A DNA stretch of 64,000 nt from Octopus sinensis (taxonomy: Eukaryota), in the NCBI RefSeq assembly GCF_006345805.1, contig NC_042998.1, positions 4,774,001 through 4,838,000 of the forward strand. Direction: 5' to 3'. The position numbers and the translations under genes are program-made. Within the stretch, counting starts at the first letter, position 1. Each line of letters starts with the position of its first letter. The notes under the pieces were generated by a model. That model saw only the letters and a program-made list of their open reading frames with translations. It was not told where the DNA came from and ran no database searches. Positions 1 through 64,000 of this stretch are shown in pieces.

Positions 1-27
1 CCAAAATTTAATTGTTTTCCATACTTA

Positions 28-195
28 GAGTTGAAAAAGTCTCAATGACTGAAGCCGGCACTGAAATGTTTCTTTTATAATATTATTTTGGCATTTTCTA
101 CATTGACTTTTTCAAAATATATCAATTCGTCTATTCCTTTTCAATCTTCTACACACACACACACACAACACACACACACACACACACACACTCTC

Positions 196-242
<47 letters not shown>

Positions 243-505
243 GAAAAAACAAGTCAAAAATAGAAAATGCTAAAATAATTTTATAGTGAACATTTCAGTA
301 CCGGTTTCGGTCATTTTGAGACCTTTTCAACTGTAACGATTAAATAATTAAATTTAGAAAAATTAGAAGAAAAGTTTTTTTAAAAGAATATTTCTATAGT
401 AGTGTTCAGATTTAAGTGGCATTCTGCCTTTCTCTGACTCCCTTGTTTGCACTTGTGTGTTCGAGGTAGTTGTGAGTTCTTGGTAGGGTAGTAGAGGGAA
501 GGCTT

Positions 506-510
<5 letters not shown>
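28..510. mobile_element. PLE pseudo-LTR-like remnant; inverted arms (~29-115 and ~245-333) around a (CA)n(TA)n microsatellite, with degenerate hammerhead motifs
   Basis: The reverse complement of 262-333 (cagttgaaaaggtctcaaaatgaccgaaaccggtactgaaatgttcactataaaattattttagcatttt) aligns with 28-100. The unit is bounded by (TA)n at 200-240 and 510-545. Confidence 0.55.
296..333 (-). ncRNA. Degenerate minimal type I hammerhead-like motif
   Basis: CAG-UUGAAAA-GGUC(UCAAAAU)GACC-GAAA-CCGG-UA-CUG: stem II and palindromic stem III (ACCGGU) are present, but the core differs from CUGANGA at two positions. Confidence 0.4.
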
Positions 511-547
<37 letters not shown>

Positions 548-3141
548 GCGGAGCGCTACAACATACAGTAAGCCTAAAAGGAGATTAGATTTGTACTCCG
601 AATTATTAAACTCTCTCCTGAAAAGGTTTCGAGTCTTCTGAAATTCATTTTGTAAATACTAGTGAGAATGACTATAGAAATATGTACAACGTGTCATTAT
701 TACTATTATACACTAAAAATTAAGATTTCGATGTCTAGTATTTTTCTGTGTCTAAATCTCAAAATTGTTTTCTTTGGCGGTAAATTCTCAAGCAGCTAAA
801 AATGAAGTGGTCGTGTTTTTAACAATAGAAAGAGTTGGAATAACCGAGTGAATGACTCCTAGAGACTGTGTACGTATTAACTGAGAACTAGTGTAGGAAG
901 AATTATAGCTTAATAAATTGAAAACGTTAATGTACTATCGGAATCCATTCGAATGTTCGACGTTGGGGGTAAAATGTAAGAAAAGTGTTGCGATTTCTAA
1001 ATTTTACTAGAGATATGTAGGATATAAATATTGCATCATTTTCTTCTGCTATCACGTACTTGTGCGGATGTTTCTGCATACATTATGTGTATGTCAATTT
1101 TACTTGCTTAGCAGGGTTGCTATTAACTTAATTATTACTACTGTTTTTAAGGACGATATTAATGTATGCGTCCACATTTATCAGTATCACATACTTAGGA
1201 TTCAGTAACTGGGATATAACATAAAGCAAGTCCTAGTTATAACTAGAATTCATGTCCTTTACTCTTTTTATGTTTGATTTGAAATCAAGCTGATATTAAA
1301 TATTCTACTTTTCTGTAAAATGCCGTATGATTTGGTAGATTTATTCTTTTATGTCCCTAGGCATTACAAAATCATGCTTCATAAAACAAACTAACCTCAT
1401 ATATTCCTGTGATTTATTTCTAAGTTATCAAGTTAAAATTTTTAGTATTATGTCTTTAAAATACGAATCAAAGTTGAAATTATAGCACTTTCCACCTTAA
1501 CTGATAAATTACATACTTTTTGATTTGTGCTAAGTGTCTTTACAAAACCAAATTCTCTATCGTTTACTGATGCCTAAATTCCTAACTCACATATATTCAT
1601 TGGGGATGTGAATGTTTATAGCATTGCATGAGTTTCATGCAGTATAGAACAGGGAACCCACTATTGGATATTGATGACTACGACATATGCGTTTTATTTG
1701 ATCACTATTACATACATTTTATTGAAATAAAAATATCTCATTCGACTCAAACAACACACAGAAGGTTTGTCTTGGACCTGAATTACTCAATCGACCCATG
1801 TTATTTTCCTTCATATGTTTATTGTCTACTGCTCGTATTTATAAAATCCACTTACGAGAACCTTTGAACACCCTGGAAGACTTATAAGTATCTTTATTAA
1901 TTTAGTTCAGATATTTCCTTGTCTATCTTTACTTTTACCTTCATCGAGTCAACAGAAACAAAATTAAATTCAAATTGCATTCGCTTTCAATTACAATTTC
2001 CCTCGCACTTATTGAAAACAAGCTGTGTATCTGTGATAAAGAAATTATTAATTTTATTCGTATCTTTAGCTTATTTTAAAACAAATGAAGTAAAATACAA
2101 CGCTGATAATAGATCTTAGTACTAAAACGTATTATAATTTATCTATGTCTCTAAATATTTATTGTTCTAAAATAAAGTTAAAAATATTTCATACTGTTCT
2201 TCTTCAAAAAGTTTACAATTTTTCAAAAGGTGTTTCTAAATTATATGAAAATGGTTTGTAACCAAAGGGAGGAAATTTACTCCTGTTTATTAGGGATGAT
2301 TTATCATTTATTTTAAATATATTTTAACGCAATATCAAAAAATAAAAATATTAAAACATTCTTAACTTACATTTTAAACATTTAATAAATTACTTTAAAT
2401 ATTAGATTTAAGCAGAAGGTGCAACTTAGCAGAGAATATAGAATTATTATGCGAAATGCTGTGATAAAAGCAAATATAATTAAAGCATCGATTTTCTCAT
2501 AGAAAAATAAAAGCAAAACTATGTTTAAGCAAATTTACAGATTGTATTGAAAGTATAATGTAACCTATAATATTTCTTAAAATATAATTTATTCTAGATC
2601 AAAAAGCCACAAATTATAAATTTTATACATTCTCTGTTTACTCGAAAGCTTTGAAAAATTTGACAAACAGTTAGTACATCAACATATGAATGAATGGATA
2701 ACCTTTCATCCTTTCAAATATGAGGAACGTTTCAATAAACTTTACGCTATGAAAGTAACACTACTTATCTGATATTTGAGTTATACAACAAGCCAATCTA
2801 AATCAGTAAATTATAGCTCTCGTATGTCTTAAATTTGAAACTTGTTATAAAGAGACCGAATTTGAAGATTAAGGCGCTGCAAGTTATTATTATATTTTAG
2901 GGGGTAAGTGATGAAATAAGAGCAATTGCGAAGTATCTACATTGTGATCAAAATAACCCTATCTACTCATATCAATTATTGTGTCATGTTCCCAACTTCT
3001 AAGCAAATATATTGAGTTGACGAATGTAATCAATATTAGAAAAGGCAAGTGTATTCAAGCTTTCCTTCCCAGCGAAATGTTAGGATGCATCTAATGGGGT
3101 TTCGAACTACTATGAAATCAAATACCATTCAGTTTCGTTAT

Positions 3142-3192
<51 letters not shown>

Positions 3193-3625
3193 ATGCGTGT
3201 GTGTGTGTATGTGAGTGCATGTGTGTGATGTGTGTGTAATATACTTTGTAGTATATTGCGGTTGCATACAAAATATGGTGTCCATACAAGTCATTAATAT
3301 GGACTTACCAACTGCCAGTAATATGTTTAATATGTAAAACTCGTATAACACTGTCATATTTAGTGGTTGTTTCAGCAATGAGTTCGTGGATGGTTAATAG
3401 GTTGAATAGGTGCTGATGAAGGAGGAGGAACTCCTAAAATATGGCATCTACACTCATACTCCTTTTTCATCATCGATCTCATTGTAGTTTACATTAGACG
3501 TACTCAGATACGAAACATCGTAACAGATCACTGCTGTCTATAAGTCCTATAGAAAACTTGAAGAGATGACCTTCACAAGTAATCCAATAGTATTTTAATG
3601 TTACTTTTGATATTTATGTCGAATA

Positions 3626-4045
3626 GGCGCAGGAGTAGCTGTGTGGTAAGTAGCTTGCTTACCAACCACATGATTCCGGGTTCAGTCCCACTGCATGGCA
3701 CTTTGGACAAGTGTCTTCTACTATAGCCTCGGCTCGATCGAAGCCTTCTGAGTAGATTTGGTAGGCGGAAACTAAAAGAAGCCCATCGTATATATGTATA
3801 TATATATAAAAAATATGTATGTGTGTGTATATGTTTGTGTGTCTGTGTTTGACCCCCCAACATCGATTGACAACCGATGCTGGTGTGTTTATGTCCCCGT
3901 AAACTAGCGGTTCGGCAAAATAGACCGATAGAATAAGTACTAGGCTTACAATGAATAAGTCTTGGGGTCGATGTGCTTGACTAAAGGCAGTGCTCCAGCA
4001 TGGCCACAGTCAAATGACTGAAACAAGTAAAAGAGTAAAAGAGTA
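3626..4045 (+). mobile_element. tRNA-derived SINE family 1, full length
   Basis: A-box-like tagctgtgtgg, B-box-like ggttcagtccc, internal (TA)/(TG) tract, (AAAGAGT)n tail; homologous to the copies at 10853, 13335/18831, 47829, 49198 and 54058. Confidence 0.85.
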
Positions 4046-4329
4046 ATACAAATATTTTTCAATTTTCTGATTTTCTATAATTTTCCTTTATACTTCCTTG
4101 TTTAATTATTTAATGTTGAGTTTCATCGTGTATAGTGTTCTTGTATTGCGCTTGGAGTTCACGCAGGTTTTATAAGGTTGACTATTTCTTGTATGTAATT
4201 GTTGTTCTACTATTTATATTTTCTTACGGGTTATGCATTCCCAAATTATCATTAATTATTTCAGGATATAAATACAGAAAGCACTTACACCGATGCCTAT
4301 GTTAAAAATCATGTTGCTGAAGAATTCTG

Positions 4330-4960
4330 AAACCTTGATTGTGTGTCTTCTTGGAAAATGTTTTACTGTGAATTTATTTTAAAGAGTATAAGAGTCATTT
4401 TCTCTTTTCCTTGAGGTGTGAGCGTGTTGCGATAACGATTGTTAGGTGCTTTGGATCTTATTGGAGATAATTTCCAAATGTGTCCGACATCTAGATGCGC
4501 AGAATGTAAAGTGATATAAGGAAAAGTGTTTTGTAGTTGGCTTGTCAGTTATAACAATCATTAAACAGCACGAACGATCCTTGTATATGTAATGAAACAG
4601 ACTCAGCTGTGAAAATGCCTGTCTAGTCTGATCTGAGATTAATTTGGTCATTGGTTACTATCTTTTACATTTCAAAGAATGCCTCCTTAGTACAGAAATG
4701 AAGTTTCTTGAAAGTATATAATAGTGCTTCATGTCAAGTTTTCGTCAAATTTAAAGTCTTCGGTTATATTTATGATGAAAGGGTGTAACAGCAATATTCA
4801 TTGTTCAACTACTTCTTCTGCAATGAGCAATATATTTCCGAGGTATTTTATATGGACGTTCCATTTTGTATTTCGTAGACTTTGTCAAACTGTGGTATAT
4901 GTTTGTAAAGCCGATACCATGACCAATTGCGACTTCTGTATTGTCTAGCTATGTTGAACC
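4330..4960 (-). pseudogene. Highly degraded RTE-clade LINE RT/thumb fragment
   Basis: Minus-strand remnants IKYLGNI and KEAFFEM*KIVTN resemble the RTE F.YLGS.I and AK.AF..M..ILT motifs; many stops. Confidence 0.35.
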
Positions 4961-5779
4961 ATACTTGGAAAGCTCCATCTCTATGTCGAAAACCGCCGAT
5001 CGAACGGTATTCAAATACTAAACATTAGATATTTTTCGTCCACTGCTCTTATTCTGTATAATCATTTTGCTAAAAAAAAAAAGGGGGCGATATTTTAGGA
5101 AAATTTAGTTGCAGTTTTTTGGGGGTTGAAAATCTACGACAAGGCTTCCTCATGTACCCATGTATAAGTGTAGATATCGATTGTAGCTGAACGAGATGTA
5201 TTGCAAGTTGGTGGGGTGGATTGCTTGTGCAAAAGTCGTTAAAGTGTTAAAAGAAAGAATCTTCGTGATAAGCCAGAAATATAAGATAAAATGCCACACA
5301 ATGTAAATGCCGAGCAAAAGTTTTGGTTCGTGAGTTAAATCGTTTCTATGTAAATACTCTTATGTTCATAAGAGATCTTCCGAGACAAAACATGAAAATC
5401 ATTTGAACACAATGACATTCAAGTAAAGGTCAAAGAATCTAATTTGCAGATTTGAGTATGTCGCAAAATGTATGGATCTAACAACTTTATGAATTAATTA
5501 AAATTATAAAAGTGACATCCATGAAAGCAGACGGAAGGTTTTTGCTGTGGTGGTGGCGTTGTCGGTGGTGTCGATGGTGGTGAGTTGACAGTAGCACAGA
5601 TGTTATTATTCTGTATCATGATCACATTACTTACTGCGACAGCAAACCAAGTGATTTTAGTTTAACGTGTCCTGTATCGATAACATTACATCATTTGATA
5701 ATATTGAACATATTGAACGGAGCCATCTAAGACTTGCTAACAGCAGCTGTGTTGGTGTTGATTCATGTATTGATGATGA

Positions 5780-5915
5780 TGTTGATGGTGGTGTTGTTGA
5801 TGATGATGATAACGAAGATGATGATGATGATTATGATGATGATGATGATTATGATGATGATGATGATGATGATTGATGATGATGATGATGATGATGATGA
5901 TTATGATGATGATGA
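5780..5915 (+). repeat. (GAT)n microsatellite
   Basis: Directly visible; explains the poly-D and poly-M ORFs. Confidence 0.95.
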
Positions 5916-6335
5916 GGAGGCGGAGGATTATATTTATATCGATGCCGTTGATGATAGTCTTGATGCTTAAAACGTACTATATTTATTTCTAAGTGTTGAG
6001 AATTGCTTCAAACAAGAGATTGGGTCTGATCACAACAATATATTTATCGTCTCTCTTCGAGTTAACCTAAAACCACATATATCGATTTAGCTGGTGCACA
6101 TTTTTTCTCTGCGCAAGTTTCCAAGCTCTCCTTTGATAATTCTCTATAAATATAGTTTTAGAAGAGCAGACGACAGCTACGATTCAGACAACCGAACGAT
6201 CTACAAACAGAAGAATACAATATTAACTCAGAGATTCACTCGTGCGTCACACTTGTCATCATGTCTCGAAGAAAATAAATATACCACATATCACCATATA
6301 AAAAGCAATACACTCATACACACAGACATATATAT

Positions 6336-6408
<73 letters not shown>

Positions 6409-6637
6409 ACTATACTAGTAGGTACGTATTTATGCACGAAGGTAAGTGTGTAATCTTGCAGACACATCGTCAAGGGGTATCCATTAGGCGGAGTTTTATA
6501 GCTATAGTGTCTAATCGATGAGATACCAACTTCACCCTTAACGAGCCCGAGTATCAGGTATAAGTCACCAAATAATCTATACAGTCGTGCACAACCATTC
6601 GCACATACATACATACATGCATACATACATAGATACA

Positions 6638-6671
<34 letters not shown>

Positions 6672-6801
6672 CATACTTACATACATACATACATACATAC
6701 ATATATACATACATAAATACTGACATGTATAGTCGCCATGATTGACCACTAAATCCACAAGTTTTTTTTTTATTCGCTTTCTGTTTATTTCCTTGTGTTC
6801 G

Positions 6802-6835
6802 TTTCTGTTGAAGAGCGTAGGCTCGAAACGTAAAA
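6802..6835 (+). ncRNA. Variant minimal hammerhead motif in a microsatellite-flanked PLE-type repeat (~6720-6925)
   Basis: UUU-CUGUUGA-A-GAGC(GUAG)GCUC-GAAA-CG-UA-AAA: 4-bp stem II, palindromic ACGU stem III, 3-bp stem I. Confidence 0.5.
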
Positions 6836-7309
6836 GACTTGGTCACCTTCACGAACGTCAAAGTAATACACCTGCTTGTTGTGTATACCTGTCTTCGTCT
6901 TTTGTTTTTCTGTAAATTTCAACTACATACATGCATACATCCATTCACTTATAGAAGAGAAAAAGTTGAACTACAGATAACTGCATTGAAACATCAAGCT
7001 TCTATAACCATATTATAAACTGACATTTATATCAGTAAAAATTGTTGCACTTGGTTTTGTGAGTAAATGCCTATATTGCAATCTGGCTATGACCCCGAAA
7101 CTGAGACTCAGTTTTCTCAGTGGAAAGCACCCCGAAACAAAATTTCAAGATATCGAATAAATCCAAGAGAATGCGACAGGGCAGTTGCTCACTCCCCCAA
7201 AAGAAGGAGATTAAAAGTCTTTTTGTAGTTTACTTTTTATAGCACCAGTCCAGCAGTAAGATTCCGCAAATTCTTCTCATGAGAATTTATCAAAACTATA
7301 TTTTTGATT

Positions 7310-7636
7310 GTGGAGGCGCAATGGCCCAGTGGTTAGGGGCGGCGGATTCGCGGTCGGAAGGTCGCGGTTTCGATTCCCAGACCGGGCGTTGTGTGTGTTT
7401 TATTGAGAGAAAATACCTAAAAAGCTCCACGAAACTCCCGCAAGGATGGTGGTGATCCCTGTTGTACTCTTTCGACACAACTTTCTCTCACCCTCTCTCT
7501 TCCTGTTTCTTGAGTAACGCTGCGATGGACTGGCGTCCCGTCCAGCTGGGTGGGGGGGGAACACATACGCCACAGAAACCGGGAAACCGGACCCATGAGC
7601 CTGGCTAGGCTTCAAAAAGGGCGACGTTTATAGTTT
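7310..7636 (+). mobile_element. tRNA-derived SINE family 3 with a V-SINE-like central domain
   Basis: A box tggcccagtgg, B box ggtttcgattcc, motif ctgcgatggactggcgtcccgtccag; TSD tata(t/a)ttttgatt at 7297-7309 and 7637-7649. Confidence 0.8.
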
Positions 7637-8638
7637 TATAATTTTGATTTAAAAAAAAATATATGCATAATGAGCACAAAATGGAATCGAACCCCAGCCA
7701 TGTGTTTGCGAGTCATATTTCTTACCCATTCGTTTCACTTGTTTGCTCACTGAAAATACGCACTGTATGATTTCATGACTTTATAAAAAATGTAAATATC
7801 TCTTTGATACTCAAGTTATACTACACTAAGCTTGCTAAAACTTTCTCTTTTATTTTCTAGACTTGGTTGATTATTCTGAGGTTTCAGTATTTTTGCCTTT
7901 CACTAGCATTAACCTTTCTCTTGTTGCACGTTATAATGACACTTGTACGCCAATTATTGCTGATTATATCTTATCACGCTACCTTTACATCATCGTCCTT
8001 TAAGTCTATCCAAAGAACCATCAATTAGAGTTGATTACACGTTTTTCATAACATATTGACTTTTTAGCGACACTTTCTTTTTGCATCATCTTCAATGATT
8101 AAAATCAAGTACTTAATGACAACGGTATGTTGAGAATAACAAAAGACATATACACACGTACACATACACGCACACGCAGATATATTTATATTAAAATATG
8201 CACACCTATATATGTATGCATATATCCCTTATATAATATATTTATACATACATATGCATTTATACATATATATAGATAGATAGATACACATACGTATGCG
8301 TGTATGTGTGTATATATATGTAAATATGTTTATATATATGTATATACGTGTGTATATATGTATGTATGTATTTATGTATATAATATGTGTGTTCATGTCT
8401 GTTCACCATTAGTTGCTGACCCAGTTCCCTAAAAGTTTCACTTATTTTGACTCTCAAATCTATCTGAAGGTTCACTGAGATATTGACCGATCGGTTCTCA
8501 GACGTTTACGTTTAGCAAGTGCTAAAAACACACCAAGACTAAAAATAAGATCTTTTAAAAGGATGTCCGAACGTAGTGCATGTTAAATGACTGTGTAACT
8601 ATAGCACAGGTTCTCAAAAATTGCGGGTTGATATCTGG

Positions 8639-8944
8639 AAATGTTTGTTCCTTCGCGAGCCATGCCTGGCTCATAAGGGCCGGTTTCCCGGTTTCCTTGG
8701 CGTATAAGTTCCCCACCTGGACGGGACACCGGTCCGTCGCAGGAGAGCTGCAAGATGCAGGAAGAAAGAATGAGAGAAAGTTGTGGCGAAAGAGTCAGCA
8801 GAAATTCGCCATTACCTTCTGCCGGAGCCGCGTGAAGCTTAGGTGTTTCACTCATAAGCACACACATCGCCCGGTCTGAAGTTCGAGCGCGCGATCCCAA
8901 GACTGCGAGTCCGCTGCACTAACCACTAGACCATGTGCCTCCAC
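8639..8944 (-). mobile_element. SINE family 3, second copy
   Basis: Homologous to 7310-7636; 10-bp TSD tgatatctgg at 8629-8638 and 8945-8954. Confidence 0.8.
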
Positions 8945-9248
8945 TGATATCTGGTATGCTGGAAGACCACTGGGAGTGAGGTACCCCTCAACATTTATTC
9001 AAACATTTCTAGGGGTAGGTCACTCTGATATGAATCCTGATATGCAGGGAATGGCATTAAGCATCTTTGGTATCTTTTTCTTGCCCTTGAGATGAAGGCG
9101 CCCTGGCATTACTGTAAGTGCGACGCATAGTGGCACTGCATATACACACACACGCGCGAACACTCAAGCACACGCATGCACGCACGCACGCACACACACA
9201 TACACACATACATGTACATATATATATATATATATGTACATGTATGTA

Positions 9249-9306
<58 letters not shown>

Positions 9307-9312
9307 CATATG

Positions 9313-9348
<36 letters not shown>

Positions 9349-9649
9349 CAGACAGAGAGAGAGAGAGACAGACAGAGAGAGAGAGAGCGTGAGAGTAGTT
9401 TTATACTGTCAACTTAATGTGAGAATCTCATGAAAGGAATCACACCACTGCTCTTTAGCCCTAGGAAGCATCAACGCTTCCTGTCGGCCTTGACTCATTT
9501 CGTGTGTCCTTATGTTTATAAGGGGGAGACAAGCACCTCGACCCAGCTAAGCCTGCATCCAGAGACTAGTTTCTGACAAGTTTCTAACAGGCCATGCTAC
9601 TCCAGTCTGATGACGAGCAAAGACTAAATCTATGTATGTATATATATAT

Positions 9650-9742
<93 letters not shown>

Positions 9743-9743
9743 G

Positions 9744-9775
<32 letters not shown>

Positions 9776-9920
9776 TAGAGGGCATTATACATACATGCGA
9801 GAAGGCATTATACATACATGCCAAACGCTAAGAGGGACAATTAGTCATTTCTACCAAAAATATTACTAATCCCACCGAATGCAATTTTTCAAAGTAAGAC
9901 ATTTAAAAAAAAAAAATATA

Positions 9921-9966
9921 GATCTGTATCACAGTGATTTCATACTTACGTACTCATCAGCAGGCC
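9921..9966 (-). ncRNA. Type I hammerhead ribozyme (inverted copy; one stem I mismatch)
   Basis: Reverse complement GGCCUG CUGAUGA GUAC GUAA GUAU GAAA UCAC UGUGAU A CAGAUC. Confidence 0.7.
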
Positions 9967-10297
9967 TGAATGTATTATAAATAAACAACGACCCTGCCCC
10001 GCTTAAGCCGATCAGCTAACTGCTCAACATCAACGAAGCACATGGGTGAGTTTACATATATTACATCCGGATAAATGGCAAACTTTTACGAATTGCATTT
10101 CGGGAGAGGAAAGTTTTTTCGGAATAAAAATTTAGCAATTAAGGACAACTACTTAATAAGGAAAACTTAACAAGAAATTGTCAGGTAGATAGCGTAAAAA
10201 CCTCATAAGAGAAAGAATTTCGAAAATAATTATTTCTTATTGAACATATTAATTTATATATAGAGGGCAGGGTCGTTGTTTATTTATAATACATTCA

Positions 10298-10343
10298 GGC
10301 CTGCTGATGAGTACGTAAGTATGAAATCACTGTGATACAGGTC
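10298..10343 (+). ncRNA. Type I hammerhead ribozyme with canonical core
   Basis: GGCCUG/CAGGUC stem I, CUGAUGA, GUAC/GUAU stem II with GUAA loop, GAAA, near-palindromic stem III AUCAC-U-GUGAU, predicted cleavage after A10337. Confidence 0.85.
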
Positions 10344-10444
10344 TATATTTTTTTTTTTTTTTAAATGTCTTACTTTGAAAAATTGCATTCGGTGGGATTA
10401 GTAATATTTTTGGTAGAAATGACTAATTGTCCCTCTTAGCGTTT

Positions 10445-10535
10445 GGCATGTATGTATAATGCCTTCTGGCATGTATGTATAATGCCTTCTGGCATGTATG
10501 TATAATGCCTTCTGGCATGTATGTATAATGCCCTC
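10445..10535 (+). repeat. 23-bp minisatellite GGCATGTATGTATAATGCCTTCT x4 (x2 in the inverted arm, 9780-9822)
   Basis: Directly visible; each unit contains the GGCAT...ATGCC inverted repeat. Confidence 0.9.
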
Positions 10536-10660
10536 TATATATAAATTAATATGTTCAATAAGAAATAATTATTTTCGAAATTATTTCTCTTATGAGGTTT
10601 TTACGCTATCTACCTGACAATTTCTTAAGTTTTCCTTATTAAGTAGTTGTCCTTAATTGC

Positions 10661-10852
<192 letters not shown>

Positions 10853-11286
10853 GGCGTAGGATTGGCTGTGTGGTAAGTAGCTTGCTAACCAACCACATGG
10901 TTCCGGGTTCATTTCCACTGCGTGGCATCTTAGGCAAGTGTCATCTGCTATAGCCCCGGGCCGACCAAAGCCTTGTGAGTGGATTTGGTAGACGGAAACT
11001 GAAAGAAGCCTGTCGTATATATGTATATATATATATAAGTGTCTGTGTATATGTTTGTGTGTCTGTGTTTGTCCCCCTAGCATTGCTTGACAACCGATGC
11101 TGGTGTGTTTACGTCCCCGTCACTTAGCGGTTCGGCAAAAGAAACCGATAGAATAAGTACTGGACTTACAATGAATAAGTCCCGGGGTCGATTTGTTCGA
11201 CTAAAGGCGGTGCTCCAGCATGGCCGCAATCAAATGACTGAAACAAGTAAAAGAGTAAAAGATTAAAAGAGTAAAGAGTAAGAGTA
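10853..11286 (+). mobile_element. SINE family 1, full length (reference for the empty Tx1 site)
   Basis: Contains uninterrupted tggtaagtagcttgctaaccaaccacatgg. Confidence 0.85.
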
Positions 11287-11877
11287 TACATACATATATG
11301 TGTGTGTGTATGTTTGTTTGTGTGTGTGTGTGTGCGCGCGCACGCATAACATGTGAATATATATGTGTATGTTTATATAACTCGTAGAAATCTTAAAGTC
11401 TAATCTAATTTGGGAAATATATGATTTAGCTTTTCTCTGAAAAGTTTACATTAATGGAGGTTATAACATTTTCTGTTTGTAACTAGAAAGCGAGAGAGAT
11501 CACTCGGATTAATTTCGAAGTTATTAGCACCTCATCAGATATCGGTTGCTGATCTTCCGTCCAGACAGAGAGGCAATATTTGCTAGTAACTATTTATTAT
11601 TTACACCAAAACATAGAGAACAAATATACCTCCCTCATCTTTTAAACTTTGAAACGCCGGTAACTCCAATGAATTATTTAAAAAGAACGTGCTACTAGGT
11701 GATCAGGTTACGGAAGTTATACCTGACATATCTGTATATCTATAAGAAATGTAAATCTAATAATATTATCTTATACAGAGGGATTCACAAGCAAGCACAC
11801 CTATACATATAATCCCGCATACATACTCAGTCGACGATTAACTGAATGAACACTCTATAATTAACATATTTCTTCTT

Positions 11878-12452
11878 GGCACTGGCTTCATATTATGTAT
11901 GGTGGCTGCCCCCTCGTTATCGAGTATGACCATTGCACGAAGCTTAATCAATGTTGTTATCATGCAATGCCTGTGCAAGAAATTTTTTTTTTAAGGGAGG
12001 AAAGGCTGTGCACTGAGTCAATCCCACTCACTAAGTAACAGCAGCCATAATCCGAAAAAAAGTACAAGTCAACATCATCGGTAACCACTGAGCCGCAGGT
12101 TTTATGTCGGAGTTATCCCAGTTACCTGAGTTACCTTCTCCTAGAAGGATGCCATAACAAAGGCTAGGAGTCCTTCACTCTCAATGGTTTGACCGCGCGA
12201 TAGGGTATTCAGTCCGATTATTTCTATGTCCCCGCACATGATACATCCTTAAGACATTTATTGGATAGCAGTTGACTCTCAAGAGTTCCTCCACCATTTG
12301 ACGAGTTTTGTTTTTCATCCCGCAGGGTGTCCAATAAACACCCTCCTCACCAAGCAAGCTTGGTGGGGTTGCCGGTTTAGTCGCCGACGACCCGACCATG
12401 CAACAGGTTGTACTGGGTTACATGTTACCAGTAGCACTCGAAAGTGACCTGA
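11878..12452 (-). mobile_element. Probable RTE-type LINE 5' region remnant
   Basis: Minus-strand ctagcctttgttatggcatccttctaggagaaggtaactc resembles the ctagccttgg...ctaggagaagg(a/t)aactc motif recalled from RTE 5' ends; GC-rich and hairpin-rich. Confidence 0.35.
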
Positions 12453-13132
12453 CATATCATATTATGAATATATATCATATAATATATATGTATACATATC
12501 ATATTATGCATATATACATATATACACACACATATATACACACATATATTTACATATATATACATAGTTATACACACATACATACATACATACATACATA
12601 CACACGCAGGCACACACACACACATATACGAAAGAGACTTGATGTGTAAACCGTAACAATGCAAGGAAATGAAATAAAATATGAAAAGAAAACAAAACAA
12701 AGAAATTTTACCTTTTGTTTTACCTTACGATTCTATTTTATGGGGGTGTGACCCCTTCTTTCCAACATGTGGAAAAGCGAGAGATGGAAAAGGTCGTTTT
12801 GCTCAGATATGTGATGTAGGAAGGTGATGTGTGCAGACAGGTATTGCAACAGTAACCAGTCTTCTTCATATATATGTGAATATATTTGCATGGAAAGTTG
12901 CCTATGTAAATAAAAAACGAATGATTTAACCAAGCTCTATCTTTACAGCTGTTTCGAATTACCAATGATTGGTGCGATAAACATGTATGTTACGTAATAA
13001 GGAACGATAATATCGATGTTTATCACAAGAAATCATGGTACTCTCGTCAAGACATTCTGACGAATATTGTAGTATGGAACATTGTTTATAAAGCATATCA
13101 CTTCAACTGGAAGGTCCTTATATTCAGATACA

Positions 13133-13248
<116 letters not shown>

Positions 13249-13761
13249 ATATATATATACACTCACATATGTGTGTATTTATGCATATAATGTATGGCAT
13301 TAAAATAAATACTTTTTGTTGCAGATTTTTTATAGGCGCAGGAGTGGCTGTATGGTAAGTAGCTTGCTAACCTCACTGACTGAAGAGTGACTTTGCTTAC
13401 CGTACTACGGTTTGGACGCGTTTTCTTCCCGGTAAGAATTTTGCTGTGTTGTTAATTGTTGAATTCCTACTACTGAAAATTTGTCTTTAAACGTTGCTGA
13501 ACTGTCTTGTTCTCCGGTTTTACCGGGGAATAATTGGATAATTTCTTACCGTTGAACTGTTAGCCATTGTGGCTTTTTATTTACGTGACTATATATAGTC
13601 CTGCCAGACTATTTTCGTGCCCCTCCCCCGAATGGGGGTGGGAATTGGAATTTTTGAACTGCTTTTTTGAACTACTTTGGAAGAAAAACTTTCTATAGGT
13701 TTCCCAGTTTTGTGGGAAACCAATATTCGTAATTTTTGTGTTGTCTAATTTCAACAGAATA

Positions 13762-15167
13762 ATGTCTGTTGAAATTATTCACGAAAGTAGTGCTCTTGAG
13801 GAGAGCAAATGTTAAAAAATTTTCTGTGGTAGCCGCAGTGGCTACCGAGAACATTGACATCGATGTCAATCAGCTCGTCGAGCTATTTAAAAGAATGCAA
13901 GAGGAGGGTGGTGATGTTAAAATATCACCCTCCGCCAGTATCGTGGAGACCGAGAAGCGGACCGTAGTGTTTAAAACTTTCTGTCCACAAAGCAGAAGGT
14001 TCAAACACTTTGAAAAAAGCACCATCGAGAAATGCCTGTCCCCAATTTGGAAGGACATCGTGTACGTCGCCAGGGGACGGGCATATGGCACTGTGGATGT
14101 CCGCTTCTCGGAGGAAGAAATGGCCCGCGGGCATTCTGTGAACCCCCTAAAAACCAAGGAGGTGGTACTTTTCCTAAGCTATAGGGGACGCAGGACGTCC
14201 CGGGTCAGGATTGTAGAAGCCCCGCCGGAAGTAGATCCGGTAGATGTAGTGGCCGCCCTGTTATATAAAAGGGCGGACAAAATAAAAATACTAGAAGTAA
14301 CATGCTCTACCCCTCGATTTTGGCTAGGGCGTAACATTAATATATTAATTCAAGGAACAGCGGAGGACCTGCAGCTCCTTCCTGAGAGGGTGCTCGTGGG
14401 CGAGAACGTAGCCCTCAGGGTACAGGTCGAAGGCCGAAAACCCCCCTGTTACGCCTGCGGCAAAAAGGGCCACATTCGTGTAGACTGTCCAGACAAGCAA
14501 AAGAAACCGCAGACACCAGGCCCCTCAGATAATAAAAAAGTCCCTACCCTTACAAACACACCTACCCCTACAAAAACAAAAAATCCCACTCCTGCTGTTA
14601 CGGTGCCAACCCCAAAACAGACTGAAGAAAAAACCCAGCCCTCGCACTCACAAACCCCTACACTATTAAAACCTCCCACCCCCCTAAAAACTGCGGCGCC
14701 TACCGAACAAACTATTGCTACCCCAGACGATACCATGGAGGTATCAGAGGGGGGATTTACACCAGTTCGTAAAAGAATTCGTGCAGCATCCCCTTCCACA
14801 TCCCCTACAAAAAATAATAAAAACAAAGACACACCACAGACACGGAAAAAAAAAATCCCGCTCAACTGGCCCAGAAAAAGAAGACAAAAAAGAAAATGAA
14901 CTCATATTAATTGAATTCGACACACAAGACAAATACATAAACGATATTGTGGTTCAGCATCAGTCAGCAAGACTGTACAACAAATACAAAGATCGAAATA
15001 GACACGCGTGGATTGCGGAAACAACGTTCAAACAATTAAAAGACAGACACCCAAACGCCATCCGGCATATCGCGAACTTGCCGGGCTATCTGAAGAAAGA
15101 GGAGAAAGAAGGGGCCCACAAACGTGTGGTGAGGTCGGCCCCCTCCTCTCCAACGAAATGTAAATAG
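13762..15167 (+). pseudogene. Tx1 ORF1 (gag-like; RRM-like region, CCHC knuckle, Pro/Thr-rich linker), apparently with two frameshifts
   Basis: CYACGKKGHIRVDC (CX2CX4HX4C) at 14447-14488. ATG 13762 is out of frame with the 13769-14899 ORF. The coding-like tail continues in another frame after the A10 run at 14846-14855 up to 15167. Confidence 0.75.
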
Positions 15168-15184
15168 AACTTTTACTTTTTGTA

Positions 15185-18100
15185 ATGGCTTCGCTTAACC
15201 TTGGTTGTTTAAATGTACGTGGTCTGAGTTCGAAGTGGAAGCAGGCTTGTTTCCTCGACGACCTCAGATCACATGATATACATGTGATGGTTGCTACAGA
15301 GACCAAGCTGGACAGCCTACAAACCTTCTCGCCTCTCCTGAATGGCTACGAGAAAATCATGTCTCCTGGCCAGACCGGAGGGCGAGGGGGCGTAGTGGTA
15401 CTGATCCGTAAAGACTTGGCTCTACAGACAAGTACAGTCTATGTAGACCCAGAAGGTGGGCTGGTCGTCCTTGATGTGACATACAGCAGTAAGGCCTTCA
15501 GGTTGATCGGACTCTATGCACCTTGTGCTAGAGGTTTCCAAACTGATTTTTATCGGCGCCTAGAGGACTTTCTCGTGACGTCGAAGACTTTAGTGATATT
15601 AGGGGACTTTAATGCTATCGTTGACGTACACATCGATAGCGTTGGCTCGATCTATAGGAAAGTGAACTCACGTCTCGTGGATCTGCTTAAGCGGTTTCAG
15701 CTAGCAGATCGTTACAGACTTGACCATCCGAACGTCCCAGAGTGGACCTGGATGAGTGCCGACGGAAGGTTCAAGTCTTATCTAGACAGGATAGTGATAA
15801 GAACTAGAGATAAGTCTAGTTTTAGTTGTCCACAGCTCGTCCAGGTGCCCTATACTGACCATAGAATGGTCACGTGTAGACTGGACATAGATAGCACACT
15901 TAAGATAGGAACCGGCTACTGGAAGCTGAACAAGTCTATTTTGACACGCGAGGCATACCGTAGCCGGATTAAGGTGTTAGTGCAGAGGTCGTTAACCGGA
16001 GCCGTGGTTAATAACCGGTGGTGGTTCACCCTCAAAAGAGCCATTCGATTCGAGTCCATTAGATTTAGTAAACAACTAAGACTAGATAGGGCTAGAATAG
16101 AAGGGCAACTAGTTAAGAACTTAGAGGAGGCGTTGAGGTTGGGCTCTGCATCTCACATTTTAGCGGCGAGAACGGCATTAGACCGTCACCTCAAAACCAA
16201 ACATGAGGGATGTAGAATCCGGGCTAAAGTACGAGCATTGGGCCGTGAGGGAATTAATGTTGCCGGATGGGCCCGTACGATAGAAACACAGCGTGGAAAC
16301 GATGCCACAATTGGGTCTCTTGTTGATGAAAACGGATGCACGATCAAGAACCGGGACGAGATGTGTGAGGCACTTCACAAGCACTTCGCCGAGTTGTTCG
16401 GGATGTGCGGGACGCTGGATCATGGTGAGGCCCTTAGGGACTTCCTGTCTGGTGGCCCGCGCCTCTCGACACGAGAGGCTGAGTGCTGTGAAGGGCCAAT
16501 CACAGCCGAGGAAGTAATCGAGGTGTTGGGCAAGTGCCCCGGGGAGAAGTCGCCGGGTCTCGATGGTCGGCCCTATGAATTTTATAGAAGTATGCCAGAC
16601 TTGTTCGGGCACCTGCTGGCTACCGTCTACGCCAACTGGCAGCAGAATGGGAGAATTTCCAAGTCTGCGAGCCGAGGGGCGGTGACGTTGATCAGGAAGG
16701 ACCCGAACAAGGGGGACGAGATAGGGAACTTCAGGCCCATAACTCTGTTAAACACAGAGTTAAAGATTCTGGCCAAGGTGCTAGCAAAAAGGTTGGCGCG
16801 GGTCGTGGACAAACTTGTCGGGGAAGCGCAAACGTGTGCTATCCCCGGCAGAACGATCCACGACAATCTCCACCTTATACGCTACTCCTTACAGAGGGTG
16901 GGGAAGCTTTCTGGCGCAGGGGGAGCACTGGTACATTTAGACCAGTCCAAAGCATTTGATAGGGTCGACCATCGGTACCTGGCGGCGGTCCTCGGAGAGG
17001 CTGGCCTAGGCCCGACCTTTCGAGGTTGGATCGCTGCTTTGTATAGCGACATCGAGTCTGTAGTCAAGGTGAACGGTTCCTTTTCGAAGCCGTTCAGGAT
17101 CGAGCGTTCAGTTCGTCAAGGGTGTCCCCTGTCCTCGCTCCTATACGTATTGGCTCTTGAGCCTTTGCTGCGGAAGTTGGAGGCACTAGGGGGCGCGCCG
17201 CATGATCTATGGTGTGGAAGAGGAGCTACGGCGTATGCGGATGACACCTCCATCATCGTGGCAGACGAAGGCCAGCTTCCAGTGGTGGAAGAGGCCATCA
17301 AAAGCTACGAGGCGGTGGCAGGAGCAAAGGTTAACAAGGACAAGTCGGTCGGTTTGCAACTCGGCACCTGGAGGGGCAAGCCGATGCCGTCCAATAACGT
17401 CGTAGGGCGTTGGACGGAAGGTCCTGTTAAGCTTTTCGGAGTCTGGTTCGGGCCACACCTCCAGATTGAGAAAAATTAGAGTGAGGTGGCCAACAAGGTG
17501 ACCGCTCTAACCCAGACCTGGTCTGGGCGGGCGTTATCCCTGCTAGGGAAGGCGGAGGTGGTGCAGATGTTTATAGCATCAGTAATCACCTACCGTCTGA
17601 CCGTGGTGCCTTGCCCCGATTTGTGGCTGAACAAGTTGGAGAGAATCCTTTTCCGATTTTTGTGGAAAGGAGGAAAGCCACTTGTAAAGCGCTCTGTCTG
17701 CTGCCAGAAACCGCTAAAGGGTGGGCTAGGGATGCCTTGGCTGAGGATGCGAAAACTCGCGTTAAGGTTGAGGCACCTCTGGCTTTACCTGGATGGAGAG
17801 CAGGTGTGGTCGCCGCACGTCCGGTTCTACCTTCCCCAGTTAACATCCCTAACGGACATCGGTGCATGGATCAAGCGGAGACCTAAACTGAGTGAATGGT
17901 ATTTGGAGTGCCGTCAGGCGCTCCAGCTACTATCTCGGGTGGGCAACGCCGGCAACAGGAGTTCCACCACGGATTTCTATAGCGGGTTAGTGGAGATTAA
18001 GTCCGAAGACGCCTTGGGGGAGACCCTGGGCTACGATGAAAATCAGTTGGTCAACCTGTTCCGAAGGACGTTCGGGCCGGGGTATCTGGATAATTACCAG

Positions 18101-18562
18101 AAATCCCTGGCCTGGCAGTGTTTCTGTGCGGCTTTACCTGTTCGCGACAAGCTGTCAAGGCACGGTAGTGCCGTCTCGCCGACATGCCCGCGATGTGAGC
18201 AGGATAGGGAGACCGTCTTGCACGCATTCGTGGAGTGTCCGGAGTTATCGGGACTGATAGCTTTTGTTGAACAACTGTTGTCAGTGATGGGAAGAATACA
18301 GCTATCAGCTGAGTCTATCATCGAGATTGTGCCGCCCCCTTTCCTTAACAGGGAAAGAAAGGGTTGTTTTTTCTGTGTAGTAGCCATACTGAAAGAAACG
18401 GTATGGAAGACGCGTACGAAAGGTATAGTGACAGGCACCTTTGTCTCCGGCCAGGGGTTGATTAACTTTTTTAGTTACCACCTCAGTAGCAAAATAATGC
18501 TGGAGAAGAACTGTCTGTCACAAGATATGTTTGTGAAAAGATGGAAGCCTGTGGCATACTAG
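15185..18562 (+). pseudogene. Tx1 ORF2: APE endonuclease, reverse transcriptase and C-terminal zinc finger; one in-frame TAG at 17477-17479
   Basis: APE motifs LNVRGL, ATETK, GDFNA, YLDRI, TDHRMV; RT motifs FRPITLLN, DQSKAFDRV, VRQGCPLS, YADD; CPRC...HAFVEC. ORFs 15185-17479 and 17486-18562 share one frame. Confidence 0.93.
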
Positions 18563-19879
18563 ATGGGTATGTTTGGCACCAGGTAAGTGTGACCGGATCA
18601 GAAAGTAAAGGTTCTACCCGGATGGCTGGGTGTCCGTCCTTCGACATGATCATTAATATTTTTAAACATTGCCTTCGTAAAATTCATTGTTTATAATCTT
18701 ATCTGTAATTTCATTCGAAAATTGTAACTGTGTTAAGCTACTTCACCCTTTATATTTGTCTGTCCTTGTTTGTCCCCTCTTTGTAAATGCCTAAATGGCA
18801 AATTATATGAAATAAAGTAGCTTGCTAACCAACCACATGGTTCCGGGTTCAGTCCCACTGCGTGGCATCTTGGGCGAATGTCTTCTGCTATAGCCCCGGG
18901 TCGACCAATGCTTTGTGAGTGGATTTGGTAGACGGAAACTGAAAGAAGCCCATCGTATATATGTGTGTGTGTGTGTTTGTCCCCTTAGCATTGCTTGACA
19001 ACCGATGCTGGTGTGTTTACGTCCCCATAACTTAGCGGTTCGGGAAAAGAGACCGATAGAATAAGTACTGGACTTACAAAGAATAAGTCCCGGGGTCGAT
19101 TTGCTCGACTAAAGGCGGTGCTCCAGCATGGCCGCAGTCAAATGACTGAATCAAGTAAAAGAGTGAGAGAGAGAGAGTTTTGTAATATTAAGTGCTTTTC
19201 GACCGAATTCATCAAAAGAGGAATGAGATCCAATGTTTTAGTACGTAGGAAACTAATGCAGGAGTGTGTATTAGCGGCACAAAAAGTGTCATAGGGGAAA
19301 AACCTTCCTAATGGTAGGATTGTTGAAGGCCAGAGAAAACAACGTTCGTTGCGAATAAAATATAAACAACTCAGTGCATCTGTAATATCAGCTTTAATTA
19401 AAATAAGTGAATATGCAAATGTACATATGAATAAACGAAACAAAAATTACTTCAACAATATAATATAAATGATATGTAAGTGTTAGTTGACCAAGAGTGA
19501 GGAGATCAGAGAAATATAAGTGGCTTAGAAGTAAAATGAAAAACGGAGAGAAAAATAGGAAAGAAGGGAAATTGCCAATTTCAAAGGGAAAATCTTACAA
19601 AATCTTGTATGTTTGCAACTCAAGTTAACTTTCTATCCGATGATTTTACGATAGTCTTCTTGCATCTAAGAATCGTTGTGATAAAGTTTCTGTGTAAATC
19701 TTTCCTAACTTCATCATGTCTCCGTTACAGATCGACTTGGGGCATCCTACAAACATTTCTTCATCCTAACTTCCACATACTCTACATTTTGCCGTCACTC
19801 TCCTTATATTCATATTTTCTTAAGCTGTTTGCAGTGCTTGGTTTTGGGGAGCTATAATAAGGCTCTCCCCCTTTTCAAT

Positions 19880-20380
19880 GGTCGAAGACTTCAAATATCT
19901 CTGTGCATTGCATTGTTAACTTCACCAGAGAGAGAACTAAAGACCAAAAAGGCTCAAATCTGGAATGCCATCAGCAAACAAAGCAGGATTTAGCGGTCAT
20001 CACTCCCGAGAAGACAAAATGTAATGTTCTTCAAAATAACAGTTGAAAGTGTGCTACTTTACGGATCCAAAACTTGGACATTGGCAAAATCACTGCAGGA
20101 GTAACTAGACGGATGCACCCACCCGGCTACTCCGATACTCACTGAATATCGAATGGCAACAGAGGGTGACAGATAAAGACCTCTACAGGGACCTTCTATC
20201 ACTTCTACCGGGCCAGGAATGACTGCATCAGGGATGTGTTACTCTGCGAATTAACGCATAGCTGCTGGAGAAGAGGTCGACCGGCTACATCATATGTTGA
20301 CGAATTAGTGATTGGTAGCAGCCTGTCGGTTCCAGAGTTCAAATGGGCCGTGGGAGACTGGAACGTCTGTTTAGATCGAA
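19880..20380 (+). pseudogene. Degraded RTE-clade LINE 3' fragment
   Basis: DFKYL...FFKITVESVLLYGSKTWTLAKSLQE*LDGC matches the RTE VESVLLYGxETWTL...LDG motif. Confidence 0.7.
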
Positions 20381-21865
20381 GAAACTTAATCTAAAAGAAT
20401 AGATTCAAATGTGGCGGAGCAATATTAATTTCGGAATATTATATTAAAATTTAGATTAAAAACAATTCCCTGACTTCCACCATTAAAAAATATATTAAAC
20501 ACTATAGTAACAATTGTTATTAAATCGCAGTATAATTCCATTCCTTTTTAATTAACAATAACGTACATACATTCCGTAACGCATCCAAAATATTTGTAGG
20601 TTTCACTGAACAAATAATTTTATGAGATAAATTATCACCAAACAACTTTATATTAACCAGGTTATTCAGTTTGCTGGAAAGATGGAAACATAATCGATGA
20701 GGTTAAGGATCCGAACAATTTATGTTACGCTATGAAAACCTTTGAAATGCTAGATTATCACAGAGAACGCGGCTTTTGTATATTTAATCCGTTTCGTTCA
20801 AGTGCATCAACATTTGTTGAATTTTATTGAGTTTTACTTGCAATGCACTTCTAAATTATAGCAATAACAATTTTATGATATATTACTTCCATATTCTAAA
20901 AAATTTCAATAGAATTTGTTCTATCATCAGATAATGATACGCATTGAACATTATTCACATAAATATTTTTCACAGTTCCATTTATACATAGAAACAAAAT
21001 TTTGATTCGTATTGCAAGGTTGAATAAAGAATAATTTAGATACATAGAGACAGACAATTCTATAGTCACAAGAATTTGCAGTACAAACAAAGAACGTATT
21101 ATCGTATGTATACCGCATGCATACTTAAACAAATTTAGCCAACATACAAAGGAAAATCAATAATTTAAATGCCGGACTTTTAACAGATCTTAATCAATGC
21201 TTGTATTGCATAAATATATAGGCAACGATTTTCCATATCGAAGTATTTTCTATGAACAATATACAAGGACATATACATAGTCGAAATTAAAACATAATTT
21301 TACTCTGCAGTAGGTAACAGAGGATATATCGTTCGTTTCGGACAGTGTTTTTTGAAGAAATAAGAAAGAGAAAAACCATCCGTTGGCATAAACATTGCGG
21401 TGTTATGACATCATACTCTGAATGGAATTTGGAAGAAAAAACATTACACAGACACAACAAATTTTGTCTTTCGATATAATGGATGAGTGAAACTGAACAG
21501 ATTATTAATGTGTGTGAGCATGTGCGTGGTGGTCTGCGGATATAGTTGCATGGATGTACGTAGCTAGTATGAACGGAAAATATTCTTTTGTTTTGTGCAA
21601 TTGTGTGAATTGAATATAACAGCGCATACTGTGTGTTAGCGTTTGGCAGGGGGCTGAATGGTAATGGTCAAACAACAGAGGGTGATTACTAGTGTGTAAG
21701 GAGATAGATTTGCAAAATGTGGTAGGAGACAGTTGACTAGAACAATAAGGTGATGAGATTATTGACAAATACATAAAATGAATCATTGCCTTTTGTGTAA
21801 CTTGGACGCAGCGGAACGAAAGTGTAGATTTAAACCGCAAATGAAGTGATGATAATGGTCTCGGA

Positions 21866-23833
21866 CACTGTCTGCCAAACTTTTTTTTACCTTACGAGAC
21901 TGGGCGAGGACAATATATTTTGCGGTTCACCGAATAAAAATCCCAACAAATTTGAATATACTTTATTAGTAATTATAAAAATAAACAATTTCTTATAGTA
22001 ACAATAAATTAACATTGTTTTATAAACATATAATATATATATATATATATATGTGTGTGTGTCGTATCTTGCGAAAGGATTGATGATCCACTCGTACATT
22101 TGATAATCAAGTGATGGAAAATACGTAGAAAATTATACAGAGAGGTTTTCTGCTGTCTTCTGTACTTCTGACAAAATTTTTAATTTGTCTGGAAAACCTT
22201 CTGTGCTTGGGAAGCAATCAAGCTTCGAGGTTTTAACTTTCCTTATCCACAGTTCTAAATTGTCGGTGAAAGACTTTAATTTGCCTGTAACTGTAATAAT
22301 ATTTTCATTCTCTCCTTACAGACTCAAATTTAAAGCGTTCAATTTCTCAAAAAGATCGTTGAGAAATGCTACTTTCAGTCACCAATTATCACCGTTAATA
22401 AATTCAAATGCAGAATTTCCAGCATCGAAGAAACATATTATTTCATTTCGCAAAGAGATAAATCAACAGAGCACTTTTCCTTTCGAGAGCCATCGCACTT
22501 CTGTTTGAAGCAGTAAAATCTTAAAATCAGAATCCATAGTTTCACATAGGGATGCAAAAAGTTTGCACCGTAGGGAATGCTATTTTATGTAGCTCACCAC
22601 TTTAACAATATTATCCATCGTCTTCAGGGACCATCAGGTAGATATTTTGAGACCAAAGCCTCGCGGTGAATCAGGCAATGTACAATCTTAACTTGTTTTT
22701 TATAACACATAAGCCACGAAGCCCTTTTTTTCGACCCTGCATGGATCGAGCGCCATCAGTGCAAACGCAAATACCAGTCTGCCACTGCATCCCTTTCAAT
22801 ACGACATTGTGGTTTACCAGGTTAAAAACATCTTCTCCTATCGTTCTTTCCTTCAATTCACAAAAAAACAAAAACTGACTTATAATTTTACCACCTCTGA
22901 TAATTCGCAAAAATGACATTTGTTGAGCTTTGTTTCTGATGCCTGTGCTTTCATCGATTCGTAAGGCCCACAAATGTTCGAGTTCATTCTTTTGCTTCAG
23001 TGGAATGTTCGCAGAAATTGATCATCAATGCGCGAAATGTCTTGAATTTTACGAGAAATCGTGTGTGCATACAAAGAATGGTCTTAATTCGTTTGACGGC
23101 TTCATCACTAATCATTGTGCCAACGGCGATCTCCAAGGCTGGTAAAATACTGTTTTCGGTATCAGAATGTGGTTTTTTTCTTCTTTGCCAAAAGCTGTGT
23201 AATTTTGTAACTAGCGATTTGAGTGAAATTTCTCCAGCTTTTTTCATTGAAACTTTAAATTATTTTTTAGCATTTCAAAGTATTCCTTTAGGTTGTTCTT
23301 ATGTTGCGGATGATTCGTTAATAAATGACGTTAAATTTTACTGGGAAACATCGCTTCATTTGAGAGTGCTGTTAAACATATCATACAAATAGGAACCGAG
23401 TTGTCTTTTTCCGATAATATAAAACCATATTGGATGTAATATTCAGTATATATATATATATATTTGTTGTTTTTTTTATGAGATGGACTCTTTATTCTGG
23501 TATTCGTCTCGTTTGCTACGACTCTCTTTCTCAGTTTTCTGAGGTCTCAATAAAAATTTGTCCAAAGTTAAAAATCGATTACAGTTAACATAATATAATT
23601 TATGTATATTATAAATGAATTAAAAATTAAAACTACTAGGACTACTAAACAATTTACTTACAGAAATTCCCGGGTTAAATGCAGAAATGTAACTATTTTA
23701 CGATTTATAAAATGAATTTATATTTACGCTCGAACTTTGCGAATGTCCTTGGATAGTTGTTTCCCGAAAATCCCGAAGATATTTTTCACGGCACTCCAGT
23801 AATCTCTCGCGGCACACAGTTTGGTAGACACTA
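21866..23833 (-). mobile_element. Degraded, internally deleted hAT (Buster/Charlie-type) DNA transposon
   Basis: Remnants ALRIDEST, CVCTDGARSMQG, KKPHSDTENSILPA; imperfect 15-bp TIRs (cactgtctgccaaac at 21866; gtttggtagacacta at 23819-23833); partial 8-bp TSD gtctcgga/gtctagtg. Confidence 0.8.
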
Positions 23834-24913
23834 GTCTAGTGGACTAAAATGTCGTAATGACCAAGTGAATTAACGGGCTAGTGATCGTTGTGGTCTACAC
23901 TTGTTACAGTAACGCTTTGAAGACGTTCTATGAATTATGTGGAGTTTTTAAACACGCAGGCATTGTGTCTATGTGCGTGTGTGTGTGTCTATGTGCGTGT
24001 GTCTATGTGCGCGTGTGTGCGCTTACGTATCGGTATATATATATATATATATAATTACACACACACACACACTCTTGCTATATAAGGTATAGTTATATTC
24101 AGTAACGAAAGAGACCGTTCCTTTGATGTATCAAACCAAAAATCATATTAAAGGAAATTTGTTAGAAATACCTATTATACGTAATTTCTTGGAGCTAAAC
24201 ATAAATATAAATGTGACTACAACGACAAAAAGAGGGAACTCAGGTAGACGTCAATACCAAAATTCTATGGAAAAGAGGATACAGAATGTTGGCATCGTCT
24301 TGAATGAAAATAATGCAACTTTAAAAATAACCTTAAAATTGATAAAATTTACTGCATGACAATATTAAACTACGTATCTCTTTATTTTTTATTTAAAGTT
24401 TAATAACTTGCTTCTGTACGTTAATATGGTCGGTGTAAAACTGAGAAAACAGCCTGTATATATCTTCTTAAACTCAATTGCTATCAATTGTTGAGACTTA
24501 AATACTTACACTTCACGCAAAGAAATACATGAAACCTAAATAAGTGTTTTCCTACAATTTCTATTTTCTGAGATTATAGGTAATATATCAGGTTAAATGT
24601 GTACATCAGCATATTTTTATTGCACCTTATATGAAGTAGGTTACAAGAAAGAAAATGTATTCCTTCAGACTCAATTTATTCTAGAAATGATATATTACTT
24701 ATAAAGATATCTGTATTATACCAAAGTATGATGGATATTCAATACAAGAAGGGTACCTTGCAAATTCAAATTATAAGTGAAAAATAACCTTCGTTCAGTA
24801 AGAAGAAGATGATAATCATTTCTTCACAAATGATTTTCGGCCATGATAGATGGGTCTAACATTTTTATTTAATCAGTATTGCAACTGTGGTTAATGTTCA
24901 GGTGCAGAATATA

Positions 24914-26164
24914 TCAGATTGAGTAAAACGAAAGCAACGTCTTGAACTATGAAGAATTTGTACCGGAGTTTTGCAGTTTTGAAATTTTTTAAAACATTTG
25001 TTTTGCAATTGACTGATAATACAGACATAGACTTGTCCAAATGCATCAATAAATTAACGTTGATATTTGTTCACCAGTCGTCGGAAATTGAACTGTCAAA
25101 GTGCGATATTCGAGCAATTTTGCTATTCACCTTAAGATGTAAAGCAGCTGAAACTGCTCACGATATCAACAAAACGTTTGGTAAGAAAATGACCAGTGAG
25201 TGGTCAGCTCGAAAATGGTTCAAACGATTTCGCAGTGAAGACCTAAGCCTTGAAGATCGTGAGTGTAGTGGATGCTTATCTGTCATCGGTGACGGTCAAT
25301 TAAAGACCGTCATTGAGAGAGATTCATGTAAAACCACTCAAGAACCGGCAAAAGAACTTCATGTGCGCCAGAAAACTGCCTGCAACCATTTACATGCGAT
25401 CAGAAAATCAAAATAGTTCGACAATGAATGAAAATCGGAAAATGCGCAGATATGAAATTTGATCGTCGCCTTTTCTCCGTAACAGACCGATACATTTCTC
25501 GACCTTATTGTAACATATGGTGAAAACTGGGTTCTGTACAATAATAAAATTCGTTCTTCGCAGTGGTCGGACGAAAATGAAGCACCGAAAACCTTCCTTA
25601 AACTCAAGCTCTTCAGAAAAACGGTGACTATGGTGACTATTTGTTGGTGTAGTGCTGGACTCAACCGCTATAACTTCTTAAAACCCGGGAAAAACATTAC
25701 CGTAGAAATATATTGCAATAACATTGTGAAAATGAGCGAAAAGCCGCTACTCCTCTGTCCCAGACTGGTCAGCAGTAGAGAGCCAATTATTCTTCATGAG
25801 GATGCGCGAACACATTTCACTAATGACGCTCCAGAAGTTGAGGGAACTTGACTAGGAAGTTATTCCACAGGTAGCTGATTCCCCAGACATTACTCCTACC
25901 GACTATCATTTTTCAAGCATCATGATGGTTTCCTGCGAGAGCAGGAGTTCAAAAATGAAACCGATGCCGAAAGTGCATTCAATGAGTTCATCACCTCCAG
26001 AACTCCAAATATTTATGTTACCGGAATAAACAAACTAGTAACTCGTTGGCAAAAATCTGTTGATTGTAATGGTATATATTGTGATAAGTAAAATTTCCGC
26101 GGTGTTGAAATATATTGTGATGAATTTCATGTTTCAAAACGTTGCTTAATTTTTACTCACCCTG
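24914..26164 (+). mobile_element. Full-length but decayed mariner transposon
   Basis: HTH region (AAETAHDINKTFG...ARKWFKRFRS), TYGENWVLYNN, ILHEDAR and PDITPTDYH remnants; TIRs tcagattgagtaaaa..aagcaacgt and its inverse ending at 26164; TA at both ends; ~1.25 kb. Confidence 0.88.
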
Positions 26165-27509
26165 ATAGCAGAATATGGTATTAACTTGCTACTGTTATGA
26201 TAAAGAATTGCAATGATCTTCCAAATACAACTGATGATCGGAATATGCTACAGTAAACCATATCGGATAAATACATTCGAACTTATATATGTATGCATAT
26301 GCATATGTGTGCAGGGGATATATATATGAACGCACGTGCACACACACGTGCACACGCAGACACATACAGATATAGGTCACATGTAAATGTGTTCGAAGCA
26401 TCATGCTTTCATGCAAACATTGTGATTCTCTCAAAATTGATCGAAATTATTTTCTATTTTGAAACAAATATATCTAGTTACTGGACATGCCGAATATATC
26501 TTGGGAATATCTATGCAAGATAATTCAGATATGTATGCATGTTCGTAAAATGCAGTGTTTACATTAGCATATAATATTTAGATATTAAACATGCATGGTG
26601 TGAATGCACATACGCCAAAATTATAACTGCATGTATATGTATAAGTAATTGATATATGTATTTGTGTATATAAATATATACATAAACAATTGCAGCGTGA
26701 AAGGTGTTTATAAGCCATTTATATGTGTGTGTGTGTGTATACCTATTTACTGATAACTGTCGACACAAATATGACACGGTATCATAGTAGATATTAACAT
26801 ATTATTTTAGGCGCTCTGACTCTTGGTGCTCCGAGTTTCATCCTTGAGTGCACAGGATCCTCAGGCAATTTATGACTGAACATTGATGGGATTTGCTCAT
26901 TTATATATAGCTTCTTCAGTCAGAAGTTGAGTAGAAAGCGAGAAAATATGATAAAAGTTGAAAAAGAAAAGAAATTAAGAAAAGGGTAAAGAAATAGGGA
27001 AAAGTAAATATGGAAGAGCAAAATGAATAGGAACAGCAGAAACGAAAAAGAAGAAAAAGAAATAAAAAGGGATAAGAAAAAAGGGGACGAATTAAGATGG
27101 GTGGGAGTAGAAAATAGCAGATAAGTAAGCTTTGAGACTTGCAATATTCAAGGACGTAAATAGATGAATGAATAAGTAAATAAATAAAAATAATGACCTA
27201 GTTAAAACGAACAACATCGCATAAATCACAGTGTGAAGCAATCATTCCGCTTTCGAGATATCATATCAAAGTTAGATGCTTTTAAATATTATGTCCCCAC
27301 ACATAAACCTACTCCAAAAAGACGGTAATTGTAGAAACTCATCGCTATGTCCACAGAATAATAAATACCACCTGAATGAGCTCGCTTACAAATCCAAAGT
27401 TCAAAGGAATGGATATTTGCCACAAAATTGTATATCGAGCCCACGCAAAACGACTTTAAAGTTCCTTTCATGCAACACATTTATGTGATGACTAATAATA
27501 GTATGAGAA

Positions 27510-27739
27510 GGCGGCGAGCTGGCAGAACCGTTAGCACGCCGGGCGAAATGGTTTGCGGTATTTCGTCCGCCGCTACGTTCTGAGTTCAAATTCCACCGAG
27601 GCCGACTTTGCCTTTCATCCTTTCGGGGTCGATAAATTAAGTACCAGTTACGCAATGGGGTCGATGTAATCGACTTACTCCCTTTGTCTGTCTTTGTTTG
27701 TCCCCTCTATGTTTAGCCCCTTGTGGGTAATAAAAAACA
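27510..27739 (+). mobile_element. tRNA-derived SINE family 2 with Tx1-like tail
   Basis: Head ggcggcgagctggcagaa, B box agttcaaattcc, tail tttgtctgtctttgtttgtcccctct; 16-bp TSD AATAATAGTATGAGAA at 27494-27509 and 27740-27755. Confidence 0.88.
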
Positions 27740-29542
27740 AATAATAGTATGAGAAATTCTATATAATTACGAATGTATGTCTGGCACTTAAAGGCCAATG
27801 GTATAAGTAGTCCTACAACCAAGTAGAGTATTTTAGTAAAAAGGTAAGCGATCTTATTTAGTGGACAGGACAGAAAGTGTAATCAGTGCATAATCGAGAA
27901 ACTGCACATCTTGTCTGCAACTCAAATCCTAAATTGAAGAGAGGAGACACTTTCCTTTTGCCTATATGCGAGAAAGTTCAGTCCGCAAGTGTTTAAACAT
28001 AATTCTTTCGCAGATTACATCAAAAACTGTATGGCAGCAAATCTCACCGTGGATCCCTATTAATAATAGTCCTTTCCCTTCATTCTTAATCAATATCACT
28101 TAATCAATATCAATATCATAATCAATATCACTGTCAACTCCACTATTATCCCAAGTACCACTGTTATTGCTACTAACTCTCTCATCAGAGATTTGACTAC
28201 TATCCCTATCGCCATTATCGGAAACCACTTTAAGTAACAGAACATGAATAGTATACAATGTATACCACACACACACACACACATGTATGTATCTACCTAC
28301 CTACGTATGTATGTATATATGTTTATATATGCATCATGGATCTTGTTCTTGTTAATAAGTACGGACGGCCGTGGGATACATATATGCAGGAAAGAGCTTT
28401 TAATAATTCAGAAACTTAGCTTATATTTTGCAGTCGGCAACAATCTTCCTATTCAAAACTTTCGATATATCACCTTAAAGTAAGACACCTTTAAATATTT
28501 CCACACATTACTCACAAGTATCTTTGCATTCCTGCAGTTTATCTCATAACCATACCAAACGTACTTCATCTTCATTCTCGGACAAGTGCATCTTGTACTT
28601 ATCGGCAGCAAGCATTTGGAGAGAGTAATGCTTCTGAACGAACCACTTGATATTAGGCGTGAGATTTAAACAAGAAGTATTTTGTGATACAAGTCACTTT
28701 CCACTTACAGTATCCAACGCCAAAGCGACCGGGGAGTTCCTAGATTCGATCTTTCTCCAAATTTTTAAATGGTAAAGCTGTTATAAGTTTCTCCAACGAA
28801 GTTGTAGCAGCTCACTGATTACGAGATAACTGCGGCTGTTGACTGCTAAATGCCACATAAGGATGTTTCCTTCATAGATACTTTTTCTCTACCAGAGCGA
28901 GATGGTATTGAATGCTAGCAAGGTGTGTTGTGCCTTTCATTTTCTGTTTTTCTTTTGCGCTCATTTTCTTACAGAAAAGATAAAACCAGAGGGACAGAAA
29001 GGGAAGAAAGAGCTCCCGTACAAAACTAGTATTTTACTCTGAAACAACAAATGCCAAACTTTACCTCAGCAGATTAGAGCCCATAGCAGAACGATCCCCA
29101 CCAAGCACTTAATCTGATGTTCTAATAAATCCAGCACGTCGACCATCTACGGGTGTATGCGTGTGTGTATGTGTGTGTGGGGGAGCGTTTTTGTGTGTAG
29201 TTCTTTCAATCGGCAGAAAACGTCCCAAACCATTCCATTGACAAGAATTTTTATACATGCTTCTTGTTTGTCTAACGTTAAAACAAAAACATATAATGAT
29301 ATCAGGAATATCCAATCGAAATTGGAGAGTCGTCTGATAAACATTTTAATGTGTACCAATCTATCAACGCTTGCAAAAGAAAAAAGAGAATTAAAATAAA
29401 ATAACATATAAACATTTATGTAAAGAATAAGCACTCTTAGGTACTGCAAATATAGATAGCTATACATTAAATAATAAAGTAGACGAGTAGATATAAATAC
29501 ATACATACATACATACGTACATACATACATACATACATTGGC

Positions 29543-29612
29543 TGCTCGATTAAAGGCGGTGCTCCAGCATGGCCGCAGTCAAATGACTGAAACAAGTAAA
29601 AGAGTAAAGAGT
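29543..29612 (+). mobile_element. SINE family 1, 3' fragment
   Basis: taaaggcggtgctccagcatggccgcagtcaaatgactgaaacaagtaaaagag matches the family tail. Confidence 0.75.
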
Positions 29613-29644
29613 AATACGTATACATAATACAACGAATTCTCGAT

Positions 29645-30198
29645 GCACAATACAACATTCCCGACATTGAGGCTCGTGGCAAATCTTCCAGGGAAGTTCT
29701 TCAGCTTTTGAAGCGTCCGTAAGCTGGCCGAAGCATGCTCAATATTTCTGTACCAGACTTCCCAAGTTTAACGCAAAGTTTCGCGTTGGCTCTTTGTTCT
29801 AACTTCCTGTCCTTAACAAAATCGCAGATTACAGCATAGACGTGATCACAGCTAGCTCTCATTTCGAATGCAACCGTCTGCCTCTCTCTGTCGATGCGCT
29901 ACAGAACTAGCCCAGGGACTATTTGATACCTTGACATAGTTGAATATAGTTCTCTACTTCCTTTCTAAGTTGACTTCCCTCACGTATGTACCTTATACTC
30001 GTAATAACTTGGGTGCTTGATATATCTGTCTTTCGTTTCCACACACTCTTACTTACGTTTCTCTCGACGTATTTAACAAACAAATTTGATAAACAGTTCT
30101 TATCTCTCCGATTAAATATTTTGCTCGAACAATAGGCATCATTCCTTTCTCAAGGCACAAAACTTTTCCCCTCAGTTTGAATTTTAACTTTTGAGCAT
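29645..30198 (-). mobile_element. Mariner 5' fragment (transposase N-terminus) plus shared upstream sequence
   Basis: KLEQRANAKLCVKLGKSGTEILSMLRPAYG matches the mariner EQRANIKFCVKLGKSATE N-terminus. Confidence 0.75.
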
Positions 30199-30273
30199 AC
30201 TGATGATTACGGTAACTTCATGATAGAAAGAATTTTAATACTTGCAACTTGCAAAGCTAAAACTTCTTTAAGT

Positions 30274-30317
<44 letters not shown>

Positions 30318-31065
30318 TGTGTGTGTGTGTGTGTGTGGTGTGTGTGTGTGTATGTATGTATGTATGTATATATATCGTTATGCAAATTGCCTTTGACGCG
30401 TTTCGATAGGATTTATTACTATTGTACATGATTTGAATCTTCGAATCCAATCTTGAAAAGCGGGATATTATTACAAAAGTAAATCAATTCATATTTTGAG
30501 CATTGATTAAGCAAAGAGAAGGAAAAGACATTTTTCAAAAGTTGCAGTACAATAAATGTTATAATACGTAAAAAAAAAGTGAATAGTTATGCCTAACTTC
30601 TTTTCTACGAACATCACACTGTTACTGGAAAATCTTGGCAACAATTCAGACTCTGTTCTACTTTGTGAAACATGGATAAAACTGTCGACACAATCCAATT
30701 TATCAATTCTAAATGCATAAGCATTAAATTGCCTAGGTGCAATGATAAAGTAATTTAGAAATCTGATTCCATACAAAAATTTTACTTCACATTATATTAA
30801 AAAATATAATCATCTGTTCAATAAATACAATTTCATGAAAATTATGGGCTTCAAACTAATTACTGTGTACTTTGTTCTGTGAACAAATAATTTCATTATT
30901 ATACACACAACAGCTATGGCGAGAGTCTCGAAGTTTTATAAAGATCAAGTGATGTTATTTCACTTTCATATGTGAATTGTTAAAACAACGGCAGCAAACA
31001 GTTGTGTTGCGATGGTAGATAATATTTGTACGACGTGTTTTCATTCGATGTGTATATATCTTCTA

Positions 31066-31459
31066 CTAGCAGTATCGCCCGGCGTTGCTCGGGTTTGTAA
31101 GGGAGATAACTATATAAGAATTTTTAGAGATGTAAAGTATAATAGCCATCTCAATATGGCTAACCACAAAAGGGGGGGAGTTACTGTAGCTTTTTACGTT
31201 CTGAGATTTAATAATAAATTTTTAGAGAGTTACTTCCCTTATATATGCCAAAAATGCATTAAAATGGGGAAAATTGATAGTAATTTTTTTAAAATCGTAA
31301 ACTCATCGTAGATGCGCGCTAATACCCAGAAGGGCTCGATATGCATCACGACTATAAGATACCCGGTTTTGGTTAAACTGCACTGCAAAATGTGGGAGTA
31401 GTTATGAATCTAAATCGTAGGAGACAGGCAGCACACAACCTCACTTTTATATATAAAGA
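31066..31459 (-). mobile_element. Non-autonomous Helitron (394 bp)
   Basis: 5' A|TCTTTATATATAAAAG; 3' hairpin cccgagcaacgccggg, then 8 nt and CTAG|T; no TSD. Confidence 0.85.
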
Positions 31460-32764
31460 TGTGGTGCGAACGCTTGTGTGTGTATGCATGTTCCTTTCAA
31501 CAGTTTGATATAGCATATGCTGGTCTGTTCAAAGTTATGTGCATGTGTGGGAGAGTTTGAGTGCCAACCGGAACGCCATGTTGTGTTTATATTTTATTTG
31601 TAAATGATTTCATCTGAAGCTTTATTTGTGAGGTTCTGTGTTTGTATTCGTTTAAATGGTGTATGTATGAATGTCAGTATAAGGAGAATTACACTTATGT
31701 ATGTTTGTTTGACTGCTAGTGGTTGATATGTGAATTTTCTAAAAGGAATAACATCTTCAGAAAACTCGTCTTGCAAATAGATTTATCCAATACCAACTCG
31801 TCTACACACGTATGTATAAAGGAGCGTATATATTTTTTGATACAAATAATGCAAACAGTGGTAACAGAATAGTAAAAGCATACGATCATTTAGGGAAGCG
31901 GAACGGAAGTAAGTAGAGGTGGGCTTACTTACGTGAGTTTATCACTAAGCAGTTATAATCCAACACATTTAGGAATATGGTAGCGGGCTGATAAATAGAA
32001 GTAACGAAATAAACATTACTTATATAAATCGAAAATGAAGAAAGCTGATACAATGTATTTATATGCTGTGAGTTTTTTATACGTTCATTAGTCAAAAGTA
32101 ATAATAGAAATAGTCATAAAAATAATACTACAAACAGTAATTCTAAATGTAAACATAATAGTTTTAATACTAAACATATGAATAATGAGTAAGTATATAG
32201 CAACGGTAAGATTATAAATTTGCTAAACACCCTAGATTTTAAAAAAAGTAATCTTATGTACCTATTACAGTAAAGATACATCTCAAATTCCCATTAAACG
32301 CAAATGCCTTTTACATAACGTGATATACACACGTTTTGCAAAACCGCTAGTTACGGGTATGTCTACAAAAGATCAACGGCTGTGAAACGGTTGAAAATTC
32401 ACAAGATATTGGTCAGTCTGGGACTATAGTGCAAGACATTTGTTCAAAATACTGCACAGTACAACGAACCCAACGTCAAGTGGTTTAAAATATATGTTTT
32501 CTGTAAATGTGGTTTGAAAGTGGACTTTGTAATCACATTCACTGGGAAAATATATTTGATACCATTGAGACAGAAACCAGTCCGTTGATTATGTAATTTT
32601 CTTTGACATTAAGAAAATGGATAAGTTCAAGAAGCATAACGCTAAGTTCGAGAGATTAATTGGAGGCAATATTTGTAAAATACTCTCTGGAGAATTCATG
32701 AAATAATCGAATTGATGTTGTACAAATATATGAGGTTGTTTATAAACTCTTGTCTCTTCTTAAG

Positions 32765-33289
32765 ATGCTCATAAGTAAAAATTCAAAGTGAGGGGAAAAG
32801 TTTTGTGCCTTGAGAAAGAAGTGATGCCTGTTGTTCGAGCAAAATATTTAATCGGAGAGATAAGAACTGTTTATCAAATTTGTTTGTTAAATACGTCGAG
32901 AGAAACGTAAGTAAGAGTGTGTGGAAGCAAAAGACAGATATATCAAGCACCCAAGTATATACGAGTATAAGGTACATACGTGAGGGAAGTCAACTTAGAA
33001 AGGAAGTAGAGAACTATTTTCAACTATGTCAAGGTATCAAATAGTCCCTGGGCTAGTTCTGTAGCGCATCGACAGAGAGAAGCAGACGGTTGCATTCGAA
33101 ATGAGAGCTAGCTGTGATCTTCATGACGCAGTGTGCCGAGTGATGTTGTTTTTACTTCGCAAGTGTGAAATTTGTGTTTTCGTAATCACGTATATGCTGT
33201 AGTCTGCGATTTTTTTAAGGACAGGAAGTTAGAACAAAGAGCCAACGCGAAATTTTGCGTTAAACTTGGAAAGTCTGCTACAGAAATAT
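32765..33289 (+). mobile_element. Mariner 5' fragment, inverted homolog of 29742-30198
   Basis: DRKLEQRANAKFCVKLGKSATE; alignment by eye to the reverse complement of 29742-30198. Confidence 0.75.
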
Positions 33290-35129
33290 GCAGTTATTAT
33301 TGTTTTATTTACCGTAAATCAGCTTCGACAGAGCAGACATATACGGACTCCTACCATGACCATACCTGTAATTTAATGCATTAATGCAGAATTACATGAA
33401 TGCCTGATATATCCTTCCTCATTTACGATGACAATGTGTTATATATTAAATAAAGATTTGGCAATCATTTTGTTTTTTCAGGTTGAACCAACTTTTAAAG
33501 GCTCCTTTCTGAATAACGATTATCTCATTATTTTGAAACTCCCTAACGTTTTATTGAAGTGTTTCTGTTTTAACTGGTTATATATCGTTTATACTTACTC
33601 ACTCAATGCATTGTATGTCATCAATGCTTCACACGCATGCATATGCATATATATTATACAAACACTTACATATATACATACATTTGTTGTGTGTGTATTG
33701 CAGTTTGTGGAGCATCGTTCATATCAACGATTCATATAAAATGTTACATAAAATGTTTGTGTGTACTTTGTAGATAGGCTAATCTGGTGGCTTCTATCAG
33801 ATTTTGTCCTTCGATAGCGATGTGTTGTCTATGTCAATACTTTGCTAACAAACACTTACGTAGGTAAGTATTTCAGTAAATATGTATGCATGCATATATG
33901 TATGTACGTATCTATGTATTTAAATTATGTAATAGTAACTGCTGTAGAGTAAAATCTTTATTTATATGACACAACGTATGTATATCGTTGGAAGGTCAGA
34001 GGCTGCAGTAGTCACTTCGGAAACAGATCCTTTTAAGGAAGATTTTCTTTGAAAACCCAATTTGCTTGAGCAAGTCAAAATGAAATCGTCTCGGAAGGGA
34101 TCTCGAGAATGACAGATGTGGGATAGTTTCTTTATGAAAAGGAGAAATAACATTTAGATGTAGGATTTAACCTGGAATAAATCATCTTAAGTTATGCAAA
34201 TTTCTTCATACATGTTTTAACTTTTCTGAGTATCTATTCAACCAAATTAAAATCCTTTAGTTTTCAAGACTTAATCTTTAGTTTTATATTTAACCGACGT
34301 ATCTCCAATATATAATTTTTCATTCTAAATATGATTATCTAATTTTAGTATGCAAGCAAATATTGTTGTAAATACGTGAACGATTAATTAAAATCAACAA
34401 ACAACAAAATAGTTAATTAATAATTTTCGAAAATAATTACATCAACTGTTTGAATCGTAAAAGAATTATTTGTCTCAAAATAATAATTGCATAGCAGCTG
34501 TTTTCTCCGTGTTTCTATCATAGTCGAGACATTAGTAACACTTAAACACGGCGCCAGATACAAAAAGATTTGGAAATCTTATAAAGGTTCATCTTTTGAA
34601 AATAGCTTGCTATAATAATTCAAGGTATGCATAAAACTACATCGAAGAGTCTGTTATGTAGGACGTATTAGCTGTAACTAAAACATAATACATGTAACAC
34701 AACAATAACATTGAATCAGCTATTCCTAGTATTGATAGAAAAATATAATTTTTCTACTTAGAATTAATCATTGAATTTAGAGAAACGCTTTAAATCGCTT
34801 TGTCATTCCGACTAGCTTGTACGAAAGGATTGAACATATTTTTTTTATATAACGCAGTGGAAATAAAATAATCCTATATCATTCCTGAAATGTAAACAAG
34901 ACACTTAACAAAGAAAAAAAATTGAAATGATTATCTTTTGAGAATGCTATCAACAACATTAAAACACAAAGGTATCGTATTCTTTTAAATCATTTTCAAA
35001 ATCATTCATGTTAGGAAGCAAATCATTTATGGCTTTTTAATCTTAATGACAGTTTTCCATGAGCTCTTTCCATATTTATTAGATTTGATGAAGTCGTTGA
35101 AGCTTTTCTCTTTCTCCTCCTTCTTCGTC

Positions 35130-35385
35130 ATACTCTTCTTCTTCTTCTTCTTCTTCTTCTTCTTCTTCTTCTTCTTTTCTTCTTCTTCTTCTTCTTCTTC
35201 TTCTTCTTCTTCTTCTTCTTCTTCTTCTACATCATTATTATCATAATCATCTTATTTTCTCTTTCTTTTTATTGTGTATTTTATTGTTGTCTTTGTAGTT
35301 GGTATTATCTTTTGAATTATTATTATCATTGTTGATTTTATTATTGTTGTTGCTGCTGTTATTATCAATATCATCATTATTATTG

Positions 35386-35416
<31 letters not shown>

Positions 35417-35439
35417 CATTATCGTCATTATTATTATTA

Positions 35440-35492
<53 letters not shown>

Positions 35493-35495
35493 GGT
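35130..35495 (+). repeat. Compound (TTC)n and (TTA)n microsatellites
   Basis: Directly visible. Confidence 0.95.
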
Positions 35496-36475
35496 GATAC
35501 TGGTGCTGCTGGTGATTACACTGATGTGTTGTTGTAACTGTTGTTATTTTCTAATCAATATGGATTTCTTTCATTTTGCGATTATAAAATGACAATTCTG
35601 ACAAGTCGTGTGTTCTTTATTTTTCGTTTTACTGGAGTTATTTCGCTTGCTTTATTTTCGTTTTTATTTCAAGATAAGTTTGTTCTGAGTTTAAAGTAAC
35701 AGAAAGAGCAGGTTTCATTAAATATTTGCTCATAGATATTCGATAATAATTGAAATGTTACTAATTTTAAGATCGTACAATATGGAAGGTAATACTGATT
35801 ATAAATAATAATAATAATAATACAGAGTCAGCAAACATTTGCAACAGAACATTTTGAATAGACTAAACAAGTAAATGAAAAGAGTTCTAAAACACGTTCA
35901 TCATTTTCAGCAGCAACAACTCTAAGGTAAAAGGAATGAAATAGAATTTTTTAAAAATCTATAAGATATAAAAAAAAATATTTGCATAATAAACTTAATA
36001 CTATTGTAAAACACAAAAGGGTTTAAAACGTTAATATATATATATATGTCAGTATACTAATTGTAAGTAAAAAGAAAAGAAACTTATAGGTTATTAGAAA
36101 TGGCTGTAATTTTAAAATGAGAGATAGATGCCAAATGATAATGATAAAATTAAAGTAAACGCCTTTGAAGTTAGAGACATACAGAAAGGATTGTAAAGTG
36201 ACCCAGGCTGGTATTTAAAAAGAGGATATTTAAGGATTATAAGATTACAAGGCCAAACAAAGGAAAAGAATATTAACATTTAAATGATAAACTTTCAATT
36301 AAACACGGTCCAAAGTAGGATATTGTATCTGATCATGCTACATGCTAAAAATAGATATCCGATATTGTTATCCTTCTGATAATAATATACAGTTTTGATT
36401 TTTTAAAAGAACACAGAAAATAAGTGAACTTTTATTGATGTAGTCCGAGTACACCTTATCGGAAGGAGAACTATT

Positions 36476-36870
36476 CTTTTCTACTCTAGGCACAAGGCTC
36501 GGAGTTTTGGGGCAGGTGGCCAGTCGATTAGATCAAACCCAGTACGCAACTGGTACTTAATTTATTGACCCTGAAGGGATGAAAGGCAAAGTCGACCTCG
36601 GCGGAATTTGAACTCAGAACATAAAGACATAAAATACCTATTCCTTTACTACAAACAAGGGGCTAAACACTGAGAGGGCAAACAAGGACAGACAAAGGGA
36701 TTAAGTCGATTATATCGACCCCAGTGTGTAACTGGTACTTATTTAATCGACACCGAAAGGATGAAAGGCAAAGTCGACCTCGGTGGAATTTGAACTCAGA
36801 ACGTAGCGGCAGACAAAATACGGCTAAGCATTTCGCCCAGCGTGCTAATGTTTCTACCAGTTCCCCACCT
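36476..36870 (-). mobile_element. Nested SINE family 2 dimer: Tx1-tailed unit joined to a normal-tailed unit
   Basis: Junction at 36638/36639; outer TSD tcggaaggagaa(c/a)tatt at 36459-36475 and 36871-36887. Confidence 0.8.
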
Positions 36871-37440
36871 TCGGAAGGAGAAATATTAAGATGACTATTT
36901 GAATGACTTTGATCAGAGATCTGCTCATTCAAGACGTCTCTAGATGATAAAAACGAAGAATATCCAATGTAACTCCGGCTCTCCAGTACCCTTGGGAAAA
37001 GCTATATGAAAACAATATGTTTAAATAAGAAAATGAGTGAGTAATATGCTGCTCCTTCAGCTATTTTCTGCTATTACGGTCCACGAATGACATGTATGAA
37101 GTTTTCACAATAATCCACACAAGAAAATCCGGAGGTAATACGCAACCGAAATACGGAATGATGGTGAGGTTTCTATATGGTTTGTTGACCAGCAACAAAC
37201 CGAAGCCAAATACGATTTAAGATATTTTTAATAAAACTCACATTATTTATATGATCCTGGACAGATTTCTGCAGTTAATCATTTAGAGTTGAGGTAGCAG
37301 GATTTTACAGCAATAGAACGAAAATATTATTGATGTGAAATTATATGAGGATAACTATGATATATATATTTATATATATGAGTACCGCTGGCGATTTTTT
37401 TTCCTCTGTCTTCCCTTTTTGGGATCTTTCCTTCTCCTAT

Positions 37441-37475
37441 GTTTCCGGCGAAGAGCTCCGCTCGAAACGTTAAAC
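37441..37475 (+). ncRNA. Degenerate minimal hammerhead motif in a (TA)n-flanked PLE-type repeat (~37380-37577)
   Basis: GUUU-CCGGCGA-A-GAGC(UCC)GCUC-GAAA-CG-UU-AAAC; stems intact, core mutated. Confidence 0.45.
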
Positions 37476-37570
37476 CCTCCTTCTTCCCTTCTTTCCTGAG
37501 CGTCCAATAATACTTTATTTGTTCCACGTCCTCGCGTTGTTGTGTTTTTTTTGTGTTTTCTTGTTTGGAT

Positions 37571-37663
<93 letters not shown>

Positions 37664-37759
37664 ATAAAACGGTAAGATAACAAAAGAAAGAAAGAGACCT
37701 CAATATTATGTAAATAGAGGAAATTTATCTATACAATATGTTACATTACTCGGTAGTCA

Positions 37760-37822
37760 AGATAAAACTCTGAGTTTCAGATGCCGAAGTGGAAATCCAC
37801 AACACCATCTCTTCGGTTATCT
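37760..37822 (-). ncRNA. Hammerhead ribozyme, inverted copy
   Basis: Reverse complement of 38557-38619. Confidence 0.65.
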
Positions 37823-37861
37823 GGCTATTTGAAAACGTTATGAAAAAATACCGTTAAAAAA

Positions 37862-38360
37862 GGCCAATCATAACATACAAAAAACACAAGAAGAAAACAG
37901 CTGTTCATGCAGGAATAAAGAATTGTGCCCGCTAAATGGAGCTTGCATGTCCAAGACCATCATATATGAAGCTACCGTAAACTCTATAACCACTAAAGAC
38001 ACCGTTTCGACGAAGAAATACGTGGGCCTGACAGAGGGTAATTTCAAGGCCAGGTTCAATAACCACACTTTGAGCTTAAGGCACAGGAACAAAAGAAAAG
38101 CGACACAATTATCCAATCATATTTGGTCTTTAAGAGATAAAGGTGTCGATTATAACATACAATGGAAGATTTTTGCCAGATGTAAGCCCTATACTAACGG
38201 CAGCGGAAGGTGCGGTTTATGCGACATGGAGAGATGGCTTATCTGGAAAAGCAGCTTAGACCCTACCACATGTCTAAATACAAGGACAGAGCTTTTCGGA
38301 TCATGCCCACATGTGACTAAATTTCTGTTACGTTTTTGGTCCCCTAAAGAAAACGGATAG
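37862..38360 (+). pseudogene. PLE GIY-YIG endonuclease domain with Cys-rich linker (C-terminal part of the ORF, open frame)
   Basis: CSCRNKELCPLNGAC, IIYEATV, KYVGLTEGNFKARFNNH, LSNHIWSL, CGLCDMER, LNTRTELFGSCPH. Confidence 0.88.
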
Positions 38361-38556
38361 AACATGCTTTCTGTGTTATGTCCCAAGAAGATTTTATATA
38401 TTTTTATATATTTTTATATATTTTTTTATGTATTTTTATATAATTTTTATGACGAAAAATGCGAGCGATGTATAAGTACGCAGGCAAAGCAGAGTTATAA
38501 CAGAGTAATTTCCCTTCATTTTTAACGGTATTTTTTCATAACGTTTTCAAATAGCC

Positions 38557-38619
38557 AGATAACCGAAGAGATGGTGTTGTGGATTTCCACTTCGGCATCT
38601 GAAACTCAGAGTTTTATCT
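38557..38619 (+). ncRNA. Type I hammerhead ribozyme in the PLE pseudo-LTR (sense orientation)
   Basis: AGAUAA/UUAUCU stem I (6 bp), CCGAAGA core, GAUG/CAUC stem II with an inner GUGG/CCAC hairpin, extra U, GAAA, stem III ACUC-A-GAGU, then U. Confidence 0.7.
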
Positions 38620-40892
38620 TGACTACCGAGTAATGTAACATATTGTATAGATATATATATATATATATATATATAAACAGTGTACATTTAAGCACATGAG
38701 AGATGGCCATAATAGGACATGTGAGTCGCTAGAAAGAGTAGTTAGACTCAAAACCACTATTAGGGGTAATTTCGAAATGGAATGAGAAATAAGAACATTT
38801 ACCCTCTATTTCCTGTACCATGGTTTCAAGCAATCTTTAGTAAATTAAATAATTTCATTGATGAAGCTGGCATCAGCAGGAAAGCCAAGAATATCGTATA
38901 AAAACGAGGCGATAAAGAACATGCCTCGTGTTTACATATCATAACTTCTCAAAATCCACCGCGCACGCGCGGTCTTTTATCGGCAGCAAGTACAAAAAAA
39001 ATGCCGATTTTCTTTCAAAATTAGCCGGTATGTTTGCAGTATAATGTGTGTAACGTTATCGGTGTAAGAACAACTAAAATAATTTAGTAAGAACTGCAAA
39101 TGCAAGTTCAGGCTTTAATGAGAGAGAGAGAGAGAGAGAGCATTAACAACTGACTGAGGGCAGGAATATAAACAAACAGTCATGAAATGAAATTTAAATG
39201 GAATACTTCGAAAGGTATTTACTAATTAAAACGGTGACGTTCATCGTAGTGCATGCCATGAACTTCAGGTATTTAATGAACATAAACACGTGCGCGTGCA
39301 CCCACTCATACACATAGAAACGAAACGAACATATACAGGTGCTCAGATATAGAAAACGCCCGTGCAGGTATGTACACACGCATATGTGTATTTTTATATG
39401 TGTGTACATGTGTGTGTGTGTGTGAATAACGTTTGAATATACAAATAGAAACACACGTATTGAATAAAGTAATAAAGAATTATATGAAACCAATGATTCA
39501 TGCATTAATATGTGAGCATACAAACATAAACACACTCATACCGCATACGCAGAAACATATATGTGAGTATGAGTGCGTGTGTTAATTTGTTAGCGTGTCT
39601 GTATATCTTTATGTTTGTGTGCGGGAATGTGTGTGAGTGTGTTTGGGTATTGCGCAAGTGTGTGTGCATGAATGCAGTTTCTAGAGAGAGAGAGAGAGAA
39701 AACACTCCCACAAATGTGAAATATCATTTCTTCAAGATATGATATTACTAATGAAGTTAATAAATAGAAAATTGTGACAATTTCAATATTACTAATATTT
39801 AAACGAAGGATATGAAGAAATAGTGTTTGTTTATTTGTTAGTCTTTCCTTTCCTGAAACAGAAAAACATTCAAGAAATTATGCAAACAAAATTCTTTAAA
39901 ATTAGATGCTTCCAAAAACTGCTTTTTTTTTTCTATAACGACCTTTTATAAAACCATATTTGTATATCGGTTCCACACGCAAAGTTTTACATTTTGATAT
40001 TACCGCTGTTATTTTATTCATTTCTAATCACATTTCTCTACGTGGCCAATGCATAGCCAGCTGGTCTTTTAAAACTGCTTCTTTTTTCTTCAATGACGTA
40101 GGTTGAACTTGGCAGAGCAAACATCTTATGAATTACACTTCAATTCCAAAGCATTGCTATCGCTTACAGTGTTAATTTCTATCAGCTACGTAAGCTATCC
40201 TTTTGTTGTCAAATATTTAAGAAACTCACACGTTCTACCGGTGACCTGATGCAAAACAACGTCTATGCAGCTAATTTAGAATGCTATTAATTTCAGCCGT
40301 CTCTGCTCTGGTCTAAAATTAGATGAAATCTATTCTCTGTTAATGATTTAAAATGAATCATATTCCTAAATATCACATCTATGTTTCTTTAATCACTTAT
40401 TTTCTGACGCTGACCTACTGCTAATAATGCTATCCGTCTAGATAACATTATTCTCCAATAGGGTAGAAAATTACGGATGCAAACTTATGCTGGAAACCAA
40501 CTCAATTGCATTCTTAGTCAAAATCTGAATCATGCAAAATAATTTAACTCTCAAAAATTGAAAATTTTAAAGAATATTTTAAAGAAATAATAACAAAGTT
40601 TCCATTAAGAATTACTGGTCATCGTTTCCGGTTAGAAAATGACTTGTCGTTAAAAAAAAAACCAAGCGTAACCATTTGGTAGTTATCTTGCCAGTTACTC
40701 CGAGCATAACTGAAAAATGGATAGTATGGCATCTCTGAGACTGCTCGGAGGAGGTTATATTCTGGTCAGATGTATAAGGTTAAAGATACCGAATTCGGGA
40801 TGTGAAAATGGGTGGCAGATTTATTCTGTTACACAAAAAAGCAAACATGACCAGCTTTCCACATAATTTCCATTGATCACAAAATTACTCAC

Positions 40893-40996
40893 TTGGCTCC
40901 GTGACCTTGGTTGATCAATAACAGTGGCAGAATACAGTACACTGAAGTGCGAGAAAGTGTGACGACGCGAACCAGTATTCTTAACATTACAACCAT
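40893..40996 (-). CDS. Candidate first coding exon encoding a signal peptide (MVVMLRILVRVVTLSRTSVYCILPLLLINQGHGA)
   Basis: Start context aaacATGg, hydrophobic stretch, donor AA|GTGAGT (phase 2), in-frame stop upstream; no downstream exon identified. Confidence 0.3.
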
Positions 40997-42054
40997 GTTT
41001 ACGGTTATGGATTTTTTTGCAAGGATTTTTCTAAATCCAAGAAAAGTATTTACATCATGCGGTCAGACTCTTGATAGAGTGATAAAAAAAAACGATTCAA
41101 ATTAATAAGTGAAAATTACTGTAAATGAAACGACTGTCTGAAAACTACACACGTTGGAAATAAAATCGGACCAGAAGAGCACAAATGAGGTTTGAAAAGT
41201 AGACATTAAAGAAACTTAGAAAGAAAACATGATTAGTTCAATTAAAGAAATACATAAGTCTGATTCGAATTAACTGATTATATACCATATTAGAGTGTGT
41301 CGGCGCAATTTATTTGTTCTTTAACATGAGAAAGAAATAAAATTCCCTACATATATAATATCCATTTAAAACACAAAATTTAATATTAAAAAATCTGCAT
41401 ATCTTCTATAATTTCTACCAGACACATTTTAATTTATTTATTCAAATTGAATAGCTATAAATAGATTGAAAATATGTTATTTGTTTCCTTCACAGAAAAA
41501 ACCTAAAATATATACATAAAACGCAATTGTCATTCTGTTATTATACAATGCTAAGACATATCCATTCAAAACAAAGCACTAAAGAAATTTGCAAAACTGA
41601 AAAGCATCATGGGAACAATATTGAAAGTAAAATGTCTGGAGACGAATATAGAAAACTGATTAAGCACACTACCTAAAGTAAGTTGAAAATAGCGCAATGA
41701 AAGAAATTCCCCGAAGAATCGGATTGTTCAATATAACAAGGTATAATTCGAAAAGCGAAATCAGAAAGCTCAACCTATATCCAATCTCAGAAATATAGAG
41801 TCAAGATAATTCAGGTAATACTCACAGCTTTGATTGAGAAAGCAGAAAACTAATATCAATATTCGAAACCCACCAGACCAAAGCTGGCATTACTGGTATA
41901 TATTACCTTCAATAAAAGATGAAAGAGATTTCGTACAAATAGTTATAATCATAAACATATTTATAAATAAGTGTTCATGAGTCTAGCTCAATTGTAAAGT
42001 CTAACGATTATAGTCTTGATATATATTGTAAACCTTTGTAGTATCATAGGAAAA

Positions 42055-42057
<3 letters not shown>

Positions 42058-42100
<43 letters not shown>

Positions 42101-42190
42101 TTAATAATAATGATAATAATAATAATAATGATAATGATAATAATAATGATAATAATAATGATAATAATAATGATAATGATAATAATAATG

Positions 42191-42270
<80 letters not shown>
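42058..42270 (+). repeat. (AAT)n/(GAT) microsatellite
   Basis: Directly visible. Confidence 0.95.
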
Positions 42271-42272
<2 letters not shown>

Positions 42273-42493
42273 TATGATAAGAAAATATTCAGACAAATAC
42301 GTAACAAAAACACCAGAACTTACAAACACATATAACATACAGAAAATTGCACTACTAGGCACTGCACACATCCTACGCAGAACACTTTCCATACAATAAC
42401 CATCAGAGCATCACAACAAATCACAGCACATACCCAAGGCACACAGAGCTGCGCTCGGTAGTGAAGTGAAAGCACGCTATAAAAATAAAACTA

Positions 42494-42496
<3 letters not shown>
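42271..42496 (+). mobile_element. 3' end of an R4/Dong-like (restriction-like endonuclease) LINE within (TAA)n
   Basis: C-terminus IQKIALLGTAHILRRTLSIQ* matches the R4/Dong-type IQK..LLGTAHILR ending; short 3' UTR followed by (AAT)n. Confidence 0.7.
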
Positions 42497-42530
<34 letters not shown>

Positions 42531-42534
<4 letters not shown>

Positions 42535-43010
42535 TGTTTTTTTAATACATTGTTTTCTCTTGGTATAAAAGATGGGTTACAGCAAATATCCTGCTCAATA
42601 CCACAGATTTGCTTGTCAGTTGTTTGGCCTTAACCAGTTGAACATGTTCCTTCTGATCATGAGCAGAAGTAGTGGGCGAGTATCATAGCCATGTGTTGAG
42701 AGGGATTCTTGGGGGTTTGAATAATTCACCTCTGGAAACATGGGTGTTTCATTGAACATTCTTAAACAACCCTTATTCAGGGACCTTTTGAGCGGGGTGG
42801 TGTATACGACCAGAAAGAAAATTCTAGCTGTGCCCCACCTGCAAGGTCATGTGCTGTTTATCTTGATATGAGATCACCATGTTGCGCACATATGGTTGTG
42901 ATGCATGTGCTTGGTGTACCCTTATCACACGGGTAGTCATGATGGGTATACTGGGCTTCGTATATTTTACCCCAGTGTCACTTTGATGGCATGCACTGCT
43001 CTCTCACTCA
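42531..43010 (+). mobile_element. Unclassified interspersed retroposon-like repeat ending in (AAT)n
   Basis: The end gcatgcactgctctctcactcaataataat is recalled as a common octopus repeat; single copy here, not verified. Confidence 0.35.
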
Positions 43011-43097
43011 ATAATAATAATAATAATAATATCAACGACGACGAGAATGGCGATGAAGATGAAGAGGAGGTGGAGGAAGTTGTTGTAGTTGTTGTTA

Positions 43098-43180
<83 letters not shown>

Positions 43181-43181
43181 G

Positions 43182-43233
<52 letters not shown>

Positions 43234-43262
43234 GGTGGTGGTGATGATGATGGTGATGATGA
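43010..43262 (+). repeat. Compound (AAT)/(GAT)/(GGT) microsatellite
   Basis: Directly visible. Confidence 0.9.
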
Positions 43263-45534
43263 AAGACTGAAATAGATAGGCTCTATTTGCTAATAAGTTA
43301 ATGGGACAGGGATATATGAATGCAGAATACATTACCTGTGCTTCGATTTTGGGTTTGGAATAACAGTGATCTCAAAACAACGAATGTTTATAGTTAAAAT
43401 ATCAAAGAATTTGCTGGAACAAGGAAACAAAATTCAAGAATAGAAAAGAAAACTGCAGGATAAATAGTTGGGAAAGAAGAAAACACATGGCATATTCATA
43501 CAATAAAAGTGGAAAACGATAGTTTTGGCTGAGAGTTACAAATAAAGTATGGGAAGCTGAATCGCTAATAACCGACACTCAAGTACAAGCCAAAAGAATG
43601 GATTTAATAAAGACAAAAGTCTGGTAAAATTCCGTCGCTCAGCGGACAGGATGAACGTGTTAACCATATTCGAAGCAAGAATTGTAAGCTGACACAAATA
43701 AAGCATGAGCACAGACACAACTGCATCAGTAAAGGATTACATTAGGCTGTTACCTATGAGTGTTAATTTGAAATCAAGGAAAAGTACGGACGCGAGCAGA
43801 GGCCCTGTTGGAGAAAGATAAGTATAGAATTTCATGGAGTCTCTTTGTAGAACCTGATAATACTATAGCAAGGAAACTTGGTTCGTCAATGAAAGAGAGG
43901 AAGAAACAAGATCATTAGCTTTGTGATGCCATATGACAGTAGAGTTGATATATAAAAAAAGTGAGAAAATTTTCAAAATATCAGGTCCTAACCAGGGACA
44001 AGAAGAGATTGCAAAACAAAATTGGTAAAAATTGAGCCTTTGGTAAATGGTGCACTCGTCAGAATTTAAGCTGTTACCTCCAAAGCTGAAGAATATTGAA
44101 TTTGAGACAAACGATGTCGAAGTGCACATAAGTGACAGTGTGTATTTTGCAAGGATCCTGAGAAAGGTTTTTGAGATTTGAAGTGTTGTTTTCACCAAAA
44201 CGCAGGAATATATTCAGGGAAAAAATATAGTCTTTGAAATCTTTTATAACTCATTCAAAATTTTCATGATTTGTTGATGTAATAATATGTAATTAAACAA
44301 ACGGGTGTGCATACTGATACAGAAATTCACATCGAACAATTAGAAATTATCATCAGCATGTAAACATGATACATTAATAGAATCAAGCTGGACGTGTTGA
44401 ATTGCCGAATTCTTTCTTCAGAAAAAGGTGTGGTGAAATACAAATGTTATAGCAGTAAGTCTATTTTTAAAGGACGTATAAAAACAGCAGAAAGACAGAG
44501 GAAATAGGTTATAGCAAAGGTCAGATTAAAACAGAGATCAGCAGAAAAGCTTTGTGATCGAAAGCGAAGATACAAATGAAAGTGATTGAAAGAAAGAGAG
44601 GAGAGATGACTAGAGAAGAAAGAAAAACGATGAAGAGGCTTGTGTTAGAAGTAGACTAATGCCGACAAATCACAAATCTGTTTTTTTGACGAAGAAAGAA
44701 TATACAAGATGAAAGAGAATTGACTAAACAGAAAGAACAAGAAAGAAAGCACGAATGCAGTGGCTTTGGTACTGAATAACTAACCAAGCGTTTAGACCAG
44801 ACAAAACAGAAACCACGATAAAAGTATAAAAACAGGGACAGAAAACCAAGTAGATAGAAGGAAAAATCAATAAAAGGTAGGGGTTACAAAAAGATTATTA
44901 CATAACTATCAACATAAATTTAGTTGCTTTAAAATGAATGCGTGACATAAATTTCGCAGGCCCAGTGTACGCATGTGTGTGTGTGTGTTTCTGAGTGTGT
45001 GTGTGTGTGTGTATGAGTGTATGCATGTTTGTATGTATATATGTATGTGTATATATATATATATATATTAGGACGATGATTTTAGTTTGAAATCCAAGAG
45101 TCGATATTTTTTTGAAGATGATTGGAAAATATTGATCTATGGTAAAAGGTAATTCAATTTTACGTAATATTTGCGGAGATCCCATGCTGCATGGCCTGTA
45201 TGCACTATTGATAACATCTGTCAGTCCTAATAACAGACATGTTAGTTTTATAACAAAATGTTATTAACCAAGCGATAAGAAATATAACTAGCAAGTAATG
45301 TCAGATGATCTAAGGCAGTGAAGTGACAGAATTGCAAGCACGCCGGAAAAAAACTACTTAACCACATTTTCTCCGGCTTTACGTTCTGAGGCTGAATTTC
45401 ACCGAGGTTGACTTTGCCTTTCAGCATTTCAGGGTGGATAATTGTCGGGTACACAACAATTACAACTTTTGTCTCATGTGTTAACTTATCTCTCGCTCTG
45501 ATTATTTTGTGGTTAATATTCCTAGTCTTGTTCA

Positions 45535-45750
45535 GGTGGCGAGCTGGCAGAATCGTTAGCATACCGGACGAAATGCTTAGCGGCATTCCGTCCACTTTCA
45601 AATTCCGAGTTCAAGTTCCGCAGAGGTCGACTTTGCCTCTCATCCTTTGGAGGTGGATAAAATCAGCACCAGTTGAACACTGGGGTCGAAATAATGGGTT
45701 TACTCCCTTCCCTCGAAAGACCTGGCCTTGTGCCTGAATGTGAAACCAAT
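45535..45750 (+). mobile_element. SINE family 2 with normal tail (diverged); partial copy at ~45330-45440
   Basis: ggtggcgagctggcagaatcgttagc ... ggccttgtgcct. Confidence 0.75.
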
Positions 45751-46384
45751 ATTATGATTATTGTTTTTCTTTTTATTGCCTTTCACTTAGAAATTTTCCG
45801 AGAAAGCTCGGTGGCGATATGACATTTATCCTGAATAGCATTACGCACATTTACAATGGACTTCATACATAGTCATCCAGAGTAGGCGGTCATATTCCGC
45901 AGCTGCTGCTTCCGATCTAAAACGTTAGTATCATTTTTAAGAAAGGTTACATGTCAAAGAATCTTGTCCGTAGTCTATTGCAACACCAGTAACCTTTATA
46001 AGAGTTTTTTTCTTTTTTAAGTGTTTACTCGAGTAGTAATTTGAAGTAAAAATTCATATAAAGATTTTACTACTCCATATCATTCATCATTGAGCTTCAG
46101 TAACAATTGAATCATGGGTGAACTGCAATGCAGCTGTTAAAGGGACTGGAGCTAAACGTACTACAATCACAATACGCGGCATTTGATTGTTGCGACGCAG
46201 ATTCCAAAGATTGAGCATTTTCGAACAAGTCTTATAATTCAGCATTCTAATATTATGACCATATCAGTACCATTTTAGAAACGATAGATAAAATCAGGTC
46301 GAAATATTTACAGGACAGAGTAATGATTATATGTTGTGTAAGATATAGGGAAAACATATATAAATTTCTAGACAAGTATACATA

Positions 46385-46745
46385 GGCGCTAGCGTGGCTG
46401 AGTGGTAAGAAGCTTGTTTCCCAAACCCATGCTTCCCAGTTCAGTCCTACTGTGTGCTCATTAGGCAAGTGCATTCTACTATACCCTCAAGTCGACATAT
46501 ATATATATATGTATTTGTCTGTATCTTCATATCTCTGTTTGTCCCTCATTACCGCTTGATAACCTGTGTTAGTGTCTTAACGTCTCCGTAACATAGCGGT
46601 TCGGCTAAAGAGATGATAGAATAAGAACAAGGCTGAAGAAAATCTAAATAATGGGGCCGATTCACTCGACTGAAAACATTTTCAAGACGGTGCGCCACCA
46701 TGACTGCAGTCTAATGCCTAAGAGAATTAAAAGATATAAAATAAA
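46385..46745 (+). mobile_element. SINE family 1, old diverged copy
   Basis: gtggctgagtggtaagaagcttg...gttcagtcc...cggttcggc..gatagaataag. Confidence 0.65.
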
Positions 46746-47172
46746 AGATGAAACTTTGCAAGGATGTGTAGAATTTCAGTTTCATCTCATAATATTCGGG
46801 ACACAATGTGAGAGACTGTGTATCTTGTTTATTGTTGGTGCTGAAGAAAGTGATTATGATAGTGGGGAAAACGTGCGTATGTTCTAAATAAGTAACTTAA
46901 CTAATGTTAGTTGGAGGATACATTTGTGCTATCTTACAATTATATATATAAAATCTGAATAAGTATAGACATGTGCACATGAAATAATCAATAGCGACAG
47001 AAGCAGAAATAATCCGAAAAGATAATCATTTCTCCAGCGTTACGTGGATATTGTGCTACTACACATAATACTGTATCATCTACCTTGACAGCACCTCTCA
47101 TAATCATTCGAGGAGCATAAAAGCATTCGTATTTATATTGTTGACAATTGAGAACCTTCTGTTATGGCTGCC

Positions 47173-47229
47173 GGAACTGTTAGATCATGTGATTTCACCC
47201 TGTTCTGGGCTCTTCAGAGACAGAATTCC
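47173..47229 (-). ncRNA. Hammerhead motif with intact core and damaged stem I
   Basis: Reverse complement CUGUCU-CUGAAGA-GCCC(AGAACA)GGGU-GAAA-UCA(CA)UGA-UC-UAACAG; adjacent to (TA)n. Confidence 0.5.
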
Positions 47230-47261
47230 AGTAGAAACATAAGAACCGTGTATATATATAT

Positions 47262-47317
<56 letters not shown>

Positions 47318-47377
47318 TATATATATTATATATATATATATATATATAATATATATATATATATGTATATATATATG

Positions 47378-47423
<46 letters not shown>

Positions 47424-47437
47424 ATATATAATATATA

Positions 47438-47473
<36 letters not shown>

Positions 47474-47550
47474 TGTATGTATGTATATGTATATATGTAT
47501 GTATGTAAGTATGTATGTATGTATGTATGTATGTATGTATATGTATATAT

Positions 47551-47815
47551 AGTTCAAAATATCTCATATCAAGATGACCACTCTGGTCCACGACGATTCC
47601 TTGTGGGTGAAGAAAGAAGGCGATCCATTGTTCGATGTATCTATGGGGAGCTTTGACGGGGCTGAAATCGCTAGATACCCTCAAAGCTGGATACCCTCAA
47701 GAGACGTACCCACCCACATAGGTCGGCGCTGTATTGAGACGACGGACTGGCTATCTTAACAGATATGAACGGCCACACATGGACAGGTTCAAGAAAGACT
47801 TGATAAAAATAGTTA
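47551..47815 (+). pseudogene. PLE reverse transcriptase fragment (duplicate at 48920-49185)
   Basis: [22 protein letters not shown] and LY*DDGLAIL...DRFKKDLIKI match the PLE RT FDV.MGS.DGAE and LYRDDGL motifs. Confidence 0.8.
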
Positions 47816-47828
47816 ATATATATATATA

Positions 47829-47980
47829 GGCGCAGGAGTGGGTGTGTGGTATTTAGCTTGCTTACAAACCACATGGTTCAGCGGTCAGTCGCACTGCATT
47901 GCACCTATAGCCTCGAGCCGACGAAAGCCTTGTGACTGGATTTGGTAGACGGAAACTGAAAGAAGGTCGTCATATATATG

Positions 47981-48027
<47 letters not shown>

Positions 48028-48170
48028 TGTGTGTGTGTGTGTCTGTGTGTGTTTCTGTGTGTGTGTGCGTGTGTGTGTGTCCCAACATCGCTTGCCAACC
48101 GATGCTGGTGTGTTTACTTCCCTGTAACGTAGCGTCCAGCAAAAGAGATCTATAGAATAAGTACTAGGCT
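47829..48170 (+). mobile_element. SINE family 1, 3'-truncated (duplicate at 49198-49540)
   Basis: Homology to 10853-11286. Confidence 0.8.
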
Positions 48171-48299
48171 AATGATAAAGGTGTATTTACATCTTTTACC
48201 ATTAGCGAGATCATTTTATATGGACTTCAGAATTTATAATTTGTCAGAAGTGTATTTCAACACACACAAGCACAAACACACCACACACACACACACACA

Positions 48300-48330
<31 letters not shown>

Positions 48331-48369
48331 CACCACACACACACACACATACACGCACACATACACACC

Positions 48370-48598
48370 TATTTCTTTACTACCCACAAGGGGCTAAACA
48401 CAGAGGGGAACAAACAAGGACAGACAAAAGGATTAAGTCGATTACATCGACCCCAGTGCGTAACTGGTACTTAATTTATCGACCCCGAAAGGATGAAAGG
48501 CAAAGTCGACCTCGGCGGAATTTGAACAAAGAACGTAACGGCAGACGAAATACGGCTACGCGTTTCGCCCGCATGCTAACGTTTCTGCCAGCTCTCCG

Positions 48599-48599
<1 letters not shown>
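48370..48599 (-). mobile_element. SINE family 2 with Tx1-like tail inside a (TG)n tract (duplicate at 49731-49961)
   Basis: Tail ends ...gtagtaaagaaata|GGT. Confidence 0.85.
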
Positions 48600-48629
<30 letters not shown>

Positions 48630-48703
48630 AGATGTCTATATGTGCATATGTATATGAACCTATAAATATATATATAATATATATATATATGTATATATAT
48701 ATG

Positions 48704-48769
<66 letters not shown>

Positions 48770-48786
48770 ATATGTATGTATGTATG

Positions 48787-48844
<58 letters not shown>

Positions 48845-48854
48845 TGTATGTATG

Positions 48855-48888
<34 letters not shown>

Positions 48889-49361
48889 TGTATGTATGTA
48901 TGTATGTATATGTATATATAGTTCAAAATATCTCATATCAAGATGACCACTCTGGTCCACGACGATTCCTTGTGGGTGAAGAAAGAAGGCGATCCATTGT
49001 TCGATGTATCTATGGGGAGCTTTGACGGGGCTGAAATCGCTAGATACCCTCAAAGCTGGATACCCTCAAGAGACGTACCCACCCACATAGGTCGGCGCTG
49101 TATTGAGACGACGGACTGGCTATCTTAACAGATATGAACGGCCACACATGGACAGGTTCAAGAAAGACTTGATAAAAATAGTTAATATATATATATAGGC
49201 GCAGGAGTGGCTGTGTGGTATTTAGCTTGCTTACAAACCACATGGTTCCGCGGTCAGTCGCACTGCATTGCACCTATAGCCTCGAGCCGACGAAAGCCTT
49301 GTGACTGGATTTGGTAGACGGAAACTGAAAGAAGGTCGTCATATATATGTATATATATATG

Positions 49362-49413
<52 letters not shown>

Positions 49414-49642
49414 TGTGTGTGTTTCTGTGTGTGTGTGCGTGTGTGTGTGTCCCAACATCGCTTGCCAACCGATGCTGGTGTGTTTACTTCCCTGTAACGT
49501 AGCGTCCAGCAAAAGAGATCTATAGAATAAGTACTAGGCTAATGATAAAGGTGTATTTACATCTTTTACCATTAGCGAGATCATTTTATATGGACTTCAG
49601 AATTTATAATTTGTCAGAAGTGTATTTCAACACACACAAGCA

Positions 49643-49716
<74 letters not shown>

Positions 49717-49960
49717 CACACATACACACCTATTTCTTTACTACCCACAAGGGGCTAAACACAGAGGGGAACAAACAAGGACAGACAAAAGGATTAAGTC
49801 GATTACATCGACCCCAGTGCGTAACTGGTACTTAATTTATCGACCCCGAAAGGATGAAAGGCAAAGTCGACCTCGGCGGAATTTGAACAAAGAACGTAAC
49901 GGCAGACGAAATACGGCTACGCGTTTCGCCCGGCATGCTAACGTTTCTGCCAGCTCTCCG

Positions 49961-49991
<31 letters not shown>

Positions 49992-50018
49992 AGATGTCTA
50001 TATGTGCATATGTATATG

Positions 50019-50068
<50 letters not shown>

Positions 50069-50587
50069 TGTGTATATATACATATATTTATATGTAAGTT
50101 TATACATATTCACGTATATATCCATCTACATATATGTATGCTTATCTGCGCATACATACATACACAAATGTGTGTGTGTATGTGTGTGTACAGATATATA
50201 TTTGCCAATATTTTACATCATGTTTTATGATGGTGAATTGATTTTCTGTCATCACATTGCCTTAACGTGAATGTCAATACTTATAAATGCTGATATGAAA
50301 ATTTGCACTCCATGCAAAAATTCTTTCATTCACTTTCTCTCACACCTAAGCTATGAAATTTTGCGACTATCCTAGCTTTCTACTTTATTCTCATATTTGC
50401 TGTCTTCATTATAATGCACATTCTTTTCATTGTAGTTCCAGAAAAAACTTTAGATTTCTATATAAGTTTTCCAAAACATATATATATACACATTTTCATT
50501 TTTTCTGTCGTTCTCTCTCTCTCTCTTTATCTCTCTCACTCATTTACTCTCTCCCATTAAGTATAAATACACGCACATACAAATATA

Positions 50588-50659
<72 letters not shown>

Positions 50660-50706
50660 GCATACACACACATACGCACACACACATATATATATATATA
50701 CACATG

Positions 50707-50747
<41 letters not shown>

Positions 50748-51149
50748 TACGAAATGCACTCGTCCTTTGGACGGTGTAATCTAGTATAATGGCGCACCTA
50801 TTTGGACGGTTCAAGTTGAATTAGCTCGCAGTTAGGAGTCGTTTCAAGTTGATGAATGTAAAATGTATAATTACATAATTACCAATTTCGTTAGCAGTTT
50901 ATTATATGGTATTAAGCAACCTAGGTAATGAATAAAGTTTTGGGAAGAAAAATTTGTCAGTGAGTGATAAATGAGAGTCCATGAAATAGCAGTATGCATT
51001 AGGGATCCTATATCTTACCCGTAGCGTTTTGTAGCATGTAGTTATTTGTGACATGTAGTTATTTTACTCGTAATGCCTGACACAACTGCATTGAAGCTTT
51101 TTTCAATGAAAGCCATGTATGATAAAAAGCCCACCAACCGACCGATGGT

Positions 51150-52331
51150 TTTGAAATGGCCTTTCGCAGACCTTTCAAGTCTGCATTGTTTTGAAGTCAC
51201 ATTTTCCTTTGTTCATCCGTTTCTCATGATTTGTGCGCTGCGCTGGTGACTCTGCAGCCCTTGCCGCTGCAGTAGCAATAGCATTACGTCCCCTACGGGC
51301 TGTGCGTTGTTGTGGTGACTGTGAAGCCCTTGCAGCAGCAGTAGTTTCAGAATTAAGCTTTTTTGGGGCTGTGTGTGGTTGTAAATATCATCAGCTGTTG
51401 CATCTGATGCATGTCTGGCAAGACGCACCAACTGGATAGTCCGTTCTTGAGGTGATGCAGTAGCCCTTGATACCTGTTCCAAGACATGCCAACGGAATAG
51501 TCCGTTTTTGAGATGATTCGGTAGCCCGGCAATAGCAATAGTTGCAGGATGACGACTTTGAAACCATAACGGTTGCAGAAGTTGCAGATGCGTTTACTAT
51601 AGGGGCAGCGGCATCGCCCGCAGCCTGCTGGGATAGTCTGTGGGACCTCTGGTCTTGAGTTTTGCTATCCCGATATAATCTTTGAAGGCAGCATGGGACA
51701 GTCTACCAATGCGAGCTCTCTTTCTCCTAGGTCGCATTACAGGGTTATCTGCAAACTGAAGATAAAAAGGAGTCAAGTGGGTGGGTTGAGACGTTTGAGC
51801 TTTATGGCATTCTGGCTAAACATAGTCTTAAGGGATTTAAAAAATAATTAAATGTTGATTAAAATTGCATGGCTACCACAAAGAAGCGCTAACGTGCAAA
51901 TATCGGTAGTTTGCAGTGAATGGGCATTGGAAAAATTGTCACAACTATCACAACTTTATATGAGAAAAAGCAGAGAATATATATAATATAGATTAATTTC
52001 TGAAGGCATTTAAAAATAATTAAAATTTGATTTAAATTGCGTAGCTACCTGAAGGAAGGGATACTGTGCAAATATCGGCGGTTTGCAGTGAATGGGCGTT
52101 CTAAAAACTAGTAGAAGGCGAAGTGAAAGTAACATAACTACGTCATCAAGAATAATGTCCCTCGAAGCAACGATCGTTAATATTTGTTATTTAACTATGA
52201 AAAGTTACATCATACGATGTAAATCCACATAATGAGTAATTATGTTCCCAGCGTGAATGAAATCGGATGAAAAATACTAATTTTAAAGGGGGCAAGTAAA
52301 AGGCCTGTACACACAAACACTTCCGTTTTAT

Positions 52332-52368
<37 letters not shown>
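51150..52368 (-). mobile_element. 5' part of a decayed Helitron including the STPR-repeat N-terminus of Rep/helicase
   Basis: 5' TC-(TA)n-AAAACGGAAG; ATG at 51737 (MRPRRKRARIGR); repeats RATASPQERT, RASQSPQQRTARR, RAAESPAQRT; frameshifted; 3' end unresolved. Confidence 0.65.
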
Positions 52369-52398
<30 letters not shown>

Positions 52399-53993
52399 CA
52401 GAGATTGAAAATTCGAAGCATTGCTTTGGTACTAATATGGAATGCATATCATGTCACCAGGAGATTTGCTTTTGAGTTCCAGGGCAGATTCATTCTATCC
52501 AGATGGGTTTTCGACACAAAAATTTACATCCTTTTATTAATAACATTATATGCAGATATAAACCAGTTCCAAAATAGAATTATAGATAAACAGATATGCC
52601 CACACGCAACCCCCCACAGACACACACACATGTTTGTACATCATAGTTTGGAAATGCCTTTATAAAAGGACCAGCGCTCGTACATATACGTATAATTCTT
52701 AACATCAATCTGAAAGTTTCGAAATTTTATCTATGGCTTTAATCATTCTACACAAGATACGGGTTTTTTTAAAAATTTTTCTCTCATTGTGTTAGACTGA
52801 AATAGATATTAATGTATTAAAGCCAAATATTTCCTGCAATATGATGTAACTTTAAATAATGTTCAATCTTTTAATACACATTGAAAATCTGTTGACTAAT
52901 TTCCCGAATATATCGAATTTTTTCTCCCTTTTATTTCATTTATTTAATCAAGGGAAACTATTTATGTGAGTCAATTGATTCCACTATGCTTTTTCCAAAT
53001 TAAGAATAATTTTTTCTTTTTATGGTGTTTGACTATAACCGATTGCTTCTAATTCATTTTTTTTTTTGCTTTGTTTCCTGTCATTGGTAGAAGTGAAAAC
53101 AGTTCCATGGAATCCATATGAGTTGTTGCAGACTTTTTATATTTCATACGATGTAAATCTTATTATTTTCGCAAAACATGAACTTGTGCTAAACCGTTAA
53201 TAATTACATAATATTATGGTAGAGATTACATAGACTTAATATTTACAAAATATTATATTACATAATATACTTCATTTTATATTACATATGTATATATTTT
53301 TTACACATATTTCATTACATTACATTGCATATTATATTTCATATATTACACAGTGTTAATAATTACAGAGTATAATGACAGATCTTGTATAGAATTAATA
53401 TTTACAGAATATTATAAAAGAGCTTACATGGTGTTCATAATTATAAAAAAGATTATTTTAATGATTTAATCTAAAGTCGGGTAAATTATTTTTGAAAATG
53501 GCTTCTTTGATATTTGTCATAAATTTTGCATTATCGACAACGAAGTTGCATTGGGCATTCATGCTTCGAAAAAATGCCAAAAACGCTTAAGTGTAAGTCT
53601 ATTTACTGATTAGTATTTTCTTGGAGAGCAGGATATATAAAACAATTGAATTAAGAATGAGATAAACAACTTAATGAATTTCAGTTTCAACACTGACGCA
53701 ACATGTGCTTCACTATATTTTTTATTATTGATTTTGTGTTGTATTCATACAAAAGTGAATTAAATAATTAATCTTACGAGTAGATGTGGACTATTGGTTA
53801 AGAAATTCGCCTACCGAACAAGTAGTTCCAGGTTCAATCAAACAGAGCGAAATCTAAAGTGCCTATCAAGTAGAACCTCATCCGTTGACACCAAATGAGA
53901 GGCTGTGAAGGAACCCGGGCATTCCTATCTACACACATCCACGCATACACACACACACACATACATACATACATACATACATACATACATACA

Positions 53994-54029
<36 letters not shown>

Positions 54030-54057
54030 TATACATATATATGTATGTATACATACA

Positions 54058-54219
54058 TACGACGGGCTACTTTTAGTTTCCGCCTAGCAAATCCACTTAC
54101 AAAGCTTTGGTCGACCGGAGGCCATAGCAGAAGACAATTGCTCAAGGTACCACGCAGTGGAACTGAACCCGGAATCATGTAGTTGGTAAGCAAGCTACTT
54201 ACCACACAGCCACTCCTGT
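54058..54219 (-). mobile_element. SINE family 1, 5' half
   Basis: Reverse complement ggagtggctgtgtggtaagtagcttgcttaccaac... Confidence 0.8.
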
Positions 54220-54259
54220 GTGTGGATTTATGTGTGTGAGTGTGAGTATGTGTGTGAGA

Positions 54260-54327
<68 letters not shown>

Positions 54328-55569
54328 ATATATATATGCATATGTATAGTTGTCTGTATGAATGTCATTGAGGCTTTTTATGCATACACCGGTCTAAAAT
54401 CTGAGATTTTTTCGCTGGGAAGCTGTGACGGATAACTTTTCGCTTCGAGCTCTACATATTATATATATGACTATCACCGAAATAGTTACAAGTGTATACA
54501 ATTGACCACTCAAGTGAATGTCTTGCCTGTGCAGCACCGTAATTCAATGCCCATTCATTCTTAAGAAATCCACAGAATGGTAGTGAAAATAACTGTTTGC
54601 AGCTTTGCTAAAATTAGGAGATGGCATGACAATAATATAATATTCCATGTACCATTTGTATTGTTTCATTGTTTTTACTGTACTGCACGTAATATGTTTT
54701 TGCTAATTCTAGTAATGTCATTTTCCCTGAATTCTTCATACTTGTCTGTTCTGGGATTTGAACATTTTTTTTTTTCAGTATATTTTATTTGTTATTCCCT
54801 GTGCAGATATTACCATGCAGCCTATTTCTTTCTTTATTTCTTTATTTTTTTTAGCCTACAATGGATAATTTCTTGATTTCTTTTGTAGATACAAACTCGG
54901 ATTTTGATACGACGAGTATTTTTTCTCATTCCTTGGTCGTCTTAGGCAACAAAATCTGATCGATTAGCTTTCATCTCCCTATTTGTATGTATTGGCACAT
55001 CCCAAAGTACGATCAGTTTTGTCACTATTATAATAAATTAAAATCTTTCTCCTTCACCTCCTCCCCCTCCTCATCACCATTTGCTTCGCGTTACGTTTTA
55101 GATTTTACAGCTAGATATATATTAAGTACATGTAATATTATATGTATGATCGACTATACGGTCCCTAAATAGTTTTACTATTGTGCTTTTATTAGTATTT
55201 ATTATTTCTTTTCCTAGGAGAAACTCATCAGACGGTTTTCTTATAGTTTTTATGATTGATAAGTTATTTTCTCTGTTCTCTATATGTCCATGTGCCCTAT
55301 GCTTCCTTTCCTTATTCAAACACTAGGGTGTCTCTGGAGCATAATTTAACGGTTATTGCTAAGCAGATACAATTTCCGCACAGAAGCTTCCCCTCATTGG
55401 CTCCAAATATGTCTGGTTGCTGCTTAAGTATACACCAACACTGATCAAAGTTATTACGATAGGTGTTCTAGTTCTGACTATCCCATCCTTTGTGCATCAG
55501 GAATTATATTGGACAATATATTCTTTTCCAAATAGGGTGACGTTTCATTAGATCGCGATGCGGTTGCTA

Positions 55570-55800
55570 TTTGCAAATCTGAGAGAGAATGAATGTATTG
55601 TAGAATAACAGACCCAGCTGGTATATATTGGTTACAAAGTGTTGGCATAAGGCCTACAAATATAGGGGAAGGATAGTTATTTTATCGAACTCGAAAGGAT
55701 AAAAGGCAAACTTGGGCTCGTCTGAATTCAGAACGTAAAGACAGACGAAATGCTGTTAAGTATTTTGTTCGGTGTGCTAACGATTATGCTAGCTTACCTC
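55570..55800 (-). mobile_element. Diverged SINE family 2 relic (further relics at ~60830-61030 + and ~62290-62460 -)
   Basis: cgaaaggataaaaggcaaa...gaattcagaacgtaaagacagacgaaat. Confidence 0.55.
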
Positions 55801-56011
55801 TTTCTCAGTCGGCATATGTTGACATCATATTACATACGGTAAACGACTGTTAGAAAGCAACGATGAGATTAGCAATGAGAATGTTTGTATAAAAGGTAGA
55901 ATGAGTTATGAATGATTTCCCTTGCATTATTTGAGAGTGAGTGAATTGCCAAGGTAGTTCAAATAGTGGAGAAAATGCCCTGTGGGATTTCTTCTTAGTT
56001 CTCACATTCTA

Positions 56012-56138
56012 CAGGGTGTCTACAAAGTCTGGGTACATGGGGATTAACACATACTTTAAGAAATTATTATTTCTTATATTTGATTGTTTATGTTATGATT
56101 TTATTTACTCCATGTACCCAGACTTTGTGGACACCCTG
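56012..56138. mobile_element. Tc1/mariner-type MITE (127 bp)
   Basis: 29-bp TIRs CAGGGTGTCTACAAAGTCTGGGTACATGG (one mismatch); TA TSD at 56010-56011 and 56139-56140. Confidence 0.9.
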
Positions 56139-56929
56139 TAGATTCACATACTACTACGCTCATATTTGTCGTTCACCTTTTTGGTGTCGATAAAGTAATG
56201 AACAAGTCAAGTACTGAGATCGATGATACCTACCAGCTCCCACCGTGCGTAACATGTGTACTTTCATAAGAGGTTATTCATGTAAACCCTTACGCACTAG
56301 TTGCCTGCGATAACTTGTCTAATCCTTATCACCGACATTACCAAAAAATCTGGAATTTCCCCTTCATATATTTCTTCAATTTACAAATACTGAAGCCGGG
56401 TATAAATGAAAAAGATTCCGTAAGTTTTCGAGTTAGTTCGAAAGATGTGGTCATTGTTACAACTCAGAGTTTAATCCTAAATACATACTCGTGTCTGTCA
56501 AATTTGTGTATAGTTTTGTTTCAGGTGAGGGAAAGCTAGTTTGATGAAATCTAATTTGAAGTGCTCTTCTTGTTTTTCCTGTTACTCATTATTTGTTACT
56601 TTTTTGCCATTTCTCACACTGCGATACATACATTAATATTTTGTTCAAGTTTTAATTTTTATCCTATCTAATGCACCATTTATGATTGGTAATCTTTATA
56701 CTCTAATTTCTTACTTGTAGTAGTTTATTGTATACTTAAATGTTTTATCTGATGCAATTGAAATTCTCATAGATTAGATATTTTTATTGAAAATAATAGA
56801 GATATTTACTAGAGAACAATTCGATTTTAAAATGGCTAATGTTGATCCCCTTCGATACGTAATTAGTGCTTACTGAAGCAAAATATTTTCTCTTCTGAAA
56901 TGAAAATATCAGCATTTGTCCAGTTTGTT

Positions 56930-58380
56930 GATACTACACATAAAGTGTTTTTCTATCTTTATTTATTGTGCGTGAGGTCTTAGTTTCTAATTTGACATAG
57001 ACTGATCTTTTTAAATCATATTTTATGTACATTCTACTATTGTTTTCCATTATAATTAGTTTGTTTCTTCCGTGCGGTTTTGACAGTCGAAAAGTAGTAG
57101 CCTCGTATACACGTCTTAAAAATATAGGAAACATTGGACAATGTATTTCTAATATTAAAAATTAGGATGGTCAAAGATGAAAGGTTTCCTCAATCAAATC
57201 TGATATGAAGGTAAACCTTGTCAGTAACTGGAACTTGACTATTTTTGATTTTCTACATGCCTCTAACATACTTAAGATTTCAGATAGATTTTAATTCAGT
57301 CCAAATTATATTTTGTTCACACTTGCATGGGAAAGACGTTTCGCATATATCAGTGAACTATGAAAATAATGCCTCCTTGACTGCGATTCTTACACCTGCT
57401 GCTTTCTGACATTGTGTTTTATACTAAATATTTGTATTTATACCTGCATCTTCTTTCGACAACTTGCTGCAGCATTTACCTTATCATTTTAGATTGAGAA
57501 GTCATTTGATCAAAAAGTAAACTGAACAGTTCCTCAACCAAGATTTTTCTACTCACACTATGCATCCAGTTCCACATTATCTCGTGTATTCTCTGTTTCT
57601 AAGACAGTAGATTATGCAACCAGCAGCTACTTCGCTGGTTCTTTGTGCTTACAGATTGATTTGTACATTTTGTAAAGGGTGCAATAATTTATTCTTCCAA
57701 AGATTTTCTGTTCTCAGAAGTAAAAGTTACGTTCTTACTTAATCAATGGAATATTTAAGATGAGTCGATAGCAATTTTGTTAAAGCCTTGAGCTATGTAG
57801 GTGAGAAGGTTACCTTTATTTCGGAAAGTTTTTAATGTCTTCGAGTCCATGTTAGTGTCACTGCCTTTTACATTTATAACAAGCGGCGGCTCTTCATCTA
57901 CTATATATTTGTGAATGTTTCCTGTATTATATAGCACATTTTGTGTTCTGTTTCAGTAATTAGGTTATTCGTCTTATTGATTTTTCCATCTCTAAGATCA
58001 TTCTGTAAAATTCTTACAATTCTTTTTCTATTATGAGAATCTTGCATTTATATCTTTGTTGTTTAACACCCCATAAAGACTTTCCCCTCTTTCAATATAT
58101 TGTTTCGTTTGAAATATTTTATCTTTTTCGCGAATCTCTTTAGCCTTTGGATTTTCACTTTTACTTCTTGACTAAGAATTTCTTTAATGTCATTAAATTT
58201 GTCTACATCTTTAATTTTAAGTTTTGTTTTGCATAGAGTGAGGCTTTCAAAGAGATACGGTTCTGCTTTTATTTTGCATTTTACATATTATAGCTACGAC
58301 TTTACCTCGGTTAGTGTCCTTTTTTATTTTTCCGACGTAGACAATTTGTTTTGGTAGTCATATAGCTTTATTTTTCTTAT
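56930..58380 (-). pseudogene. Very degraded R4/Dong-like LINE RT region
   Basis: EILSQEVKVKIQRLKRFAKKIKYFKRNNIL resembles the EELKQKI.AK.QRL.RY...Q.RQN segment preceding R4-type RT; weak downstream RT remnants. Confidence 0.45.
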
Positions 58381-58415
58381 ATCGATTTTAACGACTATTA
58401 TAACATAGGTTGTTG

Positions 58416-58448
<33 letters not shown>

Positions 58449-59904
58449 AGTATACATATATATATACATATATATATATATGTTGGTTTACATGCGATAT
58501 ATTTATGTTATGTTCCATGTTCTTGTCTAAAGCAGAACTGGATTGTTCTCTTTTTGATATTACATGTTACTTTAACTGATTAGCATCTACCTTGATTTTG
58601 TATGAATTGTATTTCCTCTATTTTCAGTTATTTCTGTATTTCATACTTTGAAGATTGTCAAATAAATTGCTTCTATCATTAAGGAATTATTAACTAGAGT
58701 GGTTCGAAAGACATTATAAATTAGCGTAAATTCAATTTCTGCATAAGTTTCATGCATAATCTTTTACTTTTACTCGTTTCTTTTTCCTGTATTACTTTCT
58801 GTATAACCCTGTCTCTTATTCATCTATTGTTCTCACATAACCATAACCAAATGGATAGAGCAATAAAAGAATAAGTTTACTTGTTATTCTTCATAAATGC
58901 AATCTTACATCTGATAGATTTATACTCCCATTATAAAATGTGATGTGAAATGTTCGTAAAAACATTTTTTATAACATTTATATATAAGGATTTTCATATC
59001 TGCTTTTCATGATACTACCAGAGTAATCATATTAAGTTCTATTTTAAAATATCTTAAAAGTAATATTTATTTAAAAATTAAGTCAGTTTATATATCAAAT
59101 TCTAGATAACTTTACTAGAAATATAGGAATTATCTTGATATTGAGAGCTAGAATAACAATTAACCGAAATTAAAACAGAAATAATTCCTATAATGACAGA
59201 TGCCATTTATTTTTCTCTTTGGGCAAGTTACCGAACTCCCTGGGGTATGAATGACCAACCCACACCGTTTTCCCTAATAGGGATACCGGTCCGTTGAGGG
59301 CTTCAAGGTCAGTAATTCTGAGATAAATGGGTGAGCCAATGAAATCAACACTAGTACTTGACTGATATTTCTTTTATCAACTCCGAAGAGATGGAAGGTA
59401 TCGGTGGTACTAATAGATATTGTACAAATGAGCAAAGCCTGCAAACAGACAGCTGTCGATAGTGATAAATATAAACATACGCATATGTACTAGACAGAAA
59501 CACTAATACGAGGAACGTATACATACGACATGAAATAAGTTGAAATGTTCAACGAGAAATACTAGCAACGCGTAGCGGCATAACATATAAAGCATTCACA
59601 TACACAACAAGCATAACATGATCAACAATATTTTACAATGAAATTCACATCATTTGAAGCAGGGGAAAACAACAGTTTGACTACAATCAAAACAAAACCC
59701 ATACACATCCGTGTACACAGTCACACAAACACAGGTTTACACATTCTTACACAAAAAGACGCATAGAAGTGCTCTTGCACCGACATATAGACATATGAGC
59801 GTACACTTACAGTCATACACGCGCGTGCACAAGACTTGTGTAGCAAAAAGTAGTTCAAAATCGAAATGAAGAAACGGTTTTGTTTTTTGCACACATCATT
59901 GCAG

Positions 59905-60421
59905 CGAATGGATGAACGGTAAAGTCGATCTCGGCGGAATTTGAACTCAGAACGTAAAGACAGGCGAAATACAGCTAAGCATTTCGCCCAGCGTGCTAAC
60001 GTTTCTTATTTCTTTATTGCCCACAAGGGGCTAAACATAGAGGGGACAAACAAGGACAGGCAAAGGGATTAAGTCGATTACATCGACCCCAGTGCGTAAA
60101 TGGTACTTAATTTATAGACCCCGAAAGGATGAAAGGCAAAGTCGACCTCGACGGAATTTGAACTCAGAAAGTTGAGGCAGACGAAATACCTATTTCTTTA
60201 CTACCCACAAGGGGCTAAACACAGAGAGGGCAAACAAGGACAGACAAACGCATTAAGTCGATTAGATCGGCCCCAGTGTGTAACTGGTACTTATTTAATC
60301 GACCCCGAAAGGATGAAAGGCAAAGTCGACCTCGGAAGAATTTGAACTCAGAACGTAACGGCAGACGAAATACCACTGAGCATTTCGCCCGGCATGCTAG
60401 CATTTCTGCCAGCTCGCCGCC
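59905..60421 (-). mobile_element. Triple nested/tandem SINE family 2 array with two Tx1-like tails
   Basis: Tail junctions at 60006/60007 (aaata|AGAAAC) and 60190/60191 (aaata|GGTATT). Confidence 0.85.
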
Positions 60422-63400
60422 TAAAATGCTGGTATAATTACGAATATTAGAAAACTCTAATACTGTCTTGCCAATAAATGTCAACCCCAAAACCAGAAAC
60501 AATATTATTTACTTTAATCCTTCAACATCCGCTTGATTGATTTTATTCTTCATTACACAAGTTTGAACTTTCTGAAGAAAAAAAAATTGTTCATTGGTTT
60601 CTCTATCAATAACTGATCGATCTCAGAATCAATTCCTAAATCTTCTCAGGTTGTGATCAGATTTAAATTATACTTACACCCCCTCTAATCAATCTTAAGT
60701 ATAAGTGATATATAGGAAGATTTATCTTCATTGGCACTGAATATGCCATCTTTTGCTTTTGTTAATTTCTTTTGACGCAACCATTGTATACCATTTCTAT
60801 TGTGCCCGTTGCAATAAAGTCGCGTGTGTAAAAGACTGAAATGTCCGACAAAATTCCTTGTGGTGTTTGTACCGTCTCTTTACATTCCGAATTCAAATTC
60901 TGCTGAGGTCACCTTTGCTTTTTTATTCCTTTGATATCTTCAGTTAAATACTGGGTTGATGGCATCAAGTTACCCATTTCACGTAAAAACTAATTTAGGC
61001 CCTGTGCCTAAATTAGAAGGCATTAGAATTATTATTGCAGTAACTATCATAAAAGGTAGATTGCAAGAAAAAAAATTAGGTATTTAGTAGGTTAGTATGC
61101 GTTTTTTTTCTTTCTTTTTTTAATATCTTCTAAGCTCAGATCACATCATGATCAATTTTACTGTCATACTTTTGGGTCGTTTTCTCGGATTGATATAATA
61201 AACTACAGAAACATTTGTTACCTTGTTCCTGTGGCTATTTTATGAACAGTTATTAAGTAGCATTATTGCCATCATCGTCAGCAATAACAACAAAAGCTGT
61301 AGTAACATCATAACCACCAACATTATCATTACGCTGTGATTTTAAATTATTAGCGGAATGTCATTAATGAATCATGGTAAGATAAAACCACTTCAAATTT
61401 CAAGAACTTTCCTGAGGGTCCTTGCAATATTAATAATGACAGGTTTTTGAAAATTAGCAATCTTGGTTATGACGGCGAATTTTGAAGTTTTTCCATTTTG
61501 TTTTTATATTTATATCTTCTCATTCCTCTTATTATAATAGGTATTATAGACATTTTCTCTATTTAACTAGATCTTTATAACTATCAATATTTTCTCACTC
61601 CTTGAAGGCAGAGTTGTTTTCATAAGGAATGAGGAAATCAATTAGCTAGCATGAATTAATTTCTTCAACAATTAGTGGTATATCCAGTTACTCTACTGTT
61701 ATATGATCCGTTTACATAGAAACGTTCAGCAGGATTTACTTATGGCATTCTTCATTATTATTTCTAGTGAATATTCATAGGATTACATATTCATTTTCTT
61801 TCTTGGTTATGCATGTTAATTTATCTAATTTCGTTCAGTTATCTTTATAGTACGGTATCTTTTATAATTCACTCTCATCATTCGTTTTATTGATTCATCC
61901 GTCTTTCGATGTTACTCGAACTTATACGTTGTTCTTTATACACTATCATTATCTTTTCAATGTTTCCTTTTTTATTTTAGTTTTTACCTATTCAAGTTTT
62001 CTATCTAGTTACTTAGTGAGCAGGGAAATCAATACTCAAATGACCCCCCACCTCAAGGCCGCCTAGATAGGTAGGAGATTGATATCTTCAAGCATGAGGC
62101 CTTCTCCAATGTCTATAACAGAGTAAAGTTTGCAGAAGACACATAAAGAGCCAAGTGGTGATGTTAAATCGGGTAACGGGTTGAGTCTGCATTCCAAGTA
62201 TACAAGAGCTAGTTTTGAATTCAGAAATTAAAAAAGCCGAAACAAATACCAAAAATGCTTCATCAGCAATGTAGTCTTACCATTCCATCAATTCAACAAG
62301 TATTCTTGTTGGATTGCAGAAACTGGTCCCATTTTATCAATACCGAAAGGATGAAAGGCGAATTTGATCTCGAATTTCAACACAGAGTACAGAGGGGAGA
62401 AAAATATCTCGGAAAGTAAAGTATTATGTCCAATGCTGAAGCAACTCAACAAATTCGTCACCTATTGTCATTATGTATTGTGTTTGGGTTAGTTGATTCA
62501 AACCCAGCACAAAAATAACTGGGCTGTGTTAAAGTCCTTGATAGATATCTGCAGAGCATGAAGAAACCCAAGTCTTCAGGGAAGCTGGTTGACATTTGAG
62601 TTAATAGAAGGATGAAACAGGTATGTTTCTGGTATGGTAGTGGCATGAAATTCTGAGATTAAATAACGAGGAAAAGTAATTTACATGTACTGTGCTTGAT
62701 GGGAAATAAAGAGCACATACGTCCCGTGCATATAATGTATCAAGTTGGTTTATTATTTGGAAGCATAACTGTTATAAAATGAAAGTGAACTAAGTGCGTG
62801 CAAAAATTATATTTTAATTTGTAATTTTGAGTTTTTTTCATTCATATAAAAACACACAGAGACGTGGTAACTTTTGTGTGCTTGCGTACGTGCGTGTATG
62901 TGTATTACCATACTTTTAAATTCATCTATTGGATACATTTGCATGTAAGTTATTTTCTAGATAATTATCTTGAGAAAGCGCTCAGGCCTAGAAGAAGCTG
63001 TTTAGATTTGAATTGTTAATTATTGTTGCAAAATGTTTGTATAGAGAAAATAAAAACTGTTTGAGGGTGAGTTAATTTATTTAAGACGGCAAATGAAAGA
63101 TTTGTTTGTTGATACAAAGATAGATGAAATTCAGTGAGAATACTTAGCCACGAGGTACTCGTCAGTTAACGAAATTAGTGTGTCGAGTGAGGGTATGGCA
63201 AAATGTGTGCGATAGTATTTTGATATGATAGCTATAAAGATATTTTACTAAACTGAATTCTTGGTCTTCAATAAATTTACCGCAGATGGTAATTGAAAAA
63301 ATTATGAGAAATTATAAAACCGATACAAACGTTTCTGCAGATGACACAGTCTCTGGGATCAGAGCTGTGTTAAAGACTTTGACAGATATCTGCATAGCAA

Positions 63401-64000
63401 GAAGAAAGCCAAGGCTTCAGGGGAGCCGGTTGACATTTCATTTCATTCTGGTCTCATTTATTGTTGGTTTCAGTTTCATATTCTAATCTTTACTCTCCAA
63501 CATGCATTTATAACACGTTCATGGTGTCCATGCTTCAGTTAATGTCTGCAATTATGCTTAAGTGTATACACCATCTACGCAACTGATTCTGTCTTGCATT
63601 TAGGTACTTGATGTACAAGTATATATTTTTGTTGTAGGAAAAGGATAACTTTCCTACGTGTGTCAAGCACCCTTACTATTTTTATATGAGTTGAAATGCT
63701 TTATTGTTTCATCATGAATTAAACAAAGTTGCAGTGTAATAATTTTGCTTGCTACAAATTTATATTGGTACCATTTCATCTCATTTATCTTGTTACTGAA
63801 TTTATATTGGTAATATTACATTTTCTCTGCTCTCCTAAATGCTATTTATTTTCTATGCATTTCATTTAGTTTTAATTCGGAAATACTACGTCTTGGTGTG
63901 AGGTATTATCCAACCCTTTAATAAGTTAATCAAATATAGACTGTTTTTTGTTGTTATAGAGATGTATATTAATATCGCAGACCACCCACTAATATCTCTC

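What the first reader, a model, noticed from the sequence alone, without database searches (positions are those of the whole stretch)
18755..18814. SINE family 2 tail matches the 3' UTR of the Tx1 LINE: candidate LINE-SINE partnership
Seen: Tx1 18755-18780 (TTTGTCTGTCCTTGTTTGTCCCCTCT) equals the consensus start of the tail of the SINE2 copies at 27510, 36639, 48370/49731, 60007 and 60191. Both then form a small hairpin with a 5-nt loop (Tx1 TGCC-TAAAT-GGCA; SINE GCCC-CTTGT-GGGC/T) before an A-rich end. Other SINE2 copies (36476, 45535) have a different tail. Established: 'stringent' SINEs share 3' ends and stem-loops with the LINE that mobilises them, mostly L2/CR1/RTE; Tx1 partners are rarely reported. 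Inference: a SINE2 subfamily captured a tail from this Tx1 family or a relative and uses its machinery.
Basis: partly seen in the sequence, partly recalled or inferred. Interest (0 to 1): 0.85.

Follow-up and report, generated by a model that had tools for sequence, protein, structure and literature searches.

The report
Octopus SINE shares LINE 3' tail
The last 60 bases of a near-intact L1/Tx1-type LINE in this octopus-like window are homologous to the 3' tail of an abundant CORE-type SINE, and related LINEs in other octopods carry the same tail, so this LINE lineage very probably supplies the machinery that copies the SINE.

Summary
The 26-mer at 18755-18780 occurs, with at most 3 mismatches, only at this LINE's 3' end and in four SINE2 tails (0 expected by chance); blastn adds two more SINE2 tails. 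A perfect 16-bp target-site duplication places the LINE at 13373-18814, so the shared 60 nt are its true 3' terminus.

Related LINE copies in Octopus sinensis, Argonauta hians and cephalopod-like contigs from metagenome and read-archive assemblies carry a homologous tail at the end of their 3' UTRs, so the tail is native to the LINE. However, the distal half of the SINE tail (CTTGT loop, AATAAAGAAATA end) matches those relatives at 80-87% and the window LINE at only 59%. The donor or partner is therefore probably a sister family, not this copy's family.

The small hairpin shows compensatory changes across 13 LINE and SINE tails. The "different" SINE2 tails carry the same pentaloop on another stem.

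ORF2 belongs to the L1 superfamily. Tx1 is likely from the literature on mollusc LINEs but was not tested by phylogeny.

Tail sharing is well known in general but rare for L1-superfamily LINEs. I found no published octopus case, so I class this as a new member of a known kind.

The parts
13357..13372 (+). Left copy of the 16-bp target-site duplication (AAGTAGCTTGCTAACC). It lies inside the 5' part of a SINE1 copy (13332-13372).
13373..18814 (+). Full-length L1-superfamily (probably Tx1-type) LINE of 5442 bp, inserted into a SINE1 copy.
   Evidence: Bounded by the duplication. Pfam finds zf-CCHC in ORF1, and Exo_endo_phos, RVT_1 and zf-RVT in ORF2. ORF2 aligns end to end with human L1 ORF2p, E about 1e-54.
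13769..14899 (+). ORF1 with a CCHC zinc knuckle. The true start codon was not determined.
15185..18562 (+). ORF2 (endonuclease, reverse transcriptase, C-terminal zinc-binding domain). It is one reading frame with a single in-frame stop at 17480-17482.
18563..18814 (+). 3' UTR of the LINE. Only its last ~60-70 nt resemble SINE2.
   Evidence: blastn of the UTR against the window
18755..18814 (+). Shared 3' tail module: the 26-mer (18755-18780), a spacer, the hairpin TGCC-TAAAT-GGCA (18788-18800) and the A-rich end ...GAAATA.
18815..18830 (+). Right copy of the 16-bp target-site duplication. SINE1 continues from here to about 19170.
27510..27739 (+). Full-length SINE2 (CORE-type) with the type-A tail at 27683-27739. 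It is flanked by the 16-bp duplication AATAATAGTATGAGAA (27494-27509 and 27740-27755).
36471..36870 (-). Dimeric SINE2. The left monomer (36645-36870) carries an internal type-A tail. The right, 5'-truncated monomer (36471-36640) carries a type-B tail. One 12-bp duplication, TTCTCCTTCCGA, flanks the whole dimer.
48373..48599 (-). SINE2 with a type-A tail, inside a (TG)n tract. It is one of two copies in a 1.36-kb tandem duplication.
49734..49961 (-). SINE2 with a type-A tail; the duplicate of the copy at 48373-48599.
60010..60422 (-). Two adjacent SINE2 units (60194-60422 full length; 60010-60190 5'-truncated), both with type-A tails. They are joined at the same junction as in the dimer at 36471-36870.
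45534..45760 (+). Divergent SINE2 with a type-B tail (hairpin GGC-CTTGT-GCC at 45724-45734).

Best explanation
The window carries a young, nearly intact LINE of the L1 superfamily, most likely the L1-Tx1 group. The 3' end of its 3' UTR is a conserved module of about 60 nt: a pyrimidine-rich block (CTGTCCTTG...GTCCCCTCT), a small GC-clamped hairpin with a 5-nt loop, and an A-rich terminus with no poly(A) tail. The abundant octopus CORE-type SINE ('SINE2') ends in a homologous module.

The most likely mechanism is the classical 'stringent' one. The LINE's ORF2 protein recognises this 3' stem-loop and tail on RNA and starts target-primed reverse transcription there. A pol III SINE transcript that carries the same tail is then copied in trans.

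The SINE tail was acquired from this LINE lineage. The donor, and the likely present partner, is a sister family with a CTTGT loop and an AATAAAGAAAT end, as seen in O. sinensis and Argonauta, rather than the exact family of the window copy.

Shown here: homology, co-terminality, conservation of the tail across LINE relatives, covariation in the hairpin, and duplications of similar length. Inferred: RNA recognition and trans-mobilisation.
For: 1. The 26-mer is limited to the LINE end and SINE2 tails, with 0 expected by chance. The full-tail alignment is 46/60 identical and scores far above shuffles.
2. A perfect 16-bp duplication puts the tail inside the retrotransposed unit and exactly at its 3' end.
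3. Related LINE copies (50-70% amino-acid identity over the C-terminal 358 residues of ORF2) end their 3' UTRs in a homologous tail:
   - L002, O. sinensis...TTGTCCCCCTCTATGTTTGGGCCCTTGTGGCTAATAAAGAAAT
   - L003, Argonauta hians
   - L011
   - L005
   - L134: TGTC-CTAGT-GACA followed by AAATAAATGAAAAT
   - L133: partial, the contig ends first
   The SINE tail is 81%, 76% and 70% identical to L002, L003 and L011 overall, and 87%, 82% and 80% in the distal half.
4. Hairpin pairing across 13 LINE and SINE tails: 84.6% of cells are paired, against 62.5% when shuffled (0/500 shuffles reach it). Three of the 4 pairs change on both sides, in 10 cells against 3.8 expected (0/500). Every slid register gives at most 48% paired.
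5. Duplication lengths agree: LINE 16 bp, SINE2 16 bp, SINE2 dimer 12 bp. The LINE and the monomeric SINE2 both lie after a T and their duplications start with AA, which is L1-like.
6. ORF2 has the L1-type architecture, and L1-Tx1 LINEs are reported as recently active in O. vulgaris (PMC13282606).
Against: - Only one copy of the window LINE family was available, so family-level conservation of its TAAAT loop is not shown.
- The distal half of the SINE tail is only 59% identical to the window LINE, so this particular family may not mobilise SINE2.
- The hairpin alone is thermodynamically unremarkable (z-scores from -1.15 to +1.06).
- I aligned the hairpins by hand, and the sequences are few and related.
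- The duplication and target evidence rests on three elements.
- SINE2 copies in the window are only 88-92% identical to the reference copy at 27505, so they are older than the near-intact LINE copy.
- No experimental data exist.
Confidence: 0.7

Rival explanations
1. The transfer ran the other way, or the match is a chimera. On this view, this LINE copy (or its master) picked up a SINE2 tail fragment by 3' transduction or template switching, so the tail is not a functional part of the LINE.
For: Only the last ~60 nt of the 252-nt UTR match SINE2. SINE2 is very abundant, so fragments of it lie close to many loci.
Against: Homologous tails close the 3' UTRs of LINE relatives that have diverged to 50-70% amino-acid identity, in O. 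sinensis, Argonauta and other assemblies, while the rest of their UTRs differ. Independent capture at the same position in each lineage is implausible. None of these LINE UTRs contains any SINE2 body sequence upstream of the tail.
Confidence: 0.05
2. The tail homology is a relic. SINE2 took a tail from an L1-Tx1 LINE long ago, but its bulk amplification was driven by another LINE clade that is abundant in octopus (RTE-BovB, CR1 or Dong-R4), or by relaxed recognition of the A-rich end.
For: RTE, CR1 and Dong-R4 are abundant and recently active in octopus (PMC13282606, PMC9115989). Some SINE2 copies carry a different tail (type B). The dimer at 36471-36870 moved on the type-B tail while its type-A tail was internal.
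Against: The type-B tail carries the same CTTGT pentaloop on a covarying stem, which points to the same recognition system. The type-A tail is kept intact and terminal in independent copies, one with a perfect 16-bp duplication. Duplications of 12-16 bp fit an L1-type endonuclease. No 3' end of an RTE, CR1 or Dong element was available here for comparison.
Confidence: 0.2
3. The resemblance is chance similarity between pyrimidine-rich, low-complexity sequences.
For: The 26-mer is T/C/G-rich. A partial match (23 nt, 91%) occurs inside SINE1 next to a (TG)n tract.
Against: There were 0 of 100 shuffles with any match and 0 of 2000 shuffles reaching the alignment score. The match is co-terminal in both elements and recurs in LINE relatives from other species.
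Confidence: 0.01

Closest known systems
UnaL2 / UnaSINE1 of the eel (L2 clade; Kajikawa and Okada 2002, cited in PMC3747384)
   Same: A CORE-type, tRNA-promoter SINE shares the LINE's 3' tail. The tail holds a conserved small stem-loop followed by a short terminal repeat or A/T-rich end. There is no poly(A). This is the model case of 'stringent' recognition.
   Different: The LINE clade differs: L2 there, L1 superfamily here. The tail sequence is unrelated. The eel system was proven by retrotransposition assay, whereas here everything rests on sequence.
LINE1-1_ZM / ZmSINE2 and ZmSINE3 in maize, and L1-1_CR / SINEX-3_CR in Chlamydomonas (Ohshima 2012; PMC3747384)
   Same: An L1-clade LINE shares a 3' end with tRNA SINEs, with a hairpin that shows compensatory changes. 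These are the three L1-tail pairs among the 58 SINE/LINE pairs listed in that survey.
   Different: Those hosts are plants and an alga. Those elements end in poly(A) or poly(T). The pair here is in an animal, has an A-rich non-homopolymer end, and the SINE has a CORE body.
SINEU / Tx1-Mar in crocodilians (Kojima 2015; PMC4494074)
   Same: A SINE attributed to LINEs of the Tx1 clade.
   Different: That pairing was inferred from a shared target preference (Mariner-N4_AMi) and shared snRNA-derived 5' ends, not from a shared 3' tail. No target specificity is evident in this window.
MIR / L2 and other CORE-SINEs with L2, CR1 or RTE tails; octopus OR1 and OR2 CORE-SINEs (Ohshima and Okada 1994, cited in PMC4824008 and PMC4758252)
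   Same: The SINE has the same modular build: a pol III head, a CORE-like body and an exchangeable LINE-derived tail. Octopus CORE-SINEs have been known since 1994.
   Different: The papers I could read name no LINE partner for octopus CORE-SINEs, and the L1/Tx1 tail type is not among the CORE-SINE tails listed in PMC3747384.

Membership tests
Stringent-type LINE/SINE pair (shared 3' tail) | The 3' end of the SINE is homologous to, and co-terminal with, the 3' end of the LINE's 3' UTR. | tested here: met
   26/26 identical, then 46/60 over the whole tail. Both elements end in GAAATA just before their target-site duplications.
Stringent-type LINE/SINE pair (shared 3' tail) | The tail is a conserved, native feature of the LINE lineage. 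| tested here: met
   Homologous tails in L002, L003, L011, L005 and L134, and a partial one in L133.
Stringent-type LINE/SINE pair (shared 3' tail) | A conserved stem-loop in the tail, supported by compensatory changes. | tested here: met
   84.6% of cells paired against 62.5% shuffled. Three of 4 pairs change on both sides. Slid registers give at most 48%. Caveats: a 4-bp stem, 13 hand-aligned sequences, and no thermodynamic signal.
Stringent-type LINE/SINE pair (shared 3' tail) | The LINE and the SINE have the same duplication length and target-site signature. | tested here: inconclusive
   LINE 16 bp, SINE2 16 bp, SINE2 dimer 12 bp. The LINE and the monomeric SINE2 insert at T|AA. Only three elements.
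Stringent-type LINE/SINE pair (shared 3' tail) | Tail-dependent trans-mobilisation of the SINE RNA by the LINE proteins. | not testable with these tools
   Needs a retrotransposition or RNA-binding assay.
Tx1 clade of non-LTR retrotransposons (L1 superfamily) | ORF2 with an APE endonuclease, a reverse transcriptase and a C-terminal zinc-binding motif, plus a separate ORF1. | tested here: met
   Exo_endo_phos, RVT_1 and zf-RVT in ORF2; zf-CCHC in ORF1. This feature does not separate Tx1 from L1.
Tx1 clade of non-LTR retrotransposons (L1 superfamily) | ORF2 is closer to L1-group ORF2 than to other clades. | tested here: met
   Human L1 ORF2p matches at E 9.5e-55 over residues 6-722; R2 proteins match at E about 1e-18 over the RT domain only.
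Tx1 clade of non-LTR retrotransposons (L1 superfamily) | An RT-domain phylogeny places the element inside Tx1 rather than L1 proper. | not tested
   No named Tx1 reference sequence could be obtained; the hits carry no clade names. Indirect support: L1-Tx1 is the only L1-like group listed for O. vulgaris (PMC13282606), and Tx1 is the L1-like clade named among mollusc LINE clades (PMC10294476).
Tx1 clade of non-LTR retrotransposons (L1 superfamily) | Target-sequence-specific insertion (common in Tx1, but not universal). | tested here: inconclusive
   The one copy lies in SINE1, but five other SINE1 copies in the window are uninterrupted at that site. The relatives L003 and L011 are followed by (ATT)n.
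CORE-SINE (tRNA-Core) | A tRNA-related head with pol III A and B boxes. | tested here: inconclusive
   A B-box-like GAGTTCAAATTCC is present, but ARAGORN and Rfam find no tRNA.
CORE-SINE (tRNA-Core) | A central CORE domain. | tested here: inconclusive
   TTTCATCCTTTCGGGGTCGATAAATTAAGTACC resembles the MIR core as I recall it. This is a comparison by eye, and no reference library was available. It fits the report that tRNA-Core is a main octopus SINE class (PMC8967140).

The most novel reading that the evidence does not exclude
Octopod CORE-SINEs of both tail types are mobilised by L1-Tx1 LINEs through a conserved 3' stem-loop with a CUUGU-type pentaloop. On this reading the octopus-specific SINE burst (about 12% of the O. 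vulgaris genome) was driven by an L1-superfamily LINE that uses stringent 3' recognition. As far as I could find, that would be the first tail-sharing LINE/SINE pair of the L1 superfamily in an animal.
Probability: 0.45. Interest if true: 0.65.

Novelty: new member of a known kind. Interest (0 to 1): 0.5.

Why it matters
SINEs are among the largest components of octopus genomes: about 11.6% of the O. vulgaris genome (PMC13282606) and about 40% of the repeat content (PMC8967140). None of the octopus repeat papers I could read names the LINE that moves them. This finding names a concrete candidate lineage and a concrete RNA element.

It also bears on an open question raised by Ohshima (PMC3747384). 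[quoted passage not shown] That pattern led to the idea that sequence-specific 3' recognition is ancestral in the L1 clade and was lost in mammals and flowering plants. An animal L1/Tx1 lineage with a conserved tail and a SINE that shares it would be a new data point, and an experimentally tractable one.

Tried and rejected
- **Clade naming through databases.** I ran three word-indexed protein searches, one exhaustive HMMER search and two cluster look-ups. The relatives returned are mostly unnamed and none carries a Tx1 or L1 label, so Tx1 against L1 remains unresolved by my own tests.
- **Fetching more LINE copies.** Protein-guided scans of metagenome contigs and of GTDB genomes confirmed no relative.
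- **Exact-pattern scan of metagenome contigs.** A 15-base tail pattern gave 120 or more hits, but none carried the extended tail, so they are chance matches.
- **Uninformative loci.** In L004, L012 and L001 the contig ends before the tail or the sequence does not reach it; L006-L010 are a broken LINE fragment. One look-up found no record.
- **RNA searches.** Rfam found nothing in the LINE tail, SINE1 or SINE2, and ARAGORN found no tRNA.
- **Folding.** The hairpin is no more stable than shuffled sequence, so its support comes from covariation only.
- **Rejected explanations.** Chance similarity, and capture of a SINE fragment by a single LINE copy (see the rival explanations).

Full report
**1. 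The observation**

The 26-mer TTTGTCTGTCCTTGTTTGTCCCCTCT is at 18755-18780. With up to 3 mismatches it occurs five times in the 64-kb window, against none in 100 dinucleotide-preserving shuffles. One site is the LINE. The other four are SINE2 tails at 27683+, 36671-, 60039- and 60223-. blastn with the whole LINE 3' UTR adds the SINE2 tails at 48398-48428(-) and 49759-49789(-) and hits nothing else.

- LINE: TGCC-TAAAT-GGCA at 18788-18800.
- SINE2: GCCC-CTTGT-GGGC/T.

A global alignment of the 58-nt SINE2 tail with the last 60 nt of the LINE gives 46/60 identities. The score is 30, against a shuffled mean of 3.5 and a maximum of 12 in 2000 shuffles.

**2. What the LINE is and where it ends**

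The element interrupts a copy of a second SINE, 'SINE1'. SINE1 positions 1-41 lie at 13332-13372 and positions 26-413 at 18815-19170. The 16 overlapping bases, AAGTAGCTTGCTAACC, are a perfect target-site duplication at 13357-13372 and 18815-18830.

The LINE is therefore 13373-18814, or 5442 bp, and is full length. The shared 60 nt are its genuine 3' terminus. It ends in ...GAAATA and has no poly(A) tail.

- ORF1 (13769-14899) has a CCHC zinc knuckle.
- ORF2 (15185-18562) has Exo_endo_phos, RVT_1 and zf-RVT domains. It is a single frame with one in-frame stop at 17480-17482.
- ORF2 aligns from residue 6 to residue 722 with human L1 ORF2p (E 9.5e-55). R2 proteins match only the RT domain (E about 1e-18).

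The element therefore belongs to the L1 superfamily. I could not obtain a named Tx1 reference sequence, so I did not test Tx1 against L1. Two papers make Tx1 the likely label. A curated O. vulgaris annotation lists L1-Tx1 as the only L1-like LINE group, with 13 families and 421 recent insertions (PMC13282606). A phylogeny-based survey of mollusc LINEs names Tx1 among the clades it found (PMC10294476).

**3. What SINE2 is**

SINE2 is about 230 bp long. It has a B-box-like GAGTTCAAATTCC and a central stretch, TTTCATCCTTTCGGGGTCGATAAATTAAGTACC, that resembles the MIR/CORE domain as I recall it. This fits two things in the literature: the octopus CORE-SINEs OR1 and OR2 described in 1994 (cited in PMC4824008 and PMC4758252), and the report that tRNA-Core is a main octopus SINE class (PMC8967140). 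ARAGORN and Rfam see no tRNA in it, so the tRNA origin of the head is an inference.

The copy at 27510-27739 is flanked by a perfect 16-bp duplication, AATAATAGTATGAGAA.

**4. Is the tail native to the LINE?**

This was the key test. I searched with the C-terminal 358 residues of ORF2 and found relatives at 50-70% identity. They include annotated proteins of Octopus sinensis and Argonauta hians, plus contigs in metagenome and read-archive assemblies that evidently carry cephalopod DNA. I then read the DNA downstream of their stop codons.

| Locus | Source | 3' end of the UTR |
|---|---|---|
| L002 | O. sinensis | ...GGCTGTATTGTCCCCCTCTATGTTTGGGCCCTTGTGGCTAATAAAGAAAT |
| L003 | A. hians | ...CTCTGTATCGTCCCCTCTATGTTTTTGCCCTTGTGGCTAATAAAAGAAATAA, then ATT repeats |
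| L011 | JGI metagenome | ...CTGTCCTTGCCTTTTGTATCGTCCTTAATGTTTCCGGGCCCTTGTGGCCAATAAAAGAAATC, then (ATT)n |
| L005 | ENA metagenome | a degenerate version |
| L134 | Logan read-archive assembly | ...TTGCCTGTCCTTTGTAATGTACC...TGTC-CTAGT-GACA-AATAAATGAAAAT |
| L133 | ENA metagenome | TGTGTCCTTGTCTTTCACCCC, then the contig ends |

The rest of these UTRs differs between sub-lineages. The module is thus an old, conserved 3' terminal feature of this LINE lineage. That excludes the idea that one LINE copy merely picked up a SINE fragment.

**5. Which LINE is the partner?**

The proximal half of the SINE2 tail (the 26-mer) is identical to the window LINE. The distal half, ATGTTTAGCCCCTTGTGGGCAATAAAGAAATA, compares as follows:

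| LINE | Identity to the distal half of the SINE2 tail |
|---|---|
| L002 | 87% |
| L003 | 82% |
| L011 | 80% |
| Window LINE | 59% |

The window LINE and L134 share a different distal type, a [stem]AAAT(A/T)A(A/T)ATGAAA(A)T end, so the window copy's distal half is typical of its lineage and not a private mutation. The donor, and the likely present partner, is therefore a sister family that combines both halves.

**6. The hairpin**

I aligned the hairpin region of 6 LINE tails and 7 SINE2 tails and counted pairs for a 4-bp stem.

- 84.6% of cells form standard pairs, against 62.5% after shuffling (0 of 500 shuffles reach it).
- Three of the four pairs change on both sides: G-C/C-G, C-G/G-C/U-A, and G-U/G-C/U-A. 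That is 10 cells, against 3.8 expected (0 of 500).
- All slid registers give at most 48% paired.

Folding alone gives no signal; z-scores run from -1.15 to +1.06. In the window LINE, L002 and L003 the minimum-energy fold extends the stem by pairing the U-rich stretch upstream with the A-rich end.

The support is real but modest. The stem is short, the sequences are few and related, and I chose the alignment by hand.

The SINE2 copies with a 'different tail' (36476-, 45534+, 55674-) carry GGC-CTT(G/A)T-GCC, which is the same pentaloop on another stem. This suggests a second tail drawn from the same LINE group.

**7. Mechanism**

The best reading is the classical stringent LINE/SINE partnership. 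ORF2p recognises the 3' stem-loop and tail, and target-primed reverse transcription starts there. The SINE RNA uses the same signal in trans.

Two features are consistent with this. Duplication lengths are similar: 16 bp for the LINE, 16 bp for a SINE2 monomer and 12 bp for a SINE2 dimer. The LINE and the monomeric SINE2 both insert at T|AA. Three elements cannot settle the point.

The main rival, which I put at about 0.2, is that the homology is a relic and another abundant clade (RTE, CR1 or Dong-R4) drove the amplification.

**8. Comparison with what is known, and novelty**

Tail sharing between SINEs and LINEs is textbook for the L2, CR1 and RTE clades. For the L1 clade it is rare. Ohshima's survey found 3 such SINEs among 58 pairs, despite more than 800 L1-clade LINEs in the database, and all three are from maize or Chlamydomonas (PMC3747384). 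The one Tx1-SINE link I found, SINEU with Tx1-Mar, rests on shared target preference and not on a shared tail (PMC4494074).

The octopus repeat papers I could read list L1-Tx1 LINEs and tRNA-Core SINEs but do not discuss tails or partners (PMC13282606, PMC8967140, PMC9115989). Repbase and Dfam notes could not be checked.

I therefore class this as a new member of a known kind, of moderate interest. It names a candidate driver for the large octopus SINE load and offers an animal test case for stringent recognition in the L1 superfamily.

Noticed in passing
window 36471-36870 (-) and 60010-60422 (-): SINE2 occurs as a dimer: a full monomer joined to a monomer that is 5'-truncated at about position 52. 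The junction, ...AAATA|GGTATTT..., is the same at both loci. The dimer at 36471-36870 is flanked by a single 12-bp duplication (TTCTCCTTCCGA), so it moved as one unit on the type-B tail of its right monomer.
   Followed up: partly
window 36489-36499 (-), 45724-45734 (+), 55644-55654 (-): The second SINE2 tail type carries the hairpin GGC-CTT(G/A)T-GCC. This is the same pentaloop as in the type-A tail and the LINE relatives, on a different stem. No matching LINE 3' end was found among the sequences fetched.
   Followed up: partly
window 11054-11076, and the equivalent sites in the other SINE1 copies (for example 18973-18985): Just after its internal (TA)n(TG)n tract, SINE1 (about 420 bp) contains GTCTGTGTTTGTCCCC. 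This resembles part of the 26-mer (23 nt, 91%). It could be chance in TG-rich sequence, or the remnant of an internalised tail.
   Followed up: no
window 48334-48571 and 49695-49932: A tandem segmental duplication with a period of 1361 bp. The two 238-nt stretches compared are 100% identical, and each unit carries a SINE2 and a SINE1 copy.
   Followed up: no
L003 7190-7205; L011 2020-2105: Two related LINE copies are followed directly by (ATT)n, with more than 25 units in L011. This could be a slippage-generated terminal repeat or a microsatellite target preference, as in some Tx1 families.
   Followed up: no
Proteins P0034 and P0184-P0193 (Patella caerulea): The limpet relatives of ORF2 (about 32% identity) form a cluster of 11 near-identical proteins. 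Their accession numbers are closely spaced (KAK6191799-KAK6191823) and they lie on one chromosome. That suggests a tandem array of elements, as expected for a target-specific Tx1-type LINE.
   Followed up: no
Proteins P0008-P0014; loci L004, L005, L011, L012, L133: Cephalopod-type LINE fragments turn up in environmental metagenome assemblies. One of them is in a genome bin labelled Herbaspirillum sp. (P0012). This is most likely host or prey DNA contaminating those assemblies.
   Followed up: no
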